Positions 1-64,000 of a DNA stretch of 64,000 bases are shown here, piece after piece. The DNA comes from Anaeromyxobacteraceae bacterium (GTDB lineage: Bacteria; Myxococcota; Myxococcia; Myxococcales; Anaeromyxobacteraceae). The position numbers and the translations under genes are program-made. Location: the NCBI GenBank assembly GCA_047602405.1, contig JASGHJ010000001.1, positions 2,112,001-2,176,000 of the forward strand. Reading direction: 5' to 3'. The notes below the pieces were generated by a model, which did no database searches, was not told where the DNA came from, and worked only from the letters and a program-made list of their open reading frames with translations. Each line of letters opens with the position of its first letter. Within the stretch, counting starts at the first letter, position 1.

Positions 1-92
1 GCGACCAGCGCGACGTGGACCAGCACCGACGCGGTCACCGCCGGCCAGAAGCGCTCGCGGCGCCCGAGCGCCGTGGCGACCGGGATGCTCAC
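1..92 (-). CDS. tolA: TolA/TonB-family protein, 5' end only (runs off window)
   Basis: GTG at 92 overlaps the tolR stop (GTGA); reads VSIPVATALGRRERFWPAVTASVLVHVALV with the SxxxH TM motif of TolA/TonB; follows tolQ-tolR. Confidence 0.7.
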   Translation of the reverse strand, partial: MSIPVATALGRRERFWPAVTASVLVHVALV

Positions 93-550
93 TCGCGCGC
101 CTCGCCGCCGGCGGCGCGCTCGGCGGACGCCGCGCCGGAGGGGTTGGTGATCATGCCGACGTTCAGCACGCCCGCCCGCTGCACCGTCGCCATGACCTCG
201 ACCACGAAGCCGTAGGGCAGGGCGCGGTCGGCCATGATGAAGAGCTCCTTGTCCTTCTGCGCGCGGACGTTGGCGCGCAGCCGCTGCTCGAGCTCGGCGA
301 GCGGGATGCGTGCCGGGTCGTCGCTCGTGCCGAGCCAGACGCTCCGGTCGGCCTTGATCGAGAGGACGAGCTTCTGCTCGGTCGCCTCGACCGCCTTCGC
401 CCGCGCGTCGGGGAGGTTGAGCTCGACGCCCTGCTGGATGAGCGGGGCGGTGACCATGAAGATGATGAGCAGCACCAGCATGACGTCGACGAGCGGCGTC
501 ACGTTGATCTCGGAGAGGGTCTGGCGGCCAGAGCCGCCCGTGGAGGCCAC
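89..550 (-). CDS. tolR: TolR/ExbD biopolymer transport protein
   Basis: EINVTPLVDVMLVLLIIFMVTAP signature; downstream of tolQ. Confidence 0.93.
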   Translation of the reverse strand: MASTGGSGRQTLSEINVTPLVDVMLVLLIIFMVTAPLIQQGVELNLPDARAKAVEATEQKLVLSIKADRSVWLGTSDDPARIPLAELEQRLRANVRAQKDKELFIMADRALPYGFVVEVMATVQRAGVLNVGMITNPSGAASAERAAGGEARE

Positions 551-562
551 GCGCCGGTTCCC

Positions 563-1321
563 CTAGCTGAAGAAGTGCCGCTTCACGATGTTGAGGAAGT
601 CGTTCGAGAAGTTGGTCATCTCGATGTCGAGCACCCGGATCTTCGAGACGAAGAAGTTGTAGAAGACGACCGCGGGGATGGCGGCGAAGAGGCCGACCGC
701 GGTCGCGATGAGCGCCTCCGAGATCGGGCGCGCGACGGTGGCCAGGTTGGCGTTGCCCATCCGGTAGATGTCGTGGAACGCCCGCATGATCCCCCACACC
801 GTGCCGAAGAGGCCGACGAACGGCGCGGCGCTCGCGGTCGTGCCGAGGAAGGGGATGAGCGCCTCGAGGTTGGTCACCTCGGAGGCGGCCGCGCGCTTGA
901 GCGCCCGCTCCACGTTCTCGAAGCCGCCGAGCTCGGCCTGCATGCCGGCCGGCTCGCCCTCCGCGGTCTTCTGCGCGTTCTTCTGCTGCGCGGTGACCTT
1001 CGAGAGCTCGACGTAGCCCGCGCGGAACACCTGCGAGATCGGGGAGGCGGAGAGGGACTCGGCCGCCTGGTAGATCGCGTCGAGCCGCTTCGACTGCCAG
1101 AACGTCTCCAGGAACTTGACCGAGGCCGCCTGCGCGCGCCGGATCTGGAGCCACTTCTTGACGATGATGGCCCAGGAGATCGCCGAGGCCGACAGGAGGA
1201 GCAGGAGCACGCCGATGCCGACCGGCCCGGAGGCGCGGGCGATCTCGAAGTAGTCGAGCCCGTCCTTCGCCGGCGCGGCGGAGACGAGGGACAGGGCGAT
1301 GGAGCCGATTTGGGTCGTCAT
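563..1321 (-). CDS. tolQ: TolQ/ExbB/MotA proton channel protein
   Basis: FLGTTASAAPFVGLFGTVWGIM and ISEALIATAVGLFAAIPA motifs. Confidence 0.93.
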   Translation of the reverse strand: MTTQIGSIALSLVSAAPAKDGLDYFEIARASGPVGIGVLLLLLSASAISWAIIVKKWLQIRRAQAASVKFLETFWQSKRLDAIYQAAESLSASPISQVFRAGYVELSKVTAQQKNAQKTAEGEPAGMQAELGGFENVERALKRAAASEVTNLEALIPFLGTTASAAPFVGLFGTVWGIMRAFHDIYRMGNANLATVARPISEALIATAVGLFAAIPAVVFYNFFVSKIRVLDIEMTNFSNDFLNIVKRHFFS

Positions 1322-1563
1322 CTCAGGGATCCGGGAGGTCCGAAGTGTCTATCACGCGGACCGGCCATGCGAAGGAAACGCACGGGGAGCGGGAATCTGC
1401 CAGCCGGCCATGCGAAAAGGGGCTCGGGCGTGACCCGGAGCACACATGTCGCACAGCCCGGGTGTGAAACTGAAACCACGGGATCACCAGGGTCACCACA
1501 CCCGCGCGATCGGGGGACCCCGCGGACCCTGAATGTTTCCAGGGCCGGTCGCGTCCGGCACCA

Positions 1564-1579
1564 TGGCACACGCGTTGCT
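1564..1579 (+). promoter_or_regulatory. sigma54 (-24/-12) promoter
   Basis: TGGCAC-ACGCG-TTGCT, exact match to TGGCAC-N5-TTGCW, 68 nt before the lipoprotein ATG. Confidence 0.8.
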
Positions 1580-1646
1580 CATCCATAGACGCAGCCACGT
1601 CGGACAGGCAACCCTGGCCTGCCCGACGTCCCAGAGGAGCGAACCC

Positions 1647-2483
1647 ATGACCCGCATCGCCGCCGTGCTCGCCGCCGCGCTCGTCTCCACGGGCTGCATC
1701 GTCACCTCCGACAACCCGCCCTCGTCGACGGGCTCGGTCATCCTCTACTGGGACTTCCTGCGCTACGCGCCCTCGAACGCGGCCCAGCAGAACGGGTTCA
1801 TCCTCTACGACGCGACCCTCGTCGGCTCGGCCGCGAACGCCGCATGCCCCGAGTCCGGCGTCGAGACCGTCGACGTCACCACCCCGAACGGCACGCACAC
1901 GTTCTACTGCCTGATGCCGGCGCAGCAGGGCAGCGGCGTCCAGGGCGTCATCCTCGACAACCTCCCCACCGGCAACATCACGATCCGGCTCCAGGGCTGG
2001 CGGCGCGACGGCGGCGTGGACCGCGTGCTGTGGGACGGCAACTACACCGTCAACGTGAGGGGCGGCGTCGAGACCCAGGCCGTCATCGACGTGGACCCGG
2101 TGACGCAGCCCATCGACGTGGGCGGCACGTTCTTCACCACGCAGACGAACCAGTTCTACGCGACCTGCAACGAGGCCTCGAACCCGCGCGTCGACTACGA
2201 GGTCCGCGACGGCCTCGGCGAGCTCGTGCTGGTGGACAGCGTCGCGTGCCCGGTCGGCGCGGGCGCGAGCCCGCTGCCCATCATCGCCGACACGCTCGAC
2301 CTCGACGTCTACACGATCCGGCTGAAGGGCTACACGGGCAACCCGGCCCAGCGCACGTTCGACGCCTGCGTCGACGAGCAGCACAAGACCTGGGCGTTCG
2401 ATCACTTCGCGAACGACGCCGGCGCCAACGCGCTCACCTTCCAGCTCACCACGGGCGCGACCGGCCCGAAGTGCTCGCCGTAA
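1647..2483 (+). CDS. Hypothetical Cys-containing lipoprotein
   Basis: ATG at 1647 after GAGGAG RBS; signal peptide with lipobox MTRIAAVLAAALVSTG-C; beta-rich mature part. Confidence 0.8.
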   Translation: MTRIAAVLAAALVSTGCIVTSDNPPSSTGSVILYWDFLRYAPSNAAQQNGFILYDATLVGSAANAACPESGVETVDVTTPNGTHTFYCLMPAQQGSGVQGVILDNLPTGNITIRLQGWRRDGGVDRVLWDGNYTVNVRGGVETQAVIDVDPVTQPIDVGGTFFTTQTNQFYATCNEASNPRVDYEVRDGLGELVLVDSVACPVGAGASPLPIIADTLDLDVYTIRLKGYTGNPAQRTFDACVDEQHKTWAFDHFANDAGANALTFQLTTGATGPKCSP

Positions 2484-2513
2484 CCGGGCCTCGCCCTCGC
2501 TCCGCTCCGTCCG

Positions 2514-2544
2514 CGGGCCGCCCTCCGGCGGCCCGTTCCTTTTT
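2514..2544 (+). terminator. Intrinsic terminator
   Basis: CGGGCCGCC-CTCC-GGCGGCCCG stem followed by TTCCTTTTT. Confidence 0.75.
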
Positions 2545-2575
2545 CCCGGCACCGGGCGTATGACTGCGCGCCGGA

Positions 2576-3358
2576 ATGGCCAGGATCGGGATCTTCGACT
2601 CGGGCGTGGGCGGCCTCACGGTGCAGCGGGCGGTGCTCGAGGCCGTGCCGGGCGCGAGCACGCTCTACCTCGGCGACACGGCGCGCGTGCCCTACGGCAC
2701 CAAGTCCGCCGAGACGGTCACCGCGTACTCGCTGCGCAACGCCCGCCTGCTCGCCTCGCACGGCATCGACCTGCTCGTCGTCGCGTGCAACACCGCCTCC
2801 GCGGTCGCGCTCCCCGCGCTCCGCGCGGAGCTCGCCGTGCCGGTGCTCGGGGTGGTCGATCCCGGCGCCCGCGTCGCGGCGACCGCCTCCCGCACCGGCC
2901 GCATCGGCGTCATCGGCACGCAGGGGACCATCGCGAGCGGCGCCTACCAGGAGGCGATCCGCCGGGCGCGCCCCGACGCCGAGGTGTTCGCGCGCGCCTG
3001 CCCGCTCTTCGTGCCGCTCGCCGAGGAGGGCTGGACCGAGCCGGACGACGAGGTCGTCCGCGCGGTGGTCCGCCGGTACCTCGCCCCGGTGCGCGAGGCG
3101 AAGGTCGACACGCTCGTGCTCGGCTGCACGCACTACCCGCTGCTCGAGCGGGCGATCGCGGAGGAGCTGCCCGGCGTGCTCCTCGTCGACTCCGCGGAGT
3201 CCATCGCCGACGAGGTGGCCGAGCGGTTCCCGGACGACGTCCAGCGGGAGCCCGCGTCGCACCGGTTCTTCGTGACCGACGCGCCGGCGCGATTCCTCGC
3301 GGTGGCGGGCCGCTTCCTGGGCCGCCCCGTGGAGCAGGCCGAGCACGTCGACGTGTGA
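2576..3358 (+). CDS. murI: Glutamate racemase
   Basis: IGIFDSGVGGLTV, VACNTAS and LGCTHYP motifs. Confidence 0.97.
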   Translation: MARIGIFDSGVGGLTVQRAVLEAVPGASTLYLGDTARVPYGTKSAETVTAYSLRNARLLASHGIDLLVVACNTASAVALPALRAELAVPVLGVVDPGARVAATASRTGRIGVIGTQGTIASGAYQEAIRRARPDAEVFARACPLFVPLAEEGWTEPDDEVVRAVVRRYLAPVREAKVDTLVLGCTHYPLLERAIAEELPGVLLVDSAESIADEVAERFPDDVQREPASHRFFVTDAPARFLAVAGRFLGRPVEQAEHVDV

Positions 3359-3463
3359 GGTGCGTCCCCGATCCGGTCAGCGCGTGTAGGTGCGCGTCGT
3401 CAGGGGGCTTTTCGTTGGCCGTCGGCTTGCTGCTCCGCACCCGGGGCGGTACAGTCGAGCAGA

Positions 3464-4009
3464 ATGACGGTCGAAGCGAAAAAGATGGTGGTGGGGTTCA
3501 ACCACAACATCAAGCACAAGGGAAAGATGTACCACATCCAGACCGAGGACTCGGGCCTGGAGAACCCCCACATCATCACGCACCTCTTCGTCGGCGGGAA
3601 CATCCTCGCGTCGAAGAAGACCTCCTACGCGGACATCGTCGGCGCGGACAACCTCGCGACCGTGGTGCGCGAGCTGATGGAGGAGCAGCACAAGGAGATG
3701 CTCCGCAACCTCATCAACGGCGTCTACGACGACATCGACGCCGCCTACGGTGAGAAGGCCGGCCACTACGCGCCCGGGCAGATCCACGCCGACGGCCGCG
3801 AGGTGCAGATGCAGACCGGCGTGCCGATGCCCGCCGACGCGGGCCCGAAGGAGCTCCCGCCCGAGGTGATCGAGGCCCGCAAGGAGCCCGCGCCGCAGCT
3901 CAGGTCCGACGGCGCCGAGACGCTCTTCGGCGAGGACCTCATCAGCGAGAAGAGCCTCGACGAGGTGATCCTCTCGTACCTCGCCGAGGACCTCGGGGAG
4001 CGCAAGTAG
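3464..4009 (+). CDS. Conserved myxobacterial protein, probably the RomY-type polarity cofactor
   Basis: Good coding ORF (GFNHNIKHKGKMYHIQTEDSG; C-terminal SEKSLDEVILSYL); RomY call rests on recalled size and synteny with tolQR and ftsEX in Myxococcus, unverified. Confidence 0.6.
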   Translation: MTVEAKKMVVGFNHNIKHKGKMYHIQTEDSGLENPHIITHLFVGGNILASKKTSYADIVGADNLATVVRELMEEQHKEMLRNLINGVYDDIDAAYGEKAGHYAPGQIHADGREVQMQTGVPMPADAGPKELPPEVIEARKEPAPQLRSDGAETLFGEDLISEKSLDEVILSYLAEDLGERK

Positions 4010-4037
4010 CGCCGCCGGCGCCGGGAGGCCCGCGCCC

Positions 4038-4718
4038 GTGATCCAGCTCTTCCACGTCTCGAAGGAGTACCCGGGCGACGGCCTGGCGCTCCAGGACGTG
4101 TCGCTCGAGATCGAGAAGGGCGAGTTCGTCTTCCTCACCGGCGCGTCCGGCGCCGGGAAGTCCACGCTCCTCAAGCTCATCTTCTGCGACGAGCCCGCCA
4201 CGAGCGGCCAGCTCCTCCTCTTCGGCAAGAACGTCGCGAAGATCCGGCCCGCCGCGGTCCCCTACGTGCGCCGCAACATCGGCGTCGTCTTCCAGGACTT
4301 CAAGCTCCTGCCGCTCCGCACGGTCGCCGAGAACGTCGCGCTGCCGCTCGAGGTGCGCGGCATGCCGGAGAAGGAGCTCAAGAAGAAGGTGATGGGGCTC
4401 CTGCGCTCGGTGGGGCTCGAGTACAAGGCCGGGAAGCTCCCGCCCGCGCTCTCGGGCGGCGAGCAGCAGCGCGTCGCGGTGGCCCGCGCGCTCGCGGCCG
4501 ACCCCGCGCTCCTCCTCGCCGACGAGCCCACCGGCAACCTCGACCCGGACCGCACGCTCGAGGTGATGGACCTCCTCTACCAGGCGAACGCGCGCGGCAC
4601 GACCGTGGTGGTCGCGACCCACGACCGCAGCCTCCTCGAGCGCTACAAGAAGCGCGTGATCGTGCTCGAGCGCGGGCGGCTCCTCTCCGACGGCGACCAG
4701 GTGCGCCGCGCAGGCTGA
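4038..4718 (+). CDS. ftsE: Cell division ABC ATPase FtsE
   Basis: GASGAGKS Walker A, LSGGEQQRV, LLLADEPTGNLD; followed by ftsX. Confidence 0.95.
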   Translation: MIQLFHVSKEYPGDGLALQDVSLEIEKGEFVFLTGASGAGKSTLLKLIFCDEPATSGQLLLFGKNVAKIRPAAVPYVRRNIGVVFQDFKLLPLRTVAENVALPLEVRGMPEKELKKKVMGLLRSVGLEYKAGKLPPALSGGEQQRVAVARALAADPALLLADEPTGNLDPDRTLEVMDLLYQANARGTTVVVATHDRSLLERYKKRVIVLERGRLLSDGDQVRRAG

Positions 4719-4724
4719 TCGCCG

Positions 4725-5609
4725 ATGGCGCTCCGACCCCTCGAGGCCTTCCGCCGCGCGCTGACCGCGATGGTGCGCGGGCCGTACGTCGCCCTCGTCG
4801 GCACCGCCACCATCTTCGTCGCGGTCCTCGCCACCGGCCTCTTCGCCGCCACGCTCGGCGGCGCCGAGCGGCTCCTCGCGGCCTGGGGCGGCGAGGTGCG
4901 CATCTCGGTCTACCTCGCGCCGGGCGCCGACCTCGGGAAGGCGCACGAGGCGGCGGCGGTCATCGCCGCGCCGCGCGCCGTCGAGGCGGTCCCGTCCCGG
5001 CTCGCGCTCGAGCGGCTCTCGGCCTCGCTCGGCGACGAGGCGCACCTCCTCGGCGGCGTCGAGCCGGGGGCCCTGCCCGACGCGGTGGAGGTGATCGCGC
5101 CGGGCATCGACCTCGCCGGCGCGCGGGCGCTCGCCGCGCGGCTGAAGGAGGTCCCGGGCGCCGCCGACGTCGACTACGGCAACGCCTGGCTCGAGGGGCT
5201 CGAGCGGCTCGTCTCTCGCGCGCGGGTCGCGGCGGCGGTGCTGTTCGTCGCGCTCGCGCTCGCGACGGCGGTGCTCGTCTCGAACACGCTCCGGCTCGCG
5301 GTCTTCGCGCGGCGCGACGAGATCGAGATCATGAAGCTCGTGGGGGCCACCGACGGGTTCGTCGCGGCGCCGTTCCTGCTCGAGGGCGCGCTGCAGGGGC
5401 TCCTGGGGGCCGGGCTCGCGGTGCTGGCGCTCCTCGCCGTCCACGCCGCCCTCGTGCCGCGCCTCGCGGCGGCGGTGCCCCTCGCGGCGGGCCTGGGCCT
5501 CGCCGACACGCTGCCGGGCAGCCTCGTCGCGGCGCTCCTCGCCGGCGGCACCGGGGTCGGGCTCCTCGGCTCGACGCTCGCGGTGCTGCGCGCGCTCCGG
5601 CGCGCCTGA
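4725..5609 (+). CDS. ftsX: Cell division permease FtsX
   Basis: VSNTLRLAVFARRDEIEIMKLVGATDGFVAAPFLLEG motif; four TM segments. Confidence 0.93.
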   Translation: MALRPLEAFRRALTAMVRGPYVALVGTATIFVAVLATGLFAATLGGAERLLAAWGGEVRISVYLAPGADLGKAHEAAAVIAAPRAVEAVPSRLALERLSASLGDEAHLLGGVEPGALPDAVEVIAPGIDLAGARALAARLKEVPGAADVDYGNAWLEGLERLVSRARVAAAVLFVALALATAVLVSNTLRLAVFARRDEIEIMKLVGATDGFVAAPFLLEGALQGLLGAGLAVLALLAVHAALVPRLAAAVPLAAGLGLADTLPGSLVAALLAGGTGVGLLGSTLAVLRALRRA

Positions 5610-5620
5610 GGGAGCCGGCC

Positions 5621-6730
5621 GTGCTCGCCGCCCTCGCCGCGCTCCTCCCGCTCCTCGCCGCCGCGCCCGACGCCCACGGGCAGCTGAAGGCCCTCGAGGC
5701 GCGGCGGCGCGCCGAGGAGACCGCCGCGAAGCTCCTCGCCGAGCAGGAGCGCTCGGTCCTCGACACGCTCGCCGAGTCGGAGCGGTCGGCCGCCGAGGCC
5801 GACGCGGAGTGGCACCGGGTCGAGGCGGCGCGGATCCAGGCGCAGGCGAGCCTCGCGCGCGCGGCGCAGGACGAGGAGACCGCCCGGGCCCGGCAGCGCG
5901 CGCGCCTCGCCGAGCTCCGGCCCCGGCTCCTCGCGCGGGCGCGCACCGGCGCCGCCGGCGAGCTCCGGGCGATGCTGACCGCGACGACGCTCGCGGATCT
6001 CGTGAAGCGCCGCTACCTCCTGTCGCGCATCCTCGACCGCGACCTCGGGCTGCTCGCCGACGCGCGGGCCGCGCACGACGCGGCCGAGCGGGCCCGCGCC
6101 GAGCGCGAGGTCGAGGCCACGCGGCTCCAGGCGCTCGCGGCCGAGGCCGAGGAGCGCCGCGAGGACGCCGGCGCCCGCCGGGAGGAGCGCGAGACGCTGC
6201 TCGCCGCGCTCAAGACCGCCCGGGGCTTCCACGAGCGCGCGGCCGCCGAGGTGGCGTCGCAGACGCGCCGGCTCGCCGACTTCGTCGCGACGCTCCCGCC
6301 TCCGCGCACCGCCGCGGCCGGCGGCGACTTCGCAGCGCGCCGCGGCAGGCTCCCCGCGCCCGCGCCCGGTCCGGTGACCGTCCCGTTCGGGCGGGTGGTC
6401 AACCCCCGGTTCAACACGGTCACCGTGCAGAACGGGGTCGACATCGCCGCGCCGAAGGGGGCGCCCGTCCGGGCCGTCGCGCCGGGGCGCGTCGTGCACG
6501 CCGGCTGGTTCAAGGGCTACGGCAACCTCGTGATCGTCGACCACGGCGAGGGCTTCCACACGCTCGCGGCGCACCTCGGCTCGATGCGGACGGCCATGGG
6601 CGAGCAGGTCGACGCCGGGGCGGTGCTGGGGACCGTCGGGGACTCGGGGTCGCTCAAGGGTGCGTACCTGTACTTCGAGGTGCGCGACCACGGCCGCCCG
6701 GTGGACCCCCGCGAATGGCTGGCCCCCTGA
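5621..6730 (+). CDS. envC: Murein hydrolase activator EnvC (coiled coil + M23 domain)
   Basis: Coiled coil then NGVDI...GYGNLVIVDHG...LYFEVR degenerate LytM domain; after ftsEX. Confidence 0.88.
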   Translation: MLAALAALLPLLAAAPDAHGQLKALEARRRAEETAAKLLAEQERSVLDTLAESERSAAEADAEWHRVEAARIQAQASLARAAQDEETARARQRARLAELRPRLLARARTGAAGELRAMLTATTLADLVKRRYLLSRILDRDLGLLADARAAHDAAERARAEREVEATRLQALAAEAEERREDAGARREERETLLAALKTARGFHERAAAEVASQTRRLADFVATLPPPRTAAAGGDFAARRGRLPAPAPGPVTVPFGRVVNPRFNTVTVQNGVDIAAPKGAPVRAVAPGRVVHAGWFKGYGNLVIVDHGEGFHTLAAHLGSMRTAMGEQVDAGAVLGTVGDSGSLKGAYLYFEVRDHGRPVDPREWLAP

Positions 6731-6796
6731 TCCGGTGACGCGCCGCGCCCGGGGCCGCATTGGAACGCCGGGTGTAGCCGCGGCTATCATCGCGGG

Positions 6797-8155
6797 ATGA
6801 ATCGGACCCGCCTCCCGGGGCGCCCCCGAGCTTCGGTGCTGTCGCCCCTCAGGGCGCCGCGGGTGAACATCGCCCTCGTCGTCGCCCTCGCCGTGGCGTT
6901 CTTCGCGGGGCTCTCCCTCGACCACGTCGCGTCGGCCGCGAAGAAGGCGCCGGCCCCGCCGTACAAGCTGCTCGACGTGTTCAGCGACGTGCTCGCGAGC
7001 GTCGAGAACCAGTACGTGGAGCGGCTCGACGAGCGGGAGCTCGTCTACGGGGCGATCGACGGCCTCGTCGGGCGCCTCGACCCGCACTCGAGCTTCATGC
7101 GCCCCGAGGTCTACCGCGCGATGCGCGACGAGACCTCCGGCGAGTACGACGGCATCGGCATCGAGGCGACGATCGCGAAGGGCGTCCTCACGGTGGTCTC
7201 GCCGCTCGCCGACTCGCCGGGCGAGCGCGCCGGGCTGCACCCCGGCGACCGCATCCTCTCCATCGACGGCGAGAGCACCCGCGACATGCCGCTCGCCGAC
7301 GCCCTGCGCCGCTTCAAGGGCGCGGTCGGCTCGCGCGTCGCCCTCGAGATCATGCGCGACGGCTTCTCTGCCCCGCAGCGGCTCACCCTCATCCGCGACC
7401 GCGTGCGCACCCAGAGCGTGGAGTCACGGGTGGTGGACCCCGCGAGCCGCTACGTCTACGCGCGCATCAAGTCCTTCTCCGACCGCACCGACCGCGCGCT
7501 GTCGCGCGCGCTCGAGGAGGCCCGCACGCAGCTCCACGGCGAGATCGGCGGCCTGGTGCTCGACCTGCGCAACAACCCGGGCGGCCTGCTCGACCAGGGC
7601 GTGCGGGTCTCCGACCTGTTCCTCGCCTCGGGCGTCATCGTCTCGACCGAGGGGCGCAGCGGCAAGGAGGTCGAGCGGGCGCGCGAGCAGGGCACCGAGC
7701 CGCGCTACCCGATGATCGTGCTCGTCAACAAGGGCACCGCCTCCGCGAGCGAGATTGTGGCGGGCGCGCTGCAGGACCACGGGCGCGCGGTCATCATGGG
7801 CACGCCCTCGTTCGGCAAGGGCACCGTGCAGACCCTCATCGAGCTCGAGGACGGCTCGGGGCTGAAGCTCACCACGGCGCGCTACTACACGCCGAAGCAC
7901 CGCTCGATCCAGGAGCAGGGCATCACCCCGGACGTCGTCGTCGAGGACCGGGCGCAGCCCGCGGTGGCCGAGGCCGGCCCGAGCGAGCGCGACCTCAGGG
8001 GTCACCTCGCGAACGACACGGGCGCGGGCGGCCTCGCCCCGGCGGCCGCGGCGGTCGCCGGGGACCACCAGCTGAAGACCGCGCTCGACTACCTGAAGGC
8101 GGTCGGGATCATGAACGGCGGCGACCGCCCCGCACGGGGGGTCGCGACGAAGTAG
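6797..8155 (+). CDS. ctpA: Carboxyl-terminal processing protease, S41 family
   Basis: LDPHS, PDZ domain, LDLRNNPGG, ASASEIVAGALQD, FGKG motifs; start may lie slightly downstream. Confidence 0.93.
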   Translation: MNRTRLPGRPRASVLSPLRAPRVNIALVVALAVAFFAGLSLDHVASAAKKAPAPPYKLLDVFSDVLASVENQYVERLDERELVYGAIDGLVGRLDPHSSFMRPEVYRAMRDETSGEYDGIGIEATIAKGVLTVVSPLADSPGERAGLHPGDRILSIDGESTRDMPLADALRRFKGAVGSRVALEIMRDGFSAPQRLTLIRDRVRTQSVESRVVDPASRYVYARIKSFSDRTDRALSRALEEARTQLHGEIGGLVLDLRNNPGGLLDQGVRVSDLFLASGVIVSTEGRSGKEVERAREQGTEPRYPMIVLVNKGTASASEIVAGALQDHGRAVIMGTPSFGKGTVQTLIELEDGSGLKLTTARYYTPKHRSIQEQGITPDVVVEDRAQPAVAEAGPSERDLRGHLANDTGAGGLAPAAAAVAGDHQLKTALDYLKAVGIMNGGDRPARGVATK

Positions 8156-8242
8156 CCTGCCAGGCGGTCGCCGAAGCTCCCGGACCCTTTCAGGATCCGG
8201 ACGCAGCCCGAAATGTCCAATGGCCACGACATCTTGGCTGAT

Positions 8243-8270
8243 TTGACACCTTGCGCTGAGTCGCTATCAT
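8243..8270 (+). promoter_or_regulatory. sigma70-type promoter
   Basis: TTGACA-16 nt-TATCAT, ~80 nt before the GT2 gene. Confidence 0.6.
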
Positions 8271-8348
8271 CCGCGCTCCACGGCCAGCCGGCCAGGGAAA
8301 CCCTGGCCCGGGAGAAGCGGCGCATCCCGCCGGAGCGCCTGCCCAACA

Positions 8349-9860
8349 ATGAGTCCCCTCGAGATCTCGGTCTTCGTCGCGTACGCGTCGCTGCTCGCCT
8401 GCCTCTCCATCTACGGCGTGCACCGCTACGTGATGGCGTTCCTGTACTACCGCCACAAGTTCAAGCTGCCGACGCCCGCCGGCCGGTTCGCCGAGCCGCC
8501 GCGGGTGACGATCCAGCTGCCGATCTTCAACGAGATGTACGTGACCGAGCGGCTCATCGACGCGGTCGCGAAGATCGAGTGGCCGCGGGACCGCTTCGAG
8601 ATCCAGGTCCTCGACGACTCCACCGACGAGACGACCGCCATCGCGCGGGCGTGCGTCGAGCGCCACGCGGCGGCGGGCCTCGACATCGTCTACATCCACC
8701 GGACCAACCGGAAGGGCTTCAAGGCGGGCGCCCTCGAGCACGGGCTCCAGAGCGCGAAGGGCGAGTTCGTCGCCGTCTTCGACGCCGACTTCATCCCGCA
8801 GGCCGACTACCTCCTGAAGGCGATGCCGCACTTCACCGCGCCGGACGTGGCGGTGGTGCAGGCGCGCTGGGGCCACCTCAACCGCGACTACTCGATCCTC
8901 TCGAACGTCGAGGCGGTCATGCTCGACGGCCACTTCGTCATCGAGCACGGCGCGCGCAGCCGGTCCGGCCGCTTCTTCAACTTCAACGGCACCGCCGGCA
9001 TCTGGCGGCGCAGGGCGATCGAGGAGTCGGGCGGCTGGCAGCACGACACCATCACCGAGGACCTCGACCTCTCCTACCGCGCGCAGCTCCGCGGCTGGCG
9101 CTTCGTCTACCTGAAGGAGCTCGTGGTCCCGGCCGAGCTCCCGGTCGAGATGAACGCCTTCAAGGCCCAGCAGCACCGCTGGGCGAAGGGCTCGATCCAG
9201 GTCGCGCTCAAGATCTTCCCGCTGCTCAAGGAGGCGAAGGGCCTCCCGAAGCACATCCGCCACGAGGCGTGGCTGCACCTCACCGCGAACCTCGCCTACC
9301 TGCTCATGATCCCGCTGTCGATCATGCTGCCGGTGACGGTGGTCGTGCGCGTCTCGCACGGCGCGCTCGAGGTGCTGTTCTTCGACCTCCCGATGTTCGC
9401 GCTCGCCTCGTTCTCGGTCGCGCTCTTCTACGTCGCGAGCCAGGTCGAGCAGGGGCGCGGCACCTGGCGCTCCGTGAAGTACCTGCCGGCCGTCATGGCG
9501 CTCGGCATCGGCCTCTCGGTCAACCAGGCCCGCGCGGTCGTCGAGGCGCTCATGGGCTACGAGACCGGCTTCGTGCGCACGCCGAAGCTCGGCGAGGCCG
9601 CGCAGAAGAAGGGCGCGGGCTCCGTCGCGAAGAAGCGCTACAAGGGGCTCGTGAACTTCCAGCCGGTGGTCGAGCTCGGCCTCGCGGCGTACATGACCTA
9701 CGGTGTGATGTTCCTCATCGACCGCAAGGAGTACTGGTCGCTGCCGTTCCTGTTCCTCTTCCAGGCCGGCTTCGCCTGGGTCGGCCTCACCAGCGTCTAC
9801 GAGGGCCTCCGCGGCACCGTCGTCCGGTGGGCCCGCACGCTGAACTACGAGAGGGCGTAG
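8349..9860 (+). CDS. Processive GT2 glycosyltransferase (cellulose synthase/CslA-like)
   Basis: QLPIFNE, LDDSTD, FKAGAL, FDADF, TEDLD, QQHRW (QxxRW) motifs; C-terminal TM helices. Confidence 0.92.
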
Positions 9861-9904
9861 GCCCCACCCCGGATCTGCTCCGCTGCGCTTCGCAGGAGAC
9901 GTGC

Positions 9905-10411
9905 TTGGAGTTCACGCTCGCGGTGTTCGGTGAGGCAGGGGAGCTGCAGTCGGTCGGCCGGGTGACCGGCGAGGGCCTCTCGGCGAAGTGGCTCGACGCG
10001 TGCCGCGCGCTCCTCGACGAGGGCGGCGGCCAGTTCGACGTGAACTGGTCCGGCCCGCTCGAGCACGTCCGCACGAAGCTCACCGCCGCGGGCGGTGGCG
10101 CGATGGTCACCTTCGGCGTCCACGACCAGCCCGCCGTCTCGATGTTCCTCGCGACGGGCAGGGACGCGAGCGCCGAGGCCGAGGTGCTCCGCTCCTGGGT
10201 CGACTCGCTCCGCGCGATCGAGTTCGTGCAGCGGAACACCAGCCGGGAGGCGCCGTTCGCCGAGGCGCTCACGCTCCCGGAGCGCCCGCTCGCCGTCGCC
10301 GTGCCGTGGGGCCACACCGGCGTGGGCGAGGAGGACGCCGACCTCGTGCGCGAGCTCGCGATGCACCTCGCGAGCGCGTTCCTCGAGGAAGCCGCGCGGC
10401 CGCTGGCGTAG
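9905..10411 (+). CDS. Hypothetical protein
   Basis: 3' part of the 8213-10411 frame reads as a normal protein; TTG at 9905 after AGGAG RBS. Confidence 0.6.
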   Translation: MEFTLAVFGEAGELQSVGRVTGEGLSAKWLDACRALLDEGGGQFDVNWSGPLEHVRTKLTAAGGGAMVTFGVHDQPAVSMFLATGRDASAEAEVLRSWVDSLRAIEFVQRNTSREAPFAEALTLPERPLAVAVPWGHTGVGEEDADLVRELAMHLASAFLEEAARPLA

Positions 10412-10415
10412 GGCC

Positions 10416-10919
10416 TCAGCCCAGCACCCGCTCCAGCACCGTCACCCCGCGGTCGAGCCGCCCGGCCTCGCCGAAGCCCATCCGCTCCCAGAACGCCCGC
10501 GCGCCGGGGTTCTCGTCGCCCACCGACGCGCGGAGCGTGCGGTAGCCGGCGGCGGCCAAGGCGTCGGCGAGCACGGTCACCGTCTCGGCGCCGTAGCCCT
10601 GGCCCTGGCAGGCCTCGCGGAACAGGAGGAGCCCCACGTGCGCGTCGCCCGCGCCAGGGTGATCGAGGTGGAGGTCGAGCAGCCCCGCGACCACGCCGGC
10701 CCGCGGCAGCACGAGCAGGTGCACCCGCCGCGCGGGATCACCCTCGGCGTCCTCGAGGAGCCGGGCGGCGTGGTCCGGCGCGGCGGGACCGCCCCCGGTG
10801 AGCTCGAAGTAGCCGGGCGCGGCGTCGAGGCAGGCCTGCAGCGCGGGCGCGTCGGCGGGCCGGGCGCGCGGCGCGCGGAGGCGCGGACCGTCGAGGGGGC
10901 CGAGGTCGCGGCGGCGCAC
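10416..10919 (-). CDS. GNAT family N-acetyltransferase
   Basis: QGQGYG acetyl-CoA motif and NPGARAFWERMGF. Confidence 0.85.
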   Translation of the reverse strand: MRRRDLGPLDGPRLRAPRARPADAPALQACLDAAPGYFELTGGGPAAPDHAARLLEDAEGDPARRVHLLVLPRAGVVAGLLDLHLDHPGAGDAHVGLLLFREACQGQGYGAETVTVLADALAAAGYRTLRASVGDENPGARAFWERMGFGEAGRLDRGVTVLERVLG

Positions 10920-10922
10920 GCG

Positions 10923-11657
10923 CTAGCCCAGGAGCCAGGTCTGCGCGTCGGGGTGCTCGAGCGTCGGCACGACCCGGTCCGCCCCGGTCGCGGCGAGCGC
11001 CTCGACCGTGTAGTTGCCGGTCGCGACCGCGAGCGCGGGGCACCCGGCCGCGTGCGCGGCCTCGACGTCGCGCGGCGTGTCGCCCACGACGAGGCACTCC
11101 GCCGGCGCGACGGCGCGGCCCAGGCGCGCGGACGCCCGGCGCACCGCCGCCTCGACCACCCGGCGACGCTCCTCGCCGTCGTGCGCGAACCCGCCGATCG
11201 CCTCCGGGTGCCACTCGAACCAGCGATCGAGCCGGCCGCGCGCGAGCTTGTGCCGCGCGCCCTCGAGGACGTTGCCGGTGCACAGGCCGTACGGCCGCCG
11301 GCGCCCGGCGAGCGCCGCGAGGAGCGCCTCGACCCCCGGCAGCACCGAGAAGCCGTGGCGCGCGGCCGCGTCCGGCGCGGCGGCGAGCTCGCGCTCGAGG
11401 TGCGCGACGTAGCGCGCGAGCACGGCGTCGCAGGCCGCGTCGTCGAACGGGTGGCCGAGGAGCTTCATGCCCTCGCGGACGATGAGCCGGTCGGTCATGC
11501 CGTCGAGCCTGAGCGCGGTGAGCGCGGCCTCCGCCGTCGCGGTGGCGGTCCGGCAGTGCTCGACGAGCGCGCGGTTGATCGAGCGCCGCCCGGCGCCGGC
11601 CGCGTGGATCAGGGTCCCGTCGATGTCGAGGAGGATGACGGCGAACCGGGAGGTCAC
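10923..11657 (-). CDS. HAD-superfamily hydrolase
   Basis: LLDIDGTL motif I, CTGN, VVGDTPRDV motif IV; GTG start at 11657 just after ftsY. Confidence 0.88.
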   Translation of the reverse strand: MTSRFAVILLDIDGTLIHAAGAGRRSINRALVEHCRTATATAEAALTALRLDGMTDRLIVREGMKLLGHPFDDAACDAVLARYVAHLERELAAAPDAAARHGFSVLPGVEALLAALAGRRRPYGLCTGNVLEGARHKLARGRLDRWFEWHPEAIGGFAHDGEERRRVVEAAVRRASARLGRAVAPAECLVVGDTPRDVEAAHAAGCPALAVATGNYTVEALAATGADRVVPTLEHPDAQTWLLG

Positions 11658-11674
11658 TGGCGCTGGATTCCCGC

Positions 11675-13066
11675 TCACGCGAACAGGGCCTCCACGAACT
11701 CGGAGGGATCGAAGGGCCTGAGGTCCGCGACCGTCTCGCCCACGCCGACGTAGCGCACCGGGAGCTTGAGCTCGTCCGCGATGCCGATCACGACGCCGCC
11801 CTTCGCGGTCCCGTCGAGCTTCGTGAGCACGATGCCGGTGACGCCGAGCGCCTCGTGGAACTGGCGGGCCTGGGCGATGGCGTTCTGGCCGTTCGTGGCG
11901 TCGAGCACGAGCAGCACCTCGTGGGGCGCGCCGCCGGCGGCTTTCCCGATCACCCGCTTCACCTTCTTGAGCTCCTCCATGAGCGGCGTCTTCGTGTGGA
12001 GGCGGCCGGCGGTGTCGCAGAGCACGACGTCCACGCCGTCCTGCGCGCCCTTCTGGACGGCCTCGAAGCAGACGCTCGCCGGGTCGCCGCCCTCCTTGCC
12101 GCGGACGATGGGCGCGTCCACGCGGCCGGCCCAGACCTCGAGCTGCTCGCCGGCGGCGGCGCGGAAGGTGTCGCCCGCGCCGAGGAGCACCCCGTGACCG
12201 GCGCCCTTCAGCTTCGCGGCGAGCTTGCCCACGGTGGTGGTCTTGCCCGAGCCGTTCACGCCCACCACCATCACGACCCACGGCCGCGCCGCGCCGACCA
12301 CCGAGGGGCCCGCGCCGACGCCGTCGAGGGCGAGGATCCGCTGGATGTCCTCGCGGAGCGCCCCCTTCAGCTTCGCGGCGTCGGACACGTCCTTCCGCCG
12401 CACCTTCTCGCGCGCGGACTCGAGGAGCTTCGTGGCGGTCTTCACGCCGATGTCGGCGGTGAACAGGACCTCCTCGAGGTCCGCGAGCACCGCCTCGTCG
12501 ACGGCCTTGCCGCCGCCGAGGAGCGCCGAGAGGCGGGCCATGAACCCGCCGCGCGTGCGCTCGAGGCCGGCGGCGAGCGTCTTCCCCGCCTCGGCCTGCG
12601 CCTTCCTGCGCTCCTCCTCGAGGGCGCGGGCCTTCGCCTCGGCCGCCTCGCGCGCCGCGCGCGCGGCCTCCTCGCGGGCGCGCTGCTCGGCCTCCTCCTG
12701 CTCGCGCCGCTTGCGCTCCTTCTCCTGGCGCTCCGCCTCCTTCTTCTGGCGGTAGGCCTCCTTCTTCTCCTCCTCGCTCTTGAGCTCGGCTTCGACGCCG
12801 CTCACCCCGAGCGCAGGCCCGCGAGACGGGCCGGCGTCGAGGGGCGGCCCGGCCGCCTCGGGCGGGAGCCCGGCCTCGCGCTCCAGCTCGCGCTCAATCT
12901 CCTCTCCGGAGGGGGCCTTGCCGCCGGGGGCCGGCGGCGGCGCGCCGCCGCGGCGCCGGGCGAGCCGGAGCGCGGCGACGACCACGAGGAGGACCACGGC
13001 CGCGATGATCGCGAGGCCGACGGCGTCGTTCGCGGTGAGGGCCAGGACGAGAGGGTAGGCGAGCAA
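11675..13066 (-). CDS. ftsY: SRP receptor FtsY with N-terminal membrane anchor and charged linker
   Basis: GVNGSGKTTT, DTFRAAA, DTAGR, TKLDGTAKGG motifs. Confidence 0.96.
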   Translation of the reverse strand: MLAYPLVLALTANDAVGLAIIAAVVLLVVVAALRLARRRGGAPPPAPGGKAPSGEEIERELEREAGLPPEAAGPPLDAGPSRGPALGVSGVEAELKSEEEKKEAYRQKKEAERQEKERKRREQEEAEQRAREEAARAAREAAEAKARALEEERRKAQAEAGKTLAAGLERTRGGFMARLSALLGGGKAVDEAVLADLEEVLFTADIGVKTATKLLESAREKVRRKDVSDAAKLKGALREDIQRILALDGVGAGPSVVGAARPWVVMVVGVNGSGKTTTVGKLAAKLKGAGHGVLLGAGDTFRAAAGEQLEVWAGRVDAPIVRGKEGGDPASVCFEAVQKGAQDGVDVVLCDTAGRLHTKTPLMEELKKVKRVIGKAAGGAPHEVLLVLDATNGQNAIAQARQFHEALGVTGIVLTKLDGTAKGGVVIGIADELKLPVRYVGVGETVADLRPFDPSEFVEALFA

Positions 13067-13091
13067 GGAGGGCTCCGGGCGAGGGCCGTTG

Positions 13092-13121
13092 GATATACGG
13101 ACGCCTCCGGAGCCCTGTCAA
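13092..13121 (-). promoter_or_regulatory. Possible sigma70 promoter of ftsY
   Basis: Minus strand TTGACA-18 nt-TATATC just upstream of ftsY. Confidence 0.45.
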
Positions 13122-13131
13122 CGCGGGACTG

Positions 13132-15424
13132 TCACCGTCCGGTGGCGGCGACGTAGATGTCCTCGCCCCAGACGTCGCCGGGGGCGACGTTCGCGCCCGT
13201 GCGGAAGGCCACGTACCGACCGTCCCCGCTCACGACGGCCATCCAGCCGCCCGCGGGCTCGAATCGGGGTCCCGGTGCCCTTGAGCGACACCCGCCGCGT
13301 GGCGGGCGTGCAGCCGGAGGCCACGCCGGCGCAGGTGTCCCGGACGTACGCGTGGCCGGCCGTCGCGGCGACCCCGCTCACGAGGTTGGTCGCGTTCGAG
13401 CGGAAGGCGACAATCCGGCCGTCCGCGCTGAGCGAGGCGAACTGGCTGCTGCCCGCCGGGACCGCGCCGTCGCTCCCCACCGAGACGAGCGTCGTGGACG
13501 GGGTGCAGCCGGAGGCCCCGAGGCAGGTGTCCCGCAGGAACACGTCCTGCGCGCCGTTGGCGTCGCCGGGGACGAGGTTCGTCGCGGTCGAGGTGAACAC
13601 GACGAACCGCCCATCCGCGCTCACGCCCGGCAGGTGCTCTCCGCCGCCGTTCCCGTTGAAGCCGCTCCAGCCGTCGGGCTGGGCGCCGTCGGCGGCGAGC
13701 GAGACGCGCAGCGTGGTCGGCGCGCAGCCGGCGTCCGCCCCGAGGCACGTGTCGCGGAGGTAGACGTCGCTGCCGCCGTTGGTGTCGCCCGGGACGAGGT
13801 TGGTGGCGTTCGAGGTGAACACCACGAACCGCCCGGTCGCGCTGATGGAGAGCGGGTAGGCCGAGCCGCCGTTGCCCTGCGCGCCGGCCGCGGTCAGCGA
13901 GACGAGCTGGGTCGAGGGCGTGCAGCCCGCGCCGGCGCCGATGCAGGTGTCGTGGAGGAACACGTCCACCTCGCCGTTCGCGTCGCCCGCCACGACGTTC
14001 GTGGCGGCGCAGGAGAACGCGACGCGGCGGGCGTCGGGGGTGATCGCCGGGGCCGAGCAGGTGCTGTCCGCGGATCCTCCGCCGACGCCCCGGGTGACGA
14101 GCCGGGTGGCCGGCGTGCAGCCGGGGCCCGCGCCGACGCAGGTGTCGCGCAGGAAGACGTTGGTGACGCTCGTGCCGGGGATCGTGTCGGCGGTCAGATC
14201 CTGCGCGTAGGAGGAGAAGACCACGTGGCGGCCGTCGGCGCTGATGCCCCCGAGCAAGCACTCCTGGCCGGACGAGCTCCCCGAGAGGTTGGCGGACACG
14301 AGCAGCGTGTCCGGGGTGCAGCCCACGGGCGCCCCGAGGCAGGTGTCCCGCAGGTAGACGTCGTACTGGGTGTTCGTGTCGGCGGCGACGAGGTTGCTCG
14401 AGGTCGACGAGAACGCGACGAAGCGGCCGCTCGCGCTGATCGCGGCGTCGGGGCTGTCGCCGTTCCCGGAGGTCCCGTCGGGCTTCACCGAGGCCCGGGC
14501 GACGACGCCCACGCCCGGCGCGGCGCCCGTGACCGCGAGGGCCCGCGGGCTCGAGGTGCCGCCGCCCGGCGCGCCGTTCATGACCGTCACCTGCACGCTC
14601 GCCTCGGCGGCGACGGCGTCGGCCGGGATGGCCGCCGTGAGGCGTGTCGCGCTCACGTACGTGGTGGCGCGATCGGCCGCGTTCCACCGTACGACGGAGG
14701 AGGGGACGAAGCCCGAGCCGTCCACGGTGAGCGTGAAGGCCCCGCTGCCCGCGGCCACGCTCGTGGGGCTCGTGGCGGTCACGGTCGGCGCCGGGTTCTC
14801 GACGGTGAAGACCTTCGCGGTCGAAACGGCGCCGCCGGGGTCGGGGTTCGCGACCGTCACCTGGGCGGTCCCGGCGGCGGCGAGGTCGCCCGCGGCCAGG
14901 GTCGCGGTGAGCTCCGCCGCGCCGACGAAGGCCGTGCTCCGGGTGGCGCCGTTCCAGCGCACGGCGGCGCCCGGGACGAACCCGGCGCCCGTCACCGTCA
15001 CCGTGAGCGCGCCCGCGCCGAGCACCGCGCTCGCGGGGGCGCAGGCGGTCAGGGTGGGGATGGGGTTCTGGAGCGCCAGGGAGGCGGGGCCCGAGCTCAC
15101 GCCACCCGCGCTCGCCGTGACGAGCACGGAGGTCGGGTCCTGGAGCGTGACCGCGCCCACGGCCGGCGGCGCGTAGAGGCCGCTCGCGTCGATCGTCCCC
15201 AGGGCGGCGCTGCCGAGCGGCGTCCCGTTCACCGCCCAGGCGAAGGGGCCCGCGCCGCCGTCGCTGCGCGTGGCGGTGAACTGGACCGGGGCGCCGCCGA
15301 GCCGCGCGCTGCTCGCCGCGCCGGTCACGGTGATCGTGACCTCCGCCGGCGGCGGGGTGGAGCCTCCGGAGCTGCAGCCGAAGAGCGCGCAGGATGCGCA
15401 CAGCGCCAACCCGGTGTTCCTCAT
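13132..15424 (-). CDS. Lipoprotein with Ig/IPT-TIG domains and a TolB-like beta-propeller; frameshift near 13262
   Basis: Lipobox ALFG-C; two IPT-like domains; six ISADGRxVxF / RDTCxGxxxGCTP repeats, with a seventh blade in another frame ending TGA at 13132. Confidence 0.8.
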
Positions 15425-15742
15425 GGTGCCCTCCCGTCTGGACGTCACCGAGCGTAACGAGCGGCACCCCGCAGGGGGAGCGGGCCTTCGGGCAGCGCCG
15501 AAGCGCCGCACGGTGAGGCCGTGTGTCGCTGCTCTTGCGCGGCGCGACGTCGCCCCCGCCTCCCTCCTCCCGGGGATGGGCCCGGCCCATGAGGCACCTG
15601 CGACAACCCGTTGCGGGTGTCCCGGTGCGTGCGCACCGTCGAACCCGCCAGCCGACGTCTGAGGAAGGTCCCTCCAGCCAACCCCGGGACGAGCGCTCGA
15701 CCGCGATGCCGGGGAGGGCGGCAGGAGCCCGGGTCGGAGCCG

Positions 15743-18700
15743 ATGATGACCCGCTCGTTCACCAAGGTCTCACCCCTCGCCGCCGCGCTCGCGATCTCGA
15801 GCTGCAGCGCCGACCCCACCCGTGTGTTCGTGGAACGCACCGCCGAGGCCTCCTCGCCCGGCCTCCTCGCCGGCTACGGCTTCGCGGAGGGCGCCGGCGC
15901 CACGACCGCGGACGCCTCCGGAAACGGCCTCACCGGCACGTTCGTCGGCGGGGCCACCTGGACCACGGGTCGCACCGGGTCGGGCGTCTCCCTCGACGGC
16001 TCGAGCGGCTACGTGAACCTCGGCAGCCCCGCCGCGCTCTCGCTCACGGGCAGCCTGACCGTGTCGGCCTGGGTGTACGAGAGCGCCAACGTGGCGGACG
16101 ACGGGATCATCGTCGCGCGGTCGAGCGGCATCGGCGGGTGGGAGCTGAAGTCGAGCCCCGACACCGGCACCCGCACCTACGCGCTCGGCCTCTACACGAC
16201 GACCGGCGCCTACCTCGCCCGTCACGCGAACTTCACCCGCGCGCTCGACACCTGGTACCACGTGGCCGGCGTCTACGACGCCGCCGCCCGGACCCTGCAC
16301 GTCTACGTGAACGGCGTCCTCGCGGACGGCCCGCTGCGGGGCGTCGCGGTGCCCTCCTCGATCGGCGCCACCTCGGTGAACGTGAACATCGGCCGGCGCG
16401 CGGCGGGCTTCTACCTCCGGGGCACCATCGACGACGTGCGGATCTACGGCCGGGCGCTCACCCAGGCCGAGATCCAGGCGGACCTGGCCTCGCCCGTGAG
16501 CGCGGGCGGGACCTCCGGGGACGTCACGCCGCCGACCGTGGCGATCACCGCGCCCGCGGCGGGCGCCTCGGTCTCCGGGAGCGTGGCGGTCACCGCGAAC
16601 GCGGCCGACGCGGGGGGCGTCGCCGGCGTGACCTTCCTCCTCGACGGCGCGCCGCTCGGCGCCGAGGACGTGACCGCGCCCTACGCCGTGACCTGGAACA
16701 CCGCCACCGCGGCCCCCGGCACGCACGTGCTGACGGCGCGCGCGCGCGACGCGGCAGGCAACACCGCCGTCTCGCCGGGCGTGTCCGTCACGGTCGCGAG
16801 CGGCACCCCCGCGGGCACGGTGCTCGTGAACGGGGGCGCCCCCGCGACGGCGACGAGGGCGGTCACGCTCGGCCTCACGTCGAGCGGTCCGGTCACGCAG
16901 ATGCGATTCTCCAACGACGGCAGGTCGTGGTCGACCGCCGAGCCCTTCGCCGCCACGAAGGCCTGGACGCTCACCACGAACGACGGCACGAAGACCGTCC
17001 GCGCCCAGTTCGGGTCCGCCGGCGGCACCTGGTCGGCGACCGCCTCGGACTCGATCGTGCTCGACACGACGGCGCCCACCATCTCCTCGGTGGCGGCGAC
17101 GAACGTGCTCGGCACGTCCGCGACCATCGGCTGGACGACGAGCGAGGCCGCGACCTCGCAGGTGGAGTACGGGCCGACCACGTCCTACGGGGCGGTGACC
17201 CCGCTCGACCCGGCGCTCGTCACGACGCACCAGGTGGCGCTCGCGGGCCTCTCGCCGTCCACGCCGTACTTCTACCGCGTCGTCTCGGCCGACTGGGCCG
17301 GCAACACCCGGACCAGCGCCGGCTCCTCGTTCACGACGGCCGCGGTCGCCGACCAGACCCCGCCGAGCGTCCCCACGGGCCTCACCGCGACCGCCGTCGA
17401 TGCGCAGCGGATCGATCTCGCCTGGGCCGCGTCGACCGACGACCGCGGCGTGGCGGGCTACGACGTGGAGCGCGACGGCGCGACCGTCACCTCCGTGCCC
17501 ACCCCCCGGTTCTCGGACACCGGCCTCCAGCCCGGCTCCACCCACGTCTACGCGGTGAGGGCCTTCGACGCGGCGGGCAACGCCTCCGCGTGGTCGTCCG
17601 GCGCGACCGCCACGACGCCCGCCGGCCCGGGCGTCGCCACGCCGACGCTCGTCCAGCACGTCTCCTCGACGGTGAACCCCCGGGGCAACGGCGAGACCGG
17701 CAACCACTTCGCGTTCACCCTCCCGAACCCCGTGCTGGCCGGCAACTGCCTCATCCTCGGCATCGCGCGGGAGAGCGGCGCCGCGTTCGCCGCCACGCCG
17801 GTGACCGACACGAACGGCACCTGGCCCACCGCGCCGGCCGCGTCGATCACCGACGCGAACCACAACGTGGACCTCGCGATCTTCGTCCTGCCGGACGCGC
17901 GGCCGGGCGCCCACGTGATCACCGTGCACTTCACCGCGCCGATCATCCCGTTCCAGTACACGGTGAGCGAGTTCCGGAACATCGCGACCACCTCCCCGGT
18001 GAGCGGGTTCGCCGGGGCGAGCAACGACGCCGCGCCCGCCATCGGCTCGGGCACGTTCACGCCGGCCAGCAACGACGCGGCGGGCGGCAACCTCGTCTGG
18101 AGCATGTTCTTCGACGACGCCAACCCGGGGTCCGGCAACGAGGTGACGGCCTTCACGGCGGGGCCGGGCTTCACCCTCCTGAACGCCAACATCATGTGGC
18201 ACCGGGTGGCCTCGGTGCACTCGGCCACCCAGTACACCGTGCAGCGCACCGCGGCCCCCATCTCCCCTTCGATGACGGCGCCGATGAGCCCGTCGAACGA
18301 CCCGTTCATCGGGCTCTCGATCGCCCTGCGCGCGGCGCCCGCCGGCACCGCGCCCGCCCCCGGGATCCGGGTCGCGAAGGTCATGCACCTCACGAACGAG
18401 ATCCCGCCCACGACGATGACGCTCCAGGCGCCCACGACCGGGAACACGGTGGTGCTCGTCACGCACGAGACCCCCATCATCGACATCACCTCGGTCACCG
18501 ACAGCGCGGGCAACGTGTACCGCAAGGTCCAGCCGGAGTCGGACGAGCCGCAGTACTGGATCGCGGGGAACGCGATCACCGGGCCGGACCTCGTCCTCAC
18601 GCTCCGGATCTCCGGGCAGGCCCAGGGGACCTCGATCCTCGTGTACGACGTCGAGGGGGCGGACCCCTCGCCCATCGGCGCCTCGTCGGGCGCCCCTTCG

Positions 18701-19027
18701 CGGCTGCTCGACCACGTGACCCGGACCGACGACTTCCCCGTCCTCACGCCGGGGCAGGCGCAGGGGATCACGTTCGCGGCCTGCACGCTCGGGCAGGGCC
18801 CCGAGCTCTCCCTCGCGTCCGGCTCGCCCGCGGGCGCGGTGGACGACTACGTGCACTACGCCGGGCAGACCGACACGTCGTTCATGGACAACGCCGATTG
18901 CCGCGCGCACGTCACGACCACCTCGACCGCGACGCAGCACTGGAACTGGAACATCACCGACCGGCCCGCGAACTCGGGCTCGGCGACGGCGGTGCACCTC
19001 ACGGGGCCGGTGGGGGCGGCGCCGTAG
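15743..19027 (+). CDS. Large secreted lipoprotein with LamG, Big/Ig and FN3 domains
   Basis: Lipobox AISS-C; WYHVAGVYD...IDDVRIYGRAL (LamG), DVTPPTVAITAP (Big), DQTPPSVPTGL...YAVRAFDAAGN (FN3). Confidence 0.85.
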   Translation: MMTRSFTKVSPLAAALAISSCSADPTRVFVERTAEASSPGLLAGYGFAEGAGATTADASGNGLTGTFVGGATWTTGRTGSGVSLDGSSGYVNLGSPAALSLTGSLTVSAWVYESANVADDGIIVARSSGIGGWELKSSPDTGTRTYALGLYTTTGAYLARHANFTRALDTWYHVAGVYDAAARTLHVYVNGVLADGPLRGVAVPSSIGATSVNVNIGRRAAGFYLRGTIDDVRIYGRALTQAEIQADLASPVSAGGTSGDVTPPTVAITAPAAGASVSGSVAVTANAADAGGVAGVTFLLDGAPLGAEDVTAPYAVTWNTATAAPGTHVLTARARDAAGNTAVSPGVSVTVASGTPAGTVLVNGGAPATATRAVTLGLTSSGPVTQMRFSNDGRSWSTAEPFAATKAWTLTTNDGTKTVRAQFGSAGGTWSATASDSIVLDTTAPTISSVAATNVLGTSATIGWTTSEAATSQVEYGPTTSYGAVTPLDPALVTTHQVALAGLSPSTPYFYRVVSADWAGNTRTSAGSSFTTAAVADQTPPSVPTGLTATAVDAQRIDLAWAASTDDRGVAGYDVERDGATVTSVPTPRFSDTGLQPGSTHVYAVRAFDAAGNASAWSSGATATTPAGPGVATPTLVQHVSSTVNPRGNGETGNHFAFTLPNPVLAGNCLILGIARESGAAFAATPVTDTNGTWPTAPAASITDANHNVDLAIFVLPDARPGAHVITVHFTAPIIPFQYTVSEFRNIATTSPVSGFAGASNDAAPAIGSGTFTPASNDAAGGNLVWSMFFDDANPGSGNEVTAFTAGPGFTLLNANIMWHRVASVHSATQYTVQRTAAPISPSMTAPMSPSNDPFIGLSIALRAAPAGTAPAPGIRVAKVMHLTNEIPPTTMTLQAPTTGNTVVLVTHETPIIDITSVTDSAGNVYRKVQPESDEPQYWIAGNAITGPDLVLTLRISGQAQGTSILVYDVEGADPSPIGASSGAPSRLLDHVTRTDDFPVLTPGQAQGITFAACTLGQGPELSLASGSPAGAVDDYVHYAGQTDTSFMDNADCRAHVTTTSTATQHWNWNITDRPANSGSATAVHLTGPVGAAP

Positions 19028-19041
19028 GGGCCGCTGGCCGC

Positions 19042-19797
19042 TCACAGCCCGCTGACGAGCCGCGCGAGCGGCACCCGCTCGCCGAGGCCGTACCGGAGCT
19101 CCTGCCCGGCCTCGACGGGCGCCTGGGTCGAGAAGAGCCGATCCCACCAGGGGAAGAGCGCGCCGAGGTTCTTGCCCTGGTGCGCTGGCTCCACCGAGTG
19201 GTGGATCGCGTGGTAACGGGGCGTGACGATCGCGCCCTCGAGCCACGCGGGGTGCGGGCCCAGGTTGAGGTGCATCCAGTCGTTCTTCAGCCCGGCGAAC
19301 CCGAGCAGGAGGAGCCCGAGCCACCACGGCGCGCCGCCGAGCAGCGGGAAGAGCCCGAGGTACGGCAGGCCCACGAGGAGGCGATCCGGCAAGGACTGCC
19401 GGTTGCCCGCGAGCCAGCTCATGTGCTCCGGCGCGTGGTGCCACCGGTGGAACCGCCACAGCGGCGCCGTGTGCATGAGCCGGTGGACGCCGTAGTGCCC
19501 GAGGTCGGCGAGCACGAGGTAGAGCGCGATCCGGAGCGGGAGCGGCAGGGCGAGGACCGCCGCCGGCACGAGGAGCGGCGGCACGACCCGGTAGGTGATC
19601 CAGTCGGACAGCGGGATGGTGACGAGGAAGAGGAAGAGGGAGGTCGCGAGGTCGGCCCGCCAGACCGCGCGGAGCGGCAGGTCGCGCGCCGGCCAGCGGC
19701 GCTCGACGGCGTACCAGCCCGCGAGGCGCACGAGGAGGAGCGCGCCGAGCGGGACGTACGGCCACTGCTGGAAGAGGGCGGCGAGCTCGTGGCGCAC
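19042..19797 (-). CDS. Sterol desaturase / fatty acid hydroxylase family protein
   Basis: His boxes HRLMH, HRWHH, HAIHH; TM segments. Confidence 0.85.
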   Translation of the reverse strand: MRHELAALFQQWPYVPLGALLLVRLAGWYAVERRWPARDLPLRAVWRADLATSLFLFLVTIPLSDWITYRVVPPLLVPAAVLALPLPLRIALYLVLADLGHYGVHRLMHTAPLWRFHRWHHAPEHMSWLAGNRQSLPDRLLVGLPYLGLFPLLGGAPWWLGLLLLGFAGLKNDWMHLNLGPHPAWLEGAIVTPRYHAIHHSVEPAHQGKNLGALFPWWDRLFSTQAPVEAGQELRYGLGERVPLARLVSGL

Positions 19798-19813
19798 GGG
19801 GTGGCCCGCGTCG

Positions 19814-20875
19814 TCAGGGCGCGGCGCGCGCCGCGCGCGCGGCCTTCAGCGTGGCGATCACGGCCGCGACGACCGCCTTGCGCTGGTCGAGCAGCTGGGC
19901 CTTCTCGGTGAGCTCGGGCTGGCTGCCGGCGCCGGCGCGGGCCTTCGCGTCGATCTCGTCCTTCACCACCCGGCTGCGGCGGTCGAGCTCGAGCATCCCC
20001 TTCTCCGCGGCCACCACCGCGTCCTCGAGCGCGAGCGGCGTCGCCCCGGCGGCCCAGGGCTGCAGCCCGCGGGTCTTCCACTCCAGCAGCGCCTCGGTGA
20101 GGAGCTTCTCCATCTTCAGCTCGAACGGCGCGCCGTCGCCGAGCACGTCGGCGGCGACCTGGCCGCGCAGGACGGCCTGGACGTCCGGGCGCCACGACGC
20201 GAACGCGAGCGAGGTGAGCCTGCCTTCCGGGCTGCGCGCGAAGCGCTCCACCACGAAGAACCCGTCGCTGCGGCCCACGATGCCGAGCGTCTCCGGGCGG
20301 CGGACGGTCTCCGCGCCGTCGGGCGACCGGCGCGCCACCGCCATGACCATCACCGGCCGGGGCAGGTTCGTGCGATCGCTCCGCGGGTCGGAGGCGTAGA
20401 CCTCGATCGTCCCGAGCGACTCGCCCGCACGGCTCGTCACGGCCTCCGGCACGAGGTCGCCGATCGCCCAGAACGTGGCCTCGCCCATGCGGGCCTGGAC
20501 CGGCGCGTGGAACGGCGAGGTCGCGCGCGCCTCGGCGAGCGCCGCCCAGAGCCGGTCGTCCACGTGGACGAGGTTGTCCCTCCAGTTGGAGGAGGGGCCG
20601 GAGAAGGTCAGCACCGAGCCGGAGGCCGCCGCCCTCGACACGACGAGCCAGTGTACCGGGTCGCCGGGCCGGAACACGCCGAACCCCGAGGGGTCCGCGT
20701 CCCGGACGAGCGGCTGCAGCCACGTCAGCCGCGCGAGCTCGCCGTCCACGAGCACGCCGCTCGCGTTCTCGGGGCGCCGCCGCGCGGCCTCGTCCGAGGG
20801 GATCCGGGTCTCGAGGGCGGCGGTGCAGCCGGTCGAGAGGACGGCGGCGAGGACGGCGGACAGGTGCGAGCGCAT
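19814..20875 (-). CDS. Hypothetical lipoprotein
   Basis: Lipobox LSTG-C; GAGG RBS; C-terminal helical hairpin. Confidence 0.7.
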   Translation of the reverse strand: MRSHLSAVLAAVLSTGCTAALETRIPSDEAARRRPENASGVLVDGELARLTWLQPLVRDADPSGFGVFRPGDPVHWLVVSRAAASGSVLTFSGPSSNWRDNLVHVDDRLWAALAEARATSPFHAPVQARMGEATFWAIGDLVPEAVTSRAGESLGTIEVYASDPRSDRTNLPRPVMVMAVARRSPDGAETVRRPETLGIVGRSDGFFVVERFARSPEGRLTSLAFASWRPDVQAVLRGQVAADVLGDGAPFELKMEKLLTEALLEWKTRGLQPWAAGATPLALEDAVVAAEKGMLELDRRSRVVKDEIDAKARAGAGSQPELTEKAQLLDQRKAVVAAVIATLKAARAARAAP

Positions 20876-20892
20876 GGTGACCTCGGGGAGCG

Positions 20893-22236
20893 TCAGTCGT
20901 CGGGGTGCGGGACGGGGGAGCCGAGCGCGCCGGGGCTCGGCGGCGGAGGCGGGGGTGGGATGAGGTCCCGGGCGTCGATGCCGGTCGCGGCGGACACGGC
21001 CGCGCGCGCGGCCTTCACGTCCGCGACGAGGCCCGCGTACTCGGCCTTGAGCGTGGCGAGGCGCGCCGGGGCCGTGGCGATCCGGGCCCGCTCCGCGTCG
21101 ATGCCGCGCCAGGCCTGCAGCTCGGTGCGGATGGACTGGGCCGACGTGAGGATCGACTGCCCGGCCTCGGCGTAGCGCCCGCCCAGCTTCATCGCGAGGA
21201 ACTTCACGTCCTCGCCGAGCTCACGGCGGCCGAGCAGCCAGCGCGCGTCGCCGGCCCGCTCCTCGAACGTGTCGCTGGCGTCGATGATCGCCCGCGCCCC
21301 GGCGTCGGTGTCGCGCAGCATGCCCGTCATCCGGTTCCAGGCCCGCGAGTTCGACTGCACCTCGCCCAGGCGCGCCAGCGCCTTCGCGTCCAGGGAGAGG
21401 AGCCCGTCGAAGGCCATGGCGAGCCCGCGGTCCCGGGCGTCCTTCACCGCCGCGTCGACCTCGGCGCCCCAGGCGTCGAGCTCGCGCGCGGCGCCCTTCA
21501 TCTCGCGCTTCAGCGCCACGGTCTCGCCGCGCAGCCCGGCCAGGCGCCCCTCGAGCTCGGCCAGCCGGTCGGCGAGGACCGCGACGTCCCCGTTCTCGGC
21601 GGCGAGGCGGGCCAGCCGCTCCGAGGCGAGCGCCACCCGGTCGGGCCCGGCGGGCGCGCTGCCGGGGCGCACCGGCGCCGCGAAGGGCTCGATCACGCCG
21701 CGCTTGCCGGTGAGGTCCACGGCAGGCGGCGGGGTGTGTGCGTTCCCCACCCACGGATCGGTGAGCGCCGCCGACAGGTCCTCCATGCTGCGCAGGCCCT
21801 CGGCGTCGCGTGCGGCGCGCTGCTGCTGCACCGCGGCGGTGCGCTGGGCGAGGAGCTGGGCCTCGAGGCGGGCCTGCTGCTCCGCCGCGATCCGGGCCTG
21901 CTCGTCGGAGGTGCCGGAGTCGAACACGCTCGAGATGAGCCCCTGGAGGAGCATCCCGGTGACCTGCACCTTCACGAGCTGCGCCGTCGTGAGCTGCGGC
22001 TTCACGACCTTCTTCACGACCTGCGCGGTCTGGGCGGCCTGGCGAGCGTCCTCGTCCACCCGGGTGGGCGCGGGGGGCTCGGGGATGGACGGGTTGCAGT
22101 TCGCGCCGGGGGAGTTGCGGCAGATGTCCTCGAGCTGGCCGAGCGCGCTCTGCGCGCGCGCCGGGCCGGCGACCGCGAGGCCGAGGAGGGTGAGGGCGAG
22201 GCGGAACCGGGGGGGAACGGTGCCCACGCTCGCCAT
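20893..22236 (-). CDS. Hypothetical secreted coiled-coil protein
   Basis: Signal peptide ending ARA-Q; long amphipathic helices; Pro-rich tail. Confidence 0.7.
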   Translation of the reverse strand: MASVGTVPPRFRLALTLLGLAVAGPARAQSALGQLEDICRNSPGANCNPSIPEPPAPTRVDEDARQAAQTAQVVKKVVKPQLTTAQLVKVQVTGMLLQGLISSVFDSGTSDEQARIAAEQQARLEAQLLAQRTAAVQQQRAARDAEGLRSMEDLSAALTDPWVGNAHTPPPAVDLTGKRGVIEPFAAPVRPGSAPAGPDRVALASERLARLAAENGDVAVLADRLAELEGRLAGLRGETVALKREMKGAARELDAWGAEVDAAVKDARDRGLAMAFDGLLSLDAKALARLGEVQSNSRAWNRMTGMLRDTDAGARAIIDASDTFEERAGDARWLLGRRELGEDVKFLAMKLGGRYAEAGQSILTSAQSIRTELQAWRGIDAERARIATAPARLATLKAEYAGLVADVKAARAAVSAATGIDARDLIPPPPPPPSPGALGSPVPHPDD

Positions 22237-22387
22237 CCTAGACCTTCCGCGACGGGGGTCCCTCCCGCGTTCCGGATACTCCTACATGCGGCATGAGGTC
22301 GCGGGCGCGACATCCGCGAGCGCGGGACTTGCCTCCGCGACCGCGCGGGCGCGCAATGCGGGTCGGGACGCTCCTCCGGAGTTCACC

Positions 22388-23053
22388 ATGCGTACATACT
22401 TCCCCCTCTGCGCAGCCCTCTGCCTCGCCCCCGTCCTCGCCGCCGGCCAGGCGTTCCCGCCGCCGGAGGAGGCGGCGCGCCTCGGCGAGCCGCGCGAGGC
22501 GTTCCCGGTGCAGCCCCTGCTCCTGGCCGGGCTCGGCTACACGGCGCCGCTCGGGTTCGGCGGCAAGGGTGAGAACATCGCGGGCGCGTTCGACGCGGGC
22601 AAGGCGATGCACGCGGCGGTCGGGCTCCGGTTCGGGGGCTTCGGCGTGGCAGGGCTCCTGCGCCAGGCCACGCCCGGCGTGGCGAAGAGCGCCTGCCCCG
22701 GGGGCGACTGCTCGGCGAAGGCCACGCAGAAGGGGCTCATGCTGCTCGCGGCGCCCGCCGCCGACTCGGGTTCCGCGTTCATGATCGGCCTCGGCTACTG
22801 GCGCGACCACGCGAAGTTCCTGGGCCCGGGCGGCGGCACCCTGCGGGAGCTGGAGGGCTGGGGGCTGTTCGAGTACGCGGCGCTCGACTTCAAGCTGGGC
22901 GGGTACGGCAGCCACTTCGCGCTGGGCGGGCACTTCATCTTCGGGATCGACAACTTCACGTCGTCGACCACCGCCGCGGGCAAGACCAGCATCGGCGTGG
23001 ACGCGAACCAGCCCTTCTGGTTCGAGCTCGGGATCCACGGACGGATCCTGTAG
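22388..23053 (+). CDS. Hypothetical outer-membrane beta-barrel-like protein
   Basis: ATG after GGAG; signal peptide; alternating Gly/aromatic strands ending FWFELGIHGRIL. Confidence 0.6.
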   Translation: MRTYFPLCAALCLAPVLAAGQAFPPPEEAARLGEPREAFPVQPLLLAGLGYTAPLGFGGKGENIAGAFDAGKAMHAAVGLRFGGFGVAGLLRQATPGVAKSACPGGDCSAKATQKGLMLLAAPAADSGSAFMIGLGYWRDHAKFLGPGGGTLRELEGWGLFEYAALDFKLGGYGSHFALGGHFIFGIDNFTSSTTAAGKTSIGVDANQPFWFELGIHGRIL

Positions 23054-23080
23054 CGGGGCTCTCGGCTCGGGGCGCGGCCC

Positions 23081-23932
23081 CTACCGCTCCGCCTCCGCCT
23101 CCACCGCGCCGGCGCGGCCCCTCCGCCTGAACCTCGACAGGTCGCGGACCGTCTCGAAGTCCTCGCCGAGCAGCGCCGACAGGCTCCGCAGGATCGCCCG
23201 CGAGACCCGCTCCTCGCAGGCCGCGTCGAAGCGGATCTGCTCGTCGAGCCAGCGGTCGAGCCAGCCCGGGTCCGGGAGGCGGCTCTGGACGGTGTCGTCG
23301 GGGTAGAGCGCCTTCGAGACGTGCAGGTTCGTGGGGTGGAGCGGCCTCCCGCCCCGGCCGCCGCTCGCCATCAGCACGCCGACCTTCGCGAACGCGGCGG
23401 CTGCGCCCTCGCGGTCCTGCTCGAGCGCGCGCTGCATGTAGCGCAGGTACGCGCCGCCGTGCCGCGCCTCGTCCTCCGAGACGAGCCCGTAGATCCGCCG
23501 CAGCACGGGCTCGGTGTGCCACTCCGCGGCACGCTTGTACCAGCGGGTGAGCCGGAGCTCGCCGCAGAAGTGCAGCATGAGGGTCTCGAGCGCGGGTGCG
23601 GGGTCGAACTCGAAGCGCACGGCGTGCAGCTCGGCCTCGGTCGGCACGAGCGCCGGGCGGAAGCGGCGCAGGTACTCCATGAGCGCGAGCGCGTGCTTCT
23701 GCTCCTCGTAGAACCAGACCGACATGAAGGCGGAGAAGTCGCTGTCGTGCCGGTTGTCGCGCAGGAACATCTCGGTCGCGGGGAGCGCGGACCACTCGGT
23801 GATGGCGTTCATCTTCACCGTGTGCGCCTGCTCGTCGGTGAGCGCCGCGGGGTCGAAGGCGTCCCAGGGCACGTCGTCGGCGAGGCTCCAGCGGGCCCGC
23901 TCGAGGGACCTGAACAGCTCGGGGTAGAGCAC
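23081..23932 (-). CDS. Ferritin-like diiron protein (acyl-ACP desaturase-like fold)
   Basis: Two ExxH motifs (YEEQKH, EDEARH) plus upstream Glu ligands. Confidence 0.85.
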   Translation of the reverse strand: MLYPELFRSLERARWSLADDVPWDAFDPAALTDEQAHTVKMNAITEWSALPATEMFLRDNRHDSDFSAFMSVWFYEEQKHALALMEYLRRFRPALVPTEAELHAVRFEFDPAPALETLMLHFCGELRLTRWYKRAAEWHTEPVLRRIYGLVSEDEARHGGAYLRYMQRALEQDREGAAAAFAKVGVLMASGGRGGRPLHPTNLHVSKALYPDDTVQSRLPDPGWLDRWLDEQIRFDAACEERVSRAILRSLSALLGEDFETVRDLSRFRRRGRAGAVEAEAER

Positions 23933-24157
23933 GGGGGACTCCGAGGAAGAGAGGGGTTCCCGTTCTCCGCCCCGCGTGTCTCCGGGGTGTCACGAACCCG
24001 GGGCGCCCCCGGTCGGGAGGCCCCTTGCGGACCGACTGGCCGGTCGCGGGGCACGCGCGCGTCCCGCGGCCTGCGCGCCCGGGCGCGCGACCATCGGGCG
24101 CCTTCTCGTGCGCGTTCGAGCCTCCGCATGCTCCCATGCCACACGGAGGTGCTCGAC

Positions 24158-24418
24158 ATGGCCAAGCTCGATCCGCGTCACGCCGCCTGGACGGTCCCGC
24201 TGGAGCTCGACGACGCCGGGGCACGCACCGCGGACGATGGCGCCGACGTGACGCCGGCGGGGCTCGCCCGCCTGCTCGCCCAGCACGTCCGCGCCGCCGC
24301 GCCGGACTCGGCCGAGTGGAACCACCACGAGGAGGTGGAGCTCGAGCTCGACGAGCCGGCGCTCCGGCCGGATCCGTCCCAGGACGACGGCGCGCCGAAG
24401 GGCTGGCCGCCGGCGTAG
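24158..24418 (+). CDS. Small acidic hypothetical protein (86 aa)
   Basis: GGAGG RBS then ATG GCC AAG CTC; MAKLDPRHAAWTVPLELDD...GWPPA. Confidence 0.5.
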   Translation: MAKLDPRHAAWTVPLELDDAGARTADDGADVTPAGLARLLAQHVRAAAPDSAEWNHHEEVELELDEPALRPDPSQDDGAPKGWPPA

Positions 24419-24472
24419 CGCCGGTCAGGATCGAGCAGCCGGTGCCGGCGGCGGGTGCCGCCGGCAGCCGGG

Positions 24473-27400
24473 CTACGCCGCCGTCGCCTCGCGCGCGCGC
24501 TCGGAGAGCTTCACCGACACGAGCTTCGAGACGCCCGGCTCCTCCATGGTCACGCCGTAGAGCGTGTCCACCATCTCCATCGTCCGCTTGTTGTGCGTGA
24601 TGAGGATGAACTGGGAGTGCCGGCTCATCTCCTTCACGATGTCGTTGTAGCGGCCGACGTTGGCGTCGTCGAGCGGGGCGTCGACCTCGTCGAGGAGGCA
24701 GAACGGGGTCGGCTTGATCAGGAAGATGGCGAAGATGAGCGAGACGGCGGTGAGGGCCTTCTCGCCGCCGGAGAGCAGGTTCACGCTCTGCAGCTTCTTG
24801 CCGGGCGGCTGCGCGAAGACCTCGACGCCCGCCTCGCCCTCGCCGGAGTCGTCCTGCGTGAGCACGAGGCCGGCCCGGCCGCCGTTGAAGAGGCGCGGGA
24901 AGACCGCCTGGAACTTCTCGTTCACGCGGTCGAAGGTCTCGCGGAACCGCTCGCGCGAGGCCCGGTTGATCTTCACGATCGCGCTCTTGAGATCCGCGAG
25001 CGAGGCCTCGAGATCGGCCTTCTGCGCCGCGAGGAACGCGTGACGGCCGGCGAGCTCGTCGTACTCCTCGATGGCGGTGAGGTTGATGGGCCCCATCCGC
25101 TCCGCCTGGCCCTTCAGCTCCTCGAGCTTCTGGCGCTCGGCGTCACCGGGCGGCTTCTCGAGGTGGAAGCGCGAGATCTCGTACCTGAGCTCGGCCTGGC
25201 AGCGCTCGCGGGTCTGCTCCTCGAGGTGCACGAGCTCGAGGGCGTGCTCGCGGCCGGTGAGCGAGACCTCGGAGAGCTCCTGGCGGACGGCCTCGACCCG
25301 CGTGCGCAGGTCGCGCCCCTCGGCCTCACGGCTGCGCGAGGCGACGGCGAGCGACTCGTGCTCGGCGCGGGCGGCGGCGTGCGCGGCCTTCGCGGCCGAG
25401 AGATCCTCGCCCAGGCGGGTGAGGTCGACCCGCGTGCCCTCGAGGCGGCCGCGCAGCTCGGCGGCGCGGGCGTTCTGCTCGGAGAGGGCCGCGAAGAGGC
25501 GGCCGCGGCGCTCCTCGACCTCGCGCAGCGCGTCCTCGACCCGGCGCATCGCGGAGCCGATGCCCTCGCGCCGCTCGGCGTCGGCGGCGACCTTCACCTT
25601 GAGGTTGACGAGCTCGGAGGTGAGCACGTCGCCGCGCTGGCGGGTCTCGTCGAGGCGGGCGATCGTGTCGCGGGCGCGCTCCTCGAGCCGTGACTGCTCG
25701 GCGCCGGCGGTGGCGGCGGCGAGGCGGTGCTCCTCCTCCTCGCGCTGCAGCGCCTGCGCGGACTCCTCGAGCTGGCCGCGCTCGACCTCGAGCTGGGCGA
25801 GGCGGGCGCCGACCCGCTCGAGCTCCTCGCCGACGCGGGCGAGGTCCTTCTCCTCCTCGAGGAGGGCGAGCTCCTTCTCGCGGCCGTCCTTGTCGAGGCT
25901 CTTCAGCGTGGCCTCGAGCTGGAGCAGGCGGGCCTGCAGGGTCCGGTGGCGCTCCTGGGCGAGGGCGAACTCGGCCTCGAACGCGCGGACCGTCTCCTCG
26001 AGCTCCTGCACCTCGCGGCGGCGCTGAAGGGCGCCGTGGCCCTCGCCCTCGAGCGGGCCGCCGGTGACGACGCCGGCGGCGTCGAGCACCTCGCCGTCGA
26101 GCGTGACGAGCGTGCGGCGGCCGGCGCCCTGCTGCCAGAGCTCGAGCGCGGAGGGGAGGTCGCGGACGATGATGGCGTCGCCGAGCAGGAGGCGCGCGAC
26201 GCGCTCGTAGGACGGCTCGAACTTCACGACCTCGAGGCAGGAGGCGATGAAGCCCGGGTGCTCGCGGTCGAGCGGCCCGGCGTCGCCCTCCTCGCGCAGG
26301 CGCGAGAGCGGGATGAGCGACGCGCGCCCCTCGGCGGCGGTCTTGAGGTAGTCGATGGCCTCGACGCCCTGGGCGTGGCTCTCGACGATGACGTACTGGA
26401 GCCGGTCGCCGAGCACCGCCTCGATGGCGTTCTCGTACTCGGCGGGCGCGGAGACGACGTCGGCGACGAGGCCGAAGATGCCGCGGTCGCGCGCCTCGGC
26501 CTGCCCGGCCCGGGTCATGATGCTGCGCACGCCGCGGCCGTAGCCCTCGTAGTTCCGGACGATCTCGACCAGCGACGACAGCCGGGAGCGCTTCTCCGCG
26601 AGCTCCTCGCGCAGCGTGATGAGCTTCGCCTCGTTCTGGATGAACTCGGCGCGGGTGCGGTCGAGCACCTCCTCGTGCGCGCCGCGCTGCTCGTCGAGCC
26701 GCAGCTTCAGCTGGCGGGTCTGGCCGAGCTTCTCGGCGTGCCGCGAGCGGTTCGTGTCGAGCTGGGTCGCGCGCTGCGAGAGGTCGTCGGCCTCCGCGCG
26801 GTTCTTGTGGATGCGGGCCCTGAGGTCGAGCTTCTGCCGCTCGAGCTGGGCGAGCTGCGAGGAGTGGGTGGCGGCCTCCTGGGCGGCGGCGGCCGCGGCG
26901 GCGCGGGCCTGCTCGGCGTCGGACTGGAGCGCGCCCTGCTCGCGGCCGGCCTCGCGGAGCGCGACCTCGGCCTCGGCGAGGCGGCCCTCGTCGCTCGTCA
27001 CGAGCGAGGAGAGCTCGTCGCGCTGGCGCAGCAGCGCCTCGCGCTCGGCGGCGAGCGCCTCGGCCTGCTCCTTCAGCGCCTCGACCTCGGCGGCCTGGGC
27101 GTGGGAGCGCTCGGCGATCTGCTCGAGCTCGCGCGCGGCGGCCTCCACCGAGACCTCCGACACGCGGGCCTGGCTCTCGAGCTCGTGCTCCCTGGCGCCG
27201 AGGTCGGCGAGGCGGCCCTCGCTCTCGGCGAGCAGCGCGCGGTCCTGCTCGAGCGAGACCTCGAGCGCGGCGGCGCGGGCGGAGCGCTCGGCCTCCTCCG
27301 CCTTGAGCACGGCGAGCCGCTCCTCGGCGGCGCGGCGGGTGGCGGTGAGCTCGAGGTAGCGCGCGGCGGCGGAGCGGAGCTCGAGCTCGCGGATCTGGGT

Positions 27401-28069
27401 GCGGAGTCCCTTGTACTTCTCGGCCTTGCGGGCCTGGCGGTTGAGGCCGTCGAGCTGCTTGCCCAGCTCCTGCACGAGGTCGGCGACCCGCGTGAGGTTC
27501 GTCTGGGTGGCCTCCATCTTCCGCTCGGCGGCCTCGCGGCGCTTCTTGTACTTCGTGATGCCCGCGGCCTCCTCGATGATGGCGCGGCGGTCCTCGGGGC
27601 GGGCGGAGACGATCTGGCCGATGCGGCCCTGCTCGATGATCGAGTAGGCGGTGCGGCCGACGCCGGAGCCGAAGAAGATGTCGTTCACGTCGAGCAGGCG
27701 GGCCTGCACGCCGTTGATGAGGTACTCGGACTCGCCGGTGCGGTAGAGCCGGCGGCCGACGGTGATCTCGGAGAAGCCCTGGAACTGCGCGGGCAGCTCC
27801 ATCGGGCGGTCGTTGTCGAAGGTGAGGAGGACCTCCGCCATGGAGAGCGGGGGCTTCGACTCCGAGCCGTTGAAGATCACGTCCTCCATGGAGCGGCCGC
27901 GGAGGTGGCGGGCGGACTGCTCGCCGAGCACCCAGCGGATGGCGTCCGCCACGTTCGACTTGCCGCATCCGTTGGGCCCGACCACGCCCGTCACGCCCTC
28001 GTCGAAGGCGACGACGACCCGGTCCATGAAGGACTTGAACCCCGTGATGTCGAGCCGCCGGATCCGCAT
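24473..28069 (-). CDS. smc: Chromosome segregation protein SMC
   Basis: GFKSF, GPNGCGKSN, hinge domain, LSGGEK, LDEVDAPLD; ATG at 28069. Confidence 0.97.
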   Translation of the reverse strand: MRIRRLDITGFKSFMDRVVVAFDEGVTGVVGPNGCGKSNVADAIRWVLGEQSARHLRGRSMEDVIFNGSESKPPLSMAEVLLTFDNDRPMELPAQFQGFSEITVGRRLYRTGESEYLINGVQARLLDVNDIFFGSGVGRTAYSIIEQGRIGQIVSARPEDRRAIIEEAAGITKYKKRREAAERKMEATQTNLTRVADLVQELGKQLDGLNRQARKAEKYKGLRTQIRELELRSAAARYLELTATRRAAEERLAVLKAEEAERSARAAALEVSLEQDRALLAESEGRLADLGAREHELESQARVSEVSVEAAARELEQIAERSHAQAAEVEALKEQAEALAAEREALLRQRDELSSLVTSDEGRLAEAEVALREAGREQGALQSDAEQARAAAAAAAQEAATHSSQLAQLERQKLDLRARIHKNRAEADDLSQRATQLDTNRSRHAEKLGQTRQLKLRLDEQRGAHEEVLDRTRAEFIQNEAKLITLREELAEKRSRLSSLVEIVRNYEGYGRGVRSIMTRAGQAEARDRGIFGLVADVVSAPAEYENAIEAVLGDRLQYVIVESHAQGVEAIDYLKTAAEGRASLIPLSRLREEGDAGPLDREHPGFIASCLEVVKFEPSYERVARLLLGDAIIVRDLPSALELWQQGAGRRTLVTLDGEVLDAAGVVTGGPLEGEGHGALQRRREVQELEETVRAFEAEFALAQERHRTLQARLLQLEATLKSLDKDGREKELALLEEEKDLARVGEELERVGARLAQLEVERGQLEESAQALQREEEEHRLAAATAGAEQSRLEERARDTIARLDETRQRGDVLTSELVNLKVKVAADAERREGIGSAMRRVEDALREVEERRGRLFAALSEQNARAAELRGRLEGTRVDLTRLGEDLSAAKAAHAAARAEHESLAVASRSREAEGRDLRTRVEAVRQELSEVSLTGREHALELVHLEEQTRERCQAELRYEISRFHLEKPPGDAERQKLEELKGQAERMGPINLTAIEEYDELAGRHAFLAAQKADLEASLADLKSAIVKINRASRERFRETFDRVNEKFQAVFPRLFNGGRAGLVLTQDDSGEGEAGVEVFAQPPGKKLQSVNLLSGGEKALTAVSLIFAIFLIKPTPFCLLDEVDAPLDDANVGRYNDIVKEMSRHSQFILITHNKRTMEMVDTLYGVTMEEPGVSKLVSVKLSERAREATAA

Positions 28070-28186
28070 GGATGACGGCGATATCACGGCAGATCCCGAC
28101 GTTCAAGGGCGACCCTACATGCCATGTCACGCGAGGCAGGTCACGAAGGGGAAAGCGGCGCCCGCGCGGGGTAGACTCGCGCTCCG

Positions 28187-30664
28187 ATGCGCAGCCCCGC
28201 CGCCGACCTCCAGCGTAACGTCACCCTGATCTCGACCGTCGCCATGATGGTCGCGGCCGGGTTCGGCTCCGTCGTGCTCGACCTCGGCGACGTCGAGCGC
28301 GAGCGGGCCGCCCTCGCCGCGGTCGGCGGCGTGGTCGCCCAGGCCGGCCTCGTCCTCCTGCTCGTCGCCCTCGCGCTCCGGCCGGTGCGCCGGGCGCTCC
28401 TCGCCGGCCCCTCGCTCGGGGTCGACGAGGCGGCGGCCGCCACCCGCGCCACGCACCGGGTGCCGGGCCTCGTCGCGTCGAGCGTGCTCGCGGCGGGCGC
28501 GGCGACCACCGCCGGCGTCGTGTGGGTGCTCATCGGCGGTGGCGCGCCGCAGGATTTCGCGCTGGCGGGCGGCGCGGTCGGCCTCGCGGGCGCGACCCTC
28601 GGCGCGATGCTCGCCTACGCCCTCTCGGTCACCGCGGGCGCCCGGGTCTTCGAGGCGATCGGCTCGAGGGCCGACGTCGCGCTGCGCGGCACGGTCCGCG
28701 GCAAGATCTTCCTCCTCGGCTTCGCCCTCGTGACGCTCACCGCGCTCGTCCTCGGGCCCACGGCGTACGTCGCCTACCGCCGGACGATCGAGCGCGACTA
28801 CCTCGACCACGCGCGGCGGGCGCTCCACTCCGCGGTGGAGGTCGTCCGCCGGCACACGGCGGTGGAGGCCGCCGAGCACGTCTACACCGCGACCGGCGCG
28901 ACCACCGTCGTGCTGGGGCCCGCCGGCGTCGTCGCGCGCTTCGGCCCGATGGACGGCCCGTTCCTCGACGCCCGCCGGGGCGGCGGACAGAGCCGCATCC
29001 CGGGCCAGGGCTGGCTGCTCTCCGCGCCGCACCACTCCGGCGCCGACGTGGTGGCCTGGCTGCCCGACGCGCCGCTCGAGCGCCAGCGCTGGGACTTCGG
29101 CGTCTCGCTCACCTACATGGCGTTCTGGGTCTACGTCTTCGGCGCGCTCATGGCCTGGCTCGCGGCGCGCGCCATCACGCTCCCGTTCCTGACCCTCGGC
29201 AGGGCCGCCGACCGCATCGCGGGCGGCGACCTCACCGTGAGCCCGCCCTCGCTCTCGCGCGACGAGGTCGGCCAGCTCGCCGCGGACTTCCGCCGCATGG
29301 CCCAGGGGCTGAAGGCGCTCGTGGTGGACGTGCAGTCCGCCTCGGAGGGCGTGTCGCTCGGCGCCCGCGAGGCGGGCGCCATCGGCGAGCGGGTCCGCAC
29401 CGGCGCGCTCGACCAGCGGTCCGGCGTCGAGCACGTGCGCGGCTCGGTCGAGGCGATGGACGACTCCATCGCGCTCGTCTCGCGCGGCCTGGGCGGCCTC
29501 TCCGAGTACGTCTCGGGGACGAACCAGGCGGTCGAGGAGATGACGTCCGCGTTCGAGGAGGTCCGCAAGAAGGGGACCGAGCTCGAGCGGTCGATGGACG
29601 CGGCGCTGCGCGACATCGAGCACCTCGCCCTCGCCGGGCGCGACGCCGAGTCGACGCTCGGCGAGCTCGAGGGGCTGGCGGGCCACGCGGGCGGCACCCT
29701 CGCCGCGGTGCGCGCGTCGATGGCGAGCCTCGAACGCGCCGCCTCCGACTCGGAGGGCACCGCCAACTTCATCAACGAGCTCGCCCAGCGGGCGGGCGGC
29801 GTCGTCGAGGAGACGGTGCACGGCATCGACGCCCTGCGCGCCGCGGTGTCCGACGCGCACCGCCGCATCACCGCGCTCGGCCGCCGCTCCGACGACGTCG
29901 ACCAGGTCGTCGACTTCATCGCCGAGGTCGCCGGCCGCACGAACCTCCTCTCGCTCAACGCCTCCATCATCGCCTCGCAGGCGGGCGAGCACGGCAAGGC
30001 CTTCTCGGTCGTCGCCGACCAGATCCGCGAGCTCGCCACCCAGATCGCCCGCTCGACGAAGTCGATCGGCGAGATCATCCACTCGCTCCGCGAGGAGGTG
30101 GAGGGCGCGGCCGCGCTCATCGACCGCGGCGACGCGCTCGCGGTCGAGGGCGTGCAGCTCGCGCGGAACTCGCTCGAGGCGCTCGAGAACATCCAGCGCT
30201 CGACCTCCGGCGGCATCGAGACCGCCGGCGCGATCCGCTCCGCCGTCGACGCCCACGGCACCTCCGCCCGCGAGGTCTCGCAGCTCGTCGAGTCCGTCGC
30301 GAACGGCTCCCGCGCCGTCGCCCAGGCGGTCCAGCTCGTCGGCCGCAGCGTGACCGCCGTGAACTCGGTCTCCCGCGGCGTGAAGGCGATGGCCGATCAG
30401 GTCTCGCACGCCCTCGAGGAGCAGTCCGGCCAGGGCAAGCGCCAGCTCGAGAGCCTCACCCGCCTCGACCGGATGATCGCGGAGATCTCGCGCGCGGTGG
30501 ACAACCACAACGCCGCCACCCGGCGCGTCCACGAGGCGCTGCAGGCCCTCGCGCACACCGCCGGCGATCACGAGTCCGCCGTGTCGGGCCTCTCCGGCGT
30601 CGCGGACCGCCTCGGGAACCGCGCCCGCGCGCTGCAGGACCGCGTCGGGCGGTTCAAGGTCTAG
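28187..30664 (+). CDS. Methyl-accepting chemotaxis protein (multi-TM, HAMP)
   Basis: HAMP (RDEVGQLAADF) and hairpin tip RTNLLSLNASIIASQAGEHGKAFSVVADQIRELA. Confidence 0.9.
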   Translation: MRSPAADLQRNVTLISTVAMMVAAGFGSVVLDLGDVERERAALAAVGGVVAQAGLVLLLVALALRPVRRALLAGPSLGVDEAAAATRATHRVPGLVASSVLAAGAATTAGVVWVLIGGGAPQDFALAGGAVGLAGATLGAMLAYALSVTAGARVFEAIGSRADVALRGTVRGKIFLLGFALVTLTALVLGPTAYVAYRRTIERDYLDHARRALHSAVEVVRRHTAVEAAEHVYTATGATTVVLGPAGVVARFGPMDGPFLDARRGGGQSRIPGQGWLLSAPHHSGADVVAWLPDAPLERQRWDFGVSLTYMAFWVYVFGALMAWLAARAITLPFLTLGRAADRIAGGDLTVSPPSLSRDEVGQLAADFRRMAQGLKALVVDVQSASEGVSLGAREAGAIGERVRTGALDQRSGVEHVRGSVEAMDDSIALVSRGLGGLSEYVSGTNQAVEEMTSAFEEVRKKGTELERSMDAALRDIEHLALAGRDAESTLGELEGLAGHAGGTLAAVRASMASLERAASDSEGTANFINELAQRAGGVVEETVHGIDALRAAVSDAHRRITALGRRSDDVDQVVDFIAEVAGRTNLLSLNASIIASQAGEHGKAFSVVADQIRELATQIARSTKSIGEIIHSLREEVEGAAALIDRGDALAVEGVQLARNSLEALENIQRSTSGGIETAGAIRSAVDAHGTSAREVSQLVESVANGSRAVAQAVQLVGRSVTAVNSVSRGVKAMADQVSHALEEQSGQGKRQLESLTRLDRMIAEISRAVDNHNAATRRVHEALQALAHTAGDHESAVSGLSGVADRLGNRARALQDRVGRFKV

Positions 30665-30670
30665 AGGAGA

Positions 30671-30719
30671 CGAGACGGAGTCGGAGTCGGAGTCGGATCC
30701 GGATCCGGAGTCGGATCCC
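30671..30719. repeat. CGGANN hexamer tandem repeat at a convergent gene junction
   Basis: CGGAGT CGGAGT CGGAGT CGGATC CGGATC CGGAGT CGGATC. Confidence 0.85.
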
Positions 30720-32648
30720 TCACCCCGGCCCCGCGCAGGCGGGGAGCGCGCGGGTGCTCTCCGCGCCGTACCTGCACGCCGCCTCGAGGTTCCGCCGCGC
30801 GCCCACGTCCCCGGGCGAGAGCGCGAGCGCGCGGCCGAACGCCTCGACGGCCTCCGGCATCCGGCCGAGCGCCCCGAGCGCGTTGCCGAGGGTGATCCAG
30901 CCGCGCGTGCTCGCGGGCGCGAGCGCGACGGACCGCCGGGCCGCGCGCTCGGCCTCCTCCGGCCGGCGCAGGGCGAGCTCGACGGAGGCGAGGTCGTCCC
31001 ACGCCAGGGCGCCGTCCGGCGCGAGCGCCGTGGCCCGGGCGAGCGCCTCGCGGGCCTCCGCCGGCCGGCCGCCCTCGAAGAGCGTGCGCCCGAGGAGCGA
31101 CCAGGAGACGGCGTCCTCCGGCGCGGCGCGCGCGGCCCGCCGGGCAGCCTCGAGCGCCTCCGGTCCGCGGCCGAGCTCGCGGAGCGAGGCGGCGAGGTTC
31201 TGCAGGCCGAGCGGCTGGTCCGGCGCGATGCGGACCGCCTCCTCCGCCCGGCGCAGCGCCTCGGCGGGCCTGCCGATGGCGCCGTAGAACGACGCGAGGC
31301 TCGCCTGGGCGAACGCGTTCGGCCCGGTGACCTCGAGCGCGTGCAGGAAGAGCGTCTCGTGGTCTCGCCAGAGGGACACCTGCCGGACCGTCGCGACGCC
31401 GAGCGCGGCGAGCACCGCGAGGGCGCCGGCGGCGAGCCCCCGGGGGCGGTGGCGGGCGAGCGCGCCGGGGCGCGCCCCGGCGAGAGCGAAGCCGGCGAAG
31501 GCGGCCGCCAGCGCGAGGCCGATCGACGGCACGTAGGTGTAGCGGTCCGCCATCGCCTGGTCGCCCACGCGCACGAGGCCCGAGACCGGGACGAGCGTGC
31601 CGAGGTACCAGAGCCAGCCGACCGCGAGCCACGGCGCCCGCCGGCGCCAGGCGATCGCGAGCGCGGTCACCGCGGCGAGCCCGGCGGCGCTGCCCGCCAC
31701 GGCGAGCGCGCCGAAGCCGTCCGCCGGGCGCGGGTAGAAGACGGCGAGGTCCGCGGGCCAGGCGGTCTTCCCGAGGTAGCGCGCGGCGGCGACCGTCGCG
31801 GTGGCGAGCCGCGGGGCGAGCGGCGCGTCCGCGCCGGAGGCGATCGCCCCGCCGCGCGCCTGGGCCAGGACGGTCACCGCCGACGAGGCCGCGGCGAGCG
31901 CGAGCAGCGGGAGCTTCTCGAGCGCGAGGGCGGCGAGCGTCCGCTGCCGGGGATCGCCGTCCCGGGGCGGGAGCCAGCCCGCGACCCGGCGGAGCGGCCA
32001 GCCGTCGAGGAGGAGCAGCGCGAGCGGCAGCGTGACGAGCGTCGGCTTCGCGAGCAGGGACGCCGCGTATGCCGCGGCGACCGCGGCGTACCGGCCCGCC
32101 GACGGGCGCTCCACGTGGCGCGCCCAGAGGAGGAGCGCCGCTGCGCCGAGCGCGATCGAGAGCACGTCCTTCCGCTCGGAGATCCACGCGACCGACTCGA
32201 CGCGGAGCGGGTGGAGCGCGACGAGCGCGGTCGCGAGCGCCGCGGGCCAGGGGTCGCGCGTCAGGCGCGCGAGCGCGAGGAACAGGAGCGCGGCCGCGAG
32301 CGCGTGCCAGAGCGCGTTCTCGAGCAGCATGGGCCCGGGCCGGAGCCCGCCGAGCAGGGACACGTCGGCGAGGTAGGAGAGCCAGGTGAGCGGGTGCCAG
32401 TTTGCGCAGCGCAGCGTCGTGAACGCCCAGGCGATCGACTCCGCGCCGAGCCCGCCCCGGACGTGCGGGTTGTCGGTGAGGTAGCAGCCGTCGTCGAAGC
32501 GGACGAGGTCGTGCGAGGAGACCCCGAGGTAGGGCGCGAAGGCCGCGACGGCGAGCGCGGCCGCGAGCGCGAGGGTGCGCGGGCCGGGCCGCGCGGCGGC
32601 CTTCGGCTGGCCGGGCGGAGCGGTCCGCGGCGGCCTCGCCCGCGCCAT
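30720..32648 (-). CDS. TMTC-like GT-C membrane glycosyltransferase with C-terminal TPRs
   Basis: FDD loop, WHPLTWLS, HPLRVESVAWISERKD, ADRYTY, WRD motifs; several TPRs. Confidence 0.85.
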   Translation of the reverse strand: MARARPPRTAPPGQPKAAARPGPRTLALAAALAVAAFAPYLGVSSHDLVRFDDGCYLTDNPHVRGGLGAESIAWAFTTLRCANWHPLTWLSYLADVSLLGGLRPGPMLLENALWHALAAALLFLALARLTRDPWPAALATALVALHPLRVESVAWISERKDVLSIALGAAALLLWARHVERPSAGRYAAVAAAYAASLLAKPTLVTLPLALLLLDGWPLRRVAGWLPPRDGDPRQRTLAALALEKLPLLALAAASSAVTVLAQARGGAIASGADAPLAPRLATATVAAARYLGKTAWPADLAVFYPRPADGFGALAVAGSAAGLAAVTALAIAWRRRAPWLAVGWLWYLGTLVPVSGLVRVGDQAMADRYTYVPSIGLALAAAFAGFALAGARPGALARHRPRGLAAGALAVLAALGVATVRQVSLWRDHETLFLHALEVTGPNAFAQASLASFYGAIGRPAEALRRAEEAVRIAPDQPLGLQNLAASLRELGRGPEALEAARRAARAAPEDAVSWSLLGRTLFEGGRPAEAREALARATALAPDGALAWDDLASVELALRRPEEAERAARRSVALAPASTRGWITLGNALGALGRMPEAVEAFGRALALSPGDVGARRNLEAACRYGAESTRALPACAGPG

Positions 32649-33565
32649 CAGCGCGCGGGCCGCGCCGCGGGACGGGCGAGGCTGCCGGACAGCTGGTAGA
32701 CGTACGCGTCGCCGGACTTCGCGCCGGCCATGGCCGCCTCGGCGAGGCCCCGCAGCCCCGCCATGTTGCCCTGCGCCCAGAACGCGTCGCGGATCCTGAG
32801 GCGCGCCCGGCCGGAGATGGGCGAGTCCTTCAGGCGCGGCTGCACCACGAGGAAGAGGTCCTCGGCGGAGGCCTCGGCGTCGCCGCCCTTCGCCTCGAGC
32901 TTCTGGAAGGTGGCCTTGCCCTGGTCGATCTTCACGTCGGCGACCACGTCGCCGAGCGAGAGCTTCGGCACCGGGATGCCACCCTCCATCCCCGGCACCG
33001 GCACCTTGCCGCCGGAGACCCCGGCGCCGGTGACCTTCGCGTCGGCGCGCCCGCCGAGCTTGCCCTGGGGCGTCGCCGGCACCACGAGGTCGGCCTCCCC
33101 GGTGAGCTTGCCCACGAGGTCGAGCCCGGACGCGCGCCGGAGCGGGATCGCCCGGGCGAGGTCGAGCCCCTCGAGCGAGACGGCGACCGCGCGCTCGTCG
33201 CCGGAGACGTCGGCGGTGCCCCGCACCCGCCCGTCCCAGAGTTCCACGTCGAAGGCCACCGAGCGGCGGCCGCCGAGGAGCGGCAGGACGCGCAGCGCGA
33301 CGCTCGCCGAGTCGACGGGGAACTTGAGGCCGGTGCCGTCGTCGACGGTGATGCCCTCGGCGCGCACGCCGAGGAGCCCGCCGCCGAGCCCGGCCTTCTG
33401 CACGCTCACCGCGTAGCCGCGGGCGGCGGCCTCGGCGACGATGCGCTCCCGGAGCGCGTCGGAGGGGAAGGTCCAGCGCAGCGCGAGCACGAAGGCGACG
33501 ACGGCGAAGGCCCCGTAGCCGAGGCGGACGCGCCAGACGTTCCAGTCGAGGTTCGGGCGGGCCAT
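32648..33565 (-). CDS. gspN: Type II secretion protein GspN
   Basis: N-terminal TM then WTFP; beta-rich body; position after gspM. Confidence 0.8.
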   Translation of the reverse strand: MARPNLDWNVWRVRLGYGAFAVVAFVLALRWTFPSDALRERIVAEAAARGYAVSVQKAGLGGGLLGVRAEGITVDDGTGLKFPVDSASVALRVLPLLGGRRSVAFDVELWDGRVRGTADVSGDERAVAVSLEGLDLARAIPLRRASGLDLVGKLTGEADLVVPATPQGKLGGRADAKVTGAGVSGGKVPVPGMEGGIPVPKLSLGDVVADVKIDQGKATFQKLEAKGGDAEASAEDLFLVVQPRLKDSPISGRARLRIRDAFWAQGNMAGLRGLAEAAMAGAKSGDAYVYQLSGSLARPAARPAR

Positions 33566-34143
33566 GTCGGTCGGGGTCTCGCTGAGCTCTTCAGCTGGTA
33601 GGTGGAGACGACGAGGGTCGCGTCCACGAGCATCGGGTCGTCGGTGCGCGTCGAGAGGCGGATCCGCCGGACCTTCACGACCCCGGCCGTCCGCTCCAGG
33701 TTCTGGAGGAGCGCGGAGAGCTTCTGGAGGTCGATGCGGGCGAGGTTCACCTCGACCGACTCCTCGCGCAGGCCGTCCACCTCGGTGGGGGCCCCCGTGG
33801 GCCTGAGGTCGTTCACCTCGACCCCGAGCGCGGCGCCCGCCTGGGCGACGTGGGTCATGAGCGCGACCGGCTGGGCGCGCAGGCGCGCCTCGACGGCGCC
33901 GCGCTCGGCCTGCCGCTGCCGGTAACCGTCGGCGAGCTTGCCGAACTGGGCGAGCACCCGCGACTTGGCCTCGATGCGGTCGGTGCGCGCGCGCATCGCG
34001 TTGCCGTAGGTGAGGGACACGAGCCAGACCGTGAAGATGGCGACGGCGGCGGCCGCCGCGGTGACCATCAGGCGCTCGCGCGGCGAGAGGGCGGACAGCC
34101 AGCTCTCGAGCGCGGCGCGCAGCCTGCGGAGGCGCTCCATCAT
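33406..34143 (-). CDS. gspM: Type II secretion protein GspM; conserved part appears to end near 33586 with read-through to 33406
   Basis: LSPRERLMV + TM + ferredoxin-like domain; ATG overlaps gspL stop. Confidence 0.8.
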   Translation of the reverse strand: MMERLRRLRAALESWLSALSPRERLMVTAAAAAVAIFTVWLVSLTYGNAMRARTDRIEAKSRVLAQFGKLADGYRQRQAERGAVEARLRAQPVALMTHVAQAGAALGVEVNDLRPTGAPTEVDGLREESVEVNLARIDLQKLSALLQNLERTAGVVKVRRIRLSTRTDDPMLVDATLVVSTYQLKSSARPRPTWPARTSTGTSGASASATGPSPSSPSCSRCAGPSPPTRSGSASSPRPPPAATR

Positions 34144-35771
34144 GGCTTCTTCTCCTCCGGGCCGCCCTCGAGGCAGGTCAGGCTCGAGTCGATCGAGAAC
34201 TCGAACTTCGAGTCGGAGCCGCGGCGGCGGGCCCCGCCGGAGCGGGCGTCGCCGAAGCAGCGCGACGACTGCAGCGCCGCGACGAGCTTGTCGACGCCCT
34301 CGGCGGCGTCGGTGGTGCCCTGCAGGTGGAGCTTCTCGCGGGTGATCTCGACGCGGTCGAAGCGCACCGGGACGGTGTCCGGCACCTTCGCCGAGAGCTC
34401 GGCGAGGATCTCGACGGCCGCGACCTTGGGCAGCGCCGCCGAGGGCGAGCCGCGGCCCTTCAGCACCGACTGCGCCTGCTCCCAGTCGTCGTAGCACTTG
34501 CCGAGCAGGCTCTGCTCGGCGTCGCAGAGCGCGCGGTCGACCACCGCCTCGCGGCGGGCGAGCGCGAACGCCTCCACCGCCGAGCCGGCGACCCACAGGA
34601 GCGCGACGAGGCTCGCCCACGCGGCGAGCTTCAGCACCTTGCCGCGCACGTGCTCGAAGTCGCGCGTGAAGGCGAGGTCGCCGCGGCGCAGGTTGGTGCG
34701 CCCGGCCTTCGCCCCGAGGAGGCCCCGGAGCGCGAGGGCGAGCGCGAGCGCGTGCGTGCCGGCGGCCGGCCCGAGCGCCTCGGCGGGGCCGGCGAGCTCG
34801 AGGGGCGCGACCGGGCCGTCGGCCTCGGGCACGAGGAGCTCGGCGAGGCCGGGGAGCCGGCCGGCCTCGCCGGCGAGCAGGATGCGGCGGGCGGGGCGGG
34901 CCCCGGCCCGGGCGCGCCAGGCCCGGAGCGTGGCGCGGAGCTCGCGGACGAGCGGGACGAGCGCGCGGCGCACCGCCTCCGCGGCGCGGGGATCCTTCGC
35001 CGCGGCGTCGAGCGCGAGCGGCACGCGCTCGCCGCGCGCCTCGGCGGAGAGGATCGCGGCGCCGTCGGCCGGCGCGAGGCCGAGCTCGGCGGCGAGCGCG
35101 CGGGCGAGGTGGGCGCCGCCGAACGGGAACGTGCGGGCGGCCTCGAGGCCGTCGGCCGTGCCGACCGAGACGGTGGTCCGCTCCGCGCCGACGTCGAGCA
35201 CCACGTCGGCCCCGGCGGGCTCGCCGGGCTCGGCCCCGGAGCCGCCGAGGAGCGTGGGCACCGCGCCGGCGGCGAGGAGGCCCTGGAGCGCGGGGCCCGC
35301 GGGCACGACCGCGCGGGGATCGACCCCGGCGGCCTGCAGCGCCGCGAGGAGCCCCGCGAGCTCCCCCTTCTTCACCACCGAGACGAGGAGCTCGGTCTTC
35401 CCGTCGCGCGTGCCGAGCGGCTGCCAGTCCCAGGCGACGTCGGCGAGGTCGAACGGGATGAGCCCCTCGACCTCGAAGCCGATCGCCTCGGCGATGCGGC
35501 GGGAGTCGGTGAAGGGCAGGGTCACCTGGTGCGACGAGACCGCGGCGCCGGGGAAGGCCACCACCGCCGTGTCGAACTTCCAGGCCTCCCCCGCGAGGAG
35601 GGCCTGCACCGCCGCGCCGAGCCGCGCGGGGTGGTCGGGGCCGCCCTCCGTCGCGGGGGCGACGGGCGCGCTGCCGTGGTCGACGAGCGTCCAGCCGCGG
35701 TAGGCGCTCTCGAGGAGCACCCCCTTCACCGCGGCCACGCCGAGGTCGAGCCCGAGGATCCGCTGGGCCAT
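34140..35771 (-). CDS. gspL: Type II secretion protein GspL (PilM-like actin fold)
   Basis: ILGLDLG...VK start, FEVEGLIPF, TM and periplasmic domain. Confidence 0.85.
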   Translation of the reverse strand: MAQRILGLDLGVAAVKGVLLESAYRGWTLVDHGSAPVAPATEGGPDHPARLGAAVQALLAGEAWKFDTAVVAFPGAAVSSHQVTLPFTDSRRIAEAIGFEVEGLIPFDLADVAWDWQPLGTRDGKTELLVSVVKKGELAGLLAALQAAGVDPRAVVPAGPALQGLLAAGAVPTLLGGSGAEPGEPAGADVVLDVGAERTTVSVGTADGLEAARTFPFGGAHLARALAAELGLAPADGAAILSAEARGERVPLALDAAAKDPRAAEAVRRALVPLVRELRATLRAWRARAGARPARRILLAGEAGRLPGLAELLVPEADGPVAPLELAGPAEALGPAAGTHALALALALRGLLGAKAGRTNLRRGDLAFTRDFEHVRGKVLKLAAWASLVALLWVAGSAVEAFALARREAVVDRALCDAEQSLLGKCYDDWEQAQSVLKGRGSPSAALPKVAAVEILAELSAKVPDTVPVRFDRVEITREKLHLQGTTDAAEGVDKLVAALQSSRCFGDARSGGARRRGSDSKFEFSIDSSLTCLEGGPEEKKP

Positions 35772-35772
35772 C

Positions 35773-37098
35773 TCACTCCTCCCGCCAGCGGAGGACCCGG
35801 CCCACGCTCGTGCCGTCTGCGACGGAGGCGGTGGTGGTGGTGCCGGTGGTCGTCTCGCTGCGGTTCTGGTTGGGGTCGAAGGTCACGACGACGTCGAGGG
35901 TCCGGTTCACCTGGCCGGCGGAGCCGACGGAGCGGATCCGGTACACGTAGGAGCGGTCGGTGAGCGGGTTCCGGGGGCTGTTGGGCGTGGTGAGGTCGGA
36001 GGAGACCTGCACGCCGAGGGCCTGGAGGGTCGCGGCGAACGCGGCGGGGCTGAAGCCGAGGACGCCGCCGAGCGTCTGATCCATCACGGCCTTCTGCAGG
36101 CGCGTGCGGAACTCGGGGTCGTAGAGCACCGCCTGGCCGGGCGGGTAGGCGACCGCCTTCGCGAGCTCGACCAGGCCGGAGGGGTTCCTGGGGTCGAGCG
36201 TGCGCTTCGCGTCCTTCGGGAGGTAGACCGTGAGCTGCTCGCCGAAGACGGCGCCGACCGCGTCGGAGAAGCCCTGCACGAGGTAGAGCTCGTCGGGCGA
36301 GTCGAAGCGCGAGTTCTTCGTCTTGTAGCGCTCGTCGGTGGGGCCCACGTCGTAGGCGTAGTTCTCGTCGCCGAAGCCGTTCTGGAAGGGCGGGCTCGCG
36401 ACCTCGATGTTGCAGGTGCCGCCCGGGAACCCGGCCTGGAGCGTCGAGGTGGTGCGGTCGTCGTCGACCCAGTCGCGCAGGTTGACGATGAGCTCCTGCC
36501 GCGTGGTCTTCCGGCCGCGCGCGTCCTCGCGATCGAAGATGGGGTCCCAGCGCGGGTCGCAGACGAGCTGGTAGAGCCCGATCACCGCGGGCTTCAGCTG
36601 GCCGCCGCTCTCGAGCATGTCGAGCTGGGCGTTCACCTTCGCGCCCTCGTCGTCGACCGTCGCCTCGAAGGCGCCGTCGAAGTCGCCGAACTTGCGCACG
36701 ACCGGGCCCTCGCGCGGGTCGCCCTCGTGGCGGGCCGGCTCCGCCTTCCCGCCGCCGAAGAGGCCGGTCACGAGCCCGGAGCTGATGGGCACGAGCGACC
36801 AGATGCGGATGTTGAGGTTGAGGCCCTGCGCGCCGGCGGCGCCGGCCGCGGCGCCCGCCGCCCCGCCGGCCGCGCCGGTGGTGGCGTCGATCTGCTGCTG
36901 GAAGGCGAGCACCAGCCGCGAGGTGGCGACGCCGCTCTTCGCGAGCCAGGTCGCGCGCAGCTCGTCGCGGGCGTCGCCCGCGAGCTGGAGCCGGACCCGC
37001 GAGGCGTAGGCGAGCTGGGCCGCGAGCGCGGTGAGCACCGCCACCGCGACGATGACGATCAGCAAGGCCATTCCGCGCTGTGGTCCCCGGGCGCGCAT
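35773..37098 (-). CDS. gspK: Minor pseudopilin GspK
   Basis: QRGMALLIVI prepilin site, LAKSG, DEGAKVN, DWVDDD, ELYLVQG. Confidence 0.9.
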   Translation of the reverse strand: MRARGPQRGMALLIVIVAVAVLTALAAQLAYASRVRLQLAGDARDELRATWLAKSGVATSRLVLAFQQQIDATTGAAGGAAGAAAGAAGAQGLNLNIRIWSLVPISSGLVTGLFGGGKAEPARHEGDPREGPVVRKFGDFDGAFEATVDDEGAKVNAQLDMLESGGQLKPAVIGLYQLVCDPRWDPIFDREDARGRKTTRQELIVNLRDWVDDDRTTSTLQAGFPGGTCNIEVASPPFQNGFGDENYAYDVGPTDERYKTKNSRFDSPDELYLVQGFSDAVGAVFGEQLTVYLPKDAKRTLDPRNPSGLVELAKAVAYPPGQAVLYDPEFRTRLQKAVMDQTLGGVLGFSPAAFAATLQALGVQVSSDLTTPNSPRNPLTDRSYVYRIRSVGSAGQVNRTLDVVVTFDPNQNRSETTTGTTTTASVADGTSVGRVLRWREE

Positions 37099-37745
37099 CA
37101 GAAGTCCAGCGGCCGCGTCACCGCGATCCGCGCCTCCGTCACGAACTTCTCCCTGCGGCCGTCGCCGAGCACGGTCTCGAGCTCGATCTCCACCCGCGAC
37201 GGCAGGTCCGAGGCGTGCTCGGTCGACTTCGTCGACCACTCGCGCACCCAGTCGTTCTTCTTCGGGTCCCAGTAGCGGAACCGGAGCGAGGCCACGTGGC
37301 CGGCGACCGCGTCCCTGCGGCCACCGCGGTCGGGCTCGGTGTCGATCCGGACCTTCTCGCGCCGGAAGAGGGCCTTCGCGTTCCGGTCCTTCGGGTCGTC
37401 GTCGAGGCCGTACTCGACCACCATCTGGTCGGACTCGCGCGCGTCGAGCCAGAGCCGCTCGTGCGCCATCGTCGCGAAGAGGAGCGTCTCGTCCTTGCCG
37501 ACGAAGACCGTCGGCCGCTCGCGCAGCTGGTTGCGGTCGTAGTGGTCGGAGACGAACGCCATCGAGAGCTCGCGCGCCATGCGGGTGAGCGCGGTGCGCG
37601 AGGCGCCGTAGCGGTCGCCCTGCTCCTCGACGGCGCGGGTGGCGCGGTCGACCGAGCTGAAGGTGCCCACCACGAGCCCGCCGATGGCGGCCGTGATGGC
37701 CATCGCCACCATGAGCTCCATGAGGGTGAAGCCGCGCTGCTTCAC
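37098..37745 (-). CDS. gspJ: Minor pseudopilin GspJ
   Basis: GTG start, QRGFTLMELMVAM N-methylation motif; EW...LPSRVEI C-terminus. Confidence 0.88.
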   Translation of the reverse strand: MKQRGFTLMELMVAMAITAAIGGLVVGTFSSVDRATRAVEEQGDRYGASRTALTRMARELSMAFVSDHYDRNQLRERPTVFVGKDETLLFATMAHERLWLDARESDQMVVEYGLDDDPKDRNAKALFRREKVRIDTEPDRGGRRDAVAGHVASLRFRYWDPKKNDWVREWSTKSTEHASDLPSRVEIELETVLGDGRREKFVTEARIAVTRPLDF

Positions 37746-38383
37746 TTGGGCAACCCCTGCGGCGCGAGGACGACGAGGTGGGTGACGACGGTGAACGAGC
37801 CGTCGACCTTGCCGTCCGGCCAGCTCACGGTGAGCCGGAGCTCGCGGACGCCCTTCTTGATGGTCTCGCCGAAGCGGAGGAGCTGGGTGTCGAGCATCGG
37901 TCCGAACAGCGCCGCGCGGGGGTCGACCGTGGTGGGGCCGCCGCCCTGCGGCTTCGTGACGTCGCCGAGGAGGGCCTGCATGTCGGAGGAGCCGGTGAGC
38001 ATCTCCAGGATCTTCTGGCTGGAGAGGTCCACCTGGGGCTTCATCACCTCGGTCTTCCACTTCACCTCGGCGTGGCCCTGGTCCTCGAACGTGCCGTCCT
38101 CGGCGTCGTCGAAGTCCTTGAAGCCGGTCCGCTCGTAGCGCTCCTCGAGCTCCACCATCTTGCCGCGCGCGAGCAGGGTCGCGACGTCGAGCTTCTGCGC
38201 GCGCACCTCGTTGCGGAGCGAGGCGGAGACGATCTGCGAGATGGTGAGGAGCGCCGCCGCGAGGATCGCGAGCGCGACCATGACCTCCAGCAACGTGAAG
38301 CCTGCCTTTCGGAGGGGGGCTCGGCGCCCCCCTCCCCGCGGAGCGGAGCTCCGCGGGTCCCCACCCCGGCAGCACGCCCGCAT
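37742..38383 (-). CDS. gspI: Minor pseudopilin GspI with extended leader
   Basis: AGFTLLEVMVALAIL; ATG at 38383 overlaps gspH stop. Confidence 0.85.
   Translation of the reverse strand: MRACCRGGDPRSSAPRGGGRRAPLRKAGFTLLEVMVALAILAAALLTISQIVSASLRNEVRAQKLDVATLLARGKMVELEERYERTGFKDFDDAEDGTFEDQGHAEVKWKTEVMKPQVDLSSQKILEMLTGSSDMQALLGDVTKPQGGGPTTVDPRAALFGPMLDTQLLRFGETIKKGVRELRLTVSWPDGKVDGSFTVVTHLVVLAPQGLPK
38314..38374. repeat. REP-like palindromic element, family A, inside gspI leader
   Basis: GGGGGGCTCGGCGCCCCCC-hairpin-CCCCACCCCGGCAGCA; second copy at 47913-47974. Confidence 0.8.
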
Positions 38384-38964
38384 CACGGCTTCACCTCGCC
38401 CACGACCACCGAGGCGCGGCCGGTGAACGGCTCGAGCACGACGGTGTACCTGAAGTTGCCGTCGACGACCGGGACCTTCGCGGCCTGCGCCCGCCCGCCC
38501 GGGAAGAAGTAGACGTACGCCGAGCCCTTCTCGAACGGATCGTGCCGGCCCTCCACCTCCACCGGGCCGAACTTCGCCCCGCCGGGCAGCTCGCGCTTCG
38601 TGACGAGCCGGTCCCCGAGCTCCCCGTACTTGCTCTTCGCGAGCACCGCCCGGACCTGCTCGTCCTTCTCGTCCGGGAAGCGCTCGACGAGGTCCTCCTT
38701 GCCGTCGGCGGAGACGCCCGCGCGGCCGGGGGCGCACTCGGCGCGCCAGGTGCTCTTGTCGAGGTCGAGCACGAGCCGGCAGGTCGCGTGGCGCAGGCCG
38801 GCGATCTCGAAGAGCGCACGCATGGAGCCGGCGAGCTCGCCCGCCGACCTCCGGGCGTTCGCGCCGGTGAGCGAGGCCATGGCGGGCACGACGAGCAGGG
38901 CGGCGGAGCCGATGACGGCCATCACCACCATGAGCTCGACGAGCGTGAACCCGCGACGTGCCAA
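38383..38964 (-). CDS. gspH: Minor pseudopilin GspH
   Basis: RRGFTLVELMVVM; YFFPGG motif; between gspG and gspI. Confidence 0.85.
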   Translation of the reverse strand: MARRGFTLVELMVVMAVIGSAALLVVPAMASLTGANARRSAGELAGSMRALFEIAGLRHATCRLVLDLDKSTWRAECAPGRAGVSADGKEDLVERFPDEKDEQVRAVLAKSKYGELGDRLVTKRELPGGAKFGPVEVEGRHDPFEKGSAYVYFFPGGRAQAAKVPVVDGNFRYTVVLEPFTGRASVVVGEVKP

Positions 38965-38988
38965 GACCGTGCCCCGTCCCTTCCCGAC

Positions 38989-39402
38989 TCAGTAGTTGAC
39001 GATGTCGTCCTGCGTGCCGGGTTGGCCGTCCGGGCCGGCGCTCTTCACGTCGTAGCCGTCCGCGTTCTTCTGGCCGGGGTACAGGTAGACGTACTCCTTG
39101 CCCCACGGGTCGGTCATCGAGCCCTTGTCGTTGTTGGCCTTGAGGAACCCGTCCTTGATCAGGATCCCGAGGCCCTCCTCGGTGGTGGGGAAGCGGCCCT
39201 TCATCACCTTGAAGGCGTCGACGCCCTGGGAGGCGATGTTCTGCACGTCGGACTTCGCGCGCTCGAGGTTGGCCTTCTCGCGCGCCTGCACGACGTTGAC
39301 GCCGACGGCCGTGGCGATGAGCCCGAGGATCACGAGCACGACCATGATCTCGATGAGGGTCATGCCGCGCTGCTGGGCGCGGACGAGCTTCTGGAAGTTC
39401 AC
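38989..39402 (-). CDS. gspG: Major pseudopilin GspG
   Basis: GMTLIEIMVVLVILG, FPTTEEGL, DPWGKEY, SAGPDGQPGTQDDI. Confidence 0.93.
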   Translation of the reverse strand: MNFQKLVRAQQRGMTLIEIMVVLVILGLIATAVGVNVVQAREKANLERAKSDVQNIASQGVDAFKVMKGRFPTTEEGLGILIKDGFLKANNDKGSMTDPWGKEYVYLYPGQKNADGYDVKSAGPDGQPGTQDDIVNY

Positions 39403-39404
39403 GG

Positions 39405-40631
39405 CTATCCTCCGGCGAGGCTGTTGATCTGCAGGATGGGCATGAGGACGGAGAAGACGATGAAGGCGACCACCGCGCCCATCGTCACGATGAGGAGCGG
39501 CTCGAGCAGCGAGGTGAGCGCGGAGATGGTCGTGTCGACCTGCTGCTCGTAGGCGTCGGCGACGTTGCCGAGCATCTCCTCGAGGGCGCCGGAGCGCTCG
39601 CCGATCGCCACCATGTGGTGCACGAGCGGCGGGAACTCCCCGGAGCGCTTCAGCGGGGCGGCGATCGACTCGCCCTCGCGGATGGCGTCGCGGGCCTGCT
39701 CCACCACCTCGGCGAGGCGGCTGTTCCCGACGACGTTCTTCACGATGTCCATCGCGGTGAGGAGCGGGACGCCGGAGCGGAGCAGGGTCGAGAGCGTACG
39801 GGCGAACCGCCCGAGCGCGACCTGCCGCACGATCGAGCCGAAGATCGGCGCGCGGAGCACGAACCGGTCCCAGCGGGCGATCCCCTCCGGCGTCTTCTTC
39901 CACCGCAGGAACGCGTAGAGCCCGAGCCCCGCCGCGATGAACACCGCCCACCAGTAGCTCGCCATGAACTGCGAGAAGGCGATGAGCACCCGCGAGTACC
40001 AGGGCAGCACCACGTTCATGGAGTCGAAGATCCGGGTGATCTTCGGCACCACCACCGTGAAGAGCACGCCCATGATGATCGTGCCGATCACCATCATCGC
40101 GGCCGGGTAGGCCATGGTGCCGGCGATCTTGGAGCGGAGCTTCGCCTGGCTCTCGGTGAAGTCGGCGAGCCGCACGAGCACGATCTCGAGCGCGCCCGAG
40201 GTCTCGCCCGCCCGGATCATGTTGACGTAGAGGGTCGAGAAGATCTTGGGGTGCGCGGCGAGGGCGTCGGCGAGCGAGGCGCCCTCGTTCACCTTCTGCT
40301 TCACGTCGCCGAGGGTGCGCTTGAGCCGCTCGTGCTCGACCTGCTCGACGAGCGCGGTGAGCGCGTCCACCAGCGGCACGCCGGCGCGGGTGAGCACCGC
40401 GAGCTGGCGGGTGGCGATGGCGAGGTCGCGCGGGCCGACCCGGCGGATGAGCCGGCGCACCGAGACCTCGCGCCGCTGCTGGGCCTGCTGCTGCTGCTCG
40501 CCGAGCACCTCGGTGAGGAACACGCCGTCGCGGCGGAGCGCGGCGCGCAGGGTCCGCGGCGAGTCCGCCTCGCGCAGCCCCTGCACCGACTTGCCCGCCC
40601 CGTCGAGCGCCCTGTACTGGAAGACCGGCAT
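39405..40631 (-). CDS. gspF: Inner membrane platform protein GspF
   Basis: TRQLAVLTRAGVPL, AGETSGAL, GERSGALEEML, LLEP motifs. Confidence 0.95.
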   Translation of the reverse strand: MPVFQYRALDGAGKSVQGLREADSPRTLRAALRRDGVFLTEVLGEQQQQAQQRREVSVRRLIRRVGPRDLAIATRQLAVLTRAGVPLVDALTALVEQVEHERLKRTLGDVKQKVNEGASLADALAAHPKIFSTLYVNMIRAGETSGALEIVLVRLADFTESQAKLRSKIAGTMAYPAAMMVIGTIIMGVLFTVVVPKITRIFDSMNVVLPWYSRVLIAFSQFMASYWWAVFIAAGLGLYAFLRWKKTPEGIARWDRFVLRAPIFGSIVRQVALGRFARTLSTLLRSGVPLLTAMDIVKNVVGNSRLAEVVEQARDAIREGESIAAPLKRSGEFPPLVHHMVAIGERSGALEEMLGNVADAYEQQVDTTISALTSLLEPLLIVTMGAVVAFIVFSVLMPILQINSLAGG

Positions 40632-42458
<1,827 letters not shown>

Positions 42459-42459
42459 G

Positions 42460-45210
42460 TCAGGGCTGGGTGGGCGTCGGGTTCGGGGGCGGCGGCTGCG
42501 GCTGCGGGACCGGCTGCGGCGCCAGCTGCTGGGGGGCCGCCTCGGGCGGCGGGGTCGCGGGCGCGGGGGCCGCGGGCGGCGGCGCCGCGTCGGGCGGGGC
42601 CGGGGGCGACGACGGGCGCTCCGGGAGCGGCGCCTCGCCGGGGGGCCTCGCGAGCCCCTCGCCGGGCCGGCCGCGGCCGCCGTTCTCGAGCTTGTTCTGC
42701 TCGTCGGCCACGGCGGCGCGCACGAGCGAGTACGGTCCGGCCTTCTTCGACCAGTCGATGTCCACCTCGTAGCGGGCCTGGCGTCCGTAGAACTGCTCGA
42801 CGAACTCCTGCTGCTCCTTGCGCTTGCGCTCGTAGATCTTCCGGTAGTCCTCCTCGCCGCGGATGATGTACGGCGTGAGGAAGAGGAGGAGGTTGGTCTT
42901 CGTCTTCGTGGTCACCTCGTCGCGGAAGAGCCAGCCCAGGATCGGGATCGAGCCGAGGAGGGGGACCTTCCTGACGCTGCGAACGGCCCGCTCCTGGATG
43001 AGCCCGCCGATGACGATGGTGCTCTGATCCTTCGCGACCACCTGGGTCTTCATCGAGCGCTTCGAGGTGGTCGGGCCGAGCTGGGCGTCGTTCGAGGCGA
43101 TCTCCTCCACCTGCTCGTCGATCTGGAGCCGGACCGTGCCGCCCTCCGAGATCTGCGGCTTGATCTTCACGCGCAGCTCGACGTTCTGGCGCTGGATCGA
43201 GGCGATGTTGGAGGTGAGGCCGGAGCCGAGGAGGTTCCCCAGGCCGGAGCTGGCGGCGGAGCTGGAGGAGTTCCCGAGGAGCGAGGCGAGGTTGTTCGGC
43301 ACGTAGCCCGACTGGAAGGGCACGTTCTGGCCGACGCCCATCTCCGTCTCCTCGTTGTCGGTCGCCAGCAGGTGCGGCGTCGACAGCACGTTCACGTCGG
43401 AGCTCGACTGCATCGCCTGCACGAGGAGGCCGAGCGAGGGCAGGTTGAGGCCGAGCGCCTTCGCCTCCGCGGAGACCGGGCCCTGGAAGCCGGTGAGGAA
43501 GCCGCCCAGCGACGCGACGCTCGCGATGTTGAACGAGCTGAACCGCGCCGAGGCCGCGTCGACGATGGGCAGCACGCCGGACTTGCCGCCGATGGTCAGC
43601 GGCACGAGGCCGTGCGCCGAGACGCCGTACTGATCCTCGTTCTTGAGGTTGACCTCCATGATGACCGCCTCGACGAAGACCTGCCGGCGCGGCCGGTCGA
43701 GCTTCTGGATGAGGCGGCTCATGGCGACGAAGTCCGCGCCGCTCGCCTGGATGAGGAGGGCGTTCTGGGTCTTGTCGGCGGTGACCTTCACCTCGCCGCT
43801 GAAGAGCTCCGCGGTGACGTCGCCGACCGGGCGCGCGGTGTTGGCGGGCTGCGCGGCCGGGTTCGGGTTCGGGAAGCCGGCCATCTGCGGGACGGGCGCG
43901 CCGGGGGCGTTCGACTTCGGCTTCGTGCCCGAGGCGAGGTTGGAGAGGGTCTGCGCCATCTCCTCCGCGTTCGCGTTGCGGAGGAACACGACGTGGATGC
44001 CGCCCTCGGCGGTGGTCGGCACGTCGAGCTGGTCGATGAGCTCCTGGATGCGCTGGAAGCTCTTCTCGTCGGCGATGACGATGAGCTTGTTGGTGCGGTC
44101 GTCGGAGAGGACCTTCGAGATGGAGACCTGGGTCGGGCCGCCGCCGAGCCCGGGCGGGGCGACCTGGCCGGGCGCGGGCGCCGGGGCGCCGGAGACGACC
44201 GTGCGCCGGCCGCCGCGGCCGCCGGGCGTGCCGCCCTGGGCCTGGAAGATCTGGTTCACCTTGTCGGCGACGTCCTTCGCGGAGGCGTAGCGGATCTGGA
44301 CGATCCGCACCGCGTCGCCGGCGCCCGCCCGGTCGACCGTCTCGATGAGCTTCTCGATGCGCCGGAGGTTCACCCCGATGTCGGTGACGATGAGGAGGTC
44401 GGGCGGGAGCGACTGGACGTCGGCGCCCTGCGGGGAGGTGAAGTTGCCGAGGATGCCGCGGAGCTGGTCGGAGTCGGCGTAGGAGAGCCGGAAGATCTTC
44501 GTGACCGGCTGCTCGGTGCCGGGCGTGCCGTCCTCGCCGTCGAGCATGGGGATCGGCGTCTTCCGCGCGTCGGCGGCGCGGACGAGCTTGTAGTACCGGC
44601 CGGTCGGGTAGAGCGCGATGTTGTTGGAGGCGAGCGCGGCGAGGAACGCGGCGTACGCCTCGTCGACGGTCACCGGCGTGGTGGAGAGGAGGGTGATCTT
44701 CCCGCGCGCGATGTCGTCCGTGTAGATGAAGTTCCGGCAGGTGTACCGGCTCATGAGCTGCAGCACGGCCACGATGTCGGTCGGCTTGTCGAAGTCGAGC
44801 GAGACCCTCCCGGTCGTGGGCGTGCAGCGCGCGTCGAGCGGCTTCATCGTCTGCGTGCCGCCGGCCGGCGCCTGCGTCGGGCGCGCGGCGGGGCTCGCCG
44901 GACGGGCCGAGGGCGTCGGCGTCGCGCCGGGCGGGGTCGGCGCCGGTGCGGGCGGCGGGGCCCGGAGCGGCTGCCCGGGCGACGGGCGGGGCGCGGTCGG
45001 GACGCCGAGCCGCTGCTGCTGGCGGTCGACCTCCTCGAGCCGCTCGCGGCGGCGGCGCGCGCGCTCGGCGGCGGCGTCGGCGCCCTGCTGGGCGGTGTCG
45101 CCCTCGTCGGAGGGCGCGGCGGAGTCGGGCCGCGGGACGTCGGGCGGCGGCGGGCGCTGGGCCACCGCGAGGGTCGGGAGCAGCGCGCTGAGGAGCAGGA
45201 TCTTTCGCAT
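42460..45210 (-). CDS. gspD: Secretin GspD
   Basis: N-domains, QVFVEAVIMEV, VPLLGSIPILGWLF, LLLFLTPYII. Confidence 0.95.
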   Translation of the reverse strand: MRKILLLSALLPTLAVAQRPPPPDVPRPDSAAPSDEGDTAQQGADAAAERARRRRERLEEVDRQQQRLGVPTAPRPSPGQPLRAPPPAPAPTPPGATPTPSARPASPAARPTQAPAGGTQTMKPLDARCTPTTGRVSLDFDKPTDIVAVLQLMSRYTCRNFIYTDDIARGKITLLSTTPVTVDEAYAAFLAALASNNIALYPTGRYYKLVRAADARKTPIPMLDGEDGTPGTEQPVTKIFRLSYADSDQLRGILGNFTSPQGADVQSLPPDLLIVTDIGVNLRRIEKLIETVDRAGAGDAVRIVQIRYASAKDVADKVNQIFQAQGGTPGGRGGRRTVVSGAPAPAPGQVAPPGLGGGPTQVSISKVLSDDRTNKLIVIADEKSFQRIQELIDQLDVPTTAEGGIHVVFLRNANAEEMAQTLSNLASGTKPKSNAPGAPVPQMAGFPNPNPAAQPANTARPVGDVTAELFSGEVKVTADKTQNALLIQASGADFVAMSRLIQKLDRPRRQVFVEAVIMEVNLKNEDQYGVSAHGLVPLTIGGKSGVLPIVDAASARFSSFNIASVASLGGFLTGFQGPVSAEAKALGLNLPSLGLLVQAMQSSSDVNVLSTPHLLATDNEETEMGVGQNVPFQSGYVPNNLASLLGNSSSSAASSGLGNLLGSGLTSNIASIQRQNVELRVKIKPQISEGGTVRLQIDEQVEEIASNDAQLGPTTSKRSMKTQVVAKDQSTIVIGGLIQERAVRSVRKVPLLGSIPILGWLFRDEVTTKTKTNLLLFLTPYIIRGEEDYRKIYERKRKEQQEFVEQFYGRQARYEVDIDWSKKAGPYSLVRAAVADEQNKLENGGRGRPGEGLARPPGEAPLPERPSSPPAPPDAAPPPAAPAPATPPPEAAPQQLAPQPVPQPQPPPPNPTPTQP

Positions 45211-45253
45211 GGCGTGGGATCGGGGCCGCGGGGGAGCGGAGCTTCCCCCCGGG

Positions 45254-46219
45254 TCACGGGGTGATGGAGTACTCCTTCTTGATGACCTGGCCGGCGCGCT
45301 CGAGCTCGATGGAGACCTGCTGCGACTCCTTGAGCTTCGAGTAGAGCTCGAGCCCCTTCTCGGGCGAGTTGATCTCGTAGCCGTTGATGCGCTGGATGAC
45401 GTCGCCGTTCTCGACGCCGATCGCGGAGTAGAGCGAGCCGGGCTGGATCGAGAAGAGCTTGAAGCCGTTCGACTGGCCGTTCTTGAACGACGGCACGATG
45501 CGCGCCTGGGTGGCGATCTTGTTGAGGTCGGAGAGGGTCGTGTCGATGACCTTCCGCTCGATCTCGTACTTGTTCGGGCCCACGGTGCGGACGCCGGCGA
45601 GCTGCTCGCCGCCGCCGGGGCGCGGGGGCGGGACCGGCGAGACGCCGACGTTCCCGGCGGACGCGAGCTCGGCGCCGCCGCCGCCGAGCTCGACGTACTC
45701 CTTCGTGCCCGCGTTGCAGAGGACCGCGACGACCTTCCAGCCCTTCACGTTGTTCTCGTCGGCGTCGCGCACGCGCACGAGCTCGAGCAGCTTCGCCCCG
45801 CCGAACTCCTCGCCGACCCGCACCGCGCGCGTCTCGCCGGCGTCGGTCATGGACGCCATCGAGCTCCGCGGGCTGTCGGAGACGACGGCGGCGACGAGCT
45901 GGAGCCGCAGGCTCGAGCGGGCGGGCTCGGCGAGCGGGTCGTCGCAGTTGCGCGGCGAGGGCGGCGGCGCGTCGACCGCGGCCGCGACGGCGGGCGGCTT
46001 CTGGCCGATGAGCTTGTAGAGCCGGTCGGTCTCGAGCGACACCGGCACGCTGACCCGGGCCGGCTGCGCGGGCCGCGCGGCGGAGGCCTCGGCGCCGGGC
46101 CGCGGGCGGATCGCGATGCCGGCGATCGTGTTCACGGTCCGTGCGAGGAGCCAGGCCGCCGCGAACAGGAGCACGAGGTTCGCGGTCCAGGCGTATTTGC
46201 GGAAGAAGAGGTCGAGCAT
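45254..46219 (-). CDS. gspC: GspC with C-terminal PDZ domain
   Basis: N-terminal TM; ARIVPSFKNG...GFKLFSIQPGSLY..IGVENGDVI. Confidence 0.92.
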   Translation of the reverse strand: MLDLFFRKYAWTANLVLLFAAAWLLARTVNTIAGIAIRPRPGAEASAARPAQPARVSVPVSLETDRLYKLIGQKPPAVAAAVDAPPPSPRNCDDPLAEPARSSLRLQLVAAVVSDSPRSSMASMTDAGETRAVRVGEEFGGAKLLELVRVRDADENNVKGWKVVAVLCNAGTKEYVELGGGGAELASAGNVGVSPVPPPRPGGGEQLAGVRTVGPNKYEIERKVIDTTLSDLNKIATQARIVPSFKNGQSNGFKLFSIQPGSLYSAIGVENGDVIQRINGYEINSPEKGLELYSKLKESQQVSIELERAGQVIKKEYSITP

Positions 46220-46241
46220 GGATGCCCCGGGGCCTCACCTG

Positions 46242-46257
46242 AGCAACCGACGTGCCA
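46242..46257 (-). promoter_or_regulatory. sigma54 promoter of the gsp operon
   Basis: Minus strand TGGCAC-GTCGG-TTGCT, exact consensus, 22 nt before gspC ATG. Confidence 0.85.
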
Positions 46258-46341
46258 CCGCCGGGCTCCGGGTTCGGCATTCAACCGTTCGAGGATACTC
46301 GCGAATTCCGCCGGAGAGGGGCCTCGATCCCACGCCCGGGC

Positions 46342-46394
46342 TGCCATTCTGGCAAAGCCGCCGCCCGCCCGCGCGGTCTCCCGCCATTTTGGCA
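46342..46394. promoter_or_regulatory. Two palindromic candidate enhancer (UAS) sites
   Basis: TGCCATTCTGGCA (46342-46354) and CGCCATTTTGGCA (46382-46394), 40 bp apart. Confidence 0.65.
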
Positions 46395-46426
46395 GGAGGC
46401 CGCGGCCGGCGGGGCCGACATCGGCG

Positions 46427-47890
<1,464 letters not shown>

Positions 47891-47912
47891 GGGGACAGTC
47901 TACTGTCTTGCC

Positions 47913-47974
47913 GGGGGGCTCGGCGCCCCCCGCCCCGGCCAGCGAAGCTGGACCGGGGCCCCACCCCGGCAGCA
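47913..47974. repeat. REP-like palindromic element, family A, intergenic copy
   Basis: Same flanks as 38314-38374 with a different but still paired inner stem. Confidence 0.8.
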
Positions 47975-47984
47975 ACGCGCCGGA

Positions 47985-48152
47985 TCAGCGCGCGGGCGGG
48001 GCGGGTGAGGCCTGGGCGGCCGGGGCCGGTTGCCCCAGCCCGAGCGCGGCGCGGAGCTCGTCCCCGAAGATCGCGACCGCCCCCGCCGCCGCGATCACGA
48101 GGAACGCGGTGACGAGGGCGTATTCGACGAGGAGGCGCCGCTGGCGCTCCAC
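47985..48152 (-). CDS. Small Flp-pilin-like membrane protein (55 aa), absent from ORF track
   Basis: AGGAGG RBS, GTG start; MERQRRLLVEYALVTAFLVIAAAGAVAIFGDELRAALG. Confidence 0.65.
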   Translation of the reverse strand: MERQRRLLVEYALVTAFLVIAAAGAVAIFGDELRAALGLGQPAPAAQASPAPPAR

Positions 48153-48170
48153 GGCCGGACCTCCTGGCTG

Positions 48171-48545
48171 CTACTCGGCGGGCTTCGCCTCGGGCGCGGC
48201 GGCCTCGGCGGCGGCCGGGGCGGCGTCGGCCTTCTTGGCGGACTTGCCGGACTTGGCGCGCTTCGCGGCCCGGTTCTCCTTCGGGGCCTCGGCCTTCTTC
48301 GCGGCGGGCTCGGCCTTCTTCGGCTCGGGCTTCGCGGGCGCGGCGGGCGACGCGGCGTAGCGCGTCTTGAACTTCTCGATGCGGCCGGCGGTGTCCATGA
48401 TCTTCTGCTTGCCCGTGAAGAACGGGTGGCAGTTCGAGCAGATCTCGATGTGGAAGTCGCCGCGCACCGAGCGGGTGACGATCTCGTTGCCGCAGGCGCA
48501 GAGGACCTTCGCCGCCTTGTAGTCCGGGTGGATGCCTTCCCTCAT
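48171..48545 (-). CDS. rpmE: 50S ribosomal protein L31 (Zn-binding type) with Ala/Lys/Pro tail
   Basis: [12 protein letters not shown]...[18 protein letters not shown]. Confidence 0.96.
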
Positions 48546-48619
48546 GACGTCTTCTCTTCTCTCTGGCCGCTTGCACCCTCGCGAAGGCGAGCGTGGTCCG
48601 GGCCCGTTTGGGATCGGGG

Positions 48620-48648
48620 GATCTAGTCGGAACGGGGGCTTACGTCAA
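48620..48648 (-). promoter_or_regulatory. Possible sigma70 promoter of rpmE
   Basis: Minus strand TTGACG-17 nt-TAGATC. Confidence 0.5.
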
Positions 48649-48666
48649 CCCCGACGTGCCCCAAGC

Positions 48667-49980
48667 CTACTTCCCGCCGCCCACCATCATCTTGAAGAAC
48701 TCCTCGTGGTTCTTCACCTGCCGGAACTTGTCGAGGATGAACTTCATGGCCTCCACGTTGTCGAGGCCGTTCAGGATGGTCTGGCGCAGGATGTAGATCT
48801 TCGACAGCCAGTCCGCCTGGAGGAGCAGCTCCTCCTTGCGCGTGCCGCTCTTCCCGATGTCCATGCAGGGGAAGATGCGCTTCTCCATCAGCTTGCGGTC
48901 GAGGACGATCTCGGAGTTGCCGGTGCCCTTGAACTCCTCGAAGATCACCTCGTCCATGCGGCTGCCGGTGTCGACGAGCGCGGTGCCGATGATGGTGAGC
49001 GAGCCGCCCTCCTCGATGTTGCGCGCCGCGCCGAAGAAGCGCTTCGGCTTGTGGAGGGCGTTCGAGTCGACGCCGCCGGAGAGGATCTTGCCCGAGGGCG
49101 GGACGGTCGAGTTGTAGGCGCGTGCGAGGCGGGTGATCGAGTCGAGGAGGATGACGACGTCCTTCTTGTGCTCGACGAGGCGCCGCGCCTTCTCGATCAC
49201 CATCTCGGCGACCTGCACGTGCCGGGTGGCGGGCTCGTCGAAGGTCGAGGCGACGACCTCGCCCTTCACCGTCCGCTCCATGTCGGTGACCTCCTCCGGC
49301 CGCTCGTCGATGAGCAGGACGATGAGGGTCACCTCCGGGTGGTTCTGGACGATCGCGTGCGCCATGTTCTGCAGCAGCACGGTCTTGCCCGCGCGCGGCG
49401 GGGAGACGATGAGGCAGCGCTGGCCCTTGCCGATCGGGGAGAAGAGGTCGACGACCCGGGTCGTCATCTCGTTCGGATCGTGCTCGAGCGTGAGGCGCCG
49501 CGTCGGGTAGAGCGGCGTGAGGTTGTCGAAGAGGACCTTCGACTGGCTCTCCTCGGGCGGCTCGCCGTTGATCGAGTCGACCTTGAGCAGCGCGAAGTAC
49601 CGCTCGCCCTCCTTCGGCTGGCGGACCGTGCCGCGGATGGTGTCGCCGGTGCGGAGGTTGAAGCGCCGGATCTGCGAGGGCGAGACGTAGATGTCGTCGG
49701 GCCCGGGCAGGTAGCTGAAGTCGGGGCTGCGCAGGAAGCCGAAGCCGTCGGGGAGCACCTCGAGCGTGCCCTCGCCGCCGACCTCCATCTCCTCCTTCGC
49801 CTCGTCGGCCACCTTCGACTGCGCCTGGAGGATCGCGAAGATGAGGTCCTGCTTCTTGAGCGCGCCGGCGTTCTCGATCGAGAGGGTGCGGGCGAGCGCG
49901 GCGAGCTCGGCGACCTTCATGTGCTTCAGGTCGGTGTGGCTCGACGGAGGGGTCGCGGGTGTCGGGGCGGCTGCGGGCAT
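48667..49980 (-). CDS. rho: Transcription termination factor Rho (start 49980 or 50028)
   Basis: [45 protein letters not shown]. Confidence 0.97.
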
Positions 49981-50234
49981 GTCGGTGCTCGGCGGAGAGG
50001 CGGCCCGGCCGGATGGGTGCGCGGGCACGCGCAGGGACGAGGACGGCAGTGCAGCCTCGAGACCGAAGCTGCGGAGAGATCACGAAAACTAAGCGGTGCG
50101 CACGGAGGTGTCAACGAAGGACCCGCCCAAACGGAGCGTGTACCGGACCGTGCCATGAACACGGGTCAGCCCCCGGGAGCCGTCCGGAGTGCCTGGAGCG
50201 CTAACATCGGCTCGGAGGCAAAACCGGAAGTTTC

Positions 50235-51799
50235 ATGCCCGAACCTCATGTCGACGCGGTGCTCGCGGGCACCAAGGGCTTCGCCCTCGCACTCTTCGTC
50301 CCGCTGACGGAGCGGGTCGGCATCCGCCCGCGCGTCGCGACCGACGCCACCCAGGCGCTCACGCTCCTCGAGTCTCCGAAGGGGCTCGTCGTCGTCGAGA
50401 TCGAGGGCGAGGGGACGGTGCGTTCCATCCGCGAGCTCCTCGCCACGCGGAAGGACTTCACGGTGGTCGCGGCCGTGCCGGACGCGCAGGCCGGGACGGA
50501 GCAGGCGCTGCGCGCCCTGGGCGTCGAGCTCGCCCGCTGGGACGGCTCGCCGGCCGCCGTGCTCGGCGCGGTGAGCCGCCGCCTCGGCACGAACGGCTCC
50601 TCCGTGGCGCCGCCGCCTCCCGCGCCGCCGCCGCCGGTCGCCGCCGCCCCCGTCGCGCCGGCCAGCGCGGTCGCCGCGCCGCGCGCGCCGGTCGCCGCGC
50701 CGCCGCCCGCGGTCCCGTCCGCGCCGGCCCCCGCTCCCGCCGCCGCGTACTTCGGCGACCTGAAGGCCACGAAGCCCGCGCCGCCGCCGCCGCTCGAGCT
50801 CGAGGACGAGGCGGAGGACGTCGTCTCCATCGAGGATCTCGGCGTCGAGGAGGACCTCGGCCCCGACGCAGCGGCCGCGCCCGCCGTGGCCGCCGCTCCC
50901 GCTCCCGCTCCCGCCGCGGCGCAGCCGCCGGCCGCCGGCCAGTCCGCCGCGTGGCCCGCGGGGGGCCTCACCAGCGCCGAGGCGCAGAAGCAGCTCGGGG
51001 AGGGGCTCGCAGGCCGCCTCCCATCCGACGCGAAGCTCCGCCCGACGCTCGAAACGGTCCTGTCGAACCTGTCCGCGCTCGAGGCGAACGTGCTCACCGG
51101 CCAGCCGGTCGCGGTGAAGCCGGAGCCGCTCCGCCGCGCCGCCGTCATGCGCCTGCGCGTCGCGCACGCGCTCGCCGGCCGGCCGCCGCCCGGGAGCCCG
51201 GTCGATCAGGCCGCGCTCTCGACGATGCTGGGCGAGATCGACGCCCTGCTCTCCGACGTGAACGCGCTCCTCCCCGAGGCGCCCGACGACGTGGTGCCCT
51301 CCCTCGAGGCCGTGCGGAACGCCCTCGTGAAGGAGGCCATCGACTTCTCGGAGGCCGCGCAGGACTCGGCCCCGGCGCAGCCCGTCGGCCCGGATCCCGC
51401 CGCGCACGAGCAGGCCCGCACCGCGGCGCGCGCCGCGCGCGCCCGGCTCATCAGCGTGTCGAAGGAGCCCGTGGAGCCGGAGCACCCGCGCCGGTTCTGG
51501 GTGATGGTCGCCCTGCTCGTGATCGGCGCGCTCGGGGCGGGTGGGTTCCACGCGTGGCGCTACACGCAGCGGCAGCAGGCCGTCGCCGCGGTCGCGACCG
51601 TCCCCGGGCAGCCGGCGGGCATGTACCTCGTGCCCGGGCCGCCCGGCGACCCGAAGGTCTTCATCCCGTACCCCGGCGCGAAGCTCGACCCCGTCGAGGT
51701 CGCGCGCTTCAAGACGGACCAGCAGGCGAAGGGCCTCGTGGTGGAGGAGCTCAAGGGTGGAGCCCTCCGGATCCGCGAGCCGCAGCAAGGGAGAACGAG

Positions 51800-51803
<4 letters not shown>
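50235..51803 (+). CDS. Hypothetical membrane protein (receiver-like N-terminus, Pro/Ala linker, single TM)
   Basis: Coding-like ORF; TM FWVMVALLVIGALGAGGF; stop overlaps pilin ATG. Confidence 0.7.
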
Positions 51804-54823
<3,020 letters not shown>

Positions 54824-54831
54824 GGAGGGGA

Positions 54832-54921
54832 CGGGGGCGGAGACGGAGGCGGAGGCGGAATCGGAGACGGATTCGGAGACGGATTCGGAGACGGATTCGG
54901 AGGCGGATTCGGAGTCGGACT
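54832..54921 (+). repeat. 15 tandem CGG(A/G)NN hexamers
   Basis: CGGAGA/CGGATT/CGGAGG units read directly. Confidence 0.9.
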
Positions 54922-54937
54922 GCTCGTGATCCCCGCC

Positions 54938-55160
54938 GGGGGAGAGGGACTCGGAGTGAATGGGCCCGACGGCGGGTGAGGGGGCCGTCACCCGTCTGAA
55001 GTGGCCGTCACCGGCCTCCTTCCGGCTGTGGGCTGCGTCTGCTTTGGACGGCGCACGTTTCCTGCCGGGCCACCGCTCGCGTTCGCTCGGTCCCGGGGCC
55101 CGTCATGAAACCTGCGCCGGAAGGGGGCAGACGCAGCCCACAGCCGAAAGGAGCCTTCCG
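54938..55160 (+). ncRNA. Candidate structured leader, copy 1 (138-nt hairpin at 55016-55153)
   Basis: 27-bp outer stem and 22-bp inner stem; close match to reverse complement of 55945-56168; transcription not shown. Confidence 0.6.
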
Positions 55161-55511
55161 ATGTCTTCCATCCCCTCCACCTTCGTCGCGTACGACGTCG
55201 CGCTCACCGTCATCGCCTCTCTCCGCGACCTTCGCGGCGCGCTCGCGCGGCGGGACGCGTCGCTCGCCGATCAGCTCTCCCGCGCGGCGTCGTCCATCCC
55301 GCTCAACCTCGCGGAGGGCAACCGCCGCGTGGGCAAGGATCGCCTTCACTCGTTCCGCATCGCCGCCGGCAGCGCGGACGAGGTCCGGGCGGCGCTCCAC
55401 GTGGCGCTCGCGTGGGGCTACGTCTCCTCCGCCGACGCGGAGCCTGCCCTCCGCGCCTGCGATCGCCTCCTCGGCATGCTCTGGCGCCTCACGGCGCCGC
55501 GGGCGGCGTAG
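55161..55511 (+). CDS. Four-helix bundle protein (23S rRNA IVP / TIGR02436-like), copy 1
   Basis: LADQLSRAASSIPLNLAEG...FRIAAGSADEV...GY family motif; GAAAGGAG RBS. Confidence 0.9.
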   Translation: MSSIPSTFVAYDVALTVIASLRDLRGALARRDASLADQLSRAASSIPLNLAEGNRRVGKDRLHSFRIAAGSADEVRAALHVALAWGYVSSADAEPALRACDRLLGMLWRLTAPRAA

Positions 55512-55518
55512 GCGCCTC

Positions 55519-55547
55519 CCGGGCGGGGCCGGCGTGGCCCCGCCCGG
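55519..55547. terminator. Hairpin between convergent genes, possibly a bidirectional terminator
   Basis: CCGGGCGGGGCC-GGCGT-GGCCCCGCCCGG perfect 12-bp stem; no U tract. Confidence 0.5.
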
Positions 55548-55554
55548 CGACGCA

Positions 55555-55944
55555 TCACCGCGTCAGCCCGCGGAGCAGCCGCTGCACGCGATCCGCGGGC
55601 GCGAGCGCCGGCTGCACGGCCTCGCGGGCCAGGTACCCGAGCGCTTCTGCGACGTCGAGGCACGCCTGGACCTCGGCGGCCGACCCGAGCGCGACGCGGA
55701 AGAGGTGCGGGCGGTCCTTCCCGACGCGGCGGTTGCCCTCGGCGACGTTCAGCGGAACGGAGGTGACCGCACGGCGGAGCTGGTCTGCGAGCGAGGGATC
55801 GTGGCGGGCGACGAGCGGGATGACGGAACGCACGGCTCTCGCGAGCTGGATGGCGACCGCGTAGGCGTGGAAGGTGGGGGTGGGGGAGGTGGTACGGGGG
55901 CTGGGGGAGGCGGTACGGGGGGTGGGGAAGGTGGGGGAAGACAT
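55555..55944 (-). CDS. Four-helix bundle protein (23S rRNA IVP / TIGR02436-like), copy 2
   Basis: LADQLRRAVTSVPLNVAEG...FRVALGSAAEV...GY; GAAAGGA RBS. Confidence 0.9.
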   Translation of the reverse strand: MSSPTFPTPRTASPSPRTTSPTPTFHAYAVAIQLARAVRSVIPLVARHDPSLADQLRRAVTSVPLNVAEGNRRVGKDRPHLFRVALGSAAEVQACLDVAEALGYLAREAVQPALAPADRVQRLLRGLTR

Positions 55945-56168
55945 TGGGAAGGTTCCTTTCGGTTGTGGGCTGCGTCTGCCCCATCCCCGGCGCAGGTTTC
56001 ATGACGGGCCTCCGGCCCGAGTGACGGCGAGCGGAGGCCCGGCAGGAAACGTGCGTCGTCCCAAGCAGACGCAGCCCACAGCCGAAAGGAGGCCAGTGAC
56101 GGCCCCCTCGCCCGATTGACGGTCCCCTCCCCCACCGGCGGGCCATTCACTCCAAGTCCCTATCCCCC
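55945..56168 (-). ncRNA. Candidate structured leader, copy 2 (hairpin at 55954-56090)
   Basis: Inverted homologue of 54938-55160 with the same stems and internal mismatches. Confidence 0.6.
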
Positions 56169-56247
56169 GATATGGGCCCGACAGGGAGAGGGTTCACCTA
56201 CAGTCCAGGTCCCGACTCCCGACTCCCGGTCCCCGTCCCGTTCCGGT

Positions 56248-56452
56248 CCCGGTCCCGATTCCCGGTCCCGACTCCCGGTCCCGACTCCCGGTCCCGACTC
56301 CCGGTCCCGACTCCCGGTCCCGACTCCCGGTCCCGACTCCCGGTCCCGACTCCCGGTCCCGACTCCCGGTCCCGACTCCCGGTCCCGACTCCCGGTCCCG
56401 ACTCCCGGTCCCGACTCCCGGTCCCGACTCCCGGTCCCGACTCCCGGTCCCG
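56248..56452. repeat. 13-bp minisatellite (CCCGGTCCCGACT)n
   Basis: 14 perfect units 56261-56442, one variant unit before, a partial unit after; degenerate flanks 56208-56480. Confidence 0.95.
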
Positions 56453-56635
56453 TTCCGGCCCCGATCCCCGGCCCCGATTCCCAATCCCCCGCCGCGCTCC
56501 CAGGTCCCGCCTCCCGGTCCCGCCCCTCCCCCGCCCGCCCCCTCGCCCGGCATTTGCCCCTCCCTCTCCGGCCGTGGTACGCCACCCCCCTTCACACGGG
56601 TAGACACGCGGCTCCAACCCGCGGCCCGGCACGCC

Positions 56636-59323
56636 ATGCGCCTCCCTTCCGCTCGAGAACTGTCCGCGCTCGACGAGCTCGTGCTCGCTGCGCAGAAGCC
56701 CTCCCGTTACGTCGGCCTGGAGTTCGGGGCCGTGAAGAAGGACCTCGCGGACGCGCGCCTGCGCTTCGCGCTCGCCTTCCCCGACACGTACGAGGTCGGG
56801 ATGTCGAACCTCGGGTTCCGGCTCCTCTACCACCTGCTCAACGATCGCCCCGAGATCGCCTGCGAGCGGGTGTTCATGCCCTGGCCCGACCTCGAGGGGA
56901 TGCTGAAGGAGCGGAACCTCCGGCTCTTCAGCCTCGAGTCGCGCGCGCCGGTGAAGGGCTTCGACGTCCTCGGCCTGACCTTGCAGACCGAGCTCGCCTA
57001 CACGAGCGCGCTCGCGCTCCTCGATCTCGCCGGGATCCCGCTCCTCGCGCGGGAGCGCGGCGAGGACGATCCCATCGTGCTCGGCGGCGGCCCCTGCGCC
57101 TACAACCCCGAGCCGGTCGCCGACTTCTTCGACGCCTTCGCGGTCGGGGAGGGCGAGGAGGTCGCGCTCGAGATTGCCGACGTGGTGTCGTCGTCCGGCT
57201 TCCGGCGCGGGGGCAGCGGCGCCTCGCGCGCCGAGGTGCTCGAGCGGCTCGCGAAGGTGCCGGGTGTGTACGTGCCCGCGTTCTTCCGGCCGGTGTACGA
57301 CCCCACCACGAAGGTGCTCACCGCGATCGAGCCGCTCCGCCCCGGCTACGACAAGGTCGAGCGGCGGGTGATGCCGGACCTGAACGCGCTCCCGACCACC
57401 GCGTACACCCGGCCCATCGTGCCGTTCATGCAGACGATCCACGATCGCCTGCCCATCGAGATCCAGCGCGGCTGCACGCGCGGCTGCCGCTTCTGCCAGG
57501 TCGGGATGATCACCCGCCCGACCCGCCAGCGCGATCCGAAGGAGGTGCTGCGCCTCGCCGAGGTGGGGCTGAAGTCCTCCGGCTACGAGGAGGTCGGCCT
57601 CCTCTCGCTCTCCTCCGGTGACTACCAGCCGCTCAACGGGCTGCTCGACGACTTCCTCGCCCGCTGGGAGGGCGAGAAGATCGCGATGAGCCTGCCGTCG
57701 CTCCGCACCGAGACGATGAGCGACTCGCTCGCGAAGAAGATCGGCCGCATCCGCAAGACCGGCTTCACGCTCGCGCCGGAGGCGGCCACCGAGCGGATGC
57801 GCGCCGTCATCAACAAGGGGAACCGCGAGGAGGACCTCCTCAAGGCGGTCGCCTCGGTGTTCGGCAACGGCTGGTCGCTCCTCAAGCTCTACTTCATGAT
57901 CGGGCTCCCCGAGGAGCGCGACGAGGACGTCGTCGCCATCGCCGAGCTGGCGCGGAAGTGCCTGGCCGAGGCGCGCCGCGCCTTGCCGAAGGGGCAGGGC
58001 TCCGCCGCGATCCACCTCGGCGCGTCCACCTTCGTGCCGAAGCCGTTCACCCCGTTCCAGTGGGAGCCCACGCTGCGGCCGGAGGAGACCCGCCGGCGCC
58101 AGGGGCTCATCACCGCCGCGCTCGGGGGCCGCAACGGCGCCATCTCGTTCAAGCCGCACGACTCGCGCCAGTCCTCCATCGAGGCCGCGCTCGCGCTCGG
58201 AGACCGCCGGGTCGGCACCGCCGTGCTCGCCGCCTACCGCGCGGGCCAGCGGCTCGACGGCTGGACCGAGTGGTTCGACGAGCGGCGCTGGATCGACGCG
58301 TTCGCCGCGTGCGAGCGCGAGCACGGCGTCGGGCTCGACGGGTTCGCCCACCGCCGCCGCCGGCTCGACGAGGTCCTGCCCTGGGACCGCATCGACTGCG
58401 GCGTGACCAAGAAGTACCTCGCGAAGGGGCTCGCGGCCGCGCGCAACATGGCGGAGCTCACCGACTGCGTCATCGCCCCGTGCTCGGTCTGCGGCGCGTG
58501 CGACTACGACGTCGTGAAGAACCGGACCTACGACGCGAAGGACTACGTGCCGGAACCGGAGCTGCCGCCGCGCCCGCCGCCGCCCGAGATCCGCACCCAC
58601 GTCCGCCTCCGCTACACGAAGCTCGGCCGGCTCGTCGCGCTCAGCCACCTCGAGACCATCCACACCCTCGTGCGGGCCATCCGCCGGGCCGGGCTGCCGG
58701 TCGCGTTCTCGCAGGGCTACCACCCGAAGCCGAAGGTCAGCTTCGGGCCCGCACTGCCCGTCGGGGTCGAGTCGGTCTGCGAGTACCTCGACCTCGAGCT
58801 CGTCGGCCTCGCCGACGCCCGGGACGTGGGCGACCGCCTCGGCCGGGAGCTGCCGGAGGGACTCCGGGTGCTCGAGGCCTCGGAGGTCGACCCCCGGGAG
58901 CCGTCGGTGAACGAGGCCCAGCGGGCGGTCCACTACCGGGTCGAATTCCCGGCTGATATCGCGGAGGACCGCCTCCGGGGGCAGGTCGAGGCCTTCCTCG
59001 CGGCCGAGCGAGCGGTCGTGACCCGCGAGAAGCCCCCCCAGGGGCCCCGGGCCCGGCGCGATAAGGTCGCGGCCGCCCCGGTGAAGAGGATAGACTTGAA
59101 GGAAATCGTGACCCACCTGGCCGTCGAAGGCCCGGGGGTGGTCGCGTTCAGCTTGCGGGCGGATCCCTCGGGAAGCGCGAAGCCAGCCGAGGTGCTGGCA
59201 GCGATCTTCGGCGACGGGTCCACCCCACGGGGAGTGAAGGTTCTGAAGGAAGGCGTCAGCTTCGCGAGGACGGGAACCGGCCGCTCGGGCCAGCCCCGCG
59301 CCCCTCGCTACCTCGACGCCTGA
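56636..59323 (+). CDS. B12-binding radical SAM protein (TIGR03960-like) fused to radical SAM-linked DUF2344 domain
   Basis: KPSRY, FPDTYEVGMSNLG, RGCTRGCRFCQ, LPWD, then LSHLE...FSQGYHPKPKVSFGPALPVG. Confidence 0.92.
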   Translation: MRLPSARELSALDELVLAAQKPSRYVGLEFGAVKKDLADARLRFALAFPDTYEVGMSNLGFRLLYHLLNDRPEIACERVFMPWPDLEGMLKERNLRLFSLESRAPVKGFDVLGLTLQTELAYTSALALLDLAGIPLLARERGEDDPIVLGGGPCAYNPEPVADFFDAFAVGEGEEVALEIADVVSSSGFRRGGSGASRAEVLERLAKVPGVYVPAFFRPVYDPTTKVLTAIEPLRPGYDKVERRVMPDLNALPTTAYTRPIVPFMQTIHDRLPIEIQRGCTRGCRFCQVGMITRPTRQRDPKEVLRLAEVGLKSSGYEEVGLLSLSSGDYQPLNGLLDDFLARWEGEKIAMSLPSLRTETMSDSLAKKIGRIRKTGFTLAPEAATERMRAVINKGNREEDLLKAVASVFGNGWSLLKLYFMIGLPEERDEDVVAIAELARKCLAEARRALPKGQGSAAIHLGASTFVPKPFTPFQWEPTLRPEETRRRQGLITAALGGRNGAISFKPHDSRQSSIEAALALGDRRVGTAVLAAYRAGQRLDGWTEWFDERRWIDAFAACEREHGVGLDGFAHRRRRLDEVLPWDRIDCGVTKKYLAKGLAAARNMAELTDCVIAPCSVCGACDYDVVKNRTYDAKDYVPEPELPPRPPPPEIRTHVRLRYTKLGRLVALSHLETIHTLVRAIRRAGLPVAFSQGYHPKPKVSFGPALPVGVESVCEYLDLELVGLADARDVGDRLGRELPEGLRVLEASEVDPREPSVNEAQRAVHYRVEFPADIAEDRLRGQVEAFLAAERAVVTREKPPQGPRARRDKVAAAPVKRIDLKEIVTHLAVEGPGVVAFSLRADPSGSAKPAEVLAAIFGDGSTPRGVKVLKEGVSFARTGTGRSGQPRAPRYLDA

Positions 59324-59513
59324 ACGACAACGCGCCCCGCCGTGCCGCGCTCAGCCGCGGCCGCCCGGCGCGAGGAGATGCGAAGCTCTTGAGCGCGAGC
59401 TCGACAGCCGACCCCACCCACCTGGCCCGAGGGCCCGGTGAACCGTGGTCGTGGCCGTCCGTGAGGACGGGCCTCGCTCTCCCCGCGCGTGGCCGGGGCG
59501 AGGGAGGGCCACC

Positions 59514-62204
59514 ATGGCCGATGGCAACAAGAACGGCGGGAGCGGCAACAACGTCCTCGTGATCAACGCGGCGGGCGCGGAGACGCGCGTCGCCCTGGTC
59601 GAGAACGGCACGATCCACGAGTACTACCTCGAGCGGAAGCGCGAGAAGGGGATCGTCGGCAACATCTACAAGGGCCGCGTCGTCCGGGTGCTCCCGGGCA
59701 TGCAGGCGGCCTTCGTCGACATCGGCCTCGAGAAGGCGGCGTTCCTCTACGTCGGCGACGTCTACGGCGACCCGGACTTCTCCGAGGAGTTCGAGCTGAC
59801 CGAGGGCGAGCACGCCCACGAGGTCTCCGAGGTCCCCGACGAGCAGGAGGCCGAGGCCGAGGAGGCCCGCGCCCAGGCCGCGGCCGCGGCTCCGCCGCCG
59901 GCCGAGGGTCAGCCCGCCCTGGAGGGACCGTCGGTCGCCGAGGCCACGGCCGGCATCGCCGGCCCCGGCCTCGACGAGGCGGTCGCCGAGGTGCCCGCCG
60001 AGCCGGCCACGGCCGACGCCGCACCCGAGGCGCCCCAGGCCGAGGAGGTCTCCCCGAGCGACGTGCACCTCATCGAGGACCCTTCGACTTCGCAGCCGGG
60101 CGGCGGCTTCGCTCGGGAGGCCGCCCGCGAGGTCCCGCCGCCGCTGCCGCTCACGCCGCTGCCGCTCGGCACCGAGTTCGCCGGCATGCCCGCGTCGCCC
60201 TCCGCGCCGGCGCTGCTCGTGCCGGCCGAGCCGCTCGCCGGCGAGGCGCCCGCGATCATCGCGCTCCCGTCGCCGGAGACGGTGACGCCGCTGCCTCCCG
60301 CGCCCGAGGGCGCCGTCGCGCCGCTCGTCGAGATCCAGCCCGGCGCGCCCGCCGAGGCCGCGCCGCCGGTCGGCATCGCGCCCGTGGAGGGCGCCCCCGC
60401 CGCGGACCGCATCCAGGCGCGCGAGCGCGAGGCGGCCCGCGAGGCGCGCCAGGACAGGGAGCCGCGCGAGGGTCGCGACCGCGATCGCGGTCGGCGCGAG
60501 GAGCGCGGGCGCCGCGACGGCCGTGACCGCGACCGCGACGGCGGCCGGGAAGGGCGCGAGGGCGGCCGTGACCGCGGCGGCCGCAACGGCCACGGGCACG
60601 GCCACCGCGAGGAGAAGCGCAAGGAGCCGAAGAACATCCAGGACCTCCTCAAGGAGGGCCAGGAGGTCATCGTCCAGGTCGCGAAGGATCCGATCGGGAC
60701 GAAGGGCGCGCGCATCACGAGCCACATCTCGCTGCCCGGCCGCCACCTCGTCTTCATGCCGACGGTCGACCACATCGGCATCTCGCGGCGCATCGAGAAG
60801 GACGGCGAGCGCCGCCGCCTGCGCGAGATCGTGGACCGGATGCGCCCCGAGGGCACCGGCTTCATCGTCCGCACCGTCGCCGAGAGCGTCGAGGCCCCGA
60901 AGCTCGAGGCCGACATCCGCTTCCTCATCACCGTCTGGAACGAGATCATCCGCCAGAAGGACAAGGTCTCCGCGCCGGCGCTGCTCCACCCGGACCTCGA
61001 CCTCATCCTCCGCGCCACCCGCGACCTCTTCACCTCCGAGGTCGGCAAGCTCGTCATCGACGACCGCGACGAGCACGAGCGCATCTGCCGCTTCGTGCGC
61101 GAGCAGTCGCCGCACCTCGAGAGCCAGATCGAGCTCTACCGCGGCGAGGAGCCGATCTTCGACGCCTACGGCATCGAGCAGGAGCTGAAGCGCGCCGCGC
61201 AGCGCAAGGTCTGGCTGAAGAGCGGCGGCTACATCATCATCGACCAGGCCGAGGCGCTCACCGCCATCGACGTCAACTCGGGCCGCTACGTCGGCAAGAA
61301 GAACCTCGAGGAGACGATCACCAAGATCAACGTCGAGGCGGCGAAGGAGATCGTCTACCAGCTCCGGCTGCGCAACATCGGCGGCATCGTCATCCTCGAC
61401 TTCATCGACATGGACAAGCCCCAGAACCGCGACAAGGTCTTCAAGGCCTTGCAGGAGGCGCTGGGGCGCGACAAGGCGAAGACGAACGTCCTCAAGATCT
61501 CCGACCTCGGCCTCGTCGAGATGACGCGCAAGCGCGTCCGCGAGTCGGTGACCCGGATGACGAGCGAGCCCTGCGCCTACTGCGAGGGCAAGGGGCACCT
61601 GAAGTCGAAGGTGACCGTCGCCTACGAGATCTTCCGCGAGATCCGCCGCGAGGCCGCGCACTTCTCCGAGCCGGTGATGGTGGTGAACTGCCACCCCGAG
61701 GTCGCCCGCATGCTGCAGGGCGAGGAGCGCGAGGAGCTGCGCTACCTCATGGACCGGTTCAACAAGACCATCCAGGTGCGCGCGCAGTCCGGCTATCACC
61801 AGGAGCAGTTCGACCTCTACGGCCGCCAGGATCGTGGCGAGGCCCAGCCGGGCGACCGGAACGAGCCGCGCGCCGACCGTCCGCCCCGCAGCGACTCCGG
61901 CGGTGATCGCGACGGCGGCCGCAACGAGGGCGGCGGCCGCGAGGGCCGCGACCGTGGTGGCCGCGGCGGGCGCGACCGGGACCGCGGCCGCGGGCGCGAC
62001 CGCGGAGGCCGTGGCGGCGGCGGAGGCGGTGACCGCGGGAATCGCGGTGAGCGCGGCGGCGGCGACCGTGGCGGTGAGCGCGGCCAGCAGCAGGGCGGCC
62101 AGCGCGACGCCGGCCCCCGGGAGCAGGGCCAGCAGGGCGGCCAGCGCGAGTCCGGCCAGCAGCCGGCGGCGCCGGCCGGTGAGGCGCCGAAGACGGAGGG
62201 CTAG
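59514..62204 (+). CDS. rne: Ribonuclease E/G family protein
   Basis: GNIYKGRVVRVLPGMQAAFVDIG, DVNSG, LRLRNIGG...DFIDM, CxxC; long disordered insertion in S1 and RG-rich tail. Confidence 0.93.
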   Translation: MADGNKNGGSGNNVLVINAAGAETRVALVENGTIHEYYLERKREKGIVGNIYKGRVVRVLPGMQAAFVDIGLEKAAFLYVGDVYGDPDFSEEFELTEGEHAHEVSEVPDEQEAEAEEARAQAAAAAPPPAEGQPALEGPSVAEATAGIAGPGLDEAVAEVPAEPATADAAPEAPQAEEVSPSDVHLIEDPSTSQPGGGFAREAAREVPPPLPLTPLPLGTEFAGMPASPSAPALLVPAEPLAGEAPAIIALPSPETVTPLPPAPEGAVAPLVEIQPGAPAEAAPPVGIAPVEGAPAADRIQAREREAAREARQDREPREGRDRDRGRREERGRRDGRDRDRDGGREGREGGRDRGGRNGHGHGHREEKRKEPKNIQDLLKEGQEVIVQVAKDPIGTKGARITSHISLPGRHLVFMPTVDHIGISRRIEKDGERRRLREIVDRMRPEGTGFIVRTVAESVEAPKLEADIRFLITVWNEIIRQKDKVSAPALLHPDLDLILRATRDLFTSEVGKLVIDDRDEHERICRFVREQSPHLESQIELYRGEEPIFDAYGIEQELKRAAQRKVWLKSGGYIIIDQAEALTAIDVNSGRYVGKKNLEETITKINVEAAKEIVYQLRLRNIGGIVILDFIDMDKPQNRDKVFKALQEALGRDKAKTNVLKISDLGLVEMTRKRVRESVTRMTSEPCAYCEGKGHLKSKVTVAYEIFREIRREAAHFSEPVMVVNCHPEVARMLQGEEREELRYLMDRFNKTIQVRAQSGYHQEQFDLYGRQDRGEAQPGDRNEPRADRPPRSDSGGDRDGGRNEGGGREGRDRGGRGGRDRDRGRGRDRGGRGGGGGGDRGNRGERGGGDRGGERGQQQGGQRDAGPREQGQQGGQRESGQQPAAPAGEAPKTEG
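60080..60118 (+). repeat. Palindromic element, family B, in frame within rne
   Basis: CCCTTCGACTTCGC-AGCCG-GGCGG-CGGCT-TCGCTCGGGA, flanks shared with the ligA copy. Confidence 0.55.
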
Positions 62205-63512
62205 ATGCGGATGCGGGTGAGCCGGGACGCGCTCCCGAGGCTGATCCGGCTCGTCCGGCTCGGTCCGAGGGCGCTCACCACCGCGCTCGGCATCCTGCAG
62301 GGTGAGGGCGTGCGCCTGAGGGCCATGGCCCTCACCTACATCTCCCTCTTCGCGCTCGTGCCCGCGCTCGTGGTGGTCTTCACGGTGGTGCAGGCCTTCA
62401 GCGGGACCGACCGCGTCGCGGACGCGATGCACCGCTTCCTGCTCGAGAACCTCGCCGTCGGCGCGGGCGACGCGGTCCAGCCCTACCTCTCGAAGTTCGT
62501 CACGAACGCGAGCGCCGCGAGCGCGGGGCTCGTCGGCGGCCTCTTCCTGCTCTGGTCGGCGCTGTCGCTCTTCCAGAACGTCGACCGCGCCATCAACGAC
62601 ACCTGGGGCATCAAGCGCGGGCGCAGCCTCACCGGCCAGGCCATCACCTACTGGATGGGGCTCACCCTCGGGCCGCTCCTCCTCGCGAGCTCGCTCACGC
62701 TGGCCTCGAGCGCGCGCAGCTGGCTCGGCGGAGACCTCCGCGCCGTGGCGATGGCGGGCGGGGTGCTCCTCACCTGCACGTTCTTCACGGTGCTCTACGT
62801 CATCGTGCCGGTGACGAAGGTGCACTTCCTGCCCGCGGTGGCGGGCGGCTTCGCGGCGGGGCTCTCCTGGGAGCTCGCGAAGTGGGGCTACGCGGTGCTC
62901 GTCGGCAAGATCTTCCGCTACCACGCCATCTACGGCTCGGTCGCGGCGGTGCCGATCTTCATCTTCTGGCTGTTCGTGTCGTGGTCGATCCTGCTCTTCG
63001 GCGCGCGGCTCGTGTACGTCGTGCAGAACGCGAAGACGATCCTCGGCGGCGCGCCGCACCCGGGCTCGCGCGCCGGGCGGGAGCTCCTCGCCGGGCAGAT
63101 CATGCTGCTCGTGGCGCGCCGGTTCGATCATGGCGCCCCGGCCCCCGACGAGTCGGCGCTCGCGAGCGCGCTCAACGTGCCGGCGGAGGACGTCGAGGCG
63201 CTGGTCGAGCGGCTCCTCCGGGACAAGCTCCTCGTCGAGGTCGCCGATCAGGGCGAGCGTGGTGCCGGCGCGGGCGGCCTCGTGCCCGCACGTTCGCTCG
63301 AGAAGCTCACGCTCGAGGACGTCCGGCGTGCCATCGTGGGTCCCGACCTGCCCGACGGGAGGGGGCCCGTCGCGGCGGTGCTCCGCTCGGTCGAGGAGGA
63401 GGCGGCCGCGCGGCTCGACGAGGTCAGCCTGCGCACGCTGCTCGACCGCGACGGTCCGTCCGCACGCGAGGGGGCCACGGCGCCGGCCCCCCCGGCGGCC
63501 GTCCGGGGCTAG
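62205..63512 (+). CDS. YihY/BrkB family membrane protein with C-terminal winged-helix-like domain
   Basis: AMALTYISLFALVP, AINDTW, IYGSVAAVPIFIFWLFVSW motifs. Confidence 0.88.
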   Translation: MRMRVSRDALPRLIRLVRLGPRALTTALGILQGEGVRLRAMALTYISLFALVPALVVVFTVVQAFSGTDRVADAMHRFLLENLAVGAGDAVQPYLSKFVTNASAASAGLVGGLFLLWSALSLFQNVDRAINDTWGIKRGRSLTGQAITYWMGLTLGPLLLASSLTLASSARSWLGGDLRAVAMAGGVLLTCTFFTVLYVIVPVTKVHFLPAVAGGFAAGLSWELAKWGYAVLVGKIFRYHAIYGSVAAVPIFIFWLFVSWSILLFGARLVYVVQNAKTILGGAPHPGSRAGRELLAGQIMLLVARRFDHGAPAPDESALASALNVPAEDVEALVERLLRDKLLVEVADQGERGAGAGGLVPARSLEKLTLEDVRRAIVGPDLPDGRGPVAAVLRSVEEEAAARLDEVSLRTLLDRDGPSAREGATAPAPPAAVRG

Positions 63513-63592
63513 ATCCGGGGTCCCGGGCCCCCCCCGGTCCGCGCTCCGGACCGCCCCTCCGGTCCGGTCACAAGGCCATGCAGGCGGAACCC

Positions 63593-63621
63593 TTGCTGAT
63601 TTCGGAGGGTTGGTCTAGGCT
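63593..63621 (+). promoter_or_regulatory. Possible sigma70 promoter of the HU/IHF gene
   Basis: TTGCTG-17 nt-TAGGCT. Confidence 0.4.
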
Positions 63622-63691
63622 CTCTCGGTCGACGGCTTCTTCCTTTTCGAGGGCCAAGGGCCCCCCGCGCCACGGGCGAAACGGAGTCGTG

Positions 63692-64000
63692 ATGCTGAAG
63701 TCGGATCTCATCAACATCCTCGTCGTGAAGCGCGGCGTGACGCAGAAGCAGGCCGAGGCCACGATCGAGACGATCTTCGACTCGATGCGCGACGCCCTCT
63801 GCCGCGGCGAGAACATCGAGATCCGCGGGCTGGGCGCCTTCCACGTGAAGAAGTACGAGGGGTACCAGGGCCGTAACCCCAAGACCGGAGAGGTGATTCC
63901 GGTGAAGCCGAAGCGCGGCATCCTGTTCCGCACGGGCAAGGAGCTGCGCGACCGCGTGAACCGCCCCGAGGGCGGCGACGACGGCACGAACGGCGGGCAG
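63692..64000 (+). CDS. HU/IHF family DNA-binding protein (IHF beta-like), stop beyond window
   Basis: MLKSDLI...IEIRGLGAF...GRNPKTGE...GKELRDRVN; absent from ORF track because truncated. Confidence 0.92.
   Translation, partial: MLKSDLINILVVKRGVTQKQAEATIETIFDSMRDALCRGENIEIRGLGAFHVKKYEGYQGRNPKTGEVIPVKPKRGILFRTGKELRDRVNRPEGGDDGTNGGQ

Follow-up and report, generated by a model that had tools for sequence, protein, structure and literature searches.

The interval between the acyP and radical SAM genes of this Anaeromyxobacteraceae genome holds a pair of convergent genes, A and B, as one insertion of about 1.72 kb. As judged from sequence comparison, this A+B pair is very probably a mobile cassette that lacks a transposase. 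Each gene is preceded by a long hairpin, which is probably the fold of the gene's template DNA strand instead of an RNA leader. We lean, by a little, towards regarding this hairpin as a fold-back sigma54 promoter, which forms on the single-stranded template DNA and is aimed at the gene. All positions given without a genome label refer to the window, i.e. the stretch of 64,000 nucleotides that was analysed (assembly GCA_047602405.1, contig JASGHJ010000001.1, positions 2,112,001 to 2,176,000).

The insertion extends from position 54824 to 56543 (about 1720 nt, no strand assigned, right end approximate). An earlier note on this DNA had described a portable module, and relatives indeed possess an empty site: From the acyP stop codon to the ATG of the radical SAM gene, 93 nt were counted in genome G010 compared to 1812 nt in this genome, and none of the five relatives examined has a four-helix-bundle gene between the two genes. 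The hexamer arrays are part of the insertion, because tandem arrays are absent from the empty site of G010. The left arm is a G-rich hexamer array with a unit of 6/12 nt (54838..54919, + strand); the right arm is a tandem array with a 13-nt unit, which is G-rich on the - strand (56203..56482, - strand). Such variable G-rich/C-rich arrays form the ends of the insertion, which are not sharply conserved. No target-site duplication was seen in the comparison with the empty site of G010, a genome that differs from this one by about 5-10%. The context of the cassette is chromosomal, with housekeeping genes; a 53-nt REP-like palindrome with well over 100 genomic matches lies in frame within the DNA ligase gene (53907-53960).

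Both halves had been ascribed the same layout, and arrays, hairpins, a GGGGGA block and two CCGTCA boxes were found on each side. The block itself spans positions 54938-54963 and 56143-56168; together with the boxes it forms a small repeat at 54938..55010 (+ strand) and, as a second copy, at 56097..56168 (- strand). This part of the layout is not constant: Of 73 leaders, 5 contain the GGGGGA/CCGTCA block, which also stands alone at three other sites of this genome, and at its place other cassette copies bear different small repeats. It is a separate passenger repeat and no constant component of the module. Between both stop codons there is a short GC-rich hairpin without a T tract (55519..55547, no strand assigned), and a similar one exists in the remaining three cassette copies of this genome.

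Gene A (55161..55511, + strand, 116 aa) and gene B (55555..55944, - strand, 129 aa) encode four-helix-bundle proteins of the family TIGR02436/PF05635. The assignment made in the earlier note is confirmed by profile scores of 62.6 and 67.6 bits for TIGR02436 (cut-off 24) and of 61.3 and 68 bits for PF05635 (cut-off 33.8); likewise, the two proteins share 57 of 105 residues (54%), which is the identity value estimated before. In the structure model of the gene A protein, four helices are predicted with a pLDDT of 96, and the model superposes on XCC0516 (2GSC) and BT_0352 (2RLD) with TM values of 0.84-0.88. XCC0516 is reportedly a five-bundle assembly, as the title of its paper has it. Unlike the 23S rRNA intervening sequence, the cassette is located outside rRNA; no rRNA match was found at the locus, as had been stated. 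With Avd (4DWL) the model shares the fold at a TM value of 0.81, with 10% identity and an E-value of 0.15. Avd is the four-helix-bundle protein of diversity-generating retroelements, according to the accessible text of PMC10053308. In contrast to these retroelements, the cassettes have no reverse transcriptase within 90 kb; all eight RVT_1 matches are at least 90 kb away, in agreement with the earlier claim. Among the repeats of positions 54000-57500, no TR/VR pair with adenine-specific differences was found. This genome also contains seven near-identical reverse transcriptase genes (G000:C1:439597, 557811, 2073934; C2:769786, 1212582, 1713502, 1787451); they lie in a repeat of more than 1.5 kb and likely belong to a recently active group II intron.

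The copies of the cassette carry the argument for mobility. This genome possesses nine genes of the family: Eight form four A+B pairs, and the ninth is solo and differs in its upstream region. The ORFs of all eight paired genes are intact, and all eight hairpins precede four-helix-bundle genes. Leader copies thus exist beyond the locus studied here, and they are linked to this gene family as had been supposed. A decayed remnant was noticed at C2:349227. Two cassette sites are common to G010 and this genome, two sites of this genome (the acyP site and the Y site) are without a cassette in G010, and two G010 sites are here either empty or occupied by only a short hexamer palindrome. The cassette carries no transposase, which had also been claimed; in the genome, no integron integrase exceeds the cut-off, and matches to Y1 transposases are weak and occur as well in G015, a genome without a four-helix match. 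Dispersed copies, empty sites and the covariation described below support the postulated selected, portable and non-autonomous module, with the correction that the unit is the whole pair including its arrays and not each half. A total of 34 strong clusters of hexamer arrays were found; nine have two arms, always in the order G-rich then C-rich, and five of these nine hold four-helix genes. A preference for GTAG as target was considered and rejected: GTAG ends 1319 of 4279 crudely called genes compared to 4 of 9 array-adjacent ones (p=0.47).

The A genes of the four sites in this genome are 96-97% identical, whereas their identity to the G010 copies at the same two sites is 84% and 80%, with flanks at 89.8-96.1%. 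At the DNA level, A genes share 68-73% identity with B genes, compared to 85-94% for their hairpins; for the two leaders of the window the value is 86.6% over 224 nt, within the range of 85-90% given in the earlier note. Hairpins cluster by genome and genes by type. From this we infer that the copies have been homogenised within the genome by gene conversion. Therefore, the identity of the A and B leaders is by itself no proof of selection; the high identity, which had been taken as a sign of selection, is due in part to conversion, and it is the covariation of the fold which speaks for selection. A directional mutation halo in the neighbouring host genes was also considered and rejected (43 versus 37 changes within 150 nt, six flanks, p=0.58). 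In L031 and L035, compared with G000:C2:465.6k and 2603.5k, the flanks of two G010 cassettes are swapped, which is due either to recombination between copies or to misassembly.

Matches at E<=0.001 were found in 24 of 37 genomes of the genus (13 have none), and at 1e-25 in 20 of 301 genomes of the phylum. The cassette was found neither in 72,556 plasmids nor in 50,697 phages nor in viral contigs, and four DNA sequencing runs contained only small pieces of relatives, none of which spans the insertion site. Solo and paired genes were counted in a set of 271 genes, which comprises those of all fetched loci after de-duplication. In family 1, to which A and B belong (n=143), 76 genes are solo, 24 lie at a contig edge, 39 are convergent and 4 are divergent; in the sister family 2, 56 of 58 genes are convergent. 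Adjacent genes form 55 pairs, of which 53 converge and 2 diverge, with no same-strand pair among them. Same-strand duplicates get lost by recombination, which could alone explain the absence of tandem pairs.

The earlier note had seen a hairpin of about 138 nt in front of each gene. Hairpin A (55016..55153) has a length of 138 nt and hairpin B (55954..56090) of 137 nt; gene A is on the + strand and its hairpin is predicted to fold on the - (template) strand, gene B is on the - strand and its hairpin is predicted to fold on the + (template) strand. The folding z-scores are -6.9 for A and -5.5 for B, and none of 200 shuffled sequences was as stable. The leader lies, as supposed, outside the Rfam families: No match reached a gathering score, and the best one (42 bits versus 168) was to a plant microRNA model. 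The covariation was analysed in alignment A3, which consists of 37 de-duplicated leaders with loops of 28-40 nt plus the two copies of the window, out of 73. In these 39 leaders, whose counts overstate independence because the leaders are related, both partners have changed in 15 of 36 pairs, compared to 8.7 in shuffled and 5-10 in slid alignments. Three alignment columns are unpaired in 39, 36 and 39 of the 39 leaders. These patterns indicate that the predicted hairpin is a selected fold with a fixed core.

Which of the two strands folds was assessed on 71 of the 73 leaders, i.e. leaving out rows L178 and L240. With DNA parameters, the template strand is more stable in all 71 cores and in 70 of 71 whole hairpins; with RNA parameters, this antisense strand is still more stable in 66 cores and 54 whole hairpins. 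Isolated G.T wobbles of the outer stem number 38 on the template and 7 on the sense strand (22:6 outside the Shine-Dalgarno sequence, SD); drift from AT to GC on the arm under less constraint may have inflated this bias. At the conserved mismatches, the sense strand has C.U, C.A and C.C, the template strand G.A, G.T and G.G. In family 2, C(GNA)G loops occur on the template strand of 35 of 44 leaders and in 9 of 11 genomes, each of the four bases being represented in the middle of the loop; none of the 44 has such a loop on the sense strand. As a control for these loops, hairpins downstream of host genes have no strand preference (58 versus 62 of 247). d(GNA) loops with a closing C:G pair are very stable in DNA, according to the available parts of PMC3201870 and PMC13037366. 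The earlier idea of leader and protein as an RNA-protein pair is unlikely: The strand evidence favours a fold of template DNA, and nothing found here supports the pair.

The core of the hairpin consists of two inverted 14-mers, back to back, with the -24/-12 geometry of sigma54. Sigma54 promoters have TGGCAC and TGC boxes 5-7 nt apart, as stated in the accessible part of PMC12316311. The outward copy is GGCGCG-N4-GTGC, the gene-facing copy GTCACG-N4-CTGC. We counted strings in the published sigma54 table (PMC12316311, supplement 2), which comprises 720 promoters by its text: GGCACG occurs 173 times, GGCATG 80, GGCGCG 17, GGCAGG 14 and GTCATG 0 times, and GTCACG once, outside the element. In leader A, the outward-facing motif (55053..55066, - strand) has an intact GG, and its hexamer occurs 14 times in this table; the gene-facing motif (55102..55115, + strand) is broken at -24 (GT), and its hexamer is found 0 times. 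In leader B, the gene-facing motif (55992..56005, - strand) is likewise broken at -24, and the outward-facing one is located at 56041..56054 (+ strand). The spacing of the boxes fits sigma54 on both arms, and the GG of the outward arm is missing from the gene-facing arm in 72 of the 73 family-1 leaders. Of these 73, 72 have a mismatch between the arms at -24, 62 at -22 and 66 at -15; positions -8..-3 are paired in only 22-34%, i.e. form a bubble, whereas +6..+14 are paired in 96-99%. Part of the core table is dictated by the search pattern; when the pattern was made symmetric, the picture was the same. For 30 distinct cores, the variable letters -19..-16 pair in 99 of 120 cases, compared to a mean of 50 and a maximum of 67 after shuffling. 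Transcription is predicted to start (+1) at 55127, where the outer 3' arm begins, about 20 nt ahead of the SD. The genome contains rpoN. No -35/-10 consensus was seen by eye in the 39 leaders of A3, and the comparison of family-1 leaders revealed no conserved block upstream of the hairpin. The core is missing in 50 of the 121 family-1 genes with a full upstream region.

Three solo homologues lack the hairpin and have a gene-facing GG motif. At G000:C1:1972491-1972811 and in L036, a solo four-helix gene without hairpin lies between inverted hexamer arrays, and its gene-facing GG-type sigma54 motif ends 13-14 nt before the ATG; there is no SD. This gene is likely leaderless and possibly represents the ancestral layout. 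In addition, a gene-less family of long facing hairpins has the same split core (e.g. G000:C2:123729-124409, L280, and C1:1564615-1564878), with GG on the complement of the 5' arm, GT or GG on the 3' arm and the -12 GC on the inner arm only. It faces inward like the gene pair and has 18 matches in this genome and occurs in 3 of 37 genomes of the genus. At G000:C2:278077-279617, such a pair encloses an open frame of about 305 codons and lower GC content, which lies downstream of the right hairpin, on the strand that this hairpin would template; a capture of cargo is possible.

If the hairpin is a fold-back promoter, the following course of events can be envisaged. In duplex DNA, the gene-facing motif would be dead due to the T at -24, the intact motif would point away from the gene, and in read-through RNA the ribosome site would be hidden in the hairpin, so the genes would be silent. 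DNA uptake, transfer, a stalled fork or cruciform extrusion might expose a single strand. Once the template strand is exposed, the outward copy would take the role of non-template strand in a promoter that faces the gene and whose bubble is already open; transcription would begin at the foot of the 3' arm, and the RNA would be without the anti-SD. As the genes are on opposite strands, either exposed strand would express one of them, which the prevalence of convergent pairs would suit. The Avd-like protein might then act on the single-stranded cassette as a nucleic-acid chaperone, assisting its annealing and recombination, which is a guess from the modeled fold, and the hexamer arrays might serve as loose homology in these steps. 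With respect to DNA uptake, the ComEC competence domain has matches in four of five genomes; it is whole in three relatives and in two pieces here (G000:C2:1251168-1252014).

The closest known counterparts of such a promoter are the Frpo/ssi promoters of F, ColIb-P9 and pESBL (classes 1-3), in which -35/-10 boxes are restored on the plasmid strand that is transferred, according to the accessible parts of PMC12672017, PMC11541004 and PMC9849209. As in these systems, a long imperfect stem-loop would restore a promoter on single-stranded DNA and be inactive as duplex, the latter being a prediction for the cassette; a conserved stem-loop on the strand that templates the next gene is also common to both, here predicted from sequence. 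The available texts place Frpo/ssi, with -35/-10 boxes, in the leading regions of conjugative plasmids, whereas the cassette has -24/-12 elements, is chromosomal and is paired on both strands. Several observations count against the promoter reading. Wild-type sigma54 needs its activator even at pre-opened bubbles, and a bypass took a mutant sigma factor or a destroyed fork junction, as described in the available parts of PMC7057263 and PMC4551910. The 50 core-less genes, the prevalence of solo genes in family 1 and the absence from plasmids, phages and viral contigs point in the same direction. Family 2 has a separate strong hairpin, located downstream of the predicted +1, in which both the SD and the start codon are covered; it would block translation of the promoter's own transcript. 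Inverted pairs possibly just outlast tandem ones.

Three other explanations have to be weighed against the fold-back promoter. The hairpin may silence at the level of RNA: It would have arisen when an ancestral sigma54 promoter was duplicated in inverted orientation together with the ribosome site, and would mask the SD in read-through mRNA; the stem might be opened by a small RNA made from the outward promoter, or the protein might bind to its leader. IS10 and IS50 hide their SD in this way in folded read-through mRNA. The SD lies in the 3' arm of each hairpin (55146..55152, + strand, for gene A) and is paired in the predicted fold; the masking stem outlives the loss of the core, being near-perfect in the family-1 leaders L170, L198, L203 and L253, where the promoter core is gone, and family 2 has its dedicated SD hairpin. 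Moreover, covariation alone cannot tell RNA from DNA. However, even when RNA parameters are used, the antisense strand gives the better fold in 66 of 71 cores, the mismatches of the sense strand are C.U, C.A and C.C in contrast to G.A, G.T and G.G on the other strand, C(GNA)G loops occur exclusively on the template strand, and masking needs no fixed bubble just before +1. We consequently regard RNA-level silencing as unlikely. A rather improbable alternative is a recombination substrate resembling attC or REP, whose mismatches would be read by a HUH or tyrosine recombinase acting in trans or by the four-helix protein, the sigma54 likeness being only ancestral. The strand-specific fold with its fixed mismatches and variable loop, the gene-less repeat family with the same GG/GT split core, and the weak Y1 matches would suit it, but attC boxes and an integron integrase over the cut-off are missing and the Y1 matches extend to G015, which has no four-helix match. 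In addition, the hairpins are located 190-450 nt inside the insertion ends, and spacing, SD distance and the intact motifs of solo genes suit a promoter. The remaining possibility, a domesticated host sensor, whose promoter would turn on a useful stress protein when single-stranded DNA or cruciforms build up while copies turn over by incidental repeat recombination, agrees with the intact ORFs of the paired genes and the two sites common to G010. It is at odds with the patchy spread in genus and phylum and with decayed copies and strain-specific sites, and we consider it very improbable.

Compared with other elements of this kind, the cassette resembles MITEs, MICs and REPINs, which are non-autonomous mobile cassettes: It is multi-copy, intergenic and palindromic, has no enzyme of its own and leaves empty sites. 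It differs from them in that no sharp conserved ends or target duplication were seen, in its flanking variable hexamer arrays and in its copies homogenised by conversion. Unlike an integron attC cassette, it has no RYYYAAC ... GTTRRRY boxes and no IntI over the cut-off. A description of this hairpin leader and paired layout was not found in the literature that could be searched, which mostly excludes subscription papers and bioRxiv supplements; the accessible part of PMC4679880 makes no mention of four-helix proteins.

A spread of the cassette that is aided by its protein is possible, though less likely than not. Equally tentative is a more far-reaching proposal, namely a selfish element without an enzyme of its own that would sense when it is single-stranded: The bubble would fire wild-type sigma54 without an activator, the Avd-like protein would promote annealing and recombination, and the gene-less family of hairpin pairs would use the same switch, even for captured cargo. 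If the fold-back promoter is real, single-strand promoters would be extended from sigma70 plasmids to sigma54 chromosomes, and the cassette would offer a natural test of sigma54 bypass by DNA structure alone. It would also hint at how a gene without a transposase spreads, and the widespread family TIGR02436/PF05635 would gain a defined condition of expression and a testable role.
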